DNA from: Glaucostegus cemiculus
Lineage: Eukaryota
Assembly (NCBI GenBank): GCA_976551045.1
Contig: CDPCPM010000102.1
Span: 2,790,001 to 2,854,000 of the forward strand
Direction of reading: 5' to 3'
Length of the DNA stretch: 64,000 nucleotides
The notes below the pieces were generated by a model. That model was not told where the DNA came from, did no database searches, and worked only from the letters and a program-made list of their open reading frames with translations. This document shows, in pieces, positions 1-64,000 of the stretch (the stretch's first letter is position 1; each line of letters opens with the position of its first letter). The position numbers and the translations under genes were made by a program.

Positions 1-3000
1 AGTACCAATAGGTACAGAGTTCCAAAATCCATACTCAGCAGTGATGAAGGTACTGAAATATACTTCCAGATCAAAATGGTATGTGGCTTGAAGAAGAACC
101 TGCAGATGGTGGCAAAGGTCACTGAAATGATCATTACAAGGTTGACTGTGGACCAACCCCTTTTTTTGGCAGAATTAAAATTGCCTCTTGTTATTGTCAA
201 ACAAGTACTATCTCAAAGCATGCTGTATGCTTTCTCTCTAGTATTGAGTAAGCTTGATGGTGTTTGTGGAAATTTGCAACATAAAGACTGTTTTTCTTCC
301 ACCAGTAGAAAAAACTTCTACTGATAGAGATTGATAATTGGGGAATGCTATTGATAAGCAACAGTAAATGTCTCTGTACTCTGACAATATCACAAAATAC
401 AAGAAGGAAACCTCTACTGTATAGAAATGGCCATGCAAGTTTCCTTTAAGGTTTGCCTTTTACCTGCATTCAGAAGAACTGTTTAAAAGTATTAGCAACA
501 TATAAAAATTACTAGAACAAGTAATATATACAATTCATTGAAAGAATAGGAATGAGTCTTTAGCTGAAACCATTTAGTTTCCATTTTAGCAAATGTTTTC
601 CTGCTTGCTTCAGTTGTGAGCATGTAAGTTGGCCAGTTGCAAAACAACATCCTTTAGACTCAAAATCATGCAAAAATGTTTATGAACTGAACTGAGGTTG
701 TGAGAAAACTGCACTTGATATGAAAAACCTCATTCTCCTTGGAATGTATTGACTCTAAAATTGCTGAAAACAGAAACTTCCTGCAACTTCCTAGCCTTCA
801 TTTTACTGATAAGTTCTTCCAGCTATCGGTGCAGTTTCATTGCTGCACTGACCATTTGTCAACTACTGTCAGCTGCAGAAAAGTACGAACAAGGAGGTGG
901 TTTTCTGGGCCTCAAAAGACACAGGAAGAAATGGTTAAATTTTTCTGACATTAACAGTCACCACCTCGTTTCACCAATGAACCTACTCTTGCATAACTAA
1001 AATCCCAGCTGTGTTAACCCTCTTTCTGCTGTTGTCACTATTAACATTTTTGTAGTGTTTGTATGGAGGTCAGCTCTGCTTAAATTGGTTGGTGTCTCAC
1101 AGTAGGAAGTCTGGATGGCTCATATACTGTCTCTGTGCCTGCTTCCCCTCATCTGGTCCATCAACTTGCCCACAACACTGGAGCTGTGGTATTAACTATA
1201 TTTAAAAGTGATCATAGCAGCTCAGCAAACCATTCAATTATACAGAGTACCATTACTGCTGTTTTGCCCACATCCTCCGAGTAAATTTTCAAGCGGTTAA
1301 AATCCTTTTTACTCTTCATTGATCATGATTTTAAAAGAGAAAATATTGGTTTGCAATGTTTTTTCCTTAATTAGTATTTTTATAGTGCGCCAACAGACAA
1401 AATAATCCAGTGGAATGATTGGTGGTTTGGTTTAATCTGAAGATCTTTGACTGAAATCAAGAATGTGTTTTAACTGCCACTGAATGTAATTTTGACCAAC
1501 TAATGTCATGACATAACTGGTTCTGATGTCCTTCTAATTCTGATACTTATGGATTTGCTGTTTACCTTGAGGTACAATTAGTTGCACAGGAAAAACTGCC
1601 AGCAAAAGATTGTGCATTCATCACTTTGGTAATATGTTGGCTTCCTTTTCTGGTCTCCTTATCTTACCGTATTGCTGGCCTGTGTTGGATGATGAAAAAT
1701 GTAATCTCCCTGTGCCAAGAGAAAATGGGAACCCATTGCATTTAACAGTGGTGGCACTGCCCATAGGCATCTGATATAGGAAACTACAAAGCCAATTATC
1801 ATGGTATGCCTATAAGATGAGTGATTCTGGCAACAGCTCATTTCCCAATGTAGTACTTGCTGCAATTGAACCTCAGAGGCAACATAAATAAAGATTAACA
1901 TTTATTGTTAGTATGAATAGGTTACACCAACATTAAAAAAAAATCATTATAGCATTTTTTGTATGGCTGTAAAGCATTCTTCTTCAATACATTAGCATCT
2001 GTAGTGATTCCTCCCTCCCCCCCCCCTTACATTCATTCGTTTCATAAATATGCTTTATGGGAGTCACAATCAATTACAAGGGTGGGGGGTGGGAATAAAA
2101 GCTTAAAATCATAAGTTACTTTGTCCAATGTCACGAACAGGACAGCATGTTTTGTGCCCAGTGTGTTTTGCTTTTTTAATCTGTTGTTAGATAACTTAAG
2201 AATTAACTTTTGAAATTGATTCAAGGAATAATGGAGCTTGGATAAGGTTCAAATAGCAATTTGAACATATTTTTCAGAGAGGCAGGAAACTGGATTAAAT
2301 TGTTATTTGTAGCAATTTGATAATTGGTCATCTTGAAATGTGCTATCTGTGACGTGCTGGATAAATAAACCTATACTAATACCAAAAGTCAGCAGCGTTG
2401 AGGAAGACAAATGTAGATTTTGTCTGCATGTGATTTTCACCTCCCTGCCCTCCCCAGGATTTTTGCAGCAGCAGGGGAGGTGGTGATTACTGCATCTGCG
2501 GGAAGTGTTATCACTGCATCAGAGAAAATTAGTTGAGTAGATTTTCATTGTTCACATACTTATGTATATATTTTTATAAACATTTAGTCATACTGCATTG
2601 TATTCTAATGGTGATCTTGTTGTGAGGTTTGCTCTTAAGACTGAAATGGAAATTTTATTCTTACTTATCAGTGGAATCTTCCTTTATTACTTATTATATT
2701 TTGCTAATTTTCCAAATTCTTTCTTTTTGCTGTAGAAATAATTCTTAGTGTTGCAGCTAGTGACAAGGTAAAGATGATTATTTCCTGAGCACTATGGTGG
2801 CATAATGATATTTGTGTTTCAGTATTTTCTGATTGGATACACGTGATTTTTTTTTAAACTACATTATAGGATTATAATAACTTGGAATTCTGAGGCATGA
2901 AGCAAAATGTATCATTATCCATATTTGTGAACTGAGAAGTTCTCCATCACAGAAGCTTTAAAATCTTGGATTAACTCTTGATCATATTATTCTGTACATA

Positions 3001-3111
3001 AAGTCTTTTCCAAATCTTCTAAAATTGTTAAGAGATAGAATATACAGTAATTGTAACTTTGTAAAATTTCTTGTATTTCTATTTGAAGCATTGAAGTTTT
3101 AGCTGTAGGTA

Positions 3112-3200
3112 GTCCTGAAATGTTGTCAATTCCTTTTCTCCCAGAAATGCTGCTCAGTTCTTCTCAGTTCCCGCTGAGTTCCTCCAGCAGATTGTTTGTT
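3112..3200 (+). mobile_element. Penelope-type terminal repeat fragment
   Basis: cctgaaatgttg...aaatgctgctc...gctgagttcctccagcag matches 62245-62278. Confidence 0.55.
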
Positions 3201-3844
3201 GAATTTGTTGCACTGGTCAAACACAGAAGCCCTTTAAACAGTACTGAAATATGAAATTAAGTTCCAGTCTTAAAAGTAAACCCCTTTTATTGTCATCAAA
3301 AGTTATCAGACATGAGGGCAGGGAAATATGCAGTTGGTATACTTCATCTGTCTCATTTCATGCATGACTACAGACCTCTGACTGTACAATAAGAGGCAGG
3401 CTTGTTTCTGGATCCATTGTAAAATGTGCACTTTGATCTTGCCAATCAACAGCTATAACCACATTGTCTAAAGAACAATCTTAGTTGAGATGAATAAGGG
3501 AATTTCAATGTTGTTCATTTTTAGGAATTCCTGTTTTACTCAGAGCTGATTTTTTTTCAAGTGGAGATTTAGTGAATTCTGTTTTGTAAACTGTTGTAAA
3601 GAGCTCTACTGGTGTTCTGTGCTGCAGGTCCATTCTGATGACTGGGAAATGAAATAATGTGATTGGTGTATCCATGGAGTCTACTTCACTGCCTTTTGAT
3701 TATAATGCAAATTCATATTCCAGCAAAGCAATGTTATTCAACATTAACCATGTCTTGCATTGTTTTTTAATCATGTAAAATTGAGTTGCTCATAATTAAC
3801 ACATTTTTCTCTAACTGATTATATTTTTCTTCCTACTCTTCCAG

Positions 3845-4248
3845 ATTTTGTGCTGAAAATGGACAAAACAATGAATCTAGCGAGGTGACATCTTTTAAAG
3901 TCCACTAAGAATTTCTTCTGTCGATTCTGGAACTACTTAGAATCTGGACTTGCTGTGCTTATACAGTCTGGGTTAAGACATTTAAAAGTCAGTGCTGTAA
4001 TGAAATGCTTCCTGTCAGCTCTGTTCAAAACATTCCCTTATGTCAGTATTACTAATTAAACTTGAGAACAACTTGGATTTCCTAAGAGGAAAAAAATCTT
4101 GCCATATTTTCTTTTTACAGTTTGTCTTTGTAAGAAGTTTGTCGTTAAATGATTTTTTTCAGAATTGGTAAACATCTGTCAAGTACTTTGGAAAGAAATT
4201 AAGACTAATCTCATCATATTTGTGACCTTTAGAATATAATTCAAGATC
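3845..4248 (+). other. Probable 5' UTR part of the first coding exon
   Basis: Branch-point-like CTAAC at 3811-3815, long pyrimidine tract and CAG ending 3844. An alternative acceptor (ttttctttttacag) ends at 4120. No CpG island or promoter seen, so the TSS is probably upstream of the window. Confidence 0.5.
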
Positions 4249-4733
4249 ATGAAAAGACCAAATAAACATCGACAACTCCAATTCTTCAGCCTCTTCAGCA
4301 GGAAACCTAAATCTAAGTCAAAGCTTGAGATGTCTGCCGTCACAGTTGAGGGAGTAAACACTAAAACAGAGAGTGAGGATGAGAAAAAGATGACCTCCTC
4401 TAATAGAACAATACAGTCCAACAGTAACGAACAGTTGTTGGGCACTCTAGAGTGTCCACTCTGCCTTCTTAGCCAGCCTCGATCCCAGTTCCCAGAGATT
4501 ATTTCTTGTCATCATCGTTCTTGTCTGGATTGCTTACAGCAATATTTGAAAATTGAAATTACAGAAAGCAGGGTCAACGTTGCCTGTCCAGAATGTTCAG
4601 AATTGTTTCATCCATCAGACATCCGTATGATTCTTAACAATGGCACTTTGATGGAAAAGTATGAAGAATTCATGCTGCGAAGATACCTTGCATCTGATCC
4701 AGATGCCCGATGGTGTCCTGCACCTGATTGTAG
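4249..4733 (+). CDS. RNF19A-like: RNF19-family RBR E3 ligase, coding exon 1 (N-terminus, RING1, start of IBR)
   Basis: ATG at 4249; translation ECPLCLL...[30 protein letters not shown]...[11 protein letters not shown]...RWCPAPDC matches RNF19A/B RING1; donor AG|gtatgt after 4733 (phase 2). Confidence 0.93.
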
Positions 4734-7700
4734 GTATGTACCACATAAATGGTTATTCTGATTTGTTATCTTTGCACTTGATTAATATATAAGTACGGGA
4801 GAGAGTATGGTGATGGTTATAGACTAAACTCTTTTAGTGAATGTATCTGCCTTGAGGTAGCTGATAATTGAGTGTAGAGGATAATATACTCAGCTTACAG
4901 ACATGGTTAATAATTTGGCCATACTTATGTAAAGTGTTAATTGATAACTTTTTTTGCCTTGAGTTTGTCTAGGGTCACACTGAAGATGTAATGGACCAGG
5001 ATTTTTAGCCATGCTGAACTCTTAAGGAGCTGACATACAACAGTAGCTCAGGCTCTTGCCCCACCTTCCTCCTCTACCTAGGCTCCATCTGCATGGGCTG
5101 GGAGAGGAAGAAAATAAATTGATATAGTACCTTGTGCCAGGTGAGCAACATTGTCACATGTGTACCCTGTCTCTTCAGGCTGAAGTGAATGGGTCATAAG
5201 GTGAACAGGAAAACGTAAACAATTCTGCAAGTAACTGGCAAGGAATCATGATATTGTTGGTGAATCTTGGAATATCTGAGTTACCTTTGTATTCAGCTGG
5301 CTACAGGAATTTAATGAGCTGAATTGTTTTGCTTTACTTGTTCTCTTTCACCAAAATGATTTTCAAGCTTTGCTCAGCACTTGCTGATAACATAGACTAG
5401 GTACATAAAGATACCACTGTATTGTAGTACTTAATTGCTCATTATATGATTGCATCCTTGAGAAGTTATCCTTTCTTAAACTCTAATTGTCAAGTCCAAA
5501 TGCCTGTTCTAATGGCTGATTATTAATGATTATTTCCCACCACCTTCAAAGTACTCCCACTTTATTATGTTAGCAGTTTTGATTTAATTATCAAGAAACT
5601 TCTCAGGTCATGTATCGGTCTAGCATTGATTGTTGAAGTATTACATATCCTGATCATTTTAAAAAAATTGCCTCCAATGTTATCTTGATTGTGATAGTTT
5701 TTGTTACTAATAACAGAAATCTTCATGTTCATTCATTTTTTCACTTTGAACACTTCTACCAAATTCTCCTCCAGCAATGTTCCCAGAGAATTTAGTCCTA
5801 GTTTCTCTAAACTTACCCTATCAAAGCACAGGCAAGGGAAGTTGAATGGATGCCTTGCATGCAAAAAAAATCTATGTTTTAGTCAACAGCTTTGCAAAGA
5901 CTTTTTCCAAATTCTCTTGGTGTCATGGCACATGAAAAGTAGCTGAGAGAAAAATATTCCTATTCAGAATATCATAACACAAGGCAAAATGCAGCATGAT
6001 TCCACACCCAACCATAGTGTAATCTGGCCTATGTGACTTGAGGATCTATTAAATGCCAAGGTGAATACATTTAAATGTTATAAACAACTTGTTGCTTGGA
6101 CAGGTATTAGAGTTTAAGAAAAGATAACTTCTTAAGAATCTAATCATATTGTGACCAATGCAGTACTATAATACAGCATTATTTTTATGTACCTTGTCTA
6201 TCAGACTATCAGGCAGGTGGTGAGCAGAGTTTCTAATTCATGGTCTGGACCTGCTTTTCATTCTCAATTGGACTACATATCCATTGTATTGTGAACATCC
6301 TAAAACTCTGGCATTATGCCAAAGTTTTTTTACTGAATGTCTTTTACTAAAATTATTATGCTTTTCTTTGGTATTAAATTCCTCTCAATACAAACTCTAT
6401 TTTATTTCCTCTTCACATACTTAATGATGTATATATTTGCATATCTAGTTTCCTTTGCTACTCCACTCCATTTTAGAAGTGTACTGTTCTAGGTATAAAT
6501 CAATTATATCACTCTTTTTGTGCATTAAATGTCATCTAGTTAAACTCCAAATTTGTGTGTCCTTCTATAGTCTTCTGCATTGTTTTTGACAGTTTTCTAC
6601 ATGGTTTAATATTGTCTACAGATTTTCATTTATTCTTTTGATTAAGTGCATCTGGTAGCCAAACATGGATTCTTGGACACCTTACTAGCCACTGTCTGCC
6701 AGACTGAATGGTCTCTACATACAGAAAAGTTCTGCTGTTCGCTTTTAAATCATCTCTATATAGGGTGACGTGTCTAATTTTCTCATCAAATTGCTTCAGG
6801 GTACTTTATCAAAAAAGTACCTGCAAGCCCATTAAAACTGTTTACCCATTGTAGTTTAAGACTGACATCAATGTGGTTAACAGAAGTTATATGATTGTCA
6901 ACAGATAAAGATCAATAATGGTAAGTATTCAACTGGTAATTACCTATGAATTAATAGTACCTACTGTTGTCCTAGATTGTATCAGATGTCTATGTCTGTA
7001 GCCAAAGGCTGTGCTTCCCCATTGCCTTGATTCCATGCAACATCAGTGTATCTCCTTGTTTCAATTGTTATTGCTTAAGATCCTGAACCATGCACATTTT
7101 GTTTTAAAATTCTCTCTGTTGGTCATTTTTGCCATGAAGTATAAATTCTAGTTGATCCATTTGTATTTTCCAAAAATAATTCTGTTTTTTCTTGAAATCT
7201 TTTCTAGCTGATCCATTTTGCACAGCATTTGGAACCCTGATTATAGCTGCAAAAAAAGGCAGCCTTCCCCATGTCTTTAGCATCTTCAACAACTCCCCCT
7301 TGCTGAGTCCTTTGATTGTATTTTTGCACCCTGTGTATTTAAGTGCGAAAAATTTTTATGAAAACTTCTTGTTCCTTGTGCTGGTTTCCCCACAATCTAC
7401 TTCTAGTTTCTTCATAAATAGGATCCTTATTTAGCTGATGCAGCTGATGAGTATGTATTTATGAACTTTTTCTTAACTGTTAAGGTATATTGCAGACTAT
7501 ATTAAAATATAGCCTTCTGACATTTTGTATATGTATATTTCTCTTGGATATCCTCATTGCATTTCTTATGTGCACCAACTACTATAATACATTGAAATAC
7601 TGTAATTTTAGCCAAAATGTGTTTTCAGTTAAGTCAAAAATACAGTTCTCAAAAAAATGTGCACTGTTATCCCTTATATAAAAGCCATTATGTGCTTGTA

Positions 7701-10088
7701 AGGTCTAAGATTATACAGAATCTGTTTTAATTTTTTCTCTGTTTTGTATCTTGAGACTGGATCTCCTTGGAATCAGGTTACATAAACTAATTGGTCTTTA
7801 ACTCTATATTCAAGTGCAGTATCTATATTTGTACACTTACATGCATTATAATGTTTTCTATTAGGGCACCTTTTTCATGTAGCTACTAAGCTTAATACCT
7901 AAACTTGTACTTGGCTCTCAAAGGGAACTATTCCCTTTGGGATAAGCACATCTCTAAATGCATTGCATTTCAAACAAAAATCCAGCTTGCAATAATTACC
8001 TCATAAAATTACCTGTTAGATATTTGATTCTTGTATTTGAGTTATGTCAGGCAAAACTTGTTCTCAAATTATGGTTTTGGGGATAGCTCTAGTCATGGTT
8101 TGGTGGAGTGATGGTTCCTAACTCTTCCATTACATGGCCTTGTCAATCATACCATCACTTTCAAAATAATGCCTTTTGTTAAACTACAAATTGTCCACAG
8201 CCATGCCCAGTCTGAAATGGAGGTTCTGGATATGTGATCTCCATTGTTTGCTTTGGATGGGTTATTAATCTAATAAATTGGGAAAACGTTGTATACAAAT
8301 ACAATTCCCAATGTCCCAATTTTGTCTGACTGAGTGGACTGCTAATACATTGGTTTTGTAAAGTAGGCTGATATTTTTTGAACAGGCTTATTTTGAATTG
8401 CTTGCTCACTACTGTGTCATATAATGTTAAAATTGAATCATTAGTTGAGAGATCCAAAGTTGAAGAAAATGTCAATTTGTGTTGTTGTGAACACAAATGT
8501 AAACTAATCTTAAATTTTGTATTAAAAAAATGATTTTTCACTCCATCTCCCTGGATTTTGGATCCATTCAGCTGATGATTTAGTGATCTGGTTGGAGGCA
8601 ATAAAATGAATTGAACTTGACGGACATTCTGTTTGTTTGTCTGAGATGACCTCTTGCCTGTAGACACTTGGTGATAAATAGCACAAGTCTGTATTCTAGC
8701 TGATGCATGTAATATCTGACACTGGTGCAAATAGATGTTTTTGGTCATTGTTGAAAGGAATCTATTTAAAAGACAAGTGTGTTAGATGTAATTTTGTAAT
8801 TTGAGAAATGTTAATACCTTTCAAAATACATTACATAGTTTTCCCCCTCTGCAGATTTCTTATGATATCATGCAGCTCATTAACGATAATGTTTGATTAG
8901 CTTACACTGGAATTCAAGTAGGTGAATCTGGTTATGTCACTTTTGTTTCCACATCTACCCATGCCCAAATTAGAAGTGAAATGCCTCACTCTCGCATGGC
9001 TTTTTATGTGGAAACACATGAAAGGATTAATAGAAATTTGCTTAACTTTAGCTTAAGAAGAGCAGTTCGAAGAGATGAAATAGGCCTGTATTTAAGTTAA
9101 TTGATATGCCAAATTCCATAGACCATTTTTATGGAAGGTTAACTTAACAACATTCATTTTGAGAAGTTAAACATATTGATGGATCAGCTAATATTTCTGC
9201 ACTAACTAATAATTTTTTTTCAACAGATTAGAAAATCAGTCAAAATTTAAATTGGAAACAGCTGATTCATGTTTAAATCTGTTTTTCCAATCACATTTCT
9301 TTGTGATTAAAAGTGGCAACATTGGTACTGCACACTTGCATTCTGACATTCCTTTCCAGATCTGATCCTCATTCAGTTTGATAGATAGAGAATGGATAAA
9401 TGTGATGCAAATTGACATGCTTCAATTGTCCCTTTTCAAGTTAAAACTTTTCGGTCATGATTGGAGAAGTGGATATTGGAATTAAAATCATTGGAATTGA
9501 TATTTTCCATTTCAGAGAATGTATTTTGGCCAGGAATTTAACAGTAAAACGTATTATGTTGCTGTTTCTTTGTAAAAACCCAGTGAAATTCACTTATTTC
9601 TGAGAAGTCAAGAGAGATTTTATTTTAAAGTGAGTAGACTGCCAACTTATTTATCTAGAACTGTTCAACGTATTGCTGTTGGCCCAATAATTTCTGGATC
9701 TGACCATGACCTCTGCGATAAAGCTAAGTGCTCTTTCCCCTCTTTAGGAAAAAAATGTTTCATGCATAATTAATATTTTACAGCATCTTGCCTCAGCTGT
9801 CATTCAGTTTTCTTTAAACCTTTGGTATTTTATCAATATAGATATGATATAATTTAACCAACTAGAACATAGTTGCTTCAGAATTTCTTTTCATGATGGG
9901 AAAGCAACATGGCTGTTCGCAGCACAACTTGTTGAACAAACTGATACAGCTTACCATTACAAAACACTTAGTATTTTGGAATTATAAATGATAAATGACT
10001 ACGTAATGCAAATCATGTTATCACTGCTATGAAACTGTAGCCTCTTGCTATTTGAAACTGATCTTTTGTGCATCCTGACTCTCTACAG

Positions 10089-10294
10089 TTATGGAGTCAT
10101 TGCTAATGGCTGTGCAACCTGCCCAAAGCTGACATGTGAGCGCTCAGGCTGTGCAACTGAATTCTGTTATCATTGCAAACAACTCTGGCACCCGGACCAA
10201 ACCTGCAGTGAAGCTCGTAAACAGAGAGACGTGTTTGTGGCTGGGATAGAAAAACACTCTACCTCTCTTATTCACAGTGAAGAAACAGACAATG
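10089..10294 (+). CDS. RNF19A-like: RNF19-like coding exon 2 (IBR)
   Basis: Acceptor ctctacag|, [17 protein letters not shown]...[15 protein letters not shown], donor G|gtaaat; phases 2 to 1 fit neighbours. Confidence 0.95.
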
Positions 10295-12298
10295 GTAAAT
10301 ACTCCCTTTGCTGGAAGAAAAATGTTTAATTAGTTAATTTCTTTTTTGAAACATTGAGAAAGTGCATTCTCTCAGAGGATCCTAAATAGATTCATCAGTA
10401 TATATTTGAAATACAAATGGTTGCCATCACCAGAGGGATTCATTAACAAGGTTAGCCACTGCTGGTATGTGGTTATCTGTTTTGTGTCCATCATTTCTAA
10501 ACCTTATTTGGTTAGCTTCACTTAACTTTTTACAATAAGCTGACCGAGCTGTGGAAGCTATAATCTATATAACTTGTGGAGGTACTCGGAGCTTGATCCT
10601 GTTCATATTTATACTTTATGTGATCTCTTTCTGAAAATCTGACAAAGAATTTAGTAGAGCAATTAATATTTTTACTAAGCAGGCAGCAAGGTCATCATAT
10701 TATGCTACAGTAGTTGAGTCATTTTATATATGAGGCTGTGCAGACACATCCTTCCCAGTTTACTGTTTCTTTAAATGCTACTTTATAATATCGAAGTTGA
10801 ATCAGGCAGACTAGAGTGGTGTCTGTGCAACAAGAATGTGAACATTTAGTGCTAGTAACATTTTTGTGTAGTATTTAATAACCTTCCTGTCTTGCATTGT
10901 ATTAGAGTTGTTGGATAAAGCTGTTAAGAATAGAAATGGCTAAACTCCATTTATGAAATCAGTTATTCCTCAAAGCACTAAAGTTTAATTATTGTGTCTT
11001 CTCTTCATGTTAGAGTTAGAAACTGGAAAAGGATTTAATGTGGCTTTTTTGAATAAACCTGTCACGTTCAAACCAAATTTCTTCAAGTTAATAATAGTAA
11101 ACTTACACTAGATGGATTGTAGTTCATAAATTATTTGATCGATATTTGACTTCAAGATATTTGGATATTAGAGGCAGATTTATTAGAAATGATGCCATGA
11201 TTGGATCAAACTGGATTAAGCCATCCAAGATGCCAGTGGTCATCAAGGTTCATATCTCATGCCACCACTATGTATGTCTTGCTGCCTTTATCTTGTATCA
11301 TTCTTGTTGAGATACTAAATAGCTTTAACTGTTGCTGGACTCTTGCTCTCCCTGATACATTGTTCCTTTGTTCTCAGACCCAGAAAGAATTCTTGAATGA
11401 TTCTGCCAGCACTGATTTTTGCTTTCCATTTTGATACAAGACCTCCAAACCTAAATGGAAACTTGCTGCAGTGCAGACATTCCACTGTGTTAATGCTTTA
11501 GTGCTTGTTTCTCATAACTTGATTTTGAGAACTAAAATAAAGAAGGGAGATGGCTGAAATATCCTTTCTTGAGCAGAGAATTGTCATTTTTACAGTTGTT
11601 TACTTTTCTGTTCAACACAAATAGTGTGACTAACTGAAAAGTAAGAAAGGAAATTGATAATGTTGCAGAGAGATAGTAAGAAATGCATCTGTTAACCCTA
11701 GAAACCGTAATTGATATGATGTTTTATAAAGTTTAAATGATTTTGTGGACTGGAACAAAAGAGCAAGATATATGCAAAATTGTTCCAGTATTCATACACT
11801 TTTAAATTTTATTGGCAAAATTATAAATAATGTGGAACCATTTTATTACAATTCCTGTTTGTTCTCTTGCTCAGAACTGAAAACCAGTTTCACTGTTTGT
11901 CCACGAGAGTCTTGGGAAGTGACCCCAACTTGGGCCAGCCCAAGTTTACAACCACTTGAGACATCCAGGATTTCTGCGGGCCCATGTTGTCAGTTGTACA
12001 GTGCATCAAATTTTGGTGTCCGTCTTCTATCAGGCAAAAAAAATAGGAATAGAATAAACACAACTTAACAAGATCCCCTCATTCAGAATGATAATATATT
12101 TAAAAGAAAAGCAGTTTTTCTATAGCTGTTATTCTTCCTCATTTAGGTTTGCTTTCCATGACTTGATTCTATTGATTAATAACTGCCTGTTATTATTTGC
12201 CATAAATAATAATAATAAGGAAAGAATGTCTGAGGAAAAAGTATAGAAACAGTAGTAAGGGGTGGTGTATGAACTAAAAGTGAATAAATAAGTTAGTA

Positions 12299-12583
12299 CA
12301 GACTGTTTCCGGGGTACAAAAGCCCAACTTATGGACACCCCTACATATGAAAAAGCTCCTGTAATATTATTAAATTCATAAGTTCAACATGCATGCTAGT
12401 TTCCTTTCTCACTCCACTTTTAGTAATTGTTCTTATCAATCGTGTGCTTTTGATGCCATTCATTACAATACTGTGGAGGTATGGTTACTGTATCGAGTGA
12501 TTTTGTGTATTTTCTGACTTGGAGACGAAATTGACCTATGAACGTCTGTAAGTGCAGAGCCTGTTTGTTACTTGGGTGGCCTG
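12299..12583. mobile_element. pogo/Tigger-like MITE
   Basis: TA-flanked; ends cagactgtttccggggtac / gttacttgggtggcctg; internal sequence shared with 44000-44252 (ttttgatgcca.tcattacaatactgtggaggt.tggttac). Confidence 0.7.
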
Positions 12584-12774
12584 TATAGGAGAAGTAAATG
12601 CAAGGCAATTAATAAATTCTTTTTTGGACTATAAAACAATCAATAACACGTAGAGTGAAATGAAATTGATGCATGGACTCCAGACTTTGGCCATATTACA
12701 GATTTTAAGCAATTAAATATAATAAATTTAGATTTTATACATGATGTATTTTTCCTGATTAAGAATTGTGCACC

Positions 12775-13180
12775 ACAGAAGGGCACCATGAGATCGTTCA
12801 TATCTTTTGAAAGAGCTGTCCACTCAATCTCATCCCTTTTTCTTTCCCATAGGCCTGCAAATGTTTCCTTTTTGGGTATGTATCCAGTTCCCTTTTAGAC
12901 TTTGCCACAATCTTTTCAGGCAATGCATCCCAGAGTGTTATAGTATAATGTATAAAAAAAATGTTTTTTTTCCTCTCTGACCCATTTCCCATAAATCTGA
13001 ATGTTCTGTTTACAATTTTGTATTTGGTCTAACAAAAGCCATCATAATTTTGAACACATGTATTAAATCACCCCTTAACCATCAGTGCTCTAAACTAAAG
13101 AATGTAAACCCAGTCTCTCCACATAACTGAAAACCAGCCCTTCTGATACCGTTCCAGTCAATTGCCCTTCCTCTCTCTAA
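12775..13180 (-). mobile_element. Old CR1 3' fragment
   Basis: Minus translation TLWDALPEKIV...KRELDTY...LQAYGKE resembles the CR1 ORF2 C-terminus. Confidence 0.6.
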
Positions 13181-16045
13181 CCCTTAAGCTTTATTAACGA
13201 TTTGGGTAGTTTGCTTATAGGTACTGATATGATTGTCTTCAAACATGCTGGAGGCATGCCATCTATTTAATTAGTTTATATTTCACTCTTGCCAGCAAAG
13301 CTAGTTCTGAATGTTAATAGCAAATTTTAAATACTTATGTACTCAAAATTCTAAATTACAATAATTATCTAGCTGATCTGTTGACGAGTGATATAAGTAG
13401 TATATAGTTGTCTATAAGTTGTTATAGAAATGATTTCTTGCCTGGGAAAGTAGCCTGGGCTTTCAGTGCAGGTGAGATCACAGACATAGATTGTTTTGAA
13501 CAACTTCTAGATCCTAACCATGAGTGACCTATGTTTTTTGTTAAATACCTGACTGTTCGGGAGCACCCAGATCCACATATCGATGTTCCTTATGAATTGA
13601 TACAAAAAAAAAATCCATGGTACAAGATTGATGCTAAATGTCTTTAAATGATCCTGAACTGCATTCAAGCATGAAACTTGTAAAAGTGAATGGCACCAAT
13701 GAGAACTATTAGTGTTAAAAAATATGTTGGAAAAAATATCTGTAGGTAGTATATTTTTTTAAAACAGCTTCTCTAATTAGGATATTTCAATGGTGACAGT
13801 TAAACATCAGTAGATATCACCAGAGTTTACACATCCTCTGCAGGAGTTTGGATACAGCAATATTCATACCATTATCTAGAAGTATCTGATGCCTATACCA
13901 TTTGAATTAATTTTGGATCTTTTAAACTTAGATACAAGATCACATTTTGGAAAAGGGACTTGGTAATGAAGTTTTGCCTGGGACTTGCTGGGCCAAGCCT
14001 TTTAATTAGCACATTCAAATGAAATAAGGCTTGATGAAATTTATGTTTGGCAAGAAAAATAACTTCATTTTTGATGTATCACTTGCAGTGACATGCATTC
14101 TCAGTAACTGATACTGGTCTGATCATTTAATAGATTAAAAACATGTATGTAGAATATATTTATTTGGGTAGGTGCTGTGTTTTATATGAACAAATGAAGA
14201 TCCGGTTATTGGATTGAATAGTGACCTTCTGGATTTTTTCTGCACTTTCAGTTTTTCAGTATACCTTCAGTTTAGAAAAGCAACCTCTACTGCCAATTGA
14301 GTCATGTATAGTGTATGCAAGTCTGGTATTTGTTGGCTACTTCAGCATTATGCCTTTAAGAGTTCAGGCAAGAAAGTGAAATCATAGGATGTTAATTGTA
14401 ACAAAATGTCACATTATCACTGACACTCAAAAAAAAGATTAAATTTTGGCATTCTTATACACTCAAAATTCTAGATGTACAATAATTAACTAGGTTGAGG
14501 CCGCAGCTGTGATGATTTGTATGCCAATTAAGGTGCTATTTATTGGATGTTCATGGATTTTTTTCATCAATGGCATGATATTGAGATAAATTGTGGAAAG
14601 TCTAGACTATACAGATCTTGTATCTCGCAACATAATCATGGTAACTTGCACTTTCCATATACTGTTCAAAATACATCTATATTTTATTAAATCACATGCA
14701 TATATTATAATTTCTCATCTGTTTTTATCCACAAACTGGAAATTTTCAACTTGTTTACAGCCTTTACAGAATAAACAGATTCCAGTTCTGCTGCCAAATG
14801 GGAACAGAAAATTGCATGGCAAATGACATCATCTCATAATACTCCCTCTCCACAAGGGACTCATTTACTCCTGTGACTACATAGGCTAGACTACAGTTTC
14901 CTTGAGCAGAATAAGTTTTATATGAACTGAAATCTGCATGGTTATTGTCTGCCAAGTATAACTCGAGGCTGGCCATGTCTGATAATTATACTCTGCATCA
15001 TGCTAAGTGATTTACTGAGAAATACATGGGCTGCTCACTATCTGCTCTTGTCAACTAGATAGGTGCATAATAATACCTCTTTCCCCCTCATACCCCTCCC
15101 CTTCCCCCCACCAATCAGACTAAAATTAATTGTACTGTTACTTGTAAAAAAAATTAATACAGTACCATAAGCAAGCTTGCATTTTGTACAAGTGAAGGTG
15201 ACTTCTTTAAAACAAAGACTACATCTGCACTTCTTACAGGTTCTCTCAGTAAGTTATGTGGAATGCTGTTTGCACTGGTAAATACCTATAATTATTTCTT
15301 TCTTAATTCCTGTTATCCCGTGTATGCATAGAGACTTGGTGAATGGAAGACTGAAGTAATCAAGAGGATCCCTGGATCTTGAGTAAATTTTCCTTTTAAA
15401 TAACATTCAAACACAGTTCTTGATTATATCACACATCTTTGCTGATTTCATTCAGCAGCGAAAACCAATGCCTCACTCAGTGCTAAATCACTCTTTCTGA
15501 TGATTTATGATAATTGTCATTTATTTTTCCCCCAGTAATCTTGAGCAATAAATTGGAAATCACTGAAGTACCACACAAATTACATCTTTACTGGCAAACT
15601 GTACACATTAATGCTTTTTTAAATCTTTTGCTACAGCTAAATATTGCCTTAATTGATGTCTGAGCAAGGCATACTTGTTCTCTATTGCAAGGTGTCTCCT
15701 CTGTTTTTGAAAGTTGGGTATGGCGGGGAGTAGAGAACAATCTCCATTTTGACTTTGAGTATTTTAAAATTTTATAAGGACATTTGAGATGTGGTTCTGT
15801 CGCGGACCTCTTCCCAAACCTTAGTTTTTCTTTATGAATTAACCTGAAGAGAGTTTCAGTAAGCTATTCAACTCCCTGGGATATTGGAACTGAGCATGAA
15901 CATTGGAAGTGGTATCAGCAGGCAAATCCTTGGCTGAATTTCAGTCTGGACTTTCTGCGCTCCAGGATAAATTGGGCTTTCCCAAGGTCAGAACATTTCT
16001 TGTACGCATAAATGTTCCACAAGCCAAGTACTGTTGAAAGTGGAA

Positions 16046-16625
16046 ATCTAGAATAAAACTGGAAAATGCTGGAAAAATATTCAGCAAGTTGGGCAGTATC
16101 TATGGAGAGAGAAGCAGTTACTGTCTCAGGTTAATGACCTTGCATCAAAATTACAAAATGTTCCCCCCCAAACAAGTTCTAAGTTGTGAAGGAACAGGGG
16201 ATGGGATAGAGAGAACAAAAAGGACAGTCTGTGATAGGGTAGAGAAGAGGAATGATTGAATGATGCAAGTGGATGTGGTGGTGATGGCTGAAAGATGGTG
16301 GTAAATACTAGTGACTAACAATGTTTGTCTGAGGAAGGTATAAATGAAAATGCATGAAGGAAATCTGAAATTGCAAGAAGAGGAGAGAGGAAAAATACGG
16401 AATGCTGAAGGAAATGTAAGCTATCAGGTTGCAAAGGCTAATTAGCTGAAATTGTTTAATTCATCAAGTCCAGAAGGCAGTCGTGTAAAAAGAAAGAAGG
16501 TATGGTGCTGTTCCTCAAACTTACCTGCGGTTCATTGGAACAGTTTAGGAGGACAAAGTGGAAGTGCAAAAGAGAATTAAAGTGACAGGCAACTGGAAGT
16601 TTGAGTTCATTCTTGTAGACTGCAG
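16046..16625 (-). mobile_element. Penelope-like element 3' remnant (end of GIY-YIG ORF plus terminal repeat)
   Basis: Reverse strand gives ccagttgcctgtcactttaattc (PVACHFNS-like) and gaggaacagcacc (EEQH), then the shared terminal repeat at 16046-16150. Confidence 0.65.
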
Positions 16626-16959
16626 AAGAAGCTACTGTATGTCACATCACACAGTGCATTTACAAACTGAGCTCAGTGGTTGGTATCAGCTTTACACCCA
16701 TAATAATGTACTTGTTATGTGTTGACCATTCAGCAATGGAATTGCTTCCTGAATATTTGTCCTGTTGTTGATTATTTCCCTCACTTTATCAAGTTAGATC
16801 ACTTTGAATATGATTGAATGAACTTGCTAAGGGCTAGGGTGAGTTGGGGGAAGAGTGAGAACAAGATTGGTGGTGGATGGGCAGAGGGCACCGATTCGAG
16901 ATTTCTTGTTTGTAAATAAGAAAGATTGTGCTTCCCTCCCCAATCCCTTCCTTGTGTAG

Positions 16960-17104
16960 CTGAAGAAATCAAGCCGTGTCCACGATGTGGTGCATTTATC
17001 CTGAAGATGAACGATGGAAGCTGCAACAGGATGACATGTGCTGTGTGTGGCTGCCAGTTCTGCTGGCTATGCATGAAGGAAATTACAGACCTGCACTACC
17101 TCAG
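16960..17104 (+). CDS. RNF19A-like: RNF19-like coding exon 3 (RING2/Rcat)
   Basis: Acceptor cttgtgtag|, [48 protein letters not shown], donor AG|gtacag; 145 nt, phases 1 to 2. Confidence 0.96.
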
Positions 17105-18024
17105 GTACAGCACAATAGATTCTTAACAATATTTAGAACTGTTCTGAACAGGATTTCATCTGTTGTCTAACTTCTGAATGGGGATTCAATTTTCTGTACA
17201 AATCCACATCACTGAAGTGAATGGGAGAATATTTTACATCTGTGTACAGCTACCTCAGCCTGAAAGATGTGATAAATACTGCATTATGTTTCCATTGTGT
17301 CTTTCTGCCCTGTGCCTGATAACTAATCACAAATAAATAATGAGGCAGGAACATGTTACCTGTACTTCAGCTAAATACAGTGTCAACTTGCATTTGATTT
17401 TCCCTTTTCTGCCACCCTCTCTGCTAGCTAGCAACAAGAAACCTATTTTCAGTCGTTTTTGCTTTTGAGGTGTCTCCCCTTGTAAAGTGTCATTAATGTT
17501 AAAGGTTCATTTAGCATTTTGGACACTAGATCAGGCATGTATGTCTGGTGCGTCTGGCATTGAATTACACCATATGCCAGCTGAAGAACCTGGATAAATA
17601 TAAGAGTGCAGACTGTACATTATACAAGTTATATGTGATAAAGAAGTTGCTTTTGATTTAGTTTGAATTGATTTATGTTAGTGCGCAATTTTCTTGATTT
17701 TTTTTATTTTGGATGGAAAAGTATCTTCATAAGTACATAATGGATTAATTCTTTCTACCTGCTTGAAGTGGGGTGAGGGGGTGGGGTTGGGTGGCAGGGA
17801 ATTTTGGATCCCTACAGTACTGCAGACACAACTAAGTTAGGTAAGCATAATTTGGTTTGTGTTTCATTCATTTCTTGTGGGGTGATCTACTTATTTGCTG
17901 CATTGTAGTTCTGGTTAAAAAGAATTATTTTTAAGGGGTCAGCAGTTTGATCCTGTATATGATTAATGTTTCATTTCTCACAGTGGAAATTGAATAAGTT
18001 CATTGTACAGGAAATAAAGCTGGC

Positions 18025-18780
18025 AATAAAACTGAATGTTGGGAATTCTCAGCAGGGCACATAATATCTAAGGAAAAAATGGGTAATATCTCGGGTCATT
18101 ATTTCATCAGAATTGGGAAATTTTGGAGAAGTAAGTTTTCAGAAAAGAGGAAGGATGGAGCGAATACAGAACATCTGTGATAGGAAGAGGGCAGAAGGGG
18201 GAAAAGGGCTCTGAGTGTGTAAATATGAAATACTCGACTGGGATTGCTGATTACCTGAAATTGTTAAATTGCAAGTTATGTAATGTGCCTGTTGGGAAGA
18301 TGAAGTGTTTATTGAGCTTAGTATTTGTGGGACCAGACAAAGGAGTCATAGTGAAGAGAATAGGCAATTAAAGTGATTGGCTAAGGTCACCCTTGCAGTC
18401 TGAATAGAGGTGTTCTGCAAAGCAGTCCTATAACCTGCTTTTGGTTGCCCCACTGCAGAGAAGATCATATTGTATGCAGTGCATTGACTAAACTGAAGTG
18501 GAAGTAGTACAAATAAATTACTGCCGTAACTGGGAAGGTAGTTGTTGGACTCTGGCTTGTGGTGGGTACCTGTCACTCAATTGAAATGGTCATAGGGAGG
18601 ATTGAGATAGACCACCTGAAGGTGAGAGTAGAGTGGAAGCTGACAGCATGGCTGATAATTTCATGTTCAGTGCAACAATATGAAGCAATACCAGTACAAT
18701 CATTATGTATGGGGCTTGGGGAGGGGGAAGTGAGGGAATAGACTTGAGTAGGACTGAAGCAAGGAATGTTCCATGTATCC
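18025..18780 (-). mobile_element. Penelope-like element remnant with GIY-YIG region
   Basis: Reverse of 18405-18460 reads ...ggggcaaccaaaagcaggttataggactgctttgcagaacacct (GETKRRLGDRFAEHL-like); terminal repeat with ctgatga at about 18050-18112. Confidence 0.65.
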
Positions 18781-20344
18781 TACAGACTTGAGCAGGACTG
18801 GTCGGGACCCCTTAGGCAGAGTCTTTATTCCCCTTTCTCATAACGACAAAAATCTTAGATATTTAAGTAAACTAGGATTGGATTGGATTTCATTAAGTTA
18901 GGAATATTGAGGTTTTTTTTAAACATTGTGCGCAAAAGGGCTTGTACTGTGCTGTTATGTTCTATGACAGATACAGAAATACTTCAGAACAAGAAGTTAG
19001 AATCTTGACACTAGGGCTTGTTCATTTAGCAGTGTCATCATGAAGCACTGTCTCCCAAAAGTCAAAGTCGAGTTTATTGTCCTGTGCATGAATACATGTA
19101 TAGATGCAATGAAAAACTTACTTGCAGCAGCACCACAGGCACATAGGATCAGATAGGCAACGTTCACAAGGAAAACATAGATTAAACATAAATTATACAT
19201 AATTTCTTTTCCAAGAATTTCAAAAGATTGTGGGTGCCAAGCCATTAGGATTTCCAAGACTGAGTTTCATAAGTATTTGTAGCTAAGAGATACGGAACAA
19301 AGGCAATTAACGTTATTGGACAAATAAGCCATTACCTAAAGGCAAACAGAGTTGAAGGACTGAGTAGCCACCTTTTAATCAAGCAGCCATGGGGAGATTC
19401 TAAATTATTCTCTCTGAGTGGGGAAAAAAGTGGCAGCAATGCTGAGAGGATGGTGGGTGGGCACTCAATAATCTGTGCAGAGCTGTTTTGATGAAGCAAG
19501 AGTTTTTGCTGCCACTCTGTACAGTGGTGGCTGAAGTAAAAGTGGCAGAGAGGGGAGAACTGCTGTTGATGGTGAAGCCTGGATAATGTTTGTCACATTT
19601 TTTCACACTGCATCATGAACAAAAACTATAATAGGAGTATAAAATACACTAGTCTGTACTGAGTAGGAGTATTTGCATGAGGAAGGTTCAAAATTTGCTT
19701 TCCCCTCTTAAAAATATATTGGTCAATTATGCTGTGATATCATTTTGTTCCTAAGAGTAATAAACTACACAGTGTCTAAGCTTAACATCAATAACTTTTG
19801 CTTTCTCCTTCAATTTTTCATTCAAGGAAAAGAATTTCAAACTAAAAATAATTTGCCAGTTTCACTGGCCTTCTGAAATCTGTCAAGCATTTATTAAACT
19901 GTCATGCACTAATGTTTTTTTTGGAATAAATAACAGTATTTGTTTTCTGATGGACTCTACACAGGGATTTAGTTCAGGTGATTTAAGAGGTAGCTGAGTC
20001 AATTTTAGTAATAACATATTTTCTGCCATCCAGTGGCCGCCATGGTGCCTTGCTGTGCAGATACCAGGATGTCTGTTTAGCAGGCAGCTCTAGGAGGACA
20101 AGTGCATGTGAAAACCCAACCAGCTGAAGGAAATGCCTAAAATGAGGTAAATGAGCAGGTTTGAGGATGCCATGGTTTGGCTAAAATGGTTTACAATTAA
20201 ACCGTAATCTTTTAGAATCCATAGCAAATATATAGATGTTCTGCAGCTAAACTATTGAGTTAGTTCATAAGGTGTGTATCCTACTTCAGCTGGTCATTTG
20301 ACCATAAGGGTATAGGAGCATAATGATAATGGTACCTTTTTATT

Positions 20345-20890
20345 TACTCATTTTCTCAAAAGAAGCACTTATTACCCATGCCTAATTGCCCTTGAGAAGG
20401 TGATAGTGGGCAGCCTTCTTGAACCACTGCAGACCTTCTGGTGAAGGTCGTACCACAGAGCTGTTTGGCAGGGAGTTCCAGGATTTAGACCCAGCATTAA
20501 TGAAGGAACAGGAATACCTTTCCAGGTCAGCTGGGTGTACGACTTGGAGGGGAACTTGAAGGTGGCGGTGTTTCCATGCATCTGCTGTCATTGTTCTCCT
20601 AGTGGTAGAACTGTGAGTGTGTAAGGCACTGTCACAGTGGCTTGGGTGAAAAAATGTACTGCAAATATATAGATGATATATTCTGTAGTCACTGTGCACC
20701 AGTGCTAGAGAGAATGGATGTTTTGGATGGTGAATGCGGTGCCAGTGAAATAGGCTGCTTTGTCTTAGATTGTGTCAAGCTTCTTAAGACTTGTTGATGC
20801 TGCCCTCATCCAGGCTGATAAGGCCTTGGAGTGTCAGAAGGTGAGTCACCCCCACAGGATACCCAGCCTCTGACCTGGTCTTGTATCCAC
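20345..20890 (-). mobile_element. Family-B LINE 3' fragment
   Basis: Reverse complement matches 33480-33880 (gggtctaaatcctggaactccc, ttcaagaaggc, gggcaattagg). Confidence 0.75.
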
Positions 20891-21349
20891 AAATGTGACC
20901 AGCAATCCCAAAGCCTAGACTAATATCTGATGGCATGGGTTCATATTCCACAGTAATAGCTAGAGATTTTCAAAACTGTTAATTTGATTGGTAACAGATT
21001 GTTATAAATAAACATTTGGTTTACTAATGTCCTTATAGGAAGGTGAATCCATATCTGGTTTGGCCCACATATTATTCTAGACATAGGCAACAGTTACAAG
21101 CCTATCGTGTTGCAATAAAATGTCTTAGAAAGCCATTCAGTTGTGTCAGACTATCATGTAAACCATCAAGTAAAACTAAGCACCAGACTGGAGAAAGGCA
21201 TTACCAGCTTATTTGACTCAGAAACAGAGGGGTTTTTCAATCATGGGATTTGGACTAAAATTGGACAGAGCTATTGCACAGGCCTATAGTCACAACAACC
21301 TGACTTTGTCATGTTCTTAATTTTTCCAGCCCAGTTTAATTTTATACAT

Positions 21350-23150
21350 CTGAGGTAATCTCTGTATGTCCTAAACTATTCCTCCATCTCTTTCCAGCCA
21401 ACAGGCATACTAGAGGTATGTGGTGGGATGGGAGCTGTCCATTGTATCAGATTATAGTTTTTTTTTGTGATTTTCCAACTATCACTTGCTCTCCAATGAT
21501 ATTTCATATTGAAAACTACTTGAGAGATGAACTGATCAGAAACATCACAGAATTTATTCTGATTAGTAATTTCAATCCCCATCATTAAGAGGGGCTTGAA
21601 GCATCATGTGACTAAACCATAAAGGACATAGCTGCCAGACAGCCCACAGCAGGTGCTGAGAGAACCAGCATAAGGGCAAAACCTATTCATGCTGATCAGT
21701 CTAAGCATTATCATGTGCCTGGCCATGATGTCATTGGTAGAAATGACCATTTCATTTTCCTTGCGGAGACTCAAGTCTGAGGATACCCTCCAAAATTGTG
21801 TGCCATGACCACGATGCTGAATGGGATTGACTAAGAAATGAACAAACAGCAAAAGAACTGGATGTCTGAGGTGCTGTGAGACACCAGCAGCAGTGGAAGT
21901 GTGAGCTCCCACTGTCTATCACCTTGTTGCAAGCATGTCACTCAGTGTTCCAACCTAGGGAGTTAATCATAGCTCAGAGGGTATTATGGAAGGATGTGCC
22001 AGGAGTAGTACCAGATGCATCTATAAATAAGATGCAAAGTAGTGAGCCTGCAATATAGGCCTATGTACATGATGAAAAGCAGAAACAACATGCAGTAGAT
22101 GGAGCTAAACAGTGCCACAACCAGTAAATTAGAAGAAAGCTCTGCAATCTTTCCACATACAGTAGAGAATGGGTGTGATCAATTGGGATAACTGGAGGGA
22201 GGAGAAAGCTTCCATGAGCATCCCTATCCTCAACTGCTGCAGAAGCTAGCACATGCATAGAAAACAAATATTTGCAACTGCCTTCAGCCAAAAGTGCTGG
22301 TTGGATAAATCGTCTTGACCTTCTGTGATCCCTCCTTTGCACTGAAGCTAGCCTCAGCCAATTGCATTACTGCTTATTTATTGTTCAATACATCAGATAC
22401 AGGAAAGACTTTGGATCTTGCCAATATGCTGACTGTAATACTGATGATATGTTCCATGATCAGCCCTCCTTTAGCTTTACTATTCCAGAACAACTAAAAC
22501 ATCAGTATCACTGGGAATACAATACCCAGATGTATTCTGTTCCCAAAAAACAAAGCATAGACAATCCATCCAAATACTATCCCATCATTTTCTCAAATAT
22601 TAGCAGGTTGATAGACAACACACACAAAAGGCTGGAGAAACTCAGCATTTTAGGCAGCATCTATGGAGGCAGATAAACAATTGAAGTTTTGGGTCATGAC
22701 AATGTCGTTTACAATGCAAGCAATAATATGCATTGTCTGCATGCAATAGCATGCTCACTGATGTGCACTTGGGTTTTGTAGAGCCACTGTTAAAGACCTC
22801 AATGCAGTCTTGATTCAAAAATAGACGGAAGCTGAATTCCAGAGGCAAGCCAGCAAGGCAGAATGTGGTGTCAAGCCCTGAGATTGTTGTAGATGGGAAT
22901 TGTCTTGGGATGTTGCTGCAGTTCTCCATGGCCATAGTTTCTCAGGTTAGAGTCCCCAGGCCCAACCATCGTCTATTTAATTATTGACCTTTCCTTCATC
23001 ATGATAAAAGTGAGGTGTTTGCTAATGGTTGCACCTTGTGGTATTTGTAACATCTAAGATAATAAAAGTAGGAAATGTATTCAGCAAGATCCTTCAACAC
23101 TCAGGATTGTGCTTCTAGTGGCTTAATGTTCTGGTGTGTGGCTGACAAAA
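21350..23150 (+). mobile_element. Highly degenerate family-B LINE internal fragments
   Basis: Patches such as ggcccaaccatc...tgacctttccttcatcat...gtgtttgctaatggttgc (22960-23032) match the RT segment at 32695-32775. Confidence 0.5.
22620..22700 (-). mobile_element. Penelope-type terminal repeat fragment
   Basis: gctggagaaactcagc...aggcagcatctatggag...gttttgggtcatgac matches the left arms at 29390 and 61697. Confidence 0.6.
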
Positions 23151-23640
23151 CTCCTCCTGCAAAAAGATTCTATTGGACGATAGTGTTGTCCAGAGGGTCA
23201 AGATAATAGATCTTATTTTTAATGAATGTTGAATGTTAGGCATTATCGCCTATGCTTTAAGCGGGCAAGTCAATGACATGGGGGTCAACCTCCAAGTGTA
23301 CAAGCTTTGCTGCAAACTACAGCTTAAATACTGAAACTGAGGTGACCTTTGTCCAAAATATAGTTCTAATAGGTTGAATGGTTTCTCATTAGTTCTGAAA
23401 ATTAGGTCTACTCGTGTGGAACATTTATCAGGGGGAGGTTCTGCATTGCAGTAAGAAAGATCAGAAAAATATTTGTTGAGGGAGCGATGTAGCATTGTTT
23501 GACACCAGTTTCTCACTGAGATTGGCTCTGCCATTGACCCATTTGGTAGGATCATGACTAGCATACCATCATGAAACAAACATAAGATGGAGAACTAGTT
23601 CTCCGGTCAACAGAATTTGAGAAAAGTACTTCATGGTCCC
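23150..23640 (-). mobile_element. RTE-clade LINE remnant
   Basis: FHDGMLVMILPNGSMAEPISV...VDLIFRTNEKPFNL, homologous to 46780-46990. Confidence 0.6.
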
Positions 23641-24634
23641 TTTTTGTTGATGGTTAGGGGTTTTAATGAAGTTGTAAAAAGGCATCTATAGTGTTTGGTG
23701 CTGTTCCCCAAGTTAGAGACGTTGTGTGGTGAAGGTCACATCTCTACTGTGCCTCTAGATGGGTAGAATCCACACTGATTTGAAGAGCAGCTGTTCAGCC
23801 ACTAGGAGTAGGTAATCAAGGAGGATCCCGGTGAAGACAGGAGGACTGTGACAGAAGATCGCAGACTCTTAGCACACTCATGCTTGTGCACACCTAGAAA
23901 TGAGCATAAAATGTACATCAATGTTTCCAACCTGACAAGTACACATTCCACCACCTTGTATGTAACTGGAACTAACCTTTTGCCTTGGGTTTTTTATCAT
24001 TTGTTTGAGGTCCACCTCCTGAAGTATGATTTTTTTGAAAGCATTAACCTTCATTCTGTTTTGCTCAAGATGAGCATCTACCCATGGCTACCGTTAAGCA
24101 AATGAGAACCTCCTGCCAGAAGGCCCACCAATGGTCATGGATGCTTGCTTTGTCTGCAGGCCACTGCTAACGTTCTGAATCTATAACTCAATTTCAAGTC
24201 AGTCTTCAATTTCAAGTCCAATTTCTGCTTTACTATTAGTCCACCACTTATTTTGGTTTGAAAAATGCTGCAATATGTACTTCTATCCTAGTATTTTTAA
24301 TATACAGCCTTGTATACTCTACAGTTTAGTGCTTTTGAATCTGTTTTTAAATTCTCCTGAGTAAAGAATTGACTTCAGTACCATTCAAATTTAAACATCA
24401 TTTTACTTACCTTTTAAGTGGGTTTGTCTGCTGCTGCCCATTGGCTTAGAAGCTGAGTTTAATAATCCAATATACTCATGTCAGTTATTTCCATGCACTC
24501 ATTGGCCTCTTATAGATGTTTTTGCAATTTATTAACTCGTGCTTCCTGCATTTAATTGTTTCTGGAAGTCACAGTCTTTGTTTCCAAAGGGAGGTGATCC
24601 ATTTAAACTTAATTTGTTATCCTTATGTTTATAG

Positions 24635-24797
24635 TCCCTCTGGCTGCACTTTCTGGGGCAAAAAACCTTGGAGCCGGAAGAAGAAGATTCTCTGGCAAGT
24701 GGGCATGTTGGTTGGTGCTCCAGTTGGAATTACATTGATTGCTGGCATTGCTGTTCCGGTTATGATGGTTGGTCTCCCTATCTATGTGGGGCGAAAG
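24635..24797 (+). CDS. RNF19A-like: RNF19-like coding exon 4 (end of RING2, hydrophobic segment 1)
   Basis: Acceptor gtttatag|, [55 protein letters not shown], donor AAG|gtaagc; 163 nt, phases 2 to 0. Confidence 0.96.
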
Positions 24798-25632
24798 GTA
24801 AGCATCAAATGAAATCATACACGCGCCTTTTGTATTTGCAAGGTTATCTTCCTTTTACTTTTGTAGAGTTTTGGTAAAGCAGTATGCATTTAATTATTGA
24901 CTCAAAACTGTAGTTAGACTTGGCAGAATATGTAAGTGTTTCTCCTGTATCTATTTTGCAAATATAGGAGTGGGGTGATTTTCTTGTATGTTTTATGTTT
25001 TTTCTCTCTCCCCTGCCAATCCATTCTAAGTAGAAAATAAGCTCTCACAATGTGGGAATTCTATCTCTTTCAGTCCATCTCCCTTCACTGTGAATTATTA
25101 TGGATGTTTAATTCTCCATTTTCCTGCTGCAGCACACCCATCCCAACCAGCCAGTTTCTTTTGTCACTCCCTCCAATTAAGTAGTATTCCAGCATGAAAT
25201 AAAAATGGAAACATTTGAATGTTCACAGCAGGTGAGACAGATTGAGTTGGAAGCAAAGTTAGTAATTGGTTTCCTATTGATGTATTTCTCTCATTTTCTC
25301 CTGTGATCATCTTTGCAGTGTGAGTAGCTTTCTGTATTTCTACATTCAGCATATTTCTCGTCAAACAGCACTCTTCCTAATGTGCTTAATGAACTTGATT
25401 GCGTTTTTTGCTGGAAGGATTCTAGTATATGTGTTGTGCTGTTAGTTGGATTTTACTACTGGTTGCATTTATCAAACACATTTATCAAACAAAGACTTAT
25501 AATGGCGTGTTGCATTTATCAAACACGCCATTATAAGTCTGTAGTGCTTTGCTTAAAAGCAATATGAATGATAGATTTATAAGATTCCTTAAAATTGAGT
25601 TATTAAAATAATTATGTGTTTACTCTTTACAG

Positions 25633-25747
25633 ATTTATAGTCGTTGTGAAAGTAATAAGATATCAAATCATAGACGAAGACTTGCTGTAGCTGGAGGAGT
25701 TGTTCTGTCCATTATCGTGTCTCCTGTGTTAGCTGCAGTGACAGTTG
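25633..25747 (+). CDS. RNF19A-like: RNF19-like coding exon 5 (not in the ORF track)
   Basis: Acceptor ctctttacag|, hand translation [39 protein letters not shown], donor G|gtaagg; 115 nt, phases 0 to 1. Confidence 0.95.
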
Positions 25748-26007
25748 GTAAGGTTTAACATAGAGCAATAACATCAAGTTAGTTAACTTGTTTATTAGCA
25801 GACTTTGCAGCATACATTTTGCTTTTTTAAGTGAGGAAGAACATTTAGGATCTTGTATTGATTATTTTTGATGTACAAGAATGACATTTTCTCAGTTTGC
25901 ATCCAGTCAAAGACCAAGCAAAAGCATGGAAGTATCACTGCTGGCATAATAGTGAATGATGTTATTTTCTGAAGCAAAGTATTTCAATTCTTTTTGTATT
26001 TTTTAAG

Positions 26008-26142
26008 GCATTGGCGTACCTATAATGCTTGCATATGTTTACGGTGTTGTCCCAGTATCACTCTGTCGTAGTGATTGGTGTGGAGTTACAACTGGAAATG
26101 GAAAAGGTGTAAAGATTGAAATAGATGAAGATGCTGCCTCTG
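26008..26142 (+). CDS. RNF19A-like: RNF19-like coding exon 6 (not in the ORF track)
   Basis: Acceptor ttttttaag|, [45 protein letters not shown], donor G|gtaagt; 135 nt, phases 1 to 1. Confidence 0.95.
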
Positions 26143-26523
26143 GTAAGTTTAACTAATATTTATTCAAGAACTAAAACTTGCCTAGTTAGATTTATTCTAC
26201 ATGTGTTCTAAATATTTAGCTCCCTGATTGTTGATAAAGTTTGTCATGTATCAAAGATGCTGGAAAAAACTCTCAAGAGTAGGAGGAATCCTTCTATCTG
26301 GCCTATACTCATTGCTATAGCTAACTTCTGAATGGTCCTTGTGACAAGTTATTGCATGTTGAAGAGTAAAACAGCAATCAAGGAGACATACAGACAATCG
26401 TACTTCACAAGAACGGTCCAATCTAGTCCACGATGCATGTACAAGCAAAGAAGATTGATCAGCTTTTCAGCATAACAAACAGTCATTCCCTTTGTCACAG
26501 ATGAATCTACTACCATTTCACTA

Positions 26524-29239
26524 TATTGTTCCTGGTTTTCATTGTTTTAAAAGGGATAGGGAAGGGGGGAGAAGAGGAGGAGGGGTGGCGATACTGGTCA
26601 GGGACGATGTTACGGCTGCGGAAAGGGTGGATTTTGTAGAAGGATCCTCTCTCGAGTCGGTGTGGGTGGAAGTGAGGAACAGGAAGAGTGCGGTTACGCT
26701 GCTGGGGGTATACTATAGGCCCCCTGGTAGCAGTAGAGATATAGAGGAGCAGATTGGCAGGCAGTGTTTGGACAGAAGCAAAAATAACAGGGTTGTAATA
26801 ATGGGGGGTTTCAACTTCCCGAATATAGACTGGGACATGCTCAGTGCCAAAGGTTTAGATGGGAACGAGTTTAAGTGTGTCCAGGATGGATTCCTGACAC
26901 AGTATGTTGACAGGCCAACTAGAGGGAATGCGGTGTTGGATCTGGTTTTAGGAAATGAACTGGGACAGGTGAGGGATCTACTGGTGGGTGAGCATTTGGG
27001 GGACAGTGATCATTGCTCGATAAGCTTTAGAATTGTCATGGACAGGGATAGGTGCAGAGAGGACAGGAAGATATTTAATTGGGGAAGGGCAGACTATGAG
27101 GCTATAAGGAGAGAACTTGGGAGTGTAAATTGGGAAGTCCTTTTTGAGGGGAAGTGTACTGTGGAGATGTGGATGTTGTTCAGGGATGTTTTACAGGATG
27201 TTAGGGATAAATATGTCCCGGTGAGAAAGAGGAGGAATGGCAAGGTGAAGGAACCGTGGGTGACGAGAGAGGTGGAACGTCTGGTTAGGAGGAAGAAGGC
27301 GGCTTACGTAAGGTGTAAGCGGCAAGGCTCAGACGTGGCCCGTGAGGAATATAGTATAGTGAGGAAGGAACTTAAGAAAGAGCTGAGGAGAGCTAGAAGG
27401 AGACATGAAAAGATGTTGGCTAGTAGGGTAAAGGAAAATACCAAGGCTTTTTTCTCGTATGTGAAGGGCAGAAGGATGGCTCGGGTGAAGGTAGGTCCAA
27501 TTAAAGACAAAGGTGAGAGGATGTGCCTGGAGGCGGCAGAAGTAGGGGAGGTACTGAATGAATACTTCTCTTCCGTATTCACCAAGGAGAGGGGTCTGGA
27601 TGACGCGACAGAGAGTGCTGGTAAGGGTAATGTTCTTGAATATGTAGCTATCGAGAGGGAGGAGGTGTTGAAATTGTTAAATAATATCAAGGCGGATATG
27701 GCTCCGGGGCCTGAAGGAATATTCCCTAGGCTGCTTCGAGAGGCGAGGGAGGAGATTGTTGATCTGCTGGTGGGGATCTTTGAGTCCTCGCTGTCCACGA
27801 GGATGGTGCCGGAGGATTGGCGGGTAGCGGATGTCGTTCCCTTGTTTAAGAAAGGTAGTAAGGATAGTCCAGGAAATTACAGACCGGTGAGTCTCACGTC
27901 TGTGGTGGGTAAGCTGTTAGAAAGGATTCTGAGGGATAGGATCTATGAACACCTGGAGAGTCACGGACTGATTAGGGACAATCAGCATGGCTTTGTGAAG
28001 GGAAGATCTTGCCTCACGAGCCTCATAGAATTCTTTGAGGAGGTGACGAGGAAGCTTGATGAGGGCAGTGCCGTGGATGTAGTCTATATGGATTTTAGTA
28101 AGGTGTTCGATAAGGTTCCTCATGGCAGGCTTCTTCAGAAGGTCAGAGGTCGAGGCATCCAGGGGAGTTTGGCCGTGTGGATCAGGAATTGGCTTGCCTG
28201 TAGAAAGCAGAGGGTTGTGGTGGGGGGAGTGCCCTCAGATTGGAGGGCTGTGACTAGTGGTGTCCCGCAGGGATCGGTTCTGGGACCTCTACTCTTTGTT
28301 ATATTTATAGATGACTTAGATGGAGTGGATGGATGGGTTGGTAAGTTTGCGGATGACACCAAGATCGGTGGTGTGGTAGATAGTGTGGAGGACTGTAGGA
28401 GCTTACAGAGGGATATTGATAGGATGCAGAGCTGGGCAGACAGGTGGCAGATGGAGAAGTTTGAGGTGGTGCACTTTGGGAGGACGAACTCCAGGGCAGA
28501 GTACGAGGTAAATGGTAAGGTACTTGGCAGTGTAGAGGAGCAGAGGGATCTGGGGGTTCATATCCACAGTTCACTCAAAGTTGCCTCGCAGGTGGATAGG
28601 GCAGTTAAGAAGGCTTATGGGATGTTAGCTTTTATAAATCGTGGGATTGAGTTCAACAGCAGAGAGGTGATGATGCTGCTTTACAAAACTCTAGTTAGGC
28701 CGCACTTGGAATATTGTGTTCAGTTCTGGTCGGCACATTATAGGAAGGATGTGGAGGCGTCGTAGAGGGTACAGAGGCGACTTACCAGGATGATGCCTGG
28801 ATTAGAGGGTATGGAATATGAGGAGAGGCTTAATGTGCTAGGGCTCTACTCGGAGAGGAAAAGGATGAGAGGAGACTTGATAGAGGTGTATAAGATATTG
28901 AGAGGAATAGATAGAGTTGACAGCCAGCGCCTCTTTCCCAGAGCGCAGATGCACAAGACGAGAGGGCATGGCTGTAAGATATTGGGTGGAAAGTTTAGGG
29001 GAGATGTCAGAGGGAAGTTTTTTCACCCAGAGAGTGGTTGGCGCATGGAATGTGCTGCCTGGGGTGGTAGTAGAGGCAGATACGTTGGACAGGTTCAAGA
29101 GATTGTTGGATAGGCACATGGAAGAATGTGGAATAGTAGGATATGTGGGAGGAAAGAGTTAGATTGTGAGATGTTTGAAGGATGGCATAACTTGGTGGGC
29201 TGAAGGGCCTGTTTTGTGCTGTATTGTTCTATGGTTCTA
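26524..29239 (+). mobile_element. CR1-clade LINE (HER1-like), 5'-truncated, near-complete ORF2, in intron 6
   Basis: ORF 26492..28765 has APE endonuclease motifs (YRPP, SDH) and RT motifs (NYRPVSLTS, GVPQGSVLGP, KFADDTK); premature TAG at 28763-28765, later frameshift, 3' tail gggcctgttttgtgctgtattgttctatggttcta. Confidence 0.96.
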
Positions 29240-29375
29240 CATGCCCTCTTTTGAAGCATCTAATTCTCTCCTGAGCACATTTGTATTTCAGTTATCTTTG
29301 CTGAAGAGGGAGTTGACGTCAATGGTCCTGATCAGTCATTCAATAATGAAGCAGGCTCAAAAGGTTATGTGCCAC

Positions 29376-29930
29376 AAAAAACAGGGCGCTGGAAGAACTC
29401 AGCAGGTCAAGCAGTATCTGTGGCGCTGGAAGAACTCAGCAGGTCAAGCAGTATCTGTGGAGACAAATAGGTATATGCTGACCATTTGGGTCGAGATCCT
29501 GCATCAGGACTAAGGGGGAGGATTGCCAGTATACAGAAGTATGAGGGAGGGATGGTAAGTGACACAAGGAACCAGATGGGGGTGGGATGGGGGAAAAGAT
29601 GATAAGCAGATGGAACCAGGTGGCAGAGGGGAGGAGGGAGTGTATAAGAAATGTGAACAAAGGGAGAAGAACCCTAGGTGGCAAGGTGAGTGTGTGTGGA
29701 AGAATTTATCTGGTTCCACCTTTCAGCTACCTGCCTCTGTCCCACCCCTACCTTGCACTTCTGTACACTGGAAATCTTTTCATTTCCCTCTCGGTCCTAA
29801 TGCAGGGTCTAGACCTGAAACCTCGACATGCCCGTTTTTCTTACACAGATGCTGTTTGACCCACTGAGTCTTCCAATGTTCTGGGTTTTTTTTGTTCCAG
29901 CTTAGCAACTGTAGTCTCTTTTGTCTTCAA
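29376..29930. mobile_element. Penelope-like-element-derived non-autonomous fold-back element (inverted arms)
   Basis: Left arm gctggaagaactcagcaggtcaagcagtatctgtg...ggaaccagat pairs with right arm atctggttcc...cacagatgctgtttgacccactgagtcttcca; the same arm sequence abuts GIY-YIG ORF remnants at 16046-16625 and 18025-18780. Confidence 0.75.
29385..29460 (+). repeat. Perfect 37-bp tandem duplication
   Basis: ggcgctggaagaactcagcaggtcaagcagtatctgt starts at both 29385 and 29422. Confidence 0.95.
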
Positions 29931-31776
29931 AACATCATATGACCTCCTGCAATTTCTTATCTTAAGCATTGTGACTCTTTAGGTGGAAAAGTTATACCTC
30001 ATTTGCCACCTTGGTTCCTGGCTACAAGAGATCATTTAAGAGCACCGACAGAATAAATTTGCAAAATCAAACAAATATTTCAAATCTTCCACTTCCATTA
30101 TTTCTCTTCTTGCTCAGAAATGCAATTTTCAAAAGTTTTGTTGACCATGTGAAGAGTGATGCTTTTTTCCCCCCCAACCTCAACTCCTTTTTGATAGAAT
30201 TTTTGAACTGTGTGGACTATTCCTTTTCATTGCTTTTCCTAGCCTGGTAATGTGTTTACAATAATATGGTTTCTGAAAAGCCAAAATACTTCCCCATTAG
30301 TCAAAATCTAGGTTTGTCAGAATATTTGTATATTAGGACTGGATTCATAGGAAAAATCGTATGATCCAAGAATGGCCTCTTTTTATTCAAAAGAATTTAT
30401 TTTTCTGTCTGTTTTTTGCTTCTTTCCTCCTACTAAATTTTCTTTACATTCTTTGTGATTAGATTAGCTGCCACTTTCTTCATCCAGGAGCTCTAAATTG
30501 CTTCTGAAAATAAGTTATTTTGTCTTTGTCTTCGAACTGCCTTAAGGAACTGGAATACTTATCTGGGCAAATGCTGATACACCAAAAGTAGACAATTTGC
30601 TTCAGGTTGTTATTGTCTGTAGATAACCATAATCAAAGAGAAGAAACTGTTAAACAGTGTCATGCCAGACAAATTCTAAATATCAAAGCTTGTTTGACCT
30701 TGTAGACATCCCTCTAGATCAATCCACACCATCACTACTTTGATCAGATTAACTATTCTTAACGTGATGTTGTTGACAATGCTGTTTTTTGGCTTTAAAG
30801 TAACGTCAGACATTTTTCTTATTCGGCTATAAGCTTCTTCAGTAAAATGGAAATCGTCAATTCAGTGGTATTCTAACACATTCCAATTAAGGATATAGAT
30901 TTCAACATTGGGAGGAGGCAGAGGCCTCTACACTGCTTTGTTGTGGTTAGCATGATGATTTATTCATACTATTTGGAATAATTTCAACATTAGATATTCT
31001 CATGTCAGGTATCCACCCATGTACTGATGACCAGTTGGTTAAATGCATTGTGTTAATTTGTTTTCACTTGATTTTATTTCCTTCCTGCACATCTCCCAAA
31101 TACTTTTTACTTTAAAGTATGATGTTAAAATTTGCAAGGGATGTTTAAGTCCATTCCATCCCCACCCTGTCATTTCTGAAAAGTACGTTAACAAGTGACC
31201 ATTGCTAAGATCAGAAGACATTCTGCAGTCTGAGTGAAAGGCCATCAGAGCTTCCTAATCTAAAGTGCACTCTTCATGAGATCAAACTCTTTCGTTTGAT
31301 TTAAGTGGGCTGCAGAGAATCTCAAGTTTCATACTGGAGCACAATTTTATAACTTGTATGCATTTTTATTTCCCTACCATCTTCTCCCAGATTGAGACTG
31401 GAATATGCCCATGGTGTAAGTCAGTTCTGTCTTGTATTATTTTATTTCCATCCTTTCAAATTTGACTTTTAACTCATCTACATGACCAATACTTATCCGT
31501 ACTTGTCTCCTGCAATGTTGCTGTACTTGTGCTGAAAAGAGAACTGTGTCTTTTTTTTGTTTAGAGGGCAACATTTCTGTAATTTCTTTTAACTCTGCAC
31601 TTTTTTAATGTTGGCCTTAAATGGAAAGGTAAAACAGAATTACATTGTAAATTGTATATTTGGTTGATGAAACCATTGTAAAATTCTTTATTTCAAAGCA
31701 TGCAGCTTCTTAAAGACAATAGTATAACCTCTGTGTTCCAACTGTATTAAGTGTTGATGCTTCATGTTTTCTCCAG

Positions 31777-31966
31777 TTAATGAGCCACGCCCAAGGTTAC
31801 ATAACCACAGTATCAGTGGTAGCAGTGTGCAAGAGGTAACCAGTGGTCTGAGTGCAAGTGGAAGTAATCTGGACAGAGCGGGTGTAAAACTGGAAAATGA
31901 TCAATCAGCAAGCACAGTAGCACTAGCAGGAAGCATGCTTAGTGCTGAACAGGATTCTTCAAACAG
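31777..31966 (+). CDS. RNF19A-like: RNF19-like coding exon 7
   Basis: Acceptor ttttctccag|, VNEPRPRLHNHSI...LSASGSNLDR...SASTVALAGSML...NR (RNF19 HNPSI / LSASGS / ASTMALAG motifs), donor AG|gtgagt; phases 1 to 2. Confidence 0.9.
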
Positions 31967-32529
31967 GTGAGTGGATAGTAAAGTTACTTGAAATGTCCTT
32001 GTATTTGGGGGTAATTTACACAGGCAGTTTTTAAGTCTTTGCTGAGCATAGATTTATGGACAACATTTAATAGCATTCTAATTATGTTGCTTACTTCAAT
32101 CATTACTTTTATTAATAAATCAGCATGTCAACTATGAGGTTGTTTGATTTACAATGCAAGTTTGCTGATTGAACCAGAACTCTGCCAAATCTAAGGGACA
32201 AGTTGGTTAGAATCCCAGAATCGCTCCCCCCTGCCACACCAGTCACAATAAAATAAGGTGGTTGTTCCATCCTTTCTCTTCTGTACTTTCACCCCCTAGG
32301 TAACAGTAAGCAAATATTTCCATTTAATTTATCAGAAATAAGAATGCTTTGTGTGTATTACTCTATTAGAAAATTCCCTAATACTGCCAAGATTGCATTT
32401 TTTTTTCGTATGTAGAAAGAGAAAATTTTGGAAATACAACAGGCCAGCAATGTTCAAAAAGAGTGCTCAGCTCTTCTCTGCCAATGTTTCACCAGTTCCA
32501 ATACACTGTTACCCAGATTTCATTGAGTA

Positions 32530-33890
32530 TTGCATCAAGGAGCCCTGACTGAACTGGAGTCAGTGGGAATCAGGGAGAAAACCCTCCACTGGTTGGAATC
32601 CTACCTGACACAAAGGTAGATGGTTGTGGTGGTGGGAGGTCAATCATCTCAGCCACTGGACATCTCTGCAGGAGTTCCTCAGAGTAGGGTCCTAGGCCCA
32701 AGCATCTTTACTTGCTTCATTAATGACCTTCCTTCAATCATAAGTCAGAAATAGGGATGTTTGCTGATGATTGCACAATGTTCAGCATCATTCGCAACTC
32801 CTCAGAAAACTGAAGCAGTTTGCAGTCAAATGCAGCAAGACCTGGATGATATCTCGCCCTGGGCTGATAGGTGGCAAGTAACACGTTTGCACCATATAAG
32901 TGCCAGGCATTGATAATGTCCAACAAGAGAAAATCCAGTTCGCACCCCGTGACATTTAATGGTATTACCATCACTGAATCCCCCCACTATCAACCTGGGG
33001 TTACCATTGACTAGAGACGGAACTGGAGTAGTCATTATAAACAATCTGACTACAAGAGCAGATCAGAAGCAAGGAATCCTGTGGTAAGTATCTTGCCTCC
33101 TAATTCCCCAAAGCCTGTCCACCATCTACAAGGCTCAAGTCAGAAGTACCTGCATGAGTACAGCTTCAATAAGGGCGGCACGATAGCGTAGCGGTTAGCG
33201 CGACGCTGATACAGCGCCAGCGATCGGGGTTCAATTCCCGTCGCTGTCTGTAAGGAGTTTGTACGTTCTCCCCTGTCTGCGTGGGTTTCCTCCGGGTGCT
33301 CCGGTTTCCTCCCACATTCTGAAAGACGTACAGGTAGGTTAATTAGGGGGTTTAAAATGGTCGGCGTGGACGGAGGGCCAAAAGGGCCTGTTACCATGCT
33401 GTAAATAGAATAAAAAGTAAATAGAATAAAATAACATTCAAGAAGCTCAACAGCGTACAGGACATGGCAACCTATTTGATAGTCACCCCATCCATAACCA
33501 TTCACTCAGTCCACCACCGATACACAGTAACAGCAGTTTGTACCATCTACATGATGCACTGCAGCAACTCACTTAAGGTTCTTTAGACAACACCTTCCAA
33601 ACCAACAACCTCTACTAGGCAGCAAAAACATGGGAGCACCATCATCTGGAAGTTGCCTTCCAAGCCATTTACTATCCTGATTTGGCAACATATTGCCATT
33701 CCTTCACTGTCACTGGGTTAAAATCCTGCAACTGACTCCCTAAACAGCATTGTGGGTATACCCACACCTCAAGGACTGCAGCAATTCAAGAAGGCAGTTG
33801 CCCTCTGCAGGGGCAACCAGAAATGGGCAATTTAGTGCTGGCTCAGCCTGTGAAGCCCACATCCCTTGAATGAATATACTTAAAAAAAGA
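32530..33890 (+). mobile_element. Second CR1/L2-group LINE family ('family B'), RT plus 3' end, interrupted by the 33173 SINE
   Basis: ggagttcctcagagtagggtcctaggccca (GVPQxxVLGP), atgtttgctgatgattgc (MFADDC); tail gggcaa...gcccacatcccttgaatgaata; stops and frameshifts. Confidence 0.8.
33173..33429 (+). mobile_element. Young full-length tRNA-derived V-SINE with CR1-like tail
   Basis: A box TAGCGTAGCGG 33184-33194, B box GGTTCAATTCCC 33228-33239, V-domain (gtctgcgtgggtttcctccgggtgctccggtttcctcccac), tail gggccaaaagggcctgtt...gctgta; AATAA duplicated at 33168-33172 and 33430-33434; CpGs intact. Confidence 0.9.
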
Positions 33891-34064
33891 TGCTGATTGA
33901 CCTAATGTGTCCTGTCAGTACTTTTTGATTTTAGTTTGTCTCTGTTTTTTCATCATCTGCATATTTTTAATCTTCCCCTTGAATTTGTGGATTTAAGTGT
34001 ATTTAATAATTATGCAATGCATTATGGTTTTGGCAATCTATACTAAATGCTGCTTTTGTTATAG

Positions 34065-34248
34065 GGAGGGAAAGAACATAGAGGTCCATGTGGACATTGA
34101 AACAGAGCCTGGTGGGGCAAAAGACCGCAGCAGCAGTAGCTACTTGTCTGTTCACAGCTTGTCCATGGAATCACCACACTGTTCTCGAGAACTGTTATGC
34201 AGCACTAACCCAAACACTGAAAGGATTTCCATTCAGACCTGCGTATGA
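34065..34248 (+). CDS. RNF19A-like: RNF19-like terminal coding exon 8
   Basis: Acceptor ttttgttatag|, REGKNIEVHVDIETEP...ISIQTCV* (compare RNF19A EGNSMEVQVDIES and C-terminal AIQTEI, from memory); TGA at 34246-34248. Spliced CDS totals 1623 nt with no internal stop. Confidence 0.88.
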
Positions 34249-37180
34249 AAGGCTTTAAACACTATTCTTCTTCAGGTGCAGTAATTTTTCTCCCATTAAT
34301 CAAAACTTAAAATATTGTTGAATTGCTGAATTTTTGCAGCTGTAACCTCTTGTATCTCAATGCAGATACAGGCAAATGACTGTTTCAGTTCTAGGCTAAA
34401 CCTTGCTCATCTGACCAGTAGCAAGTGTACTTTTCTTCAGAAATAAAGAAGTAACATATTCAATGATTTTAATGAACATTACCAACCTGGATAAAGGCCG
34501 ATTTATTGTTGTAAAAACTCAGTCTTAAAATGGCAGTTTATTTCTAAAGCCTGAACTTTTCTAATGGTGACCACTGGAGGGGGTGATTGTTCATAAGAAT
34601 ACTGTATTACTTCATTGACAGCAGTAACGGTGGTTTTCTTATTTCGTTCAGGATTGAATGTGCCACCTTCTGCCTATGGCTGGTGAAAATCCACCTTTTG
34701 ATCTCTGTGCTCGATTTCAAACCATGACAACAGCAATTTGACGTTTTAATTACGATACTGCTGTGACATTTGTCTTCTGAGATGGATGCTGAAATACAAA
34801 CCTGCAGTTTCACCACTGGCTGGCTCTGGAGTTGTATGCGCAGTGTAATATTTGCCAATTTTAAAGGCCTTTTGCTGCAAAGTATCACTATTGTTTAACT
34901 GGAAGTACCCAAGAAGTATGAAATCAGTTAGTGTAGAGTTTTGTACAGTCTCTGATTGTGATTCCCTTAAATCCAGAGACCACAGAGTGCCAGAAATGTT
35001 TGTTTTGGTATGTGGAATTATTGGAGAAACTGAACATAATTGACTTCAGTAAGACTTAAAGCTCTGCAGGAATATACACCGATTATATTAAAAGCTTCTG
35101 AGTGCTCAGCAGACGACGTTAGCCTGCAAGAATTTGGAACAGCATGTTTAATATCTCAAATGTGCGCAATAGCAGTGAATAAGTTACCAGGTGTTATTGT
35201 TGAATTAAATGAGTCAGCTTTAGCTTTGTATCAGCTGGAAGAAAGTGTTATTTTGGTAATTAACCTCAAAGTTTGGAGCTAAATAGTCAGATGGTCTCTT
35301 GATAATCTTTGTAAAATGGGCACATTATAATCTCCATTCTAAATTGTAAACCTTGATTGCAGCACATTTTGAGCATGTCCTGTCAGAGTGGAGGACCCTT
35401 ATTTTGCTGCTATGTTGAATTGTGCACCAAAGATTGACTGGTTCCATCTGCAAAAACTGGTTCCATACCTTAAAGGAGCATTCCTTCATAAACTGGACTC
35501 TGAGCACACTCGTATTGCTGCCATCATACAATGAAAGCAGTTCCCTGAGTTGATTTCTATGAATAGAGCTGAAGAATTACAGAGCTCCAAATATGACATT
35601 GCCAGGCCTCCATTGTGCCATGTTCTTGCACCCAAAGTGCTATTGCCTTAGTCTTTGAGGATTACATTACAGAAACTGTATGTCACTTCTAGCTTGCAGA
35701 GGCAGGCTTGGAGAGCCTAACAGAACAGTTGATTCTTGAAAATAAAAGGATGCCTTGTATTAGAAAGATTTTTTTTAATAATAAATATTTTCTTCTTCAT
35801 TCATAAACCACTAAGTGAATATTTTGCAGTATTTTCAATGTGTTTTGTAAAGTCTGTTGTCAAGGGATGCTCCTTTTAAACTGCATGATTGCTTTAATTT
35901 AATTTAGAACACAATACAACTTAAAAACATATATTGTCAATATTCATTGTAACTTCTGCTTTGCTGTTGTATGAGCATAACCAATGTGCACATGTCAATA
36001 TGGCAGCTGAGATATTAAACATATTTGCCATTAAACCTGGTGTAATTGTAAGCTGGACCTTAAGATATTAAGGTTATATAAGAGCTATATGTATCTTTAA
36101 TTCACTAGATTACACACACAGTGATCGATACAGTCAGGAAAGATTATTATATTGTGGCTCTGCCATAAAACACAATAGGCTATAATATATGGATATGAAA
36201 TGAAAATGCTTTCAATGTAAACAGACAAGTGAGAAATGTTGAATGCATGTCCTTGCCACTCGCAGTGTCTCAAAGAAATATAAGAATGTCTTTGTTCTGG
36301 TAGGGGCTTTAAAACTATTCAGTGTTATCATGCCCTGAACTCTTTAGTGATGTGATCACAATAAGTTGTAAATGTGCATCTATAAGGATATTTGCTAAAT
36401 ATCCAAAAGTATGAATTTGAGTGAACTTTTTCACTATTGAATGATGTCACCACTTAGAAACTTGAATAACTGAATATTTAATTTCCATTTCCTGAGACTG
36501 GTTAAAACCAGAGAACTGTGCAAGACTGGAAATTGTGTTCGGTTAATCAATTGTCGTGCAGTTTCTGGCCAGGTTCAACACATTCAATTTACTTTAATTT
36601 ATTATTTGGAAGTTAAAGGTGAAATGGCAATTGTAATTTGAATGGAGGAATTTGAGTTAGAATATAAATGATCCATGTGACTCGTGGATTATTATTGTTA
36701 TTGGTTATAATTTTTAAATTAATCTATCTCTAGCTGTCCCTTATCTTGATGAAGTTACCTTGAGGTACAAGGAACACAGATACTTATTCATAGTAACTTG
36801 GTGTGTTTTCACATTCAAGTTTGTTAAAATTGTCTTTCCTCATCAGAGAGGAAAGAATTAAATCTCTTGCTAATGTTGTTGTATAGACATTAACTTGCTA
36901 ATTTTTAAATAGAACACCTGATTTTTTTTTTGAAAAGCTATCCATTGTCTTTTTCAACAATTGAGTTCCTTTTGAAGACTGGAAACGTGATTACCCTCCG
37001 TTTTAACTAGTCTTGATCTCAAATGCATTACATGCATTTTTTGTTTCAAAGTAACACCATTTTAACGTAATTCTCACGCCATATGATAGTTTTGGAAGCA
37101 AAAATGCAAGAAATTGTTGAACATCTACAGACTTTTTTATTTATTATCATTAATAAATTTATTGATATTTTAGTTTTCTG
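34249..37180 (+). other. Putative long 3' UTR of the RNF19-like gene
   Basis: About 2.9 kb with no repeat I could recognise, unlike its flanks; AATAAA at 34442, near 35741, near 35779 and at 37152 (the last followed by U-rich sequence). The end is uncertain. Confidence 0.45.
37152..37157 (+). promoter_or_regulatory. Candidate distal polyadenylation signal
   Basis: AATAAA with U-rich upstream and U/GU-rich downstream sequence at the end of the repeat-free block. Confidence 0.35.
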
Positions 37181-38011
37181 TTGAAAACTTGATAATTTAA
37201 GACTTTTAAGGAGATTAATTTGTATTTTGGCTAGCCAATGTTGTCATAGGGCCCATTATATGTTATACAGCTCTTCTAATCTATTTGGCCACTCACTCAG
37301 ATCATGGCATCTTTGCATCTCTCTCCAGTCTTCAATTTCAATTAATATGGCATTCAGAACTGTTGGAAACAGTTATGTTTTTCAGCTACCTTTTGTATGG
37401 AACTTGCCCTTATTTCACTTATAAATGACCCATCTCCATTTTTGAGATTATCAGCCCTAGTTTCTAAACTCCCTTGACCCTATTAATTTTCATTCTCATT
37501 TTAAACATTTTAATTAAATACTACTTGCCCTTGGTCCATAGAATTTTGTGATATCCATTCTGCTAAAATTATATGCATAACAAGATCAGATTTTTTTTAA
37601 CAGAATAAATAAGAAATGCGTGGGCTCATAGTGGTGATGGTAGCAATTGCATCTTTCTGTTGAATTTAAGACAGACTGAGTAATGTTCCTCGCCTACTGG
37701 CAGGCAAACTCATCTTTCATTATCCATCAAAAAGATCAAAGTTAAGTATTCTGTTAAGTGTACCTTGATTTCCTCCTTTCTCCAGAAATGTACTTAATCT
37801 CTCTGGAATTTTTTTAAATAACTCCTTCTATCTACATTCTGATTGTACAGATATTTTAAAAGCAAATCTGATTTGACAATGATATGTCACTTCTTTTGGA
37901 CCTTCCATTTTAGAAACAATGTGTATTTTTGCATGATCATAAATGGCAAATGACTTAACTTTTAAAAAAAAATTTTAATCATTAAGTATCTTTAGTTACC
38001 ATGATAATTTA

Positions 38012-38434
38012 CAGGGCATTCCCAGGTTACAACAGGGTTCCATTCATTAGGCCTGTGTATGGGCCGAATTTTTCGCAAGTCAGAAAGGAACAAGAACAGC
38101 GTGTGGGAGAGGATCACAGAAGCAGTTGTGATGGGAGAGTGAGCGGGTACAGGAAGTGCAGCAGCCAGCTGGCCTCACTGACTTGGTGAGCAAGTGAGTC
38201 TGCTCAGCTTCAACCCAGCCCTCCCATTATAGCAGCTGGGAAGTGGGAGGAGGGGGCATGCAGCAAGGCGTGGGGGCGGTGGTAAAGAAGGCACCCACTC
38301 TCACCTGGCAGAAGATACCTGTGACCAACAGCTGCCAGCAAATCCATTCCCATTCATTCCACCAGTCTCCCAAAGGTTTGTTCATATGTTTGGAGTGTCC
38401 ATCAGTCGAGCGCTCATAACCTGGAGAGGACCTG
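38012..38434. mobile_element. pogo/Tigger-like MITE with a different internal sequence
   Basis: TA-flanked; ends cagggcattcccaggtta / taacctggagaggacctg. Confidence 0.6.
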
Positions 38435-38466
38435 TATGTGAATATATTTCCTAATTCAGCCATTGG

Positions 38467-38754
38467 TAAGATATGATATCTTTATTAATCGCATGTACAT
38501 TGAAACACAGTGTTTTGTGCAGAATGTTCTGGGGGCAGCCCACAGGTGTTGCCACACTTCCGGTGCCAACATAGCATGCCTACAATTACTAACACATATG
38601 TTTTTGGAATGTGGGAGGAAACTGGAGCACCTGGAGGAAACAACGCAGACACGGGGAGAACATACAAACTCTTTACAGACAGTGGCGGGAATTTAACCCA
38701 GGTTGGCAGCACTGTAATAGCATTATGCTAACCACTACACTACCATGCCTGCCC
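38467..38754 (-). mobile_element. V-SINE with Rex1/Babar-like tail
   Basis: Reverse strand: tRNA-like head, V-domain, then cggaagtgtggcaacacc...gatgtacatgcgattaataaa-type tail. Confidence 0.85.
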
Positions 38755-38779
38755 TGTAGTGATTTGAAGCATCAAATTA

Positions 38780-39410
38780 GAACAATATAATTGGCAGACA
38801 AGATTGAAGTAAATCTGGGGTCATTTTATAAGTATATTTAAAGGGTAAAAAAATAACCAAGGAAAAGGTAGGATCCATTATGCACAACATGGACGATCTA
38901 TTTGTGGAGCCAGAAAATAAATGTCCTAAATACTTCTCATCAATATTCACAAAAGAAACAGAGTCAGCAAGGGTGAAGGTGTAATTCCAGTGCAACTCTC
39001 CATAAATAAAGAGGAGGTACCTGAAGCTATGACAGGCTTAAAGGTGGATAAATCCCCAGAGCTGGATGAGATTTATCCCAGGCTACAATGGAAGGCAAGG
39101 GAAACAATTGCTGGGGCTCTGGCTAAAATTTTTTTTCGTCTTCACTTGCCATAAGAAAGGTATGGATGACTGGACCTTGCTGTGCAAGTTCAAAGATCCT
39201 CGAAGGTGGCAGTGCAGGTAGATAACTGGTTAAGAAGGCAAATGGGATGCTGGCCTTCACTAGTTGGAGCATAGACTACAAGATCAGGGGGGTTATGCTC
39301 CAACTTGATAAAACATTACTCTGACCTCAGCTAGAGTACTGCGTGCAGTTCTGGTCTCCACAATAATGGTGCAGAGGAGATTCACCAGACGTTGCCTGGG
39401 ATGGAGATGA
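38780..39410 (+). mobile_element. Internally deleted CR1 fragments
   Basis: gtggataaatccccagagctggatgagatttatcccagg (DKSPxxDxIYPR) and gagtactgcgtgcagttctggtctcca (EYCVQFWSP). Confidence 0.75.
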
Positions 39411-40239
39411 TACCAGCACGAATGACCAAAAGCTGGGTTGACAAGATATATCTTACGTAGCATCTTTTAAGAGTGAAAGAGGAAAAGTGGCTTTAGGAGG
39501 AAAGACAGAGAGAGGTAGAGGAATGGAAGTTTAAGAAATAAGTTACTGAACTTTGGACTCGGTCAGCTGATGACATCAATGAAGTGATGAAAAAAAATTG
39601 GGCATACTGGAGAGGTATACAAAGGAATTTTGAGTTACAATGCTGGAGGAAGTTATAAGCACATAAGGGAGAGACCATGGAGAGAATAAACACCAGGCTG
39701 AAAATATTAAAACGAGTCATTACTGAACTAGGAGCCAGTTGCTCGTCAGTGAGATGTGATCGGGTGATGCGGACTTCATGTAAGTTAGCATTTGCACAAC
39801 AGCACCTAGAATTACCTCAAGTTTACAAATCAATGAGTAGGTCCCATTGTGGACAAGAGGAGTGATCTGTTTCTGGAGCCAAAAAGTAAAGGTTCTAAAT
39901 ACTTCTCATCACTATTCACAGAGGAAACTGTGGGTGAAATTCCAGTGCAACTCTCCAGAAATAAGAAGGATATAGTGTTGGAACTTTTATTCAGGAGCAG
40001 ATAGGTTATCTGTTATGTATGTTTCAATTCAGCTGTTGCCAATAACCAAGTGGAGGAATGAACACTGAGGCTAGGGAATATTTGTTGTGGAGAGGACTGA
40101 AATATTTAATAGGAGGCAATTCTGGTTGTTGCCATGAAGCTGATAAATCGGAGGGAGGGAGCTTCATTTAGGGATGTGTCAGTGGCTTTTCATAATTCAA
40201 TAATCTTAAACTAGATTTTAAGTTATTCTAAAGTTACTT

Positions 40240-40562
40240 ACAACACAAGAGGCCATTTAGCTCCTAGTATCCATGTTGACTTCCCACAGAACTATCTTAT
40301 CAGCCCCATTTCCCCTCGGGAGAAAGGAAAAAAAGCCATGTCCATCAATGCCACTCCTCCCTTGATTCTTTTGCCACTTATCTACGCCTAGGGATAATTT
40401 ACAATTGCCATTTTACCAACCAGCATCATTTTGGGATTTTGGAATGCGAGTAAACCAGACCACCAGCACCCATACACCCAGTCATAGGTAAAACATGCAA
40501 ACTCCACATAAAGCACCCAAGCTCAATATCAAACATTAGGTCCTTAGAGCTGAGAGGCAGTT
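40240..40562 (-). mobile_element. Old, degenerate V-SINE (HE1-like)
   Basis: aaacatgcaaactccaca and ggccatttagc segments match the V-domain and a CR1-type tail in reverse; heavily mutated. Confidence 0.5.
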
Positions 40563-41618
40563 CCAGTCTGCAAATTTTATTTTGGTTTCAGCAGCCTGCT
40601 ACATTTAATTATAGCAAACAGACAATTCGTATGTCTGTAACTACATATGGACCCCCAGTTCTTGCAAGTTCGGTGCTTCAGCCTGATTAACTGTTACGTC
40701 GCTTTGCATACTCATTCAGGGTAGATGTGCACAATGACCTACTAGTAATCGATTTGCCTGAGTCAATGGAATTGCAGGTATGTATCTGAGTTTAAAAGTT
40801 CAGGAGGGAAGAGAGCAAAAGCTATCAAAATAACTTTGCACAGGAAGTGTGTTTTAGAAGCAGTGGTTAAATGTGTCATGTGCTGATACCAAACAATGAC
40901 ATGAGACACCCTTGCAAAGACAGAGATAAGGAAGTTTGTCAGTCCTGTTATTGTGAAAGGATGTTTGCTCATTGCAGAAGTCAAATTATTTGGTTCTCAG
41001 CAGTTTATATTATACTATACTGTATCTTATAACCTTCCCAAAATAACTTCATATACCATGATCCCTTTTCCACTAAATACCCTAAAACCTGAACTAGTTA
41101 ATAGAGATGACATGTTTTCTTTTACTTACTTTTACTCTGTGGAAGAAGCTGCAAAATTAATATCAGTGACATGATATATTGCATGAGTCAGAATTTCCTA
41201 TTTTGTCCTTTTGTATTGTGGCCAATGGGTTAGGCTGAAAGCCCCAAATATCTTTCCCATATGGAAGAACAAACAATCCAAGCCAGACACACTTGTCTGG
41301 TACTTAATCCAGCGGAGGTAATATGACCTTAAATATCCCAATACTAAGGACAGGGAGATAAAAGAATAGTGTTGAATTTCAAAATCTGATCAATTTCCAG
41401 CCAGGTGCCAAAACTGGAAAGGTATCAAGAGGCAACTTTTTCCTGGTTTGTGGTAATGGGGGTTAAAGTGATGCTGGCAGTAGAGTATAGTGATGCAAGG
41501 AATGAATAAAAAAGCTTTCTTATCTGGCCTCTGCCTCAAAACAAACACCTGAAAGATACAGGGTGATGTGTTGGTGTGAGAAAATCGCTAGATACTCTCC
41601 TGGAAAGGCAAGAGGATG

Positions 41619-42760
41619 AATTGGTAAATTGGTTTATTATTGTCACAGGTACTGAGGTACAGTAAATAACACTTGGTTTTGCATGTTATTCATATACGTC
41701 ATTTCATCACATCAGTAGATTGAGGTAGTACAAGTGAAAAGCAATAATGGAAGGCAGAATAAAATGTTACAGAGAAAGTGCAGGCAGACAGTCAGGTGCA
41801 AGGCCATAACAAAGTAGATTGTGAGGTCAAAAGTCCATCTTATCGTACAAGATGTCTATTCAGTAGTCTCATAACAGCAAGATAGAAGCTGTCCTTGAGC
41901 CTGGCGGTGCATGCTTTCAGGCTTTTGTATCTTCTGTCCAATGGGTGGGGTGAAAAGAGTGGTGCGAGGGGTCTTTACCAAGGCAGCAGAGATATAGACA
42001 GAGTCCGTGGAGGAGATGCTGGTTTTTGTGATGTGCTGAGCTGTGTCAACCACTTTCTGCAGTTTCTTGCGTACCCGGAGAGAACAGTTGCAATACCAAG
42101 CTGTGATGAATCCAGATAGGATGCTTTGATGCATCTATAAAAATTGGTGAGAGTCAACAGAGACATGCTGAATTTCTTGAGTCTCCTGAGGAAGTAGAAG
42201 TGCTCATGAGCTATCTTAGCCATGGCATCTGTGTGGTTGGACAGGCTATTGGTGATGTTTACTCCTAGGAGCTTGAAGCTCTCAACCATCTCCTCCTCTA
42301 CCACTGGTGGAAATAATGTGTGCATTGCCCTGCTTCCTGAAGTCAATGACTATCTCTTTTGTTTTGCTGACATTGAGGGAAAGGTTGTTGTCATGACAGC
42401 ATGCATCTAGGCTCTCTATCTCCTTCCTCTACTCCCAAGTCATCAATTATTTGAGATTTGGCCCACTATGGTTGTGTCATCTGCAAACTTATAGATAGAG
42501 TTGGAGCAGAATCTGGCTATGTAGTCATAAGTGTGTATAGGGAGTAAAGGGGCAAGGATGCAACCCTGTGGGGCACCAGTGTTGAGAACAATCATGCCTG
42601 AGGTGTTGCTACCTATCCTTACTAATTGCAATCTGTTGGTCAAAAAGTTGAGGATCCAGTTGCAATCTCTTCTCCGAACCCCAGGCTAGGAGTTTGGAGA
42701 AGAGATTGCTTGGAATTATGGTATTGAAGGTGGAGCTGTAGTCAACAAATAGTAGACTGA
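41619..42760 (-). mobile_element. Rex1/Babar-clade LINE, 3' 1.1 kb
   Basis: ORF 42443..42643 LNTGAPQGCILAP...KFADDTTIVG; ORF 41975..42346 YFLRRLKKF; ORF 41856..42134 SILSGFITAWY; tail ...gtacctgtgacaataataaacc. Confidence 0.88.
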
Positions 42761-43844
42761 TGGACTGCAAGGAGATTGAAGAAAGTTGTATAAACGCACT
42801 GTCATATGAATGATAACTTGTACGTTTTCAAACCCTTAAAAAGAATAAATTTCTTGATTTCTGTATGCCACAAAATTCATGTGGCTTTGGGGGTCAGGAT
42901 ACTTATTGAAAGGATCAATTTTAGTAGAAAGGCATGCTTTTTTTTACCTATTGGATAATTTTAATCCTGTTTCAATAGTTCTGCATCCTTTTTCCCAGCT
43001 GGATTTTTAAGGTAAATACACATTTGTTGTGTTTTTGTACATGCCCACCAAGGTGGGAAACATTGGGAACTTCCTTAGCCAAATACTAAGCATCTGATCA
43101 GATATTATTTTGATGCAACATCAAGATTTCAAGAAAGTATATCTGATCTCATGATGGCAACTTTTCCTACAGTTTTTTTTTTCTGTGGTATTCTGGGAAC
43201 TTTTACCTCTACATATTCCTTACCAAAGATTGATTAATTAGAAAGACATTTAGAATAACTGGTGGAAGGACTAGAAGCTAGTTGAGGAAAACTTGAGTAC
43301 ACCCTGATGGTGATGGGGAACTGAAACTTGATGCCTGAAAGTTTGATGGAGACAGAAGATCATCATCAAGTCAACTTTGACTTTAAGGTTGCAAATAGTC
43401 TGGTTCAGTTGCATACAGACATACATCAGAGGGTAAGAAACTGAGTTCCTGGTGGAAACTGGAAATTGGAGGGAAATTTCTTCTCCTTTAGTACTGAATA
43501 TCAGACAAGTAGTGTGAACATTGGGAGACAGGTTTATGTACATGTGGCCACATGCAACATGTTCAAGATAGGTAAGGTGATGAAAAAATCTAAAGAGGTT
43601 AAGAGGCAGATTGTCAGGTCAGCTAAACATAAAACATATGCTGAGGTGCAAAATGTGTGTGGGTGTCTCTCTACTCCTGGTACAATAGCATTCAGAGAGA
43701 AGCTGCATCAGAGATACCCTGCAGCTGCGAGTAATACAAATGCTTGTGATCGAAAAATAAATTGATATATCTGTTTGATCAAGAGTTTGGAGTGTATATT
43801 AATCATAACTAATATAGAGGGAACCCCTTCATTTAGTCAACAAC

Positions 43845-43995
43845 AGTAACCCTGAGCATCCAGTTGCCTGTCACATTAAATTTTTCTCCCACTCTGACCT
43901 CTTTGTTCTCATGAACTTTTTCAATGGAGACTGATATAAGCTCAAGGGATAGCATCTCAATTTTCATCTTTGGCCCATTGCAACCCTCAATATTT
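43845..43995 (+). mobile_element. Penelope-like fragment
   Basis: ccagttgcctgtcacattaa...cactctgacctct...catctcaattttcatctttggcccattgcaacc, homologous to 45200-45310. Confidence 0.55.
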
Positions 43996-43999
43996 AATA

Positions 44000-44252
44000 C
44001 ACACCATCCCCAGGTTACAGATACCTAACATGCAAAGAAGCTCCCAAAATATTATTAATTTCAAAAGTCTAACGTATGTATAAACGTTCATTTCTACCAA
44101 ACAGCAGAATTAGTTTCCTCTCCCACCACTTTTATCAGTCTTGTACTTTTGATGCCAGTCATTACAATACTGTGGAGGTTTGGTTACCATGGACAAAATT
44201 GACTTTTGGATACCTGTAACACCAAACCCATTCGTTACCCAGAGACAGTCTG
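44000..44252. mobile_element. pogo/Tigger-like MITE, same family as 12299
   Basis: TA-flanked; ends cacaccatccccaggttac / gttacccagagacagtctg. Confidence 0.7.
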
Positions 44253-45091
44253 TACCAAGCTTTTCCAGTTTGTGTCAGAACTGGCTAATGCTTTATGTTT
44301 CATTACAGAAGGTCTCCTTTTTAAAAATGCTTTCTAATTTACTGAATCTCACGTTTTAAAAAAAAACCTCAAGCAATACCCTAATTTACTTGATGATCCA
44401 CAAAGGAAATTTCTAAATAACCAAGAATGCACTCCAGTTGGACCCTACACCATTAAATACTATACAATAGAAGGACATTTACATAATGCCTATATATTGT
44501 AAAATACTCCAATACTTATGAATTGCATATCCTTGAAGCTACTTTGAGCAATCGCTTGGGGCATCCACTGAAAAGAAATTTCAAGATACCATTAATACAC
44601 TGGAAAGCCACAATCAGCTAAAATGAACATTTCCTAAGAAATGATGGCAAGCTCAATTAATTTCTAATTTAAAGGACTTCCAGTTAAATTCAAGAAACAA
44701 TCTAGATACCTATAATTACTTCCATCTGCACAATCTTTTCTGAAACCCGCAGCTGCAGAGGTCCCTCATGCAAAACTTAGTGAATCCTAGTGAAATACAT
44801 GCACTCACAAATGTTTCATACCTTGCTGTGATGTGTTTCACAACTGGCCATTAATCAGTATCATGAATCTCCCTTGTAATGAGTGAACCATATCTAATAA
44901 TGGTACATGGACAATAATTGTTTCTTTAATGCTTTGTTGCAACAAATTCTATGTTTAATTTTGTGTTGCAACAATGCAGTGTAGAAAGTTTAATACTGAT
45001 TGTTTCTGGTGTGGTATCTCCTGTGTTTGTCTGGGAATGCTGCAGAAGATGCCACTGCTGTCTGTTTACCTCTTCTATACCTAACACCAAG

Positions 45092-45560
45092 GGACCTAAT
45101 CTAGTGTTCACATTGTGGTCTCCTTCAGATTGAGAAACCAAATGCAGGTTGAGTGACTGCTCTGCAGAGCACTTGCATTCAGGACATGGGGGTGGCTCTG
45201 ATCTCCCTGTTGCCTGCCACTTTAATTTTCCTGCTCTGACGTACCCAATTGAAACCTCCTAAACTGTTAAAAAAGATGCCTCATCTGTCTGGGCACATTG
45301 TAGCCTTCCAGACTCGATATAAAAAATTTCCAGTTCTAGGTAACTCATCTTCTGTCTTTATCAGAAATGGCAATTTTTGCTGTCAGTCACCATCTGAAAT
45401 CATGGCTCAGTATTTCTCTCCCCATTAGCACAGCTGGACCTGCTGGGCATATCCTTTAGCTCTGGACCTTGCACTTTTTTCATGTTCCTTTATCTGTATT
45501 GTTGCTCTCTAACTCCCCTCATAGCTTCATTCCATTTTTGTTTCTCTCCAGCTACTTCAT
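45092..45560 (+). mobile_element. Penelope-like element remnant (GIY-YIG C-terminus)
   Basis: gagaaaccaaatgcaggttgagtgactgctctgcagagcacttgc (ETKxRLxDxxAEHL-like, frameshifted), cctgttgcctgccactttaat (PVACHFN), ctgggcacattgtagcct (LGTLxP). Confidence 0.7.
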
Positions 45561-45949
45561 TAACCCATCAACTGGTGGATAATGAGGGCAATTTGGGAAC
45601 TGCAGATTCTTCCACATACAGGACAGGGTGGTCAGGTGGGTAGGTTGTGAGATGATGCTCTCCTTCCACTGCTTGTGCAAGGCTTTTGTGTGCTCCTGAT
45701 GTGTGGCTTTTCTCAATGCCAACCCAAATGTTCCCCACTTTGAGTGGTCATTAAACACAAATTCTGTGTTGGAGCGGTGCAGTGTAGAAAGTTTAATACG
45801 GATTGTTTCTGACGTGGTATCTCCTGTGGTTGTATGAGAATGCTGCAGAAGATGCCACCACTGTCCATTATTCTCTACCTACCACCAAGGGACCTAATCT
45901 AGTGAGATTGGAGAAACCAAACGTAGATTGGGTCAGTGGGATGCTCCAT

Positions 45950-47000
45950 TTCTTTAAAAAGGCTTTGAGCACATCCTTGAATCCTTTGTTCTGCCTGTTT
46001 GGTATTTCTTCCCTTCTTTCCACGACAGAACTCTATTTCAGGAGTTTGATTTCAAACATGCAAACATGCAAACTTGGCCTGCGCATCATATCCAGCTGAG
46101 TGTAACTTGGGCCTCATTGCTGGGAATGTAGGCTGAGGAGAGGATACTGACATTGACTACCCTACGAATGAATTTGGCAGATCTACATCACAACAATGTA
46201 CCCTGCTTCAACAAGATTAATTTTGATATTGGAGGATGTATCCTGTTCCTAACAAGGTTAATTTTGTACACCCACTTGATGGATTGACATCACAATATGG
46301 TGCAAGGGCAACCAATGACATTGTTGGTGATATTTTTGTAAAGCCTTGAGTTCCCTGCCATAGGCAGCCCAGGGCCTCGGAAGCAAGTAGGAGGGCAGGG
46401 ATCATTACTGCTGGTAGACATGAGTTTTGTGCGAGATCTTCAAACCCCTGTTCCCTCAGTTGACCAAAGGCTTTGCTGGCTCATTGAAGTTGGTAGTGAA
46501 TTTCATCAATGTATTGGCCTTTGCTGAGAAGTGGCTCCTGAGATATGGGAAATGTTTTTCAGGGTCTTGCCATGTTCCTTTATTATCAGAAGGCAATTGT
46601 CAGCAGGGGCAATTTGGCAGAGTACCTCAGTCTTATGTTTATTGAGTGTAAGGTCTGTCCTAAGCTACGTCTCTGTAAAAGCACTGGCAATGGCTTGAAG
46701 GTCAGCCTCTGGGTGCACAAACGCAAGGATGGTCTGCATACTGCAGCTCAACCACTGAGTTTGGATGATCTTGGTTCTGGAGTGTAGTTGCAATTGGTCG
46801 AACAGTTTCCCAGCAGTTCTGAAGATTAGTTCCAGTCCCACTAAAAGTTTGTTGGAGATGAGATGCAACATTACAGCAAGAAGGATTGAGAAAAGTACTG
46901 GGGTAATGAACCAGCCTGTTTGACACCAGCCTTCACTGAAAATGGTTCTATTTCAGATCCATTGGTTAAGTCCACAGTTTGCATGTTGACATGGAGTAAG
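45950..47000 (-). mobile_element. RTE-clade LINE remnant
   Basis: Minus-strand peptides LHLISNKL..GLELIFRTAGKLF, VVELQYAD, IPALLLASE and FKDVLKA are typical of the RTE/BovB-like RT and its C-terminus; many frameshifts. Confidence 0.7.
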
Positions 47001-48459
47001 CATAAGATGGAGATGAATTTCTGTTGGTGTGCAGGTGCCACCCAGATTGTACATGCATGTTCGCTCAGGCACAGAGACCTTTGCCCACTGCCTCCTTCCA
47101 GGCTTCTTGTTCTCTTCTTGCCCGTTGCTCCTGGCTACAGTCCCTGGCTCTGGCCGTACATCTAACAGAATTCCCAGTCTCTGGCAATGTTGTGCACCTA
47201 ACTGTGATCCTGGTCTCTGGCTTCAGCACATTCCTGGTCCATGGTTTGGGCTGCACAATTAAAAATGTTGGTCCTTGACTTCAGCCTACTTTCCTGGTGC
47301 CCAGCCTTGGTTACACACCCTATGGATGCAAGCACACCTACATGCATGCTCTACAACTCTAGCCTATTCCCACAGAGGTTGTGTCCCAGATGATAATGAG
47401 GGTGCTGATGATCAACGAGCTGGACAGAGCTCTGCAACTCATGCTAAGAACAGAGTTGTCTTACTGCTCTAGCAGCTCCTGCAGGTTAATCTCACTCCTC
47501 ATCTCATGTTTCCAGTGCCTTGTCTTTAGACACTGCTGCTCTCATTGTACTAAACATACAAAAGGATTACAAGTTAAACCTTCCAGGTTTAACCATTACA
47601 AGGTTAAAATTAAATTAACCATTACAGGTAACTTTTAACCATTTATTTCCTCTGGGTTACACCCAAGGATCTCTCTCAGCTCTGCCTCCTCCAACAACAC
47701 CCCTTTAAGGTTTGAATGACGCAACTAGCTGTTCTCTGTATTGCAACAATGTGGTGCAGTAAGTTTGGAAGAAAGCTGTAATAGACAAAATCCTGGAAGC
47801 ACTCAGCAGGACGAGCCACGTTGCCAAGTAGGAAAACAGAGTTGATTTTTGGGATCAAGAGTGCAACATTTTTATTTCAGATTTCCATCAACGGCTGTTT
47901 TTTGTGCCAGAGGAAGTAATACTGGTTGGCACTGAAAACTTTTTTATTAATAAAGTACATTTGTTATTTCAACTATTGACTATTTCCAGTAGGTAGAGGT
48001 GTGAACTGAAAGATAATGAGATACTTATCACCTCACCTTGCTTGGGTGCGGTGTACAGGAACTGCAGACATGCCTCCACTTTCATTGTGCATATTGCTGC
48101 AGCTATCTTGGCAGGTGGAATGGTGTGCTTCAGATACAGGAAGAAGGAGCATTTATAAAGTCTAAGATTGCCAACTTCTCTCCAGACTAAACAGCACAGT
48201 GTTTAAATGCAAGTTTAATATGACCCCACCACTTATTAATGCATTTGCCTTTTATATATAAATGGTACATGGGTCATAATAGAATATAAACAGTTTGTGA
48301 GTGAGCCATGAAGTGGCAGGTGATTATTATGAGAGATTATTCACTCTGCTATGAAGAGGTGCGATTAAATATTTTCCAGTGGTATTTGGGTGGCTTTAGA
48401 CTTTAAATGCCATGGTATACAGGCAAGTTGAGCAAATGGAATATTGACCTTTAAAAAAA

Positions 48460-48710
48460 TGAATAGGAAAGCAAATGGAATATTGACCTTCACCATCAGA
48501 GGATTGGAGTACATGAACAATTCTGAAGGTTATTTATTGAGCCATATCTGGATCATTGTGCAGATTTTTGGTCACCTTGCCTAAGGATAGATAACTTGCC
48601 CCTTTAGCATGGTGCAGCCTGGATTTACTTAATTATTCCTGAATGAGGAGGTTGCCATATAACATGCCATTGCGTACAATGGGCATTTACTGGAATTCAG
48701 AAGATTGATA
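48460..48710 (+). mobile_element. Degenerate CR1 3' ORF2 fragment
   Basis: aaagcaaatggaatattgacctt...catatctggatcattgtgcagatttttggtcacc. Confidence 0.5.
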
Positions 48711-49300
48711 CTCAAAGTTAATATGAAATTTCCTTATAATTTTTGATGGCTTTCCATGCTACTGTATGAACAAATTTAAATCACCATCCTACTTTGCTTG
48801 CTATATCATTTTAATAACTTTCCTAAACTGTAAAATTGTCATGTTTCTTCATTTTGATAAAATTCATTTGGAGTGGTTGTGTGTTGCCTCAGATATTTAA
48901 AAAAAAATTAGAATTAAGTTCTTAGTGGAAATCTAATTTGATTAAATGACTGCTGCTTTTACTTAAATCTATGCATTTTGAATTACTTAACTTGCAAATC
49001 TTATCACTTTTATTTCATTAATATTGTTTTCATCAAAGCAAAGCCAATCTGATAGATGTCTCTGATTACTTCAGAAATTCTGGTACATTTTCAGGAGTAC
49101 CACAAGCTTTCCATCAGATAAGAGGTAAGAGACAGGAGATCTACTTGAATGATTTAAATTTCAAATGTTCAAACCAATGTTGCCACTGACAACATCCAGC
49201 AAATCATCAATATTAGACATTGAAGCTAATTCGATAGATATGAAAATTAATATTATTAGTAACAGGGTTTTGCTAATTACTGTGTTATTTTTACTGTAAC

Positions 49301-49518
49301 TAGCGCAACGCTGTTACAGCGCCAGCAATCGTGGTTCGATTCCCGTCGCTGTCTGTAAGGAGTTTGTACGTTCTCCCGTGTCTACGTGGGTTTCCTCCGG
49401 GTGCTCCGGTTTCCTCCCACATTCTGAAAGATAAACGGGTAGGTTAACTTTGGGTTTAAAAAATGGGCCGTGTGGATTTGGAGGGCCGAAAGGGCCTGTT
49501 ACTACGCTGTAAATAAAG
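49301..49518 (+). mobile_element. V-SINE, same subfamily as 33173, 5'-truncated
   Basis: Closely matches 33196-33407, including the B box ggttcgattccc and the tail gggccgaaagggcctgtt. Confidence 0.9.
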
Positions 49519-51609
49519 TTTTTAAAATGTTTTAAAATTTTAATTCAATATTTATACAATTGAGTACCATTAATCCTCCAAGGAAATTTTAGCAGCAGAA
49601 TAGAGCAAGGAAATTAATTTATATCATGCTCCTTGTGGAGAATATTCTTTAATTCCTTATAAGAGATGGATGCATGTAAGCAGTATAGCATCTGGGTATG
49701 GGGAAACTAAAGGCTTGGTCAGAAGTAAGAGCTATACAAGAGAGAGAGATATAAGGAAAAACAGTCTTGCAAGTGTGTTTGTATGGCTAGGAATAGCTGA
49801 AATTTCAACTCTAATAATGGAAAGAAGGGCAAACAGTTGCCTGGATGCCACAGGTCACATATTCTAAATGGAATAACTTTTACATATTGATTAGAGAGGT
49901 TTCTGTAAGGTTTAGTGTAAAGTTACTTCAACTGGGCACAAGGAATGATAAGGCTGAGATGCAATGATTGGGCAATATTGATCCTGGAACTGCAGGTACA
50001 CACTGTGCTTTCACCAGCATAGGATGAAAGGAAGAGACATATTCTCAGAATGTGTGAAGGCAATGGACCACAAGAGATGTAGAATGTCCAACCCAGAATA
50101 ATTCATTGATTAAACAGACGGAGGTTGATTGAATTGATTCCAGATGCATATGAGTGCTTTAGAATGCTGAACAGCTCAACCTCTGCCAACAATAGATGTG
50201 TCTTCTGTCAACCAGGACTAATGCAGCAATAACTCAAGAGTTAAAGGTGATAGAAGAGGCTAGTAATATGCCATTATATATATGGAAGCAGAACTTCTTA
50301 TATAGTTGGATATACAGATGGATCGAAGAAGACTTGAACGGAGCTTATGATATATCAAGTGAGAAGAAAACATTGGATGAAGCCACAATTTTGTTGCTTT
50401 GGATAAGAGTAGAACTGATGTAGAAATGGTCAGTAGAGGAGAGCAAAGTGCTTATCACATCCAAAAGGGGAGGAGAGCCAAATGGCATGGTGCCATAATT
50501 GTGCAGATGCCACTGGTGGTTGGGAACAGGTGGTCTATTCTGTGGGTTAAGTTGGAACTACAATGAAAAGATTTGAACGGACAAATGGTTTTAAAAAAGT
50601 CATTGGGTGGCAGGAAGTTTTTAAATACAAAGTGAATGGGAAGGAAAGAGATAAGAAGTACTTAAAATGGATAGTGAGGCTAAAGGTAACTCTTTCAGAA
50701 GGAGGTAGGGGGTAGAGGGTGAGCCTGGGGTGGAGTGATGCCCCAGTTTAATACGGGGTGGGAACATTGCGGGTTGGTGAAATATGAAGTTAATGATAAC
50801 AAAATGTATGGCAGGATGTAAGGAAGATTTGGTGGTTGGAAACAGGGCTGGAAAGAAAATAAGATGGAGGGCTCTGTGGAAGTTATGAGTCAGATGAGAC
50901 CAACGTTGTGTTTATTATGAAAAGGGTGCTCAGGTGATAGGTTGGCAGGAGGAGGCTGGAGATAGTGGCTGAATGGAGTTAATGAAGCAGTAAACGAGAG
51001 AAGGCGGGAAGGGCCAAATGTCTGGTCTCAGTTCCTGAAACACTGCAAATTGAAGAAGATAATGAAGAAGAGAGTGGAAAGGAGGGAGGACAAACAGGTC
51101 ACACTGGGCAGGAAATGGGAGTTAATGTTAGTCCTCTCTCGGTCTGCAAAGCTTTTTTAAAAGGTATCTTTTTATGTAAACATTAGGTGTCTTTTCTATA
51201 TCCTCTCCTACTGCTTGCTGTCCATTTTCTTCCACTTATAGCATGGTACAAAATTTTAAAACTCCAGAAGTGCTACACGATTCAAATTCATACACAGGAA
51301 TGTTTGCTACAAACAGAGATTTACACTAGATGTCAGCATAACACAACTCCAACAGCTGCCTGCCCCAGTAAAGCTTCCAGCATCCTTGAAGTAAAGAGCA
51401 CGAGAACCATATTAGGTAAGATTAAATGTGGATTAAACCTAAAATGTAGTGGAGAATTTCTATATGAAGTGATAGATTTGGTTTCCATCTTATTCAATCG
51501 TATTTAGAGATATTTAAGATGAAGTATAAAAAAGCAGATTACTAGATAATTCACTGGAAAGTCCTTCACAATAGTTTTATATGGTGTAAATATGAGGTAG
51601 TTTCAAAGC

Positions 51610-52480
51610 TCAAGGTTCCCTTAAGATTGCTGTGCTGGTCGATAGGGTTGTTAAGAAGGCATATGGTGTGTTGGGCTTCGTTAGTCAGTGTAGTGAGTTC
51701 AAGAGCCACAAGGTAATGTTGCAGCTCTATAGAACTCTGGTTAGACTACACATGGAATATTGTGTTCAGTTCTGGCTGCCTCATTATAGGAAGGATGTGG
51801 AGGCTTTGGAGAGGGTACAGAAGAGGTTTACCAGGCTGCCTGTATTAGAGAGCATGTGCAATGAGGAGAGGGTGGACAAACTTGGATTGTTTTCTCTTCA
51901 TTATAAAATGATGAGAGTCATAGACAGAGTAGACAGCTAATATTTTTTTACTCAGGGTTGAAATGTCTAATACTAGAGGGGATACATTTAAGGCGATGCG
52001 GGCAAGCTCAAAGGAAATGTGTGGGGCAAGTTTTTTTACACAGAGAATGGTGGGTGCCTGGAATGTACTGCCAGGGGTGGCAGTGGAGGCAGATATGGTA
52101 GAGGAGTTTAAGAGGCTCTTAGATATTGCAATGGTTTATTATTGTCACTTGTACCGAGATACAGTGAAAAACTTGTCTTGCATACCAATTGTACAGGTCA
52201 ATTCATTACACAGTGCAGTTACACTGAGTCAGTACAGAGTGCATTGAGGTAGGACAGGTAAAACCACTAACAGTACAGAGTAAATTGTCACAGTTACAGA
52301 GGAAGTGCAATGCAGGTAGACAATAAGGTGCAAGATCACAGATAGGCACACAATTATGCAGAGAATGGAGGCATATGGACCATGTGCAGACAGAAGGGAT
52401 TAGGTTCCATTAGTTTAATTAGTTCAGTATAACATTGTGGGCCAAAGGGCCTGTCCCTGAGCTGTACTGTTCTATGTTCT
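51610..52480 (+). mobile_element. CR1 3' fragment with tail
   Basis: VDRVVKKAYGVLGF...[27 protein letters not shown]; ends gggccaaagggcctgtcc...tgtactgttctatgttct. Confidence 0.9.
52126..52339 (-). mobile_element. Rex1/Babar 3'-tail fragment nested in CR1
   Basis: ggtttattattgtcac...aaggtgcaag matches 41631-41802; flanked by AGATA at 52121-52125 and 52340-52344. Confidence 0.8.
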
Positions 52481-53419
52481 CGAGTGGCCTGACAAGAGAC
52501 ATTAGCAATACTTTCACAAATATGCATTTACCTCTTCAGCAAGAGGATTTAATAATTCCATGATTCTATGATATTTGTGAATATCAAGACTTGCAAATAA
52601 TGATTCAACAGTGTTTTGGAATGTATTAAAGCAGATATTTAAAATAATGCAAATAAGAGTATCAAATGAAATTCCGTTCTATTATTAAATTCACTGGTGT
52701 TTCTCTTGTGGTGGTGCTAGGAGAGGACATAACAAAAGGCAACCATTACACCAGGAAATACCCAGTGCATTCTTATATTCTTCAAGGCCAGTGAGATGCA
52801 CACTGTTTGCACACAGTCCCATGACTTCAATTAATTTCTCACATATTGCCTTGATATTCAGTGAATACAAAAATTATCATCGTGTCATGTGTCATGGACA
52901 CACTGAGTCATGGAGCTGTGAAATGCATTAACTCTGAACTCTGGGTTTTCCCTGTTTACGTATTGAATTCGTAGTCTTGTACTGAATTACATTCCATCTC
53001 TTTCAGTGTCAGCTGTAGCTTAACTGGTACTGGTCCTCCTTGAATCTGATAGTCCTGGATACTCGGGGTCAGGCACAAAAAGGAATTGAAAAGGAGGAAA
53101 AAGGTGCAAAACAGCTCAGGAAATGGAAATAGCACAAAATTAAAAAACAACAATTCTTACATGGGACCAAATTCAGAAAGAGTACTGTATATGGAAGGGC
53201 TATATTAGACTTAAGATGCACATACATAAATTCAAGAACCACATTGAAAAAGGTTAATGATCTACAGGCACAATTAACTATTTGGGATTACAAAGTTATT
53301 CTAAAATAGGACAGGAATAGGTTTTAAATTTTCCTGGATACAAGGAGTTCAGGAAAGATAGGAAGGGAGGATATGCTGAAGAAATTATCCTGGAACAATC
53401 AAGGACAGAATTCTATGTT

Positions 53420-54790
53420 CTTAATATTCATTTTCAGGATCTGGGTGTCGTTGGCAAGGACTACATTTATTGCTCAACCCTAACTGTCCTTGAGAAAATG
53501 GTGAAGAGTCACTTTCCTGAATTCTTGCAGTCCTTTGGGAAGGTAATCTCACATTGTTGTTTGCTAAGGAGTTCCAGAGTTTAGGTCCAGTGAGGATAAA
53601 GGAACAGTGATACATTTCCAGGTTAAGTTGGGGTTAAACATGGTGGGAATCTTCAGGTACAGTATGCCCTCACAACTGATTGCCTTGTCCTTCTTGGTGG
53701 TGGAGGTGGTGAGTTCAGGAGGTGGTGTCAGAGTAGTCTGGGCAAGTAACTGCAGTGCATTTTGTAGATAGACCACACTACAGATACTGTGGACCCATGG
53801 TGGAGGAACTGAATGTTTAGGGTGGTTGATGGGGTGCCACGATGGCAGGTTGCTTTGTCTTGGATTTTGTCAAGCCTCTGGGAGTTGCTGAAGTTGCACT
53901 CATCCAGGCAAGTGGCGAATGTTCAATCATGCTCCTCACTTGTACTTTGTAGGTGGTGGAAAGGCCTTGTCATGTCAGGAGGTGAGTCACTTGCTGCAGG
54001 ATACCCAGACACTTAGCTGCTCCTGAAGCCACAGTATTTATGTGGCTGGTTCAGTTGAGTTTTTGACCAGTGGGTGAGCCCCCAGGATATTGATGATGGG
54101 GACTTGACAAAATCATTGATGTCCATGGTAGGTGGCAGGATTCTCTCTTATTGGAGATGGTCATCGCATTGTACTTTTGTGGTACGACTGTTACTTGCCA
54201 CTTATAATACCATGCCTAAATATAGTTGAGATCTTGCTTTATGGGTCCATGGGCTGCTGAAGAGTTGTGAATGGAATTAACTATTGGACATTGCCCTGAG
54301 GAAGTCCTGCGATGATGTCCTGAGGCAGGGATGATTGACCAACAGTAACCACAACCATCTCCCTGTTTTTGAGGTATGATTCCAGCCATTAACTGTTTCC
54401 CACTTGATATCCATTGACTTCAGTTTAGCCAGGGATACTTGATTTATTGGGCATTTATTCACATCTCACTTCAAAAGTTCGGTTCTTTGGTCTATTTTTG
54501 GACCAAGGCTGTGAAGAGGGTCTGGAACTGAGTGGTACAGGTAAAGCCCAAACTAAGCATAGGTAAGTAGGCTATTGATGAGTAAATACCACTTGATAGC
54601 ACTGTTGATGATGGCTTCCATTACTTCTAATGGTTGGGAATAGAATTATGGGATAGTATTCAACTGGGTTGGATTGATCCTGCCTTTTGTGACTAGGATG
54701 TACTTGGACCATTTCCGCATGGTTGGGTAGATGCCGATATTGTTAATGTATTGGAACAGGTTGGTGAGGGATGAAGCTGGTTCTGGAGTG
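53420..54790 (-). mobile_element. Family-B LINE (RT plus 3' end) splitting a CR1 endonuclease fragment
   Basis: Reverse complement matches 32600-33880; flanks 53200-53418 and 54795-54870 read as consecutive CR1 endonuclease sequence. Confidence 0.75.
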
Positions 54791-55187
54791 TAGGTCTGTT
54801 TAGAAGTAAGACACTATAGTAGCGAGATCCAAATACTGGAGATGGTCTATGGGCCACTAACTATTAGATATTAAGAACCAGGACAGTTTTGAATATAGTG
54901 ATTCTGTGCAGTTGCAGAGAGAGGTCAAGAGCATGCATGTGTCAACACACGGCATTTATTGTTAATATCAGGTCACTTTGAGAGCAGTGATTTGAGAAGC
55001 ACTGGATAACTTGAACATATCCATGATCATAGCTGAATTCTGTGAATTCCAGTTTGAATCCACATCGTCTAACTAGAACCAGAAACACTTGCAGAGGAAA
55101 GAGATGTGGCTATGGAAGTAAATTCAGTTTGTGTGAAGCCATTTAACAAAATAACAAGGGGCAAAAGGCATTGGTAAGAATAGCATA

Positions 55188-55357
55188 CAGTGGCATACAA
55201 AAGTTTGGGCACCCCTGATCAAAATTTCTGTTACTGTGAATAGCTAAGCGAGTAAAAGATGACCTGATTTCCAAAAGGTATGAAGTTAAAGATGAAGCAT
55301 TTCTTTAATATTTTAAGCAAGATTACTTTTTTTATTTCCATCTTTTGCATGCCACTG
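55188..55357. mobile_element. Internally deleted Tc1/mariner element (170 bp)
   Basis: TA at 55186-55187 and 55358-55359; TIRs cagtggcatacaaaag / cttttgcatgccactg match at 15 of 16 positions. Confidence 0.88.
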
Positions 55358-55490
55358 TATAAGCCCCCAAACAGCCCTGGCAATGCAGGGCACAGTGTAA
55401 GTTCGGAAATTAGAAGTGTAAGTAACAATGGTAATACAATAATTCTGAGGGACTTTAACCTCCATGCAGGCCGGGCAAATTAGTTCGCAG

Positions 55491-55789
55491 TAATAAGATA
55501 AGATATCTTTATTAGTCACATGTACACCAAAACACACAGTGAAATGCATCTTTTAAGTAGAGTATTCTGGGGACAGCCCGCAAGTGTTGCCACCCTTCCG
55601 ATGCCAACGTAGCATGCCCACAACTTCCTAACCAGTATGTCTTTGGAATGTGGGAGGAAACTGGAGTACCTGGAAGAAACCCACGCAGACACGGGGAGAA
55701 CATACAAACTCCTTACAGACAGTGGCCAGTATTGAACCCGTGTCGCTGGCGCTGTAATAGCGTTATGCTAACTGCTACACTACTGTGCC
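55491..55789 (-). mobile_element. V-SINE with Rex1/Babar-like tail, inserted in a CR1 fragment
   Basis: Homologous along its length to 38467-38754 and 62945-63247. Confidence 0.85.
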
Positions 55790-56454
55790 ATGGAGAACAA
55801 ATTTATTGAGAGTATGATAGATGGTTTTCCAGGTTGAGGAGACAATGAAGAACAGACTAGTTGAGATCTATTGTGTGTTGATGATCTACTTAATGAGCAA
55901 CCTTAAGGAGAAAACATTAAGAGTGATTTAGTTCCATCTGAAACCAGGGCCTTAAGTCAGAATAAAGCAAACTGCAAAGGTATGAGGTGCAAGTTGGCTA
56001 TGGTAGATCGGGAAACTAACCAAAACATATGATAATAATGGAGGGAGTAAACTGTTTTGATGGGTATTTTCATGGGGACATAAGATGATATTTTTGGTCT
56101 CTCACAATTTAGAGGAAATTTCTACCAAACAATTTGTTTATGTACGGCATAATCTGAGATTAATAATATGTAACCCCAACAACATCTCCCCATGAGTAAC
56201 CACAAAAATGCATTCCAATATGAATTTTCGGAACAGTTCTTGGGAACAGTTTGATGTTATGTAGTCTATAGTGTCTGATTCAAACAGGTTGGTATAGTCT
56301 GTATGCTGAATGTTTGAGACTTTGGACTTGATTTATTGTATTATCTTAGGTAATTGCTTAAACTGTGTTTAACCTCCTATTGGTAGAAAGCACCTAATTA
56401 TTGCAGTTGCTGTTTTCCATTCTTGGGTATCTTGTCAGTGGTCACAGACCAGTC

Positions 56455-57075
56455 ATCGAATTGTATAGCACAGAAACAGATACCTTGGCCTACCACGTTC
56501 ATGCTGAATTTAAGCCATCTACATTAATCCCATTTGCCTATATAAGATCCATACCCTTCTATGCTTTGCCTATTTAAGTGCCTATTTATCTTAAATGTAA
56601 TGATTGTATCTAACTCCATCACCTCCTCTGGCAGTGAGCTCTAGCTATCAACCACTCTCTGTGTAAATAAAAAAGCACTTCCCCTCAAATCCCCTTTAAA
56701 ATTCTTTCCTTTCTCTGCTTTTTGATAACTGTGACATGGGTGGAGAAAAGTTCTGACTGTCTATTCTATCTACGCCTCATAATTTTCTAAGGTCACCCCT
56801 CAGCCCCCTTCGTTACAGGGAAAACAAACCCAGCCCATCCAATTTCTGCCCTTTAATGAAGTTCTCCAATCCGGGCAATACCCTTGTGAAACTTCACACA
56901 CCTGGCTCTAGCACGACCACATCTTTACCAGAGTGTGGCGACCAGAACTGCACACAATGCTTCAAGTGTTGTCTAACCAGTTTTTGTAAAGTTGCAACAG
57001 AACATCCAAGCATACCATATGCCTTCTTCACCAGCCTATCAAATTGTATTGCCACTTTCAGGAGCATAAGCAGAA
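56455..57075 (-). mobile_element. CR1 3' fragment
   Basis: LKVAIQFDRLVKKAYGML...[14 protein letters not shown] on the minus strand; CR1 tail at the left end. Confidence 0.85.
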
Positions 57076-57574
57076 CACTATTTTCCATGGGATAAGAATG
57101 ATGAAAGGAAACTGCTAACCAAAAATGTTGCTAAGCAATTCCTCCTAATACAAATGAAAAAAATTATTTCATTCTTAGAAAACTGACACTGACTTTTGCC
57201 GAGTCCTATTCTTAGTAACATAAGGAACAAATGGTGAAATTTCAACACAGCTAAAGCACGAGGCATGGCTTTCATGAGCAAGACAACTGAAAGATTTGCT
57301 TGATCTTACTGAACGACAGAGAAAATGCTAGGGTGAATTTTATGGTGATGCATTACATACAGTGAAAAAGTTTCTTGATTCATTTCAGAAGTGTTTATTG
57401 TTTCACATTTTCTGCGGTCTTTCTTTCAGCATAACTAATGAATATCTTTTTTGCTCAAGTATCTGGATTTTGAATCGGGAGAATGCAATGAACTGAACGT
57501 GCCTGTTGGTCTAACACAGATCAAATATTTAAAGCAAGCTCCATACATACAGTATATGCGTACATATGCAGATA

Positions 57575-58160
57575 AGTACATGTGAATGAGGAGCAGGAGT
57601 AGGTCACGGCTCCTTAAGTCTGCACCACCATTTAATAAGATCATTGATGTCAATGCAATCTCGGTTCCACATTCCTATCTAACTATGGTAATCTTGCTTA
57701 TCAGAGCTCTGTCTTATGCTGGTTTTAAAAGCTTCAAAGACTCCGCATCCTTTGAAGAAGAGAGTTCCAAGACTCATGATCTTCTGAAAGGAAAAAAGTC
57801 ACTGTATCTCTGTCTTAATTTGATGACCCCTTTTTTAAAAATAGTGACCTCTTAGTTCTAGATGCTCACACAAGAGAAAATATCCATTCCATGTCCACCC
57901 TGTCGTGAACTCTCAGGAAATAAAATATTTCAATCAAGTTCCTTCTCATCCTTCTGAACCCCAGCGGATGCAACCCTAGCTTGTCCAACCTATCCTCAAA
58001 GGATAGCCTGTCATTCCAGGTATTAGTATAGTAAACCTTCTCAGAACTGCTTCCAACTCCTTAGCACCTGTTCTTTAATAATGAGGCCAATACAGTATAT
58101 GGTATTCCCAATGTTGTCTCACTAATCCCAGATTTAACTGGAACAAATACTTCCCTTCAT
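57575..58160 (-). mobile_element. Older CR1 3' fragment
   Basis: aggagcaggagtaggtcac...caccatttaataagatcat tail and tcaatcaagttccttctcatccttctgaac (reverse of the RMRGDLIE region). Confidence 0.65.
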
Positions 58161-58164
58161 TGGT

Positions 58165-58748
58165 CGTGTTGTTGAGTATAAAAGACAGGAAGTTATGTTG
58201 CAGCTGTGTAAAGCTTTTTTAGAGTACTATGTTCAGTTCTGGTCACTGAATTACAAGAAGGATGTGGAGGCTTTGCAACAGGTGCAGAAATGGTTCACCA
58301 GAATGTTGCCTAGATTAGAGAGGAGAGGTGTGACAAACTTCGATTGTTTTCTCTGGAGTGTCAGAGGCTAAGGAGTGACCTGATAGAAGTATATAAAGTA
58401 ATGAGAGGCATGGATAGGCTAGACAGCCGGAATCTTTTTCCCAGAGTGGAAATGTCAAATACTAGAGGGCATAGGTTTAAGGTGACAGGGGGAAAGTTTA
58501 AAGGAGATTTACAAGGCAAGGTCTTTTACATAAACAGTAGCAGTTGCCTGGCACACACTGCAAGGGGAAGTGGTGGAAGCACATATCACAGCAATGTTTA
58601 AGAGGTATTTACATATGAACAGGCAGAGAATGGAGTGATATGGACCATGTGTAGGGAAATGGGATTACTTTAGGTTGGCATAATGATTGGCACAGAATCA
58701 TAGACTGAAGGGCATATTCCTGTGCTGTTCTGTTCTATGTTCTATGAT
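58165..58748 (+). mobile_element. CR1 3' fragment with tail
   Basis: LFSLECQRLRSDLIEVYKVMRG...TRGHRFKV; ends gttctgttctatgttctatg. Confidence 0.88.
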
Positions 58749-58954
58749 ATTCCACAAATAGATACAAGTCAGGAACTGGAAGGGAAGGAATGACTCGAAA
58801 GCTGCAATCACCAGAGCAGTGGTACTAAATAAATTTTAGGAGCTACGAGCTGACAGTTCGACCGTTCTCCTGATCCAGATGGCCTTCATCCTAGGATCTT
58901 AAAAAAATGGCTGGTGAGATACTTACTGAGTCTGTTTTAATTTTCCAAAGTTCT

Positions 58955-59252
58955 CTAGAACCTGATGGTTGTGGGAAAGTAGCTGTTCTTGAACCTGATG
59001 ATGTGGGACTTCAGGCTTCTGTACTTCCTATAGACAGTAGCAGTGAGAAGAGGGCATGACCTAAATGGTGAGGATCCTTGATGATAGATTCCAACCTTCT
59101 TTAGGCAGTGCCTCCTGTAGATGCGGTGAATGGTGGGGTGGGCTGTGCCCATGATGGATTGGACTGTGTCCACTACTCTCTGCAGCCCTGTGCACTCCTG
59201 CACATTGGAATTACCATACCAGGCCATGATGCAATTGGTCAGGATACTGTCA
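58955..59252 (-). mobile_element. Rex1/Babar ORF fragment
   Basis: SILTNCIMAWYGN...LQRVVDTVQSIMG...RFKNSYFPTTIR, homologous to 41856-42134. Confidence 0.8.
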
Positions 59253-59790
59253 GCAGGTCTCCCCCAGCCTCCAACGCTCCAGAGAAAACAATCCAAGACT
59301 GTCCAAACTCTCCTTATAGCTGATACTCTCTAATCCAGGCTGATCCTAGTCGACCTCTTCTGCACCCTCTCCAAAGCATTCACATCCTTCCTGCAATGGG
59401 GTGACCAGAACTGCACACAATACTCCAATTGTGGCTTAACTAAAGCTTTCTACAGTTTCAACATGACTTCCTGACTCTTGTGCTCAATGCCCTCTTTACA
59501 CTGATCTACTTTTGTTGCCATTTTCAAGGAGCTATGGACCTGCTCCTCAAGATCCCTCTATACAATAATGTTCCTAAGGGTCCTGCTATTTACTATATAC
59601 TTACCACATGCGTTTGACCTTCCAAGGTGAAGCAACGCACTCTTGTCCGCATTAAACTCCATGTGTCATTTCTCTGCCCATGTTTCCAACTGGTCTATGT
59701 CCTGCTAAATCCTTTGACTACCTTCCTCACTATCCACAACTCCGCAAATTTTTGTGTCATCTGCAGTCTTACTAATCAGCCCACCTATAT
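59253..59790 (-). mobile_element. CR1 RT/3' ORF2 fragment
   Basis: Reverse strand: xADDTKxxG at about 59745-59765 and EYCVQFWSP at about 59400-59425. Confidence 0.8.
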
Positions 59791-61693
59791 TTTCATACGT
59801 ATCACAAACCACATACTGTATATCTCCATACAGTTAGCTATATTCTGTCGTTAAAACTGATACAAAATACCTGTTAAATTCATCTGCCACCTCCTGGTTT
59901 TCCATTAATAATTCACCAGATTCACATTCTATATGACAACATTCACTTTGTTACCTCTTTTCTTTGTAATATATGTACATAGACTCCTATCTATAACCGT
60001 ACTCTCCAGTAGGATATTTCCTACTTTATTTCATGAAACACATTAGGGTAGTTGTGTTAAAAAGCCAAACATCTGGGTTCCAGAGAAGACCTCTTTGAGT
60101 GAGGGAAGGGGTAATTTTACTCTGTTTTACTTAAATACAAGCATAAGTATTTCACATAAATTCTAAATGGAGTATAGACATTCTCCAAATAACTTCAAAT
60201 CAGAAACTGAAAGGATGTTGCCTTATAGAACAAACAAAACATTTAATTATGGTGTGTTTTGTAAAACAAATTAAGATTAAAATGAAAGTTAAAACTGAAA
60301 TGGCAAATTGGACCATGAGTAGAAACTGTGCTTCAGAGCCACATGATCAGAGATGAAACCTAAACCTTTGTGTCAGTCGCTGTTGCAACAGCTTCATGTA
60401 TGTGCCACGGTAATTACCTGCCACACTTCACTGAAGCTGCTTTAAATATGTGGTGTATACTTCAAGTGCCTGATACTCATGTGACAGCATGAGTAAACTC
60501 TCATCCTGTTGTGCACTGGTTATACTGTGGTTTGCCCTGGTCTCATCAATCCGCAACTTAAATCAAAAGAATGTGAATAATTTTATCACAAAGCTAGAGC
60601 TCATACCATCACATAAACTTGAACATGCTCAGTGATTTCTGATGCAATCATATGAACCCTGCGTTAATTATAAACATCTGAGGTAGCTAAATTCAAACAC
60701 TGCCCCCCCCCACCATATGAATCAGATTAAAACAAGTTTGTCAACCAACAACTGATGGGAGAATGATAAGGGAATCAGAAAATCACTTCAGCTGGAAGAT
60801 GCTATAGAGATAAGATGGGATGAATGCAGCGTTGAGTTTAAATGTGAGGATGAAAATTTTAAATCCGAGATATCAAGGATCTTTAACAATGCAAGGTAAT
60901 CTATACAATGACAGGTGAAGTAAATTTTACAAAGTTTTGTGATGCGAAATGCATGAGTAATTATTTCTGTGGCAGACACTGTGTGGTAGGAGCAGCTTGG
61001 GAATGTGGGGGAGATAGAAGCAAGTAGTCCTGATGGAGGGAATGTGGTTTAGGAAGCTCACCTAAGTATCAGATAGGATGCTGAGGTTGTGAAGAGTCTA
61101 ACTAGGCCTCTGAGAATGGTTACAGGAGGACTGTAGTCCATGGTGATGGAGTGGATTTTGCACTGGGAAAAGAACATTGTTTTCCCCATTGTTTAGCTGG
61201 AAGAAGCTACTCCTCCTCTGAGATTGTGTATCAAACAAAAATGAATGGGTTTCCTGAAAACAACCTACAATCAAAACACAAAACCTTTAGTTGATAAAGC
61301 CCCATTATCATCATAACATGAACACTTGCAATTACTTATCACCATTCATGGAGTAAACCACACCAAGGATCCTCACAGGAGAGCTTAGGGCTCACATTGG
61401 GTAATTAACCGGACAAGGAAAGGGTCTTGTGGCACTACAAGTCCCAGCCACCTTTAAAGCAGACATCAGTGGCTCTTCCATCATCACCCAGTATTTACAA
61501 CCAACTCTTCTCCTTCAAGTGCTGGGTGCAGCAGAACAAGTGGTGGAAAGCAGGAACAGCGGTGTTTTGCTGCTTTCTGCTTCCCCTGTTCTTATTTCAT
61601 TGAATCTGCCACTGAAATGCCCATTCATGCACTTGTAAAATCTTAAACTTCATTAAATTTTCCTCACCATCAAACTCTGGTCTAAAAAGCAAG

Positions 61694-61865
61694 CTGCTGG
61701 AGGAACTCGGTGGGTCAGGCAGCATCTGTGGAAAAAAACGCACCATTGATGTCTCAGGTCAAGAACCTGCATTTGAACTGGTCCAGATGAAGTGTCTCAA
61801 CCCAAAACATCCTCTGTCCATTTCCCTCCACTGATGTTGCCTGACCCACCGTCTTCCTCCAGCAG
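61694..61865. mobile_element. Short palindromic Penelope-derived element (about 170-bp fold-back)
   Basis: ctgctggaggaactcggtgggtcaggcagcatctgtgga ... tccactgatgttgcctgacccaccgtcttcctccagcag are near reverse complements, centre about 61779. Confidence 0.8.
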
Positions 61866-62089
61866 TTTTATTTTTGCTCCAGATTCTAGCATCTGTGTCT
61901 TCTGTGTATACTCTGAACTAACTTGCAGAGACTAAGGTCTGCAATGTTTCCAGTTTTCAGGGGGTTGGTTAGGAATGGGTGGAATAGTGGATGATGCTGA
62001 CAAGTTGGTGAGCTGAGAGGTAGTAGAGGGATCATGGGACAGTGGTGTTTGTAGGGTAGCTGAAAGAAAGGCTCAAAACTGAGTGCTGC

Positions 62090-62297
62090 AGCCTATCATC
62101 CCCCTCACCTAGATCCACCTATCACCTGCCAGCTCTTACTCCATCCCTTCCCTCCACACTTTTATACTGGCTTTCACCCCTCTTTCTTCCAGCCCAGATG
62201 AAGGGTCTCAACCCAAAACATCGGCTGTTCATTTCCTTCCAATAGATGCTGCCTGATCTGCTGAGTTCCTCCAGCATCTTGTGTGTTGTTGCAGTTT
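62090..62297 (+). mobile_element. Penelope-type terminal repeat copy with hammerhead-like motif
   Basis: ...cagcccagatgaagggtctcaacccaaaacatcggctg...gatgctgcctgatctgctgagttcctccagca; same family as the 29376 and 61694 elements. Confidence 0.75.
62190..62227 (+). ncRNA. Degenerate minimal hammerhead ribozyme relic (probably inactive)
   Basis: cagcc-CAGATGA-a-gggt(ctca)accc-AAAAC-ATC-ggctg: stem I and stem II pair; the core differs from CUGAUGA / GAAAC at one position each. Confidence 0.55.
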
Positions 62298-62504
62298 ATA
62301 CTCCGAGAATTGAGTCCAAGCCTAGCTCACCAAGTAAACTGTGGATCTGTGCTCATTTTTTTTATTTTACTGTTTGATTTTCAAAGATTGGGCTATGACA
62401 TGGAGGGCTTTACACTCTATAAATCAAGGTAGGTTATAAATGATATCATTTATTATGATAGTTTGATACCAGATCTGGTTTCAAATCCAGGCCAACAACA
62501 ACTT

Positions 62505-62935
62505 GTTTTTAAGTAGCACCTTTAACATATCTCCATGTCTTTCACAGGTGTGCAGGCAATCAAAAATAAAATCACACTAAGCCAAAGTAAGGGAATTTAT
62601 CACGTTAATGTTAGGTGTAAAGAAGAGCCTTAAAGGGGGAGAAGATAGTGTAGGATCGAGAGTGAAAGGTAAAGCCTCCAGAACTTAGAGGTTGGTTGAT
62701 GGAGACATGGTAACTAAAGCTGGGGAAGGGAAATATGGGTTACTATAGAGATAGAGCTAGAGAGATGTACAGTTATTTGTGGGTTGTAGGAGAAGGGAGG
62801 GGAAAGCCATGGAGGGACTCAGCATTAGGTTGAAAATAGCAAAATCAAGCTATTACTGGACTAAGAGCCAATAGTATCCAGCAGCAGAGAGGTGATGGCA
62901 AAACGTTACTCAGTTCCAGTAAGAATTTGGGTTGT
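62505..62935 (-). mobile_element. L2-like 3' remnant
   Basis: tagcacctttaac...tttcacagg tail-like segment and purine-rich body; similar decayed sequence at 39445-39800. Confidence 0.4.
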
Positions 62936-62944
62936 AGAGTTAAA

Positions 62945-63247
62945 ATAAGATTTCTTTATTAGTCACATGTACATCAAAACACACAGTGAAATGCATCATT
63001 GCATAGAATATTCTGGGGGCAGCCAGCAAGTGTCGCCATGCTTCCAGCACCAACACAACTTCCTACATGCCTACAACTTCCTAACCCGTACATCTTTGGA
63101 ATGTGGGAGGAAACCAGAGCACCTGGAGGAAATCCACGCAGACACACAGGGAGAACATACAGCCTCCTTACAGGCAGCGGCCAGAATTGAAACGGGGTCA
63201 CTGGTGTTTTAAAGCGTTATGCTAACTGCTACACTACCATGCCTGCC
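62945..63247 (-). mobile_element. V-SINE with Rex1/Babar-like tail
   Basis: Same head, V-domain and tail (tttcactgtgtgttttgatgtacatgtgactaataaa on the minus strand). Confidence 0.85.
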
Positions 63248-63744
63248 GAAGTCTATAGAATGAGTGTTTTACAAACAGAGGAATTTTATTATTGAAAAAT
63301 TGAGATTTGACACAAATAGAAATCTCTCACCATGCTTTAGAACCTCCCAGACCAAATTTTGGAGATCTATGGCTGGCTGTGGTGCTTTGTTTGCCCAATG
63401 TACACCCCCTTCTGGTGGGACACATCTCACATACTCAAATCTAGGGTGTTCGGGTACACTCAATCTAAACAGAAGTATAGCTAAGTATGTGCAGAGGTCC
63501 TGCTTGTATTTAAATAAGGAAGCATATGCTGCTTACCAGAACTGTGGTCAGATTCCAGTATCTGGAAGATCGCAGTGAGCTATACGAATAAAGTGTTTTA
63601 GTATTAAAGAAATAGACAAAGACAAAGCATTTCTTTTCTCTGTCTTTGCCACCAGACAGGAAAACCAGTTCTAGCCTGTCCAACACAGGCAAGGTAATAA
63701 TACATAAATAGGGACCTGTTGATCATGGTATAATTCTTAAAGGA

Positions 63745-64000
63745 GCAGACACCCTCAAATATACAACACACCTACGTCATTCTACCTTCTCTCCCCTCAT
63801 ATCAGGCAGAAGATACAGGACCCTGAGGGCACACACCACCAGGCTCAAGGACAGCTTCTATCCCACTGTGAAAAGACTATTGAACGGTTCCCTTATACAA
63901 TGAGATAGACTCACAATCTACCTTGTTATGACTTTGCACCTTATTGTCTACCTGCACTGCACTTCCCTGTAGCTGTGACACTTTACTCTGTACTGTTACT
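63745..64000 (+). mobile_element. Rex1/Babar 3' fragment running off the window
   Basis: caggcagaagatacagg...caccaggctcaaggacagcttctatccc...ttgcaccttattgtctacctgcactgcacttc matches the reverse of 41770-41940 and 52290-52332. Confidence 0.8.

Follow-up and report, generated by a model that had tools for sequence, protein, structure and literature searches.

A third RNF19 paralog of jawed vertebrates with arginine in place of the RBR catalytic histidine

The gene and its product

The window, i.e., the whole stretch of 64,000 nucleotides from Glaucostegus cemiculus that was analysed, carries on its plus strand a gene whose eight coding exons, located with orthologs as tblastn queries and by a splice search, extend from 4249 to 34248. 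All introns are of the GT-AG type, and the spliced product of 1623 bases is an uninterrupted open frame for 540 amino acids. Coding exon 1 (4249..4733) provides the ATG, a short basic N-terminus, RING1 (residues ~69-116) and the start of the IBR domain, exon 2 (10089..10294) IBR and the linker, and exon 3 (16960..17104, with AG and GT ends), which matches Pfam IBR_1 above cut-off and also the RING2 of ARIH1, parkin, and RNF216, encodes RING2 (Rcat) with the catalytic loop. Exon 4 (24635..24797) contributes the last zinc ligand of RING2, Cys283, and the first predicted transmembrane helix, exon 5 (25633..25747) a loop and the second predicted transmembrane segment, exon 6 (26008..26142) the end of the membrane region, exon 7 (31777..31966) a tail that is predicted with low confidence and likely disordered, and exon 8 (34065..34248) the stop codon, the tail being much shorter than that of RNF19A and RNF19B. 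Exons 1, 2, 7, and 8 are defined by tblastn and the splice model (exon 7 also by the predicted structure and exon 8 by alignment), exons 5 and 6 by the splice model and RNA reads. The evidence for expression is RNA of a related species, not of the source animal; its reads cross the modelled joints of exons 2-3 (9 reads), 3-4 (14), 4-5 (9), and 5-6 (15), counted in about 18% of the reads of run X21. In a single contig of run X6 exon 3 runs directly into exon 5, with 27 letters on the short side; this skipping of exon 4 (within 17105-25632) is possibly an artefact or else the trace of a minor isoform.

The product is 98.5% identical to protein P0122 from a skate and 92% identical to protein P0124 from a chimaera. 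Pfam IBR and IBR_1 are both found above cut-off, and a profile match to ARIH1 spans RING1-IBR-RING2 (E 5e-17). The order of the three domains, the catalytic cysteine in the RING2 loop and the intact zinc ligands, which as Cys or His are kept in 97-100% of 126 proteins of the clade described below, characterize the product, as judged from its sequence, as an RBR E3 ligase. Alignment, tree, hydropathy, and model place it in the RNF19 subfamily, in which an RNF19-type RBR is followed by two transmembrane segments: hydropathy peaks start at residues 297 and 348, and the AlphaFold model has long predicted helices at 293-340 and 345-383. This model is poor (mean pLDDT 52.5, RING2 blocks 64-75) and uninformative on the side chain of Arg254. 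Its top Foldseek matches are all RBRs, the best being RNF216 (8eb0, E 1.4e-10) with other RBRs nearly equal, and the ESM Atlas offered nothing more specific than "RBR ligase" for the product.

In the catalytic loop, Cys252 (TGC, 17022..17024, plus strand) aligns with the catalytic cysteine of ARIH1, parkin, and RNF216 and is present without exception in the 126 clade proteins aligned. Arg254 (AGG, 17028..17030, plus strand) occupies the position of the catalytic histidine, and Gln263 (CAG, 17055..17057, plus strand), which aligns with the Glu of ARIH1 and parkin, is the third triad position. The first-pass annotation had read these three codons correctly, as seen from the letters of the window and the spliced product, and had rightly excluded a sequencing error: in RNA-seq of the related species (24 reads of run X22) the codons are covered about 15-fold without a deviating letter, and both the Arg and the Gln codon recur in contigs from three further organisms. 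An assembly error or a private allele is ruled out by the RNA reads and contigs of these relatives and by the members of the chondrichthyan cluster dealt with below. The additional argument that AGG differs from the His codons at all three bases has no added meaning, because CAY to CGY is a single step and two silent steps lead from there to AGG. That RING2 was otherwise unchanged is nearly true; its 48 residues are 85% identical to those of the paralogs and thus not fully unchanged.

The description of the gene as intact and under purifying selection holds, as indicated by the open frame, the spliced RNA in a relative and the dN/dS of exon 3. All six differences in exon 3 that are listed for the contigs of the three further organisms are silent and none is a replacement; each contig has 7-8 differences there, of which 1-2 near the ends are unlisted, and even if all the unlisted ones were replacements dN/dS would be at most about 0.09 (29 silent and 112 replacement sites). 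For exons 2-6 the differences are silent in 32 of the 35 exon rows among those listed, with 230 further rows standing outside these, and a few of the difference rows may stem from paralog reads. A pseudogene or a gene under relaxed selection is ruled out by the open frame, the GT-AG introns, the spliced RNA and the silent differences.

Several other features lie in or near the window. Intron 6 harbors at 26459-29160 on the plus strand a LINE-like reverse-transcriptase frame of 768 codons, which we take to be of the CR1 type, together with a broken 3' part, and further LINE fragments are found between 51500 and 58600. Upstream of the gene, at a distance of about 60 kb, a minus-strand frame (L040, 1-3606) stays open for at least 1202 codons and encodes some 20 C2H2 zinc fingers. 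About 34 kb beyond the end of the window, and facing the RNF19 paralog, lies an A20/TNFAIP3-like gene with the start of an OTU domain and A20 zinc fingers (G000:C102:2888420-2888770, minus strand; L029-L030, L045), which is a useful synteny marker; a second, very divergent A20-like exon (37%) is on C106 (L046). Isolated copies of the central part of exon 3 that lack its flanking intron sequence occur about 670 kb from the gene (L004, G000:C102, 1502-1588; 87 bases, 97.7% identical) and on another contig (L005, G000:C207, 1493-1561; 69 bases, 89.9% identical).

A separate clade with arginine at the histidine position

The same genome contains on other contigs two further complete RNF19 RING2 exons, both with His (CAC or CAT) and Glu (GAG). 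When exon 3 was used as query, Arg/Gln was found among the best 120 of 811 matches in one chondrichthyan cluster and in two fragments, the other 117 being His/Glu. The cluster includes sharks, rays, a skate, and a chimaera with the same RING2, and Arg/Gln is present in 15 of 15 members listed of its 47. A search with one of the fragments gave Arg/Gln in all of the best 120 of 1253 matches, among them proteins of bichir, sturgeon, bowfin, and many teleosts; the query itself carries Arg, so that this listing is biased toward Arg. A profile search (best 150 of 7371 matches) added Arg/Leu proteins of sauropsids, namely of a worm lizard and of several birds including ostrich, eagle, quail, and sparrows. 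Tetrapod members came from the profile search only; a search with the N-terminal region yielded none.

A tree of 33 rows, calculated after masking both trait residues, unites the 13 Arg rows in one clade (100/99), which requires one His/Arg change and stands apart from RNF19A, RNF19B, and the lamprey and invertebrate sequences. The unmasked tree agrees. The gene thus groups with neither RNF19A nor RNF19B, and only the branching order of the paralogs varies, the clade being sister to RNF19B in the unmasked tree (85/79) and outside A+B in the masked one (86/82). The gene is not a variant RNF19A, nor is its clade confined to chondrichthyans; it belongs to a separate paralog with members in cartilaginous fish, ray-finned fish, and sauropsids. 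As far as sequences can tell, it is an intact third RNF19 paralog of jawed vertebrates, for which we propose the label RNF19C, and it may plausibly date from the vertebrate genome duplications. The source databases name the clade proteins inconsistently as RNF19A, RNF19B or "-like". Among the named rows of the matches listed there is no mammalian, amphibian, coelacanth, or lungfish member, which is weak evidence for absence from these groups, except for human, for which reviews give only RNF19A and RNF19B (PMC3305615). In the open literature covered, by titles and abstract openings, no paper was found on such a third paralog or on a loss of RNF19 in mammals, and passages of PMC7658342 and PMC1570150 mention no such paralog; an earlier description is possible. 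A fused teleost model (P0176) carries an ldlrap-like part at its C-terminus, for which there is no match in the window or in 200 kb of flank, and therefore no synteny can be derived from it.

The conservation of Arg254 was assessed with 472 stored proteins, of which 434 have a readable loop (the other 38 were not counted). With both trait sites masked in the classification, 157 were clearly assigned to the clade and 277 were others. All 157 clade proteins have Cys followed two residues later by Arg rather than by the His of the canonical triad, and Arg is found there in none of the 277 others. Six His-bearing proteins scored best with the clade references and were placed outside the clade because their margin over RNF19A/B was only 5 bits or less. 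In canonical RNF19s from insects to mammals His is kept in 102 of 102 aligned proteins, and in the tree it is ancestral for RNF19, being present in lamprey, sea urchins, and arthropods. It follows that His was conserved, changed once, and that Arg was conserved thereafter.

How much weight the invariance of Arg can bear depends on the background. Within the clade the loop N248-M255 is invariant, and five core positions are at least 98% fixed and unlike canonical RNF19 (126 clade and 102 canonical proteins), namely Arg254, Thr273, and, in the first membrane helix, M303, V321, and I328. The clade subtree comprises about 2.7 changes per site, at which a site of mean rate stays unchanged about 7% of the time. 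However, no variation is seen within the clade at 102 of 326 core columns, which places Arg254 in the constrained third and says no more than that, and most clade sequences are from closely related teleosts, retrieved with an Arg-bearing query. Outside the Arg clade, 7 of 121 readable RNF19-like representatives have another residue than His (Leu, Gln, Glu, Val, or Lys). The divergent RNF19-like proteins P0364, P0367, P0423, P0413, P0437, and P0448 are also without His (Glu, Leu, Gln, Val); three of these six could be assigned to a snail, a tick, and Seison.

The third triad position behaves differently. Of the 157 clade proteins, 137 have Gln, the residue of the fishes, and 20 have Leu, the residue of every sauropsid member whose loop can be read. 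Of the first-pass expectation that Arg and Gln together are fixed in a clade, the Arg half therefore stands, whereas the Gln half does not. The canonical RBR triad is Cys/His/Glu-or-Gln, with HOIP as an example (PMC7458406, PMC3940038), and Gln beside His occurs in three stored RNF19s. The proposal that two triad positions had been rewired in a coupled manner has to be given up, since Gln is normal in RBRs and changes to Leu while Arg stays. A change from Gln to Leu is as expected if the third residue lost its His partner.

Comparison with known RBR ligases

The closest relatives are RNF19A (Dorfin) and RNF19B (NKLAM), with which the paralog shares RING1-IBR-RING2 followed by two hydrophobic segments, the same exon-3 boundaries, a RING2 exon 85% identical to both same-genome paralogs, and about 60% identity over aligned residues. 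It differs in forming a separate clade, in having Arg for His and Gln or Leu for Glu, and in its tails, which are shorter at both ends (540 amino acids versus 695-802 for the sawshark paralogs). RNF19A and RNF19B need the RBR, the catalytic Cys, and a membrane segment to ubiquitinate BRD1732 with UBE2L3 (PMC13038411; PMC13270118). With recombinant RNF19 this reaction could not be reconstituted (PMC13038411), so that work in cells may be required to follow it.

RNF216 (TRIAD3; 7m4n/7m4m/8eb0) resembles the paralog in its C-N-R-M loop and in Gln at the third position. In PDB 7m4n it reads (C688A)-N-R-M...Q at the aligned places; this match is short (E 0.75), and the chain also matches the whole of exon 3 (E 0.0015). 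The likeness noted in the first-pass annotation is thus real, and so is its convergence: because His is ancestral in RNF19, the Arg loop was reached independently. RNF216 is active despite the missing His (PMC7458406), and it also ubiquitinates maltose in vitro (PMC9834252), so that lysine is not the only acceptor open to a His-less site. This does not mean that the two ligases are equivalent. RNF216 belongs to another RBR subfamily (24% identity), and it has in RING2 a zinc-finger insert that binds the acceptor and to which its K63 chain specificity is tied (PMC9834252, PMC9853177), whereas RING2 of the paralog aligns to that of RNF19A/B without such an insert. The analogy is therefore partial, and the RNF216-like linkage preference that had been suggested does not follow.

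HOIL-1 (RBCK1) likewise has no His at the canonical position (Trp462), but His510 from its C-terminal zinc cluster substitutes for it (PMC9853177, PMC9834252). Among 13 full-length members of the Arg clade there is no conserved substitute His; only His89, 190, 196, and 276 are conserved, which are common to canonical RNF19, and a substitute of the HOIL-1 type is therefore unlikely. HOIP (RNF31) is similar in having Gln as third triad residue (PMC3940038; also at the HOIP-like locus L006), but it keeps His and requires it for chain formation. Thioester formation persists in HOIP H887A, in the corresponding HHARI mutant, and in HOIL-1 H510A (PMC7458406, PMC9834252). The His mutants of HOIP and HHARI lose the second step, and chain formation by HOIP stops; parkin H433A is impaired in both steps (PMC7458406). 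In HOIL-1 H510A transfer to hydroxyl (Ser) is lost and transfer to lysine is gained (PMC11962058). His is not required for membership in the RBR family (PMC7458406).

A Pfam search of the genome gave 19 matches, 14 of them with a readable catalytic loop. His is present in 7 of these; the other 7 have Gln, Gln, Arg (the RNF19 paralog), Trp, Lys, Tyr, and Ser, and His-less sites are therefore common among RBRs. From their loop motifs, some of these loci are presumably RNF144-like and RNF14-like. What is new, judging by the alignments, is that a His-less site has arisen inside the RNF19 subfamily. A RING2 exon called parkin by its likeness to parkin chains (L013, G000:C108:7951067-7951180) keeps Cys and His and reads Gln where parkin has Glu444, and two RING2-like exons in which Tyr or Ser replaces the His (L017, G000:C783; L023, G000:C238) belong to no recognised RBR.

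Ubiquitin transfer without the histidine

We consider the protein with its fixed Arg as likely active, i.e., as a membrane-anchored RBR ligase that passes on ubiquitin without a general base, a reading in which we have somewhat more trust than doubt. RING1 would bind E2~Ub (with UBE2L3 as E2, as for RNF19A/B), and Cys252 would take over ubiquitin as thioester, the step that is independent of His in HOIP, HHARI, and HOIL-1. Arg254, which cannot serve as a base at neutral pH, may instead position a particular acceptor or keep it in place, or stabilise a negatively charged intermediate, and ubiquitin would then pass to a well-placed lysine on a more restricted range of substrates close to the membrane. 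Once His had been lost, the residue at the third position would have nothing left to polarise and may have drifted from Glu via Gln to Leu. Against this reading stand the failure of HOIP chain formation without His and the impairment of both steps in parkin (PMC7458406), the partial nature of the RNF216 analogy, given that the paralog lacks the acceptor-binding insert, the modification of maltose by RNF216, by which a His-less site is not lysine-only (PMC9834252), and the frequency of invariant columns in a teleost-heavy sample biased by an Arg-bearing query.

That the change is simply tolerated appears unlikely to us. In that case His would be of minor importance in RNF19-type ligases, Arg254 would be structural, and the paralog would do the chemistry of RNF19A/B in another place or tissue. 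The His-less loops in half of the readable RBRs of the genome and in the 7 RNF19-like representatives outside the Arg clade agree with this, as does the variable importance of the triad residues (PMC7458406, PMC9834252), but His is kept throughout the canonical RNF19s and Arg never reverts in the clade. Quite unlikely is a stalled or regulatory ligase, which would load ubiquitin and unload it slowly or only with a base from a partner or the substrate and which in the extreme would be an E2~Ub scaffold or a damper of RNF19A/B. The His mutants of HOIP and HOIL-1 indeed accumulate the thioester (PMC7458406, PMC9834252), and the long stem branches (0.21 to the clade, 0.46 to bony vertebrates) and the apparent loss in mammals point in the same direction; Cys252 and the loop are, however, invariant, which speaks against a pure scaffold because the Cys of a scaffold would be expected to drift.

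More far-reaching, and in our view highly improbable, is a changed class of acceptor, with Arg254 binding an anionic non-lysine acceptor at the membrane such as a phospholipid head group, a phosphorylated residue, or a sugar phosphate. It would fit the predicted membrane anchor directly after RING2, the three of five clade-fixed changes that fall in the first membrane helix, the ubiquitination of the small molecule BRD1732 by RNF19A/B in cells (PMC13038411), and the activity of RNF216 on maltose (PMC9834252). Hydroxyl transfer by HOIL-1 is, however, enabled by a His (PMC11962058), and no data point to a specific non-protein acceptor. In its boldest form, which we regard as very unlikely, the paralog would be a vertebrate RBR lost from mammals whose Arg active site is more than 400 million years old and serves another acceptor class at membranes (anionic lipid, sugar phosphate, or phosphorylated substrate). 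If this were true, one His/Arg swap in an almost identical RING2 would set the acceptor of an RBR ligase.

The value of the paralog lies in its being one half of a near-matched natural pair for testing the role of the RBR histidine. The known His-less RBRs, RNF216 and HOIL-1, are set apart from those with His by many further features, whereas three paralogs of one animal with RING2 exons 85% identical, two with His and one with Arg, allow a clean comparison, with the Leu of birds at the third position as a further natural variant. A cell assay exists in the ubiquitination of BRD1732 in RNF19A/B double-knockout cells (PMC13038411). Finally, the annotation is corrected: fish, lizards, and birds have a third RNF19 gene, which is currently filed as RNF19A or RNF19B.
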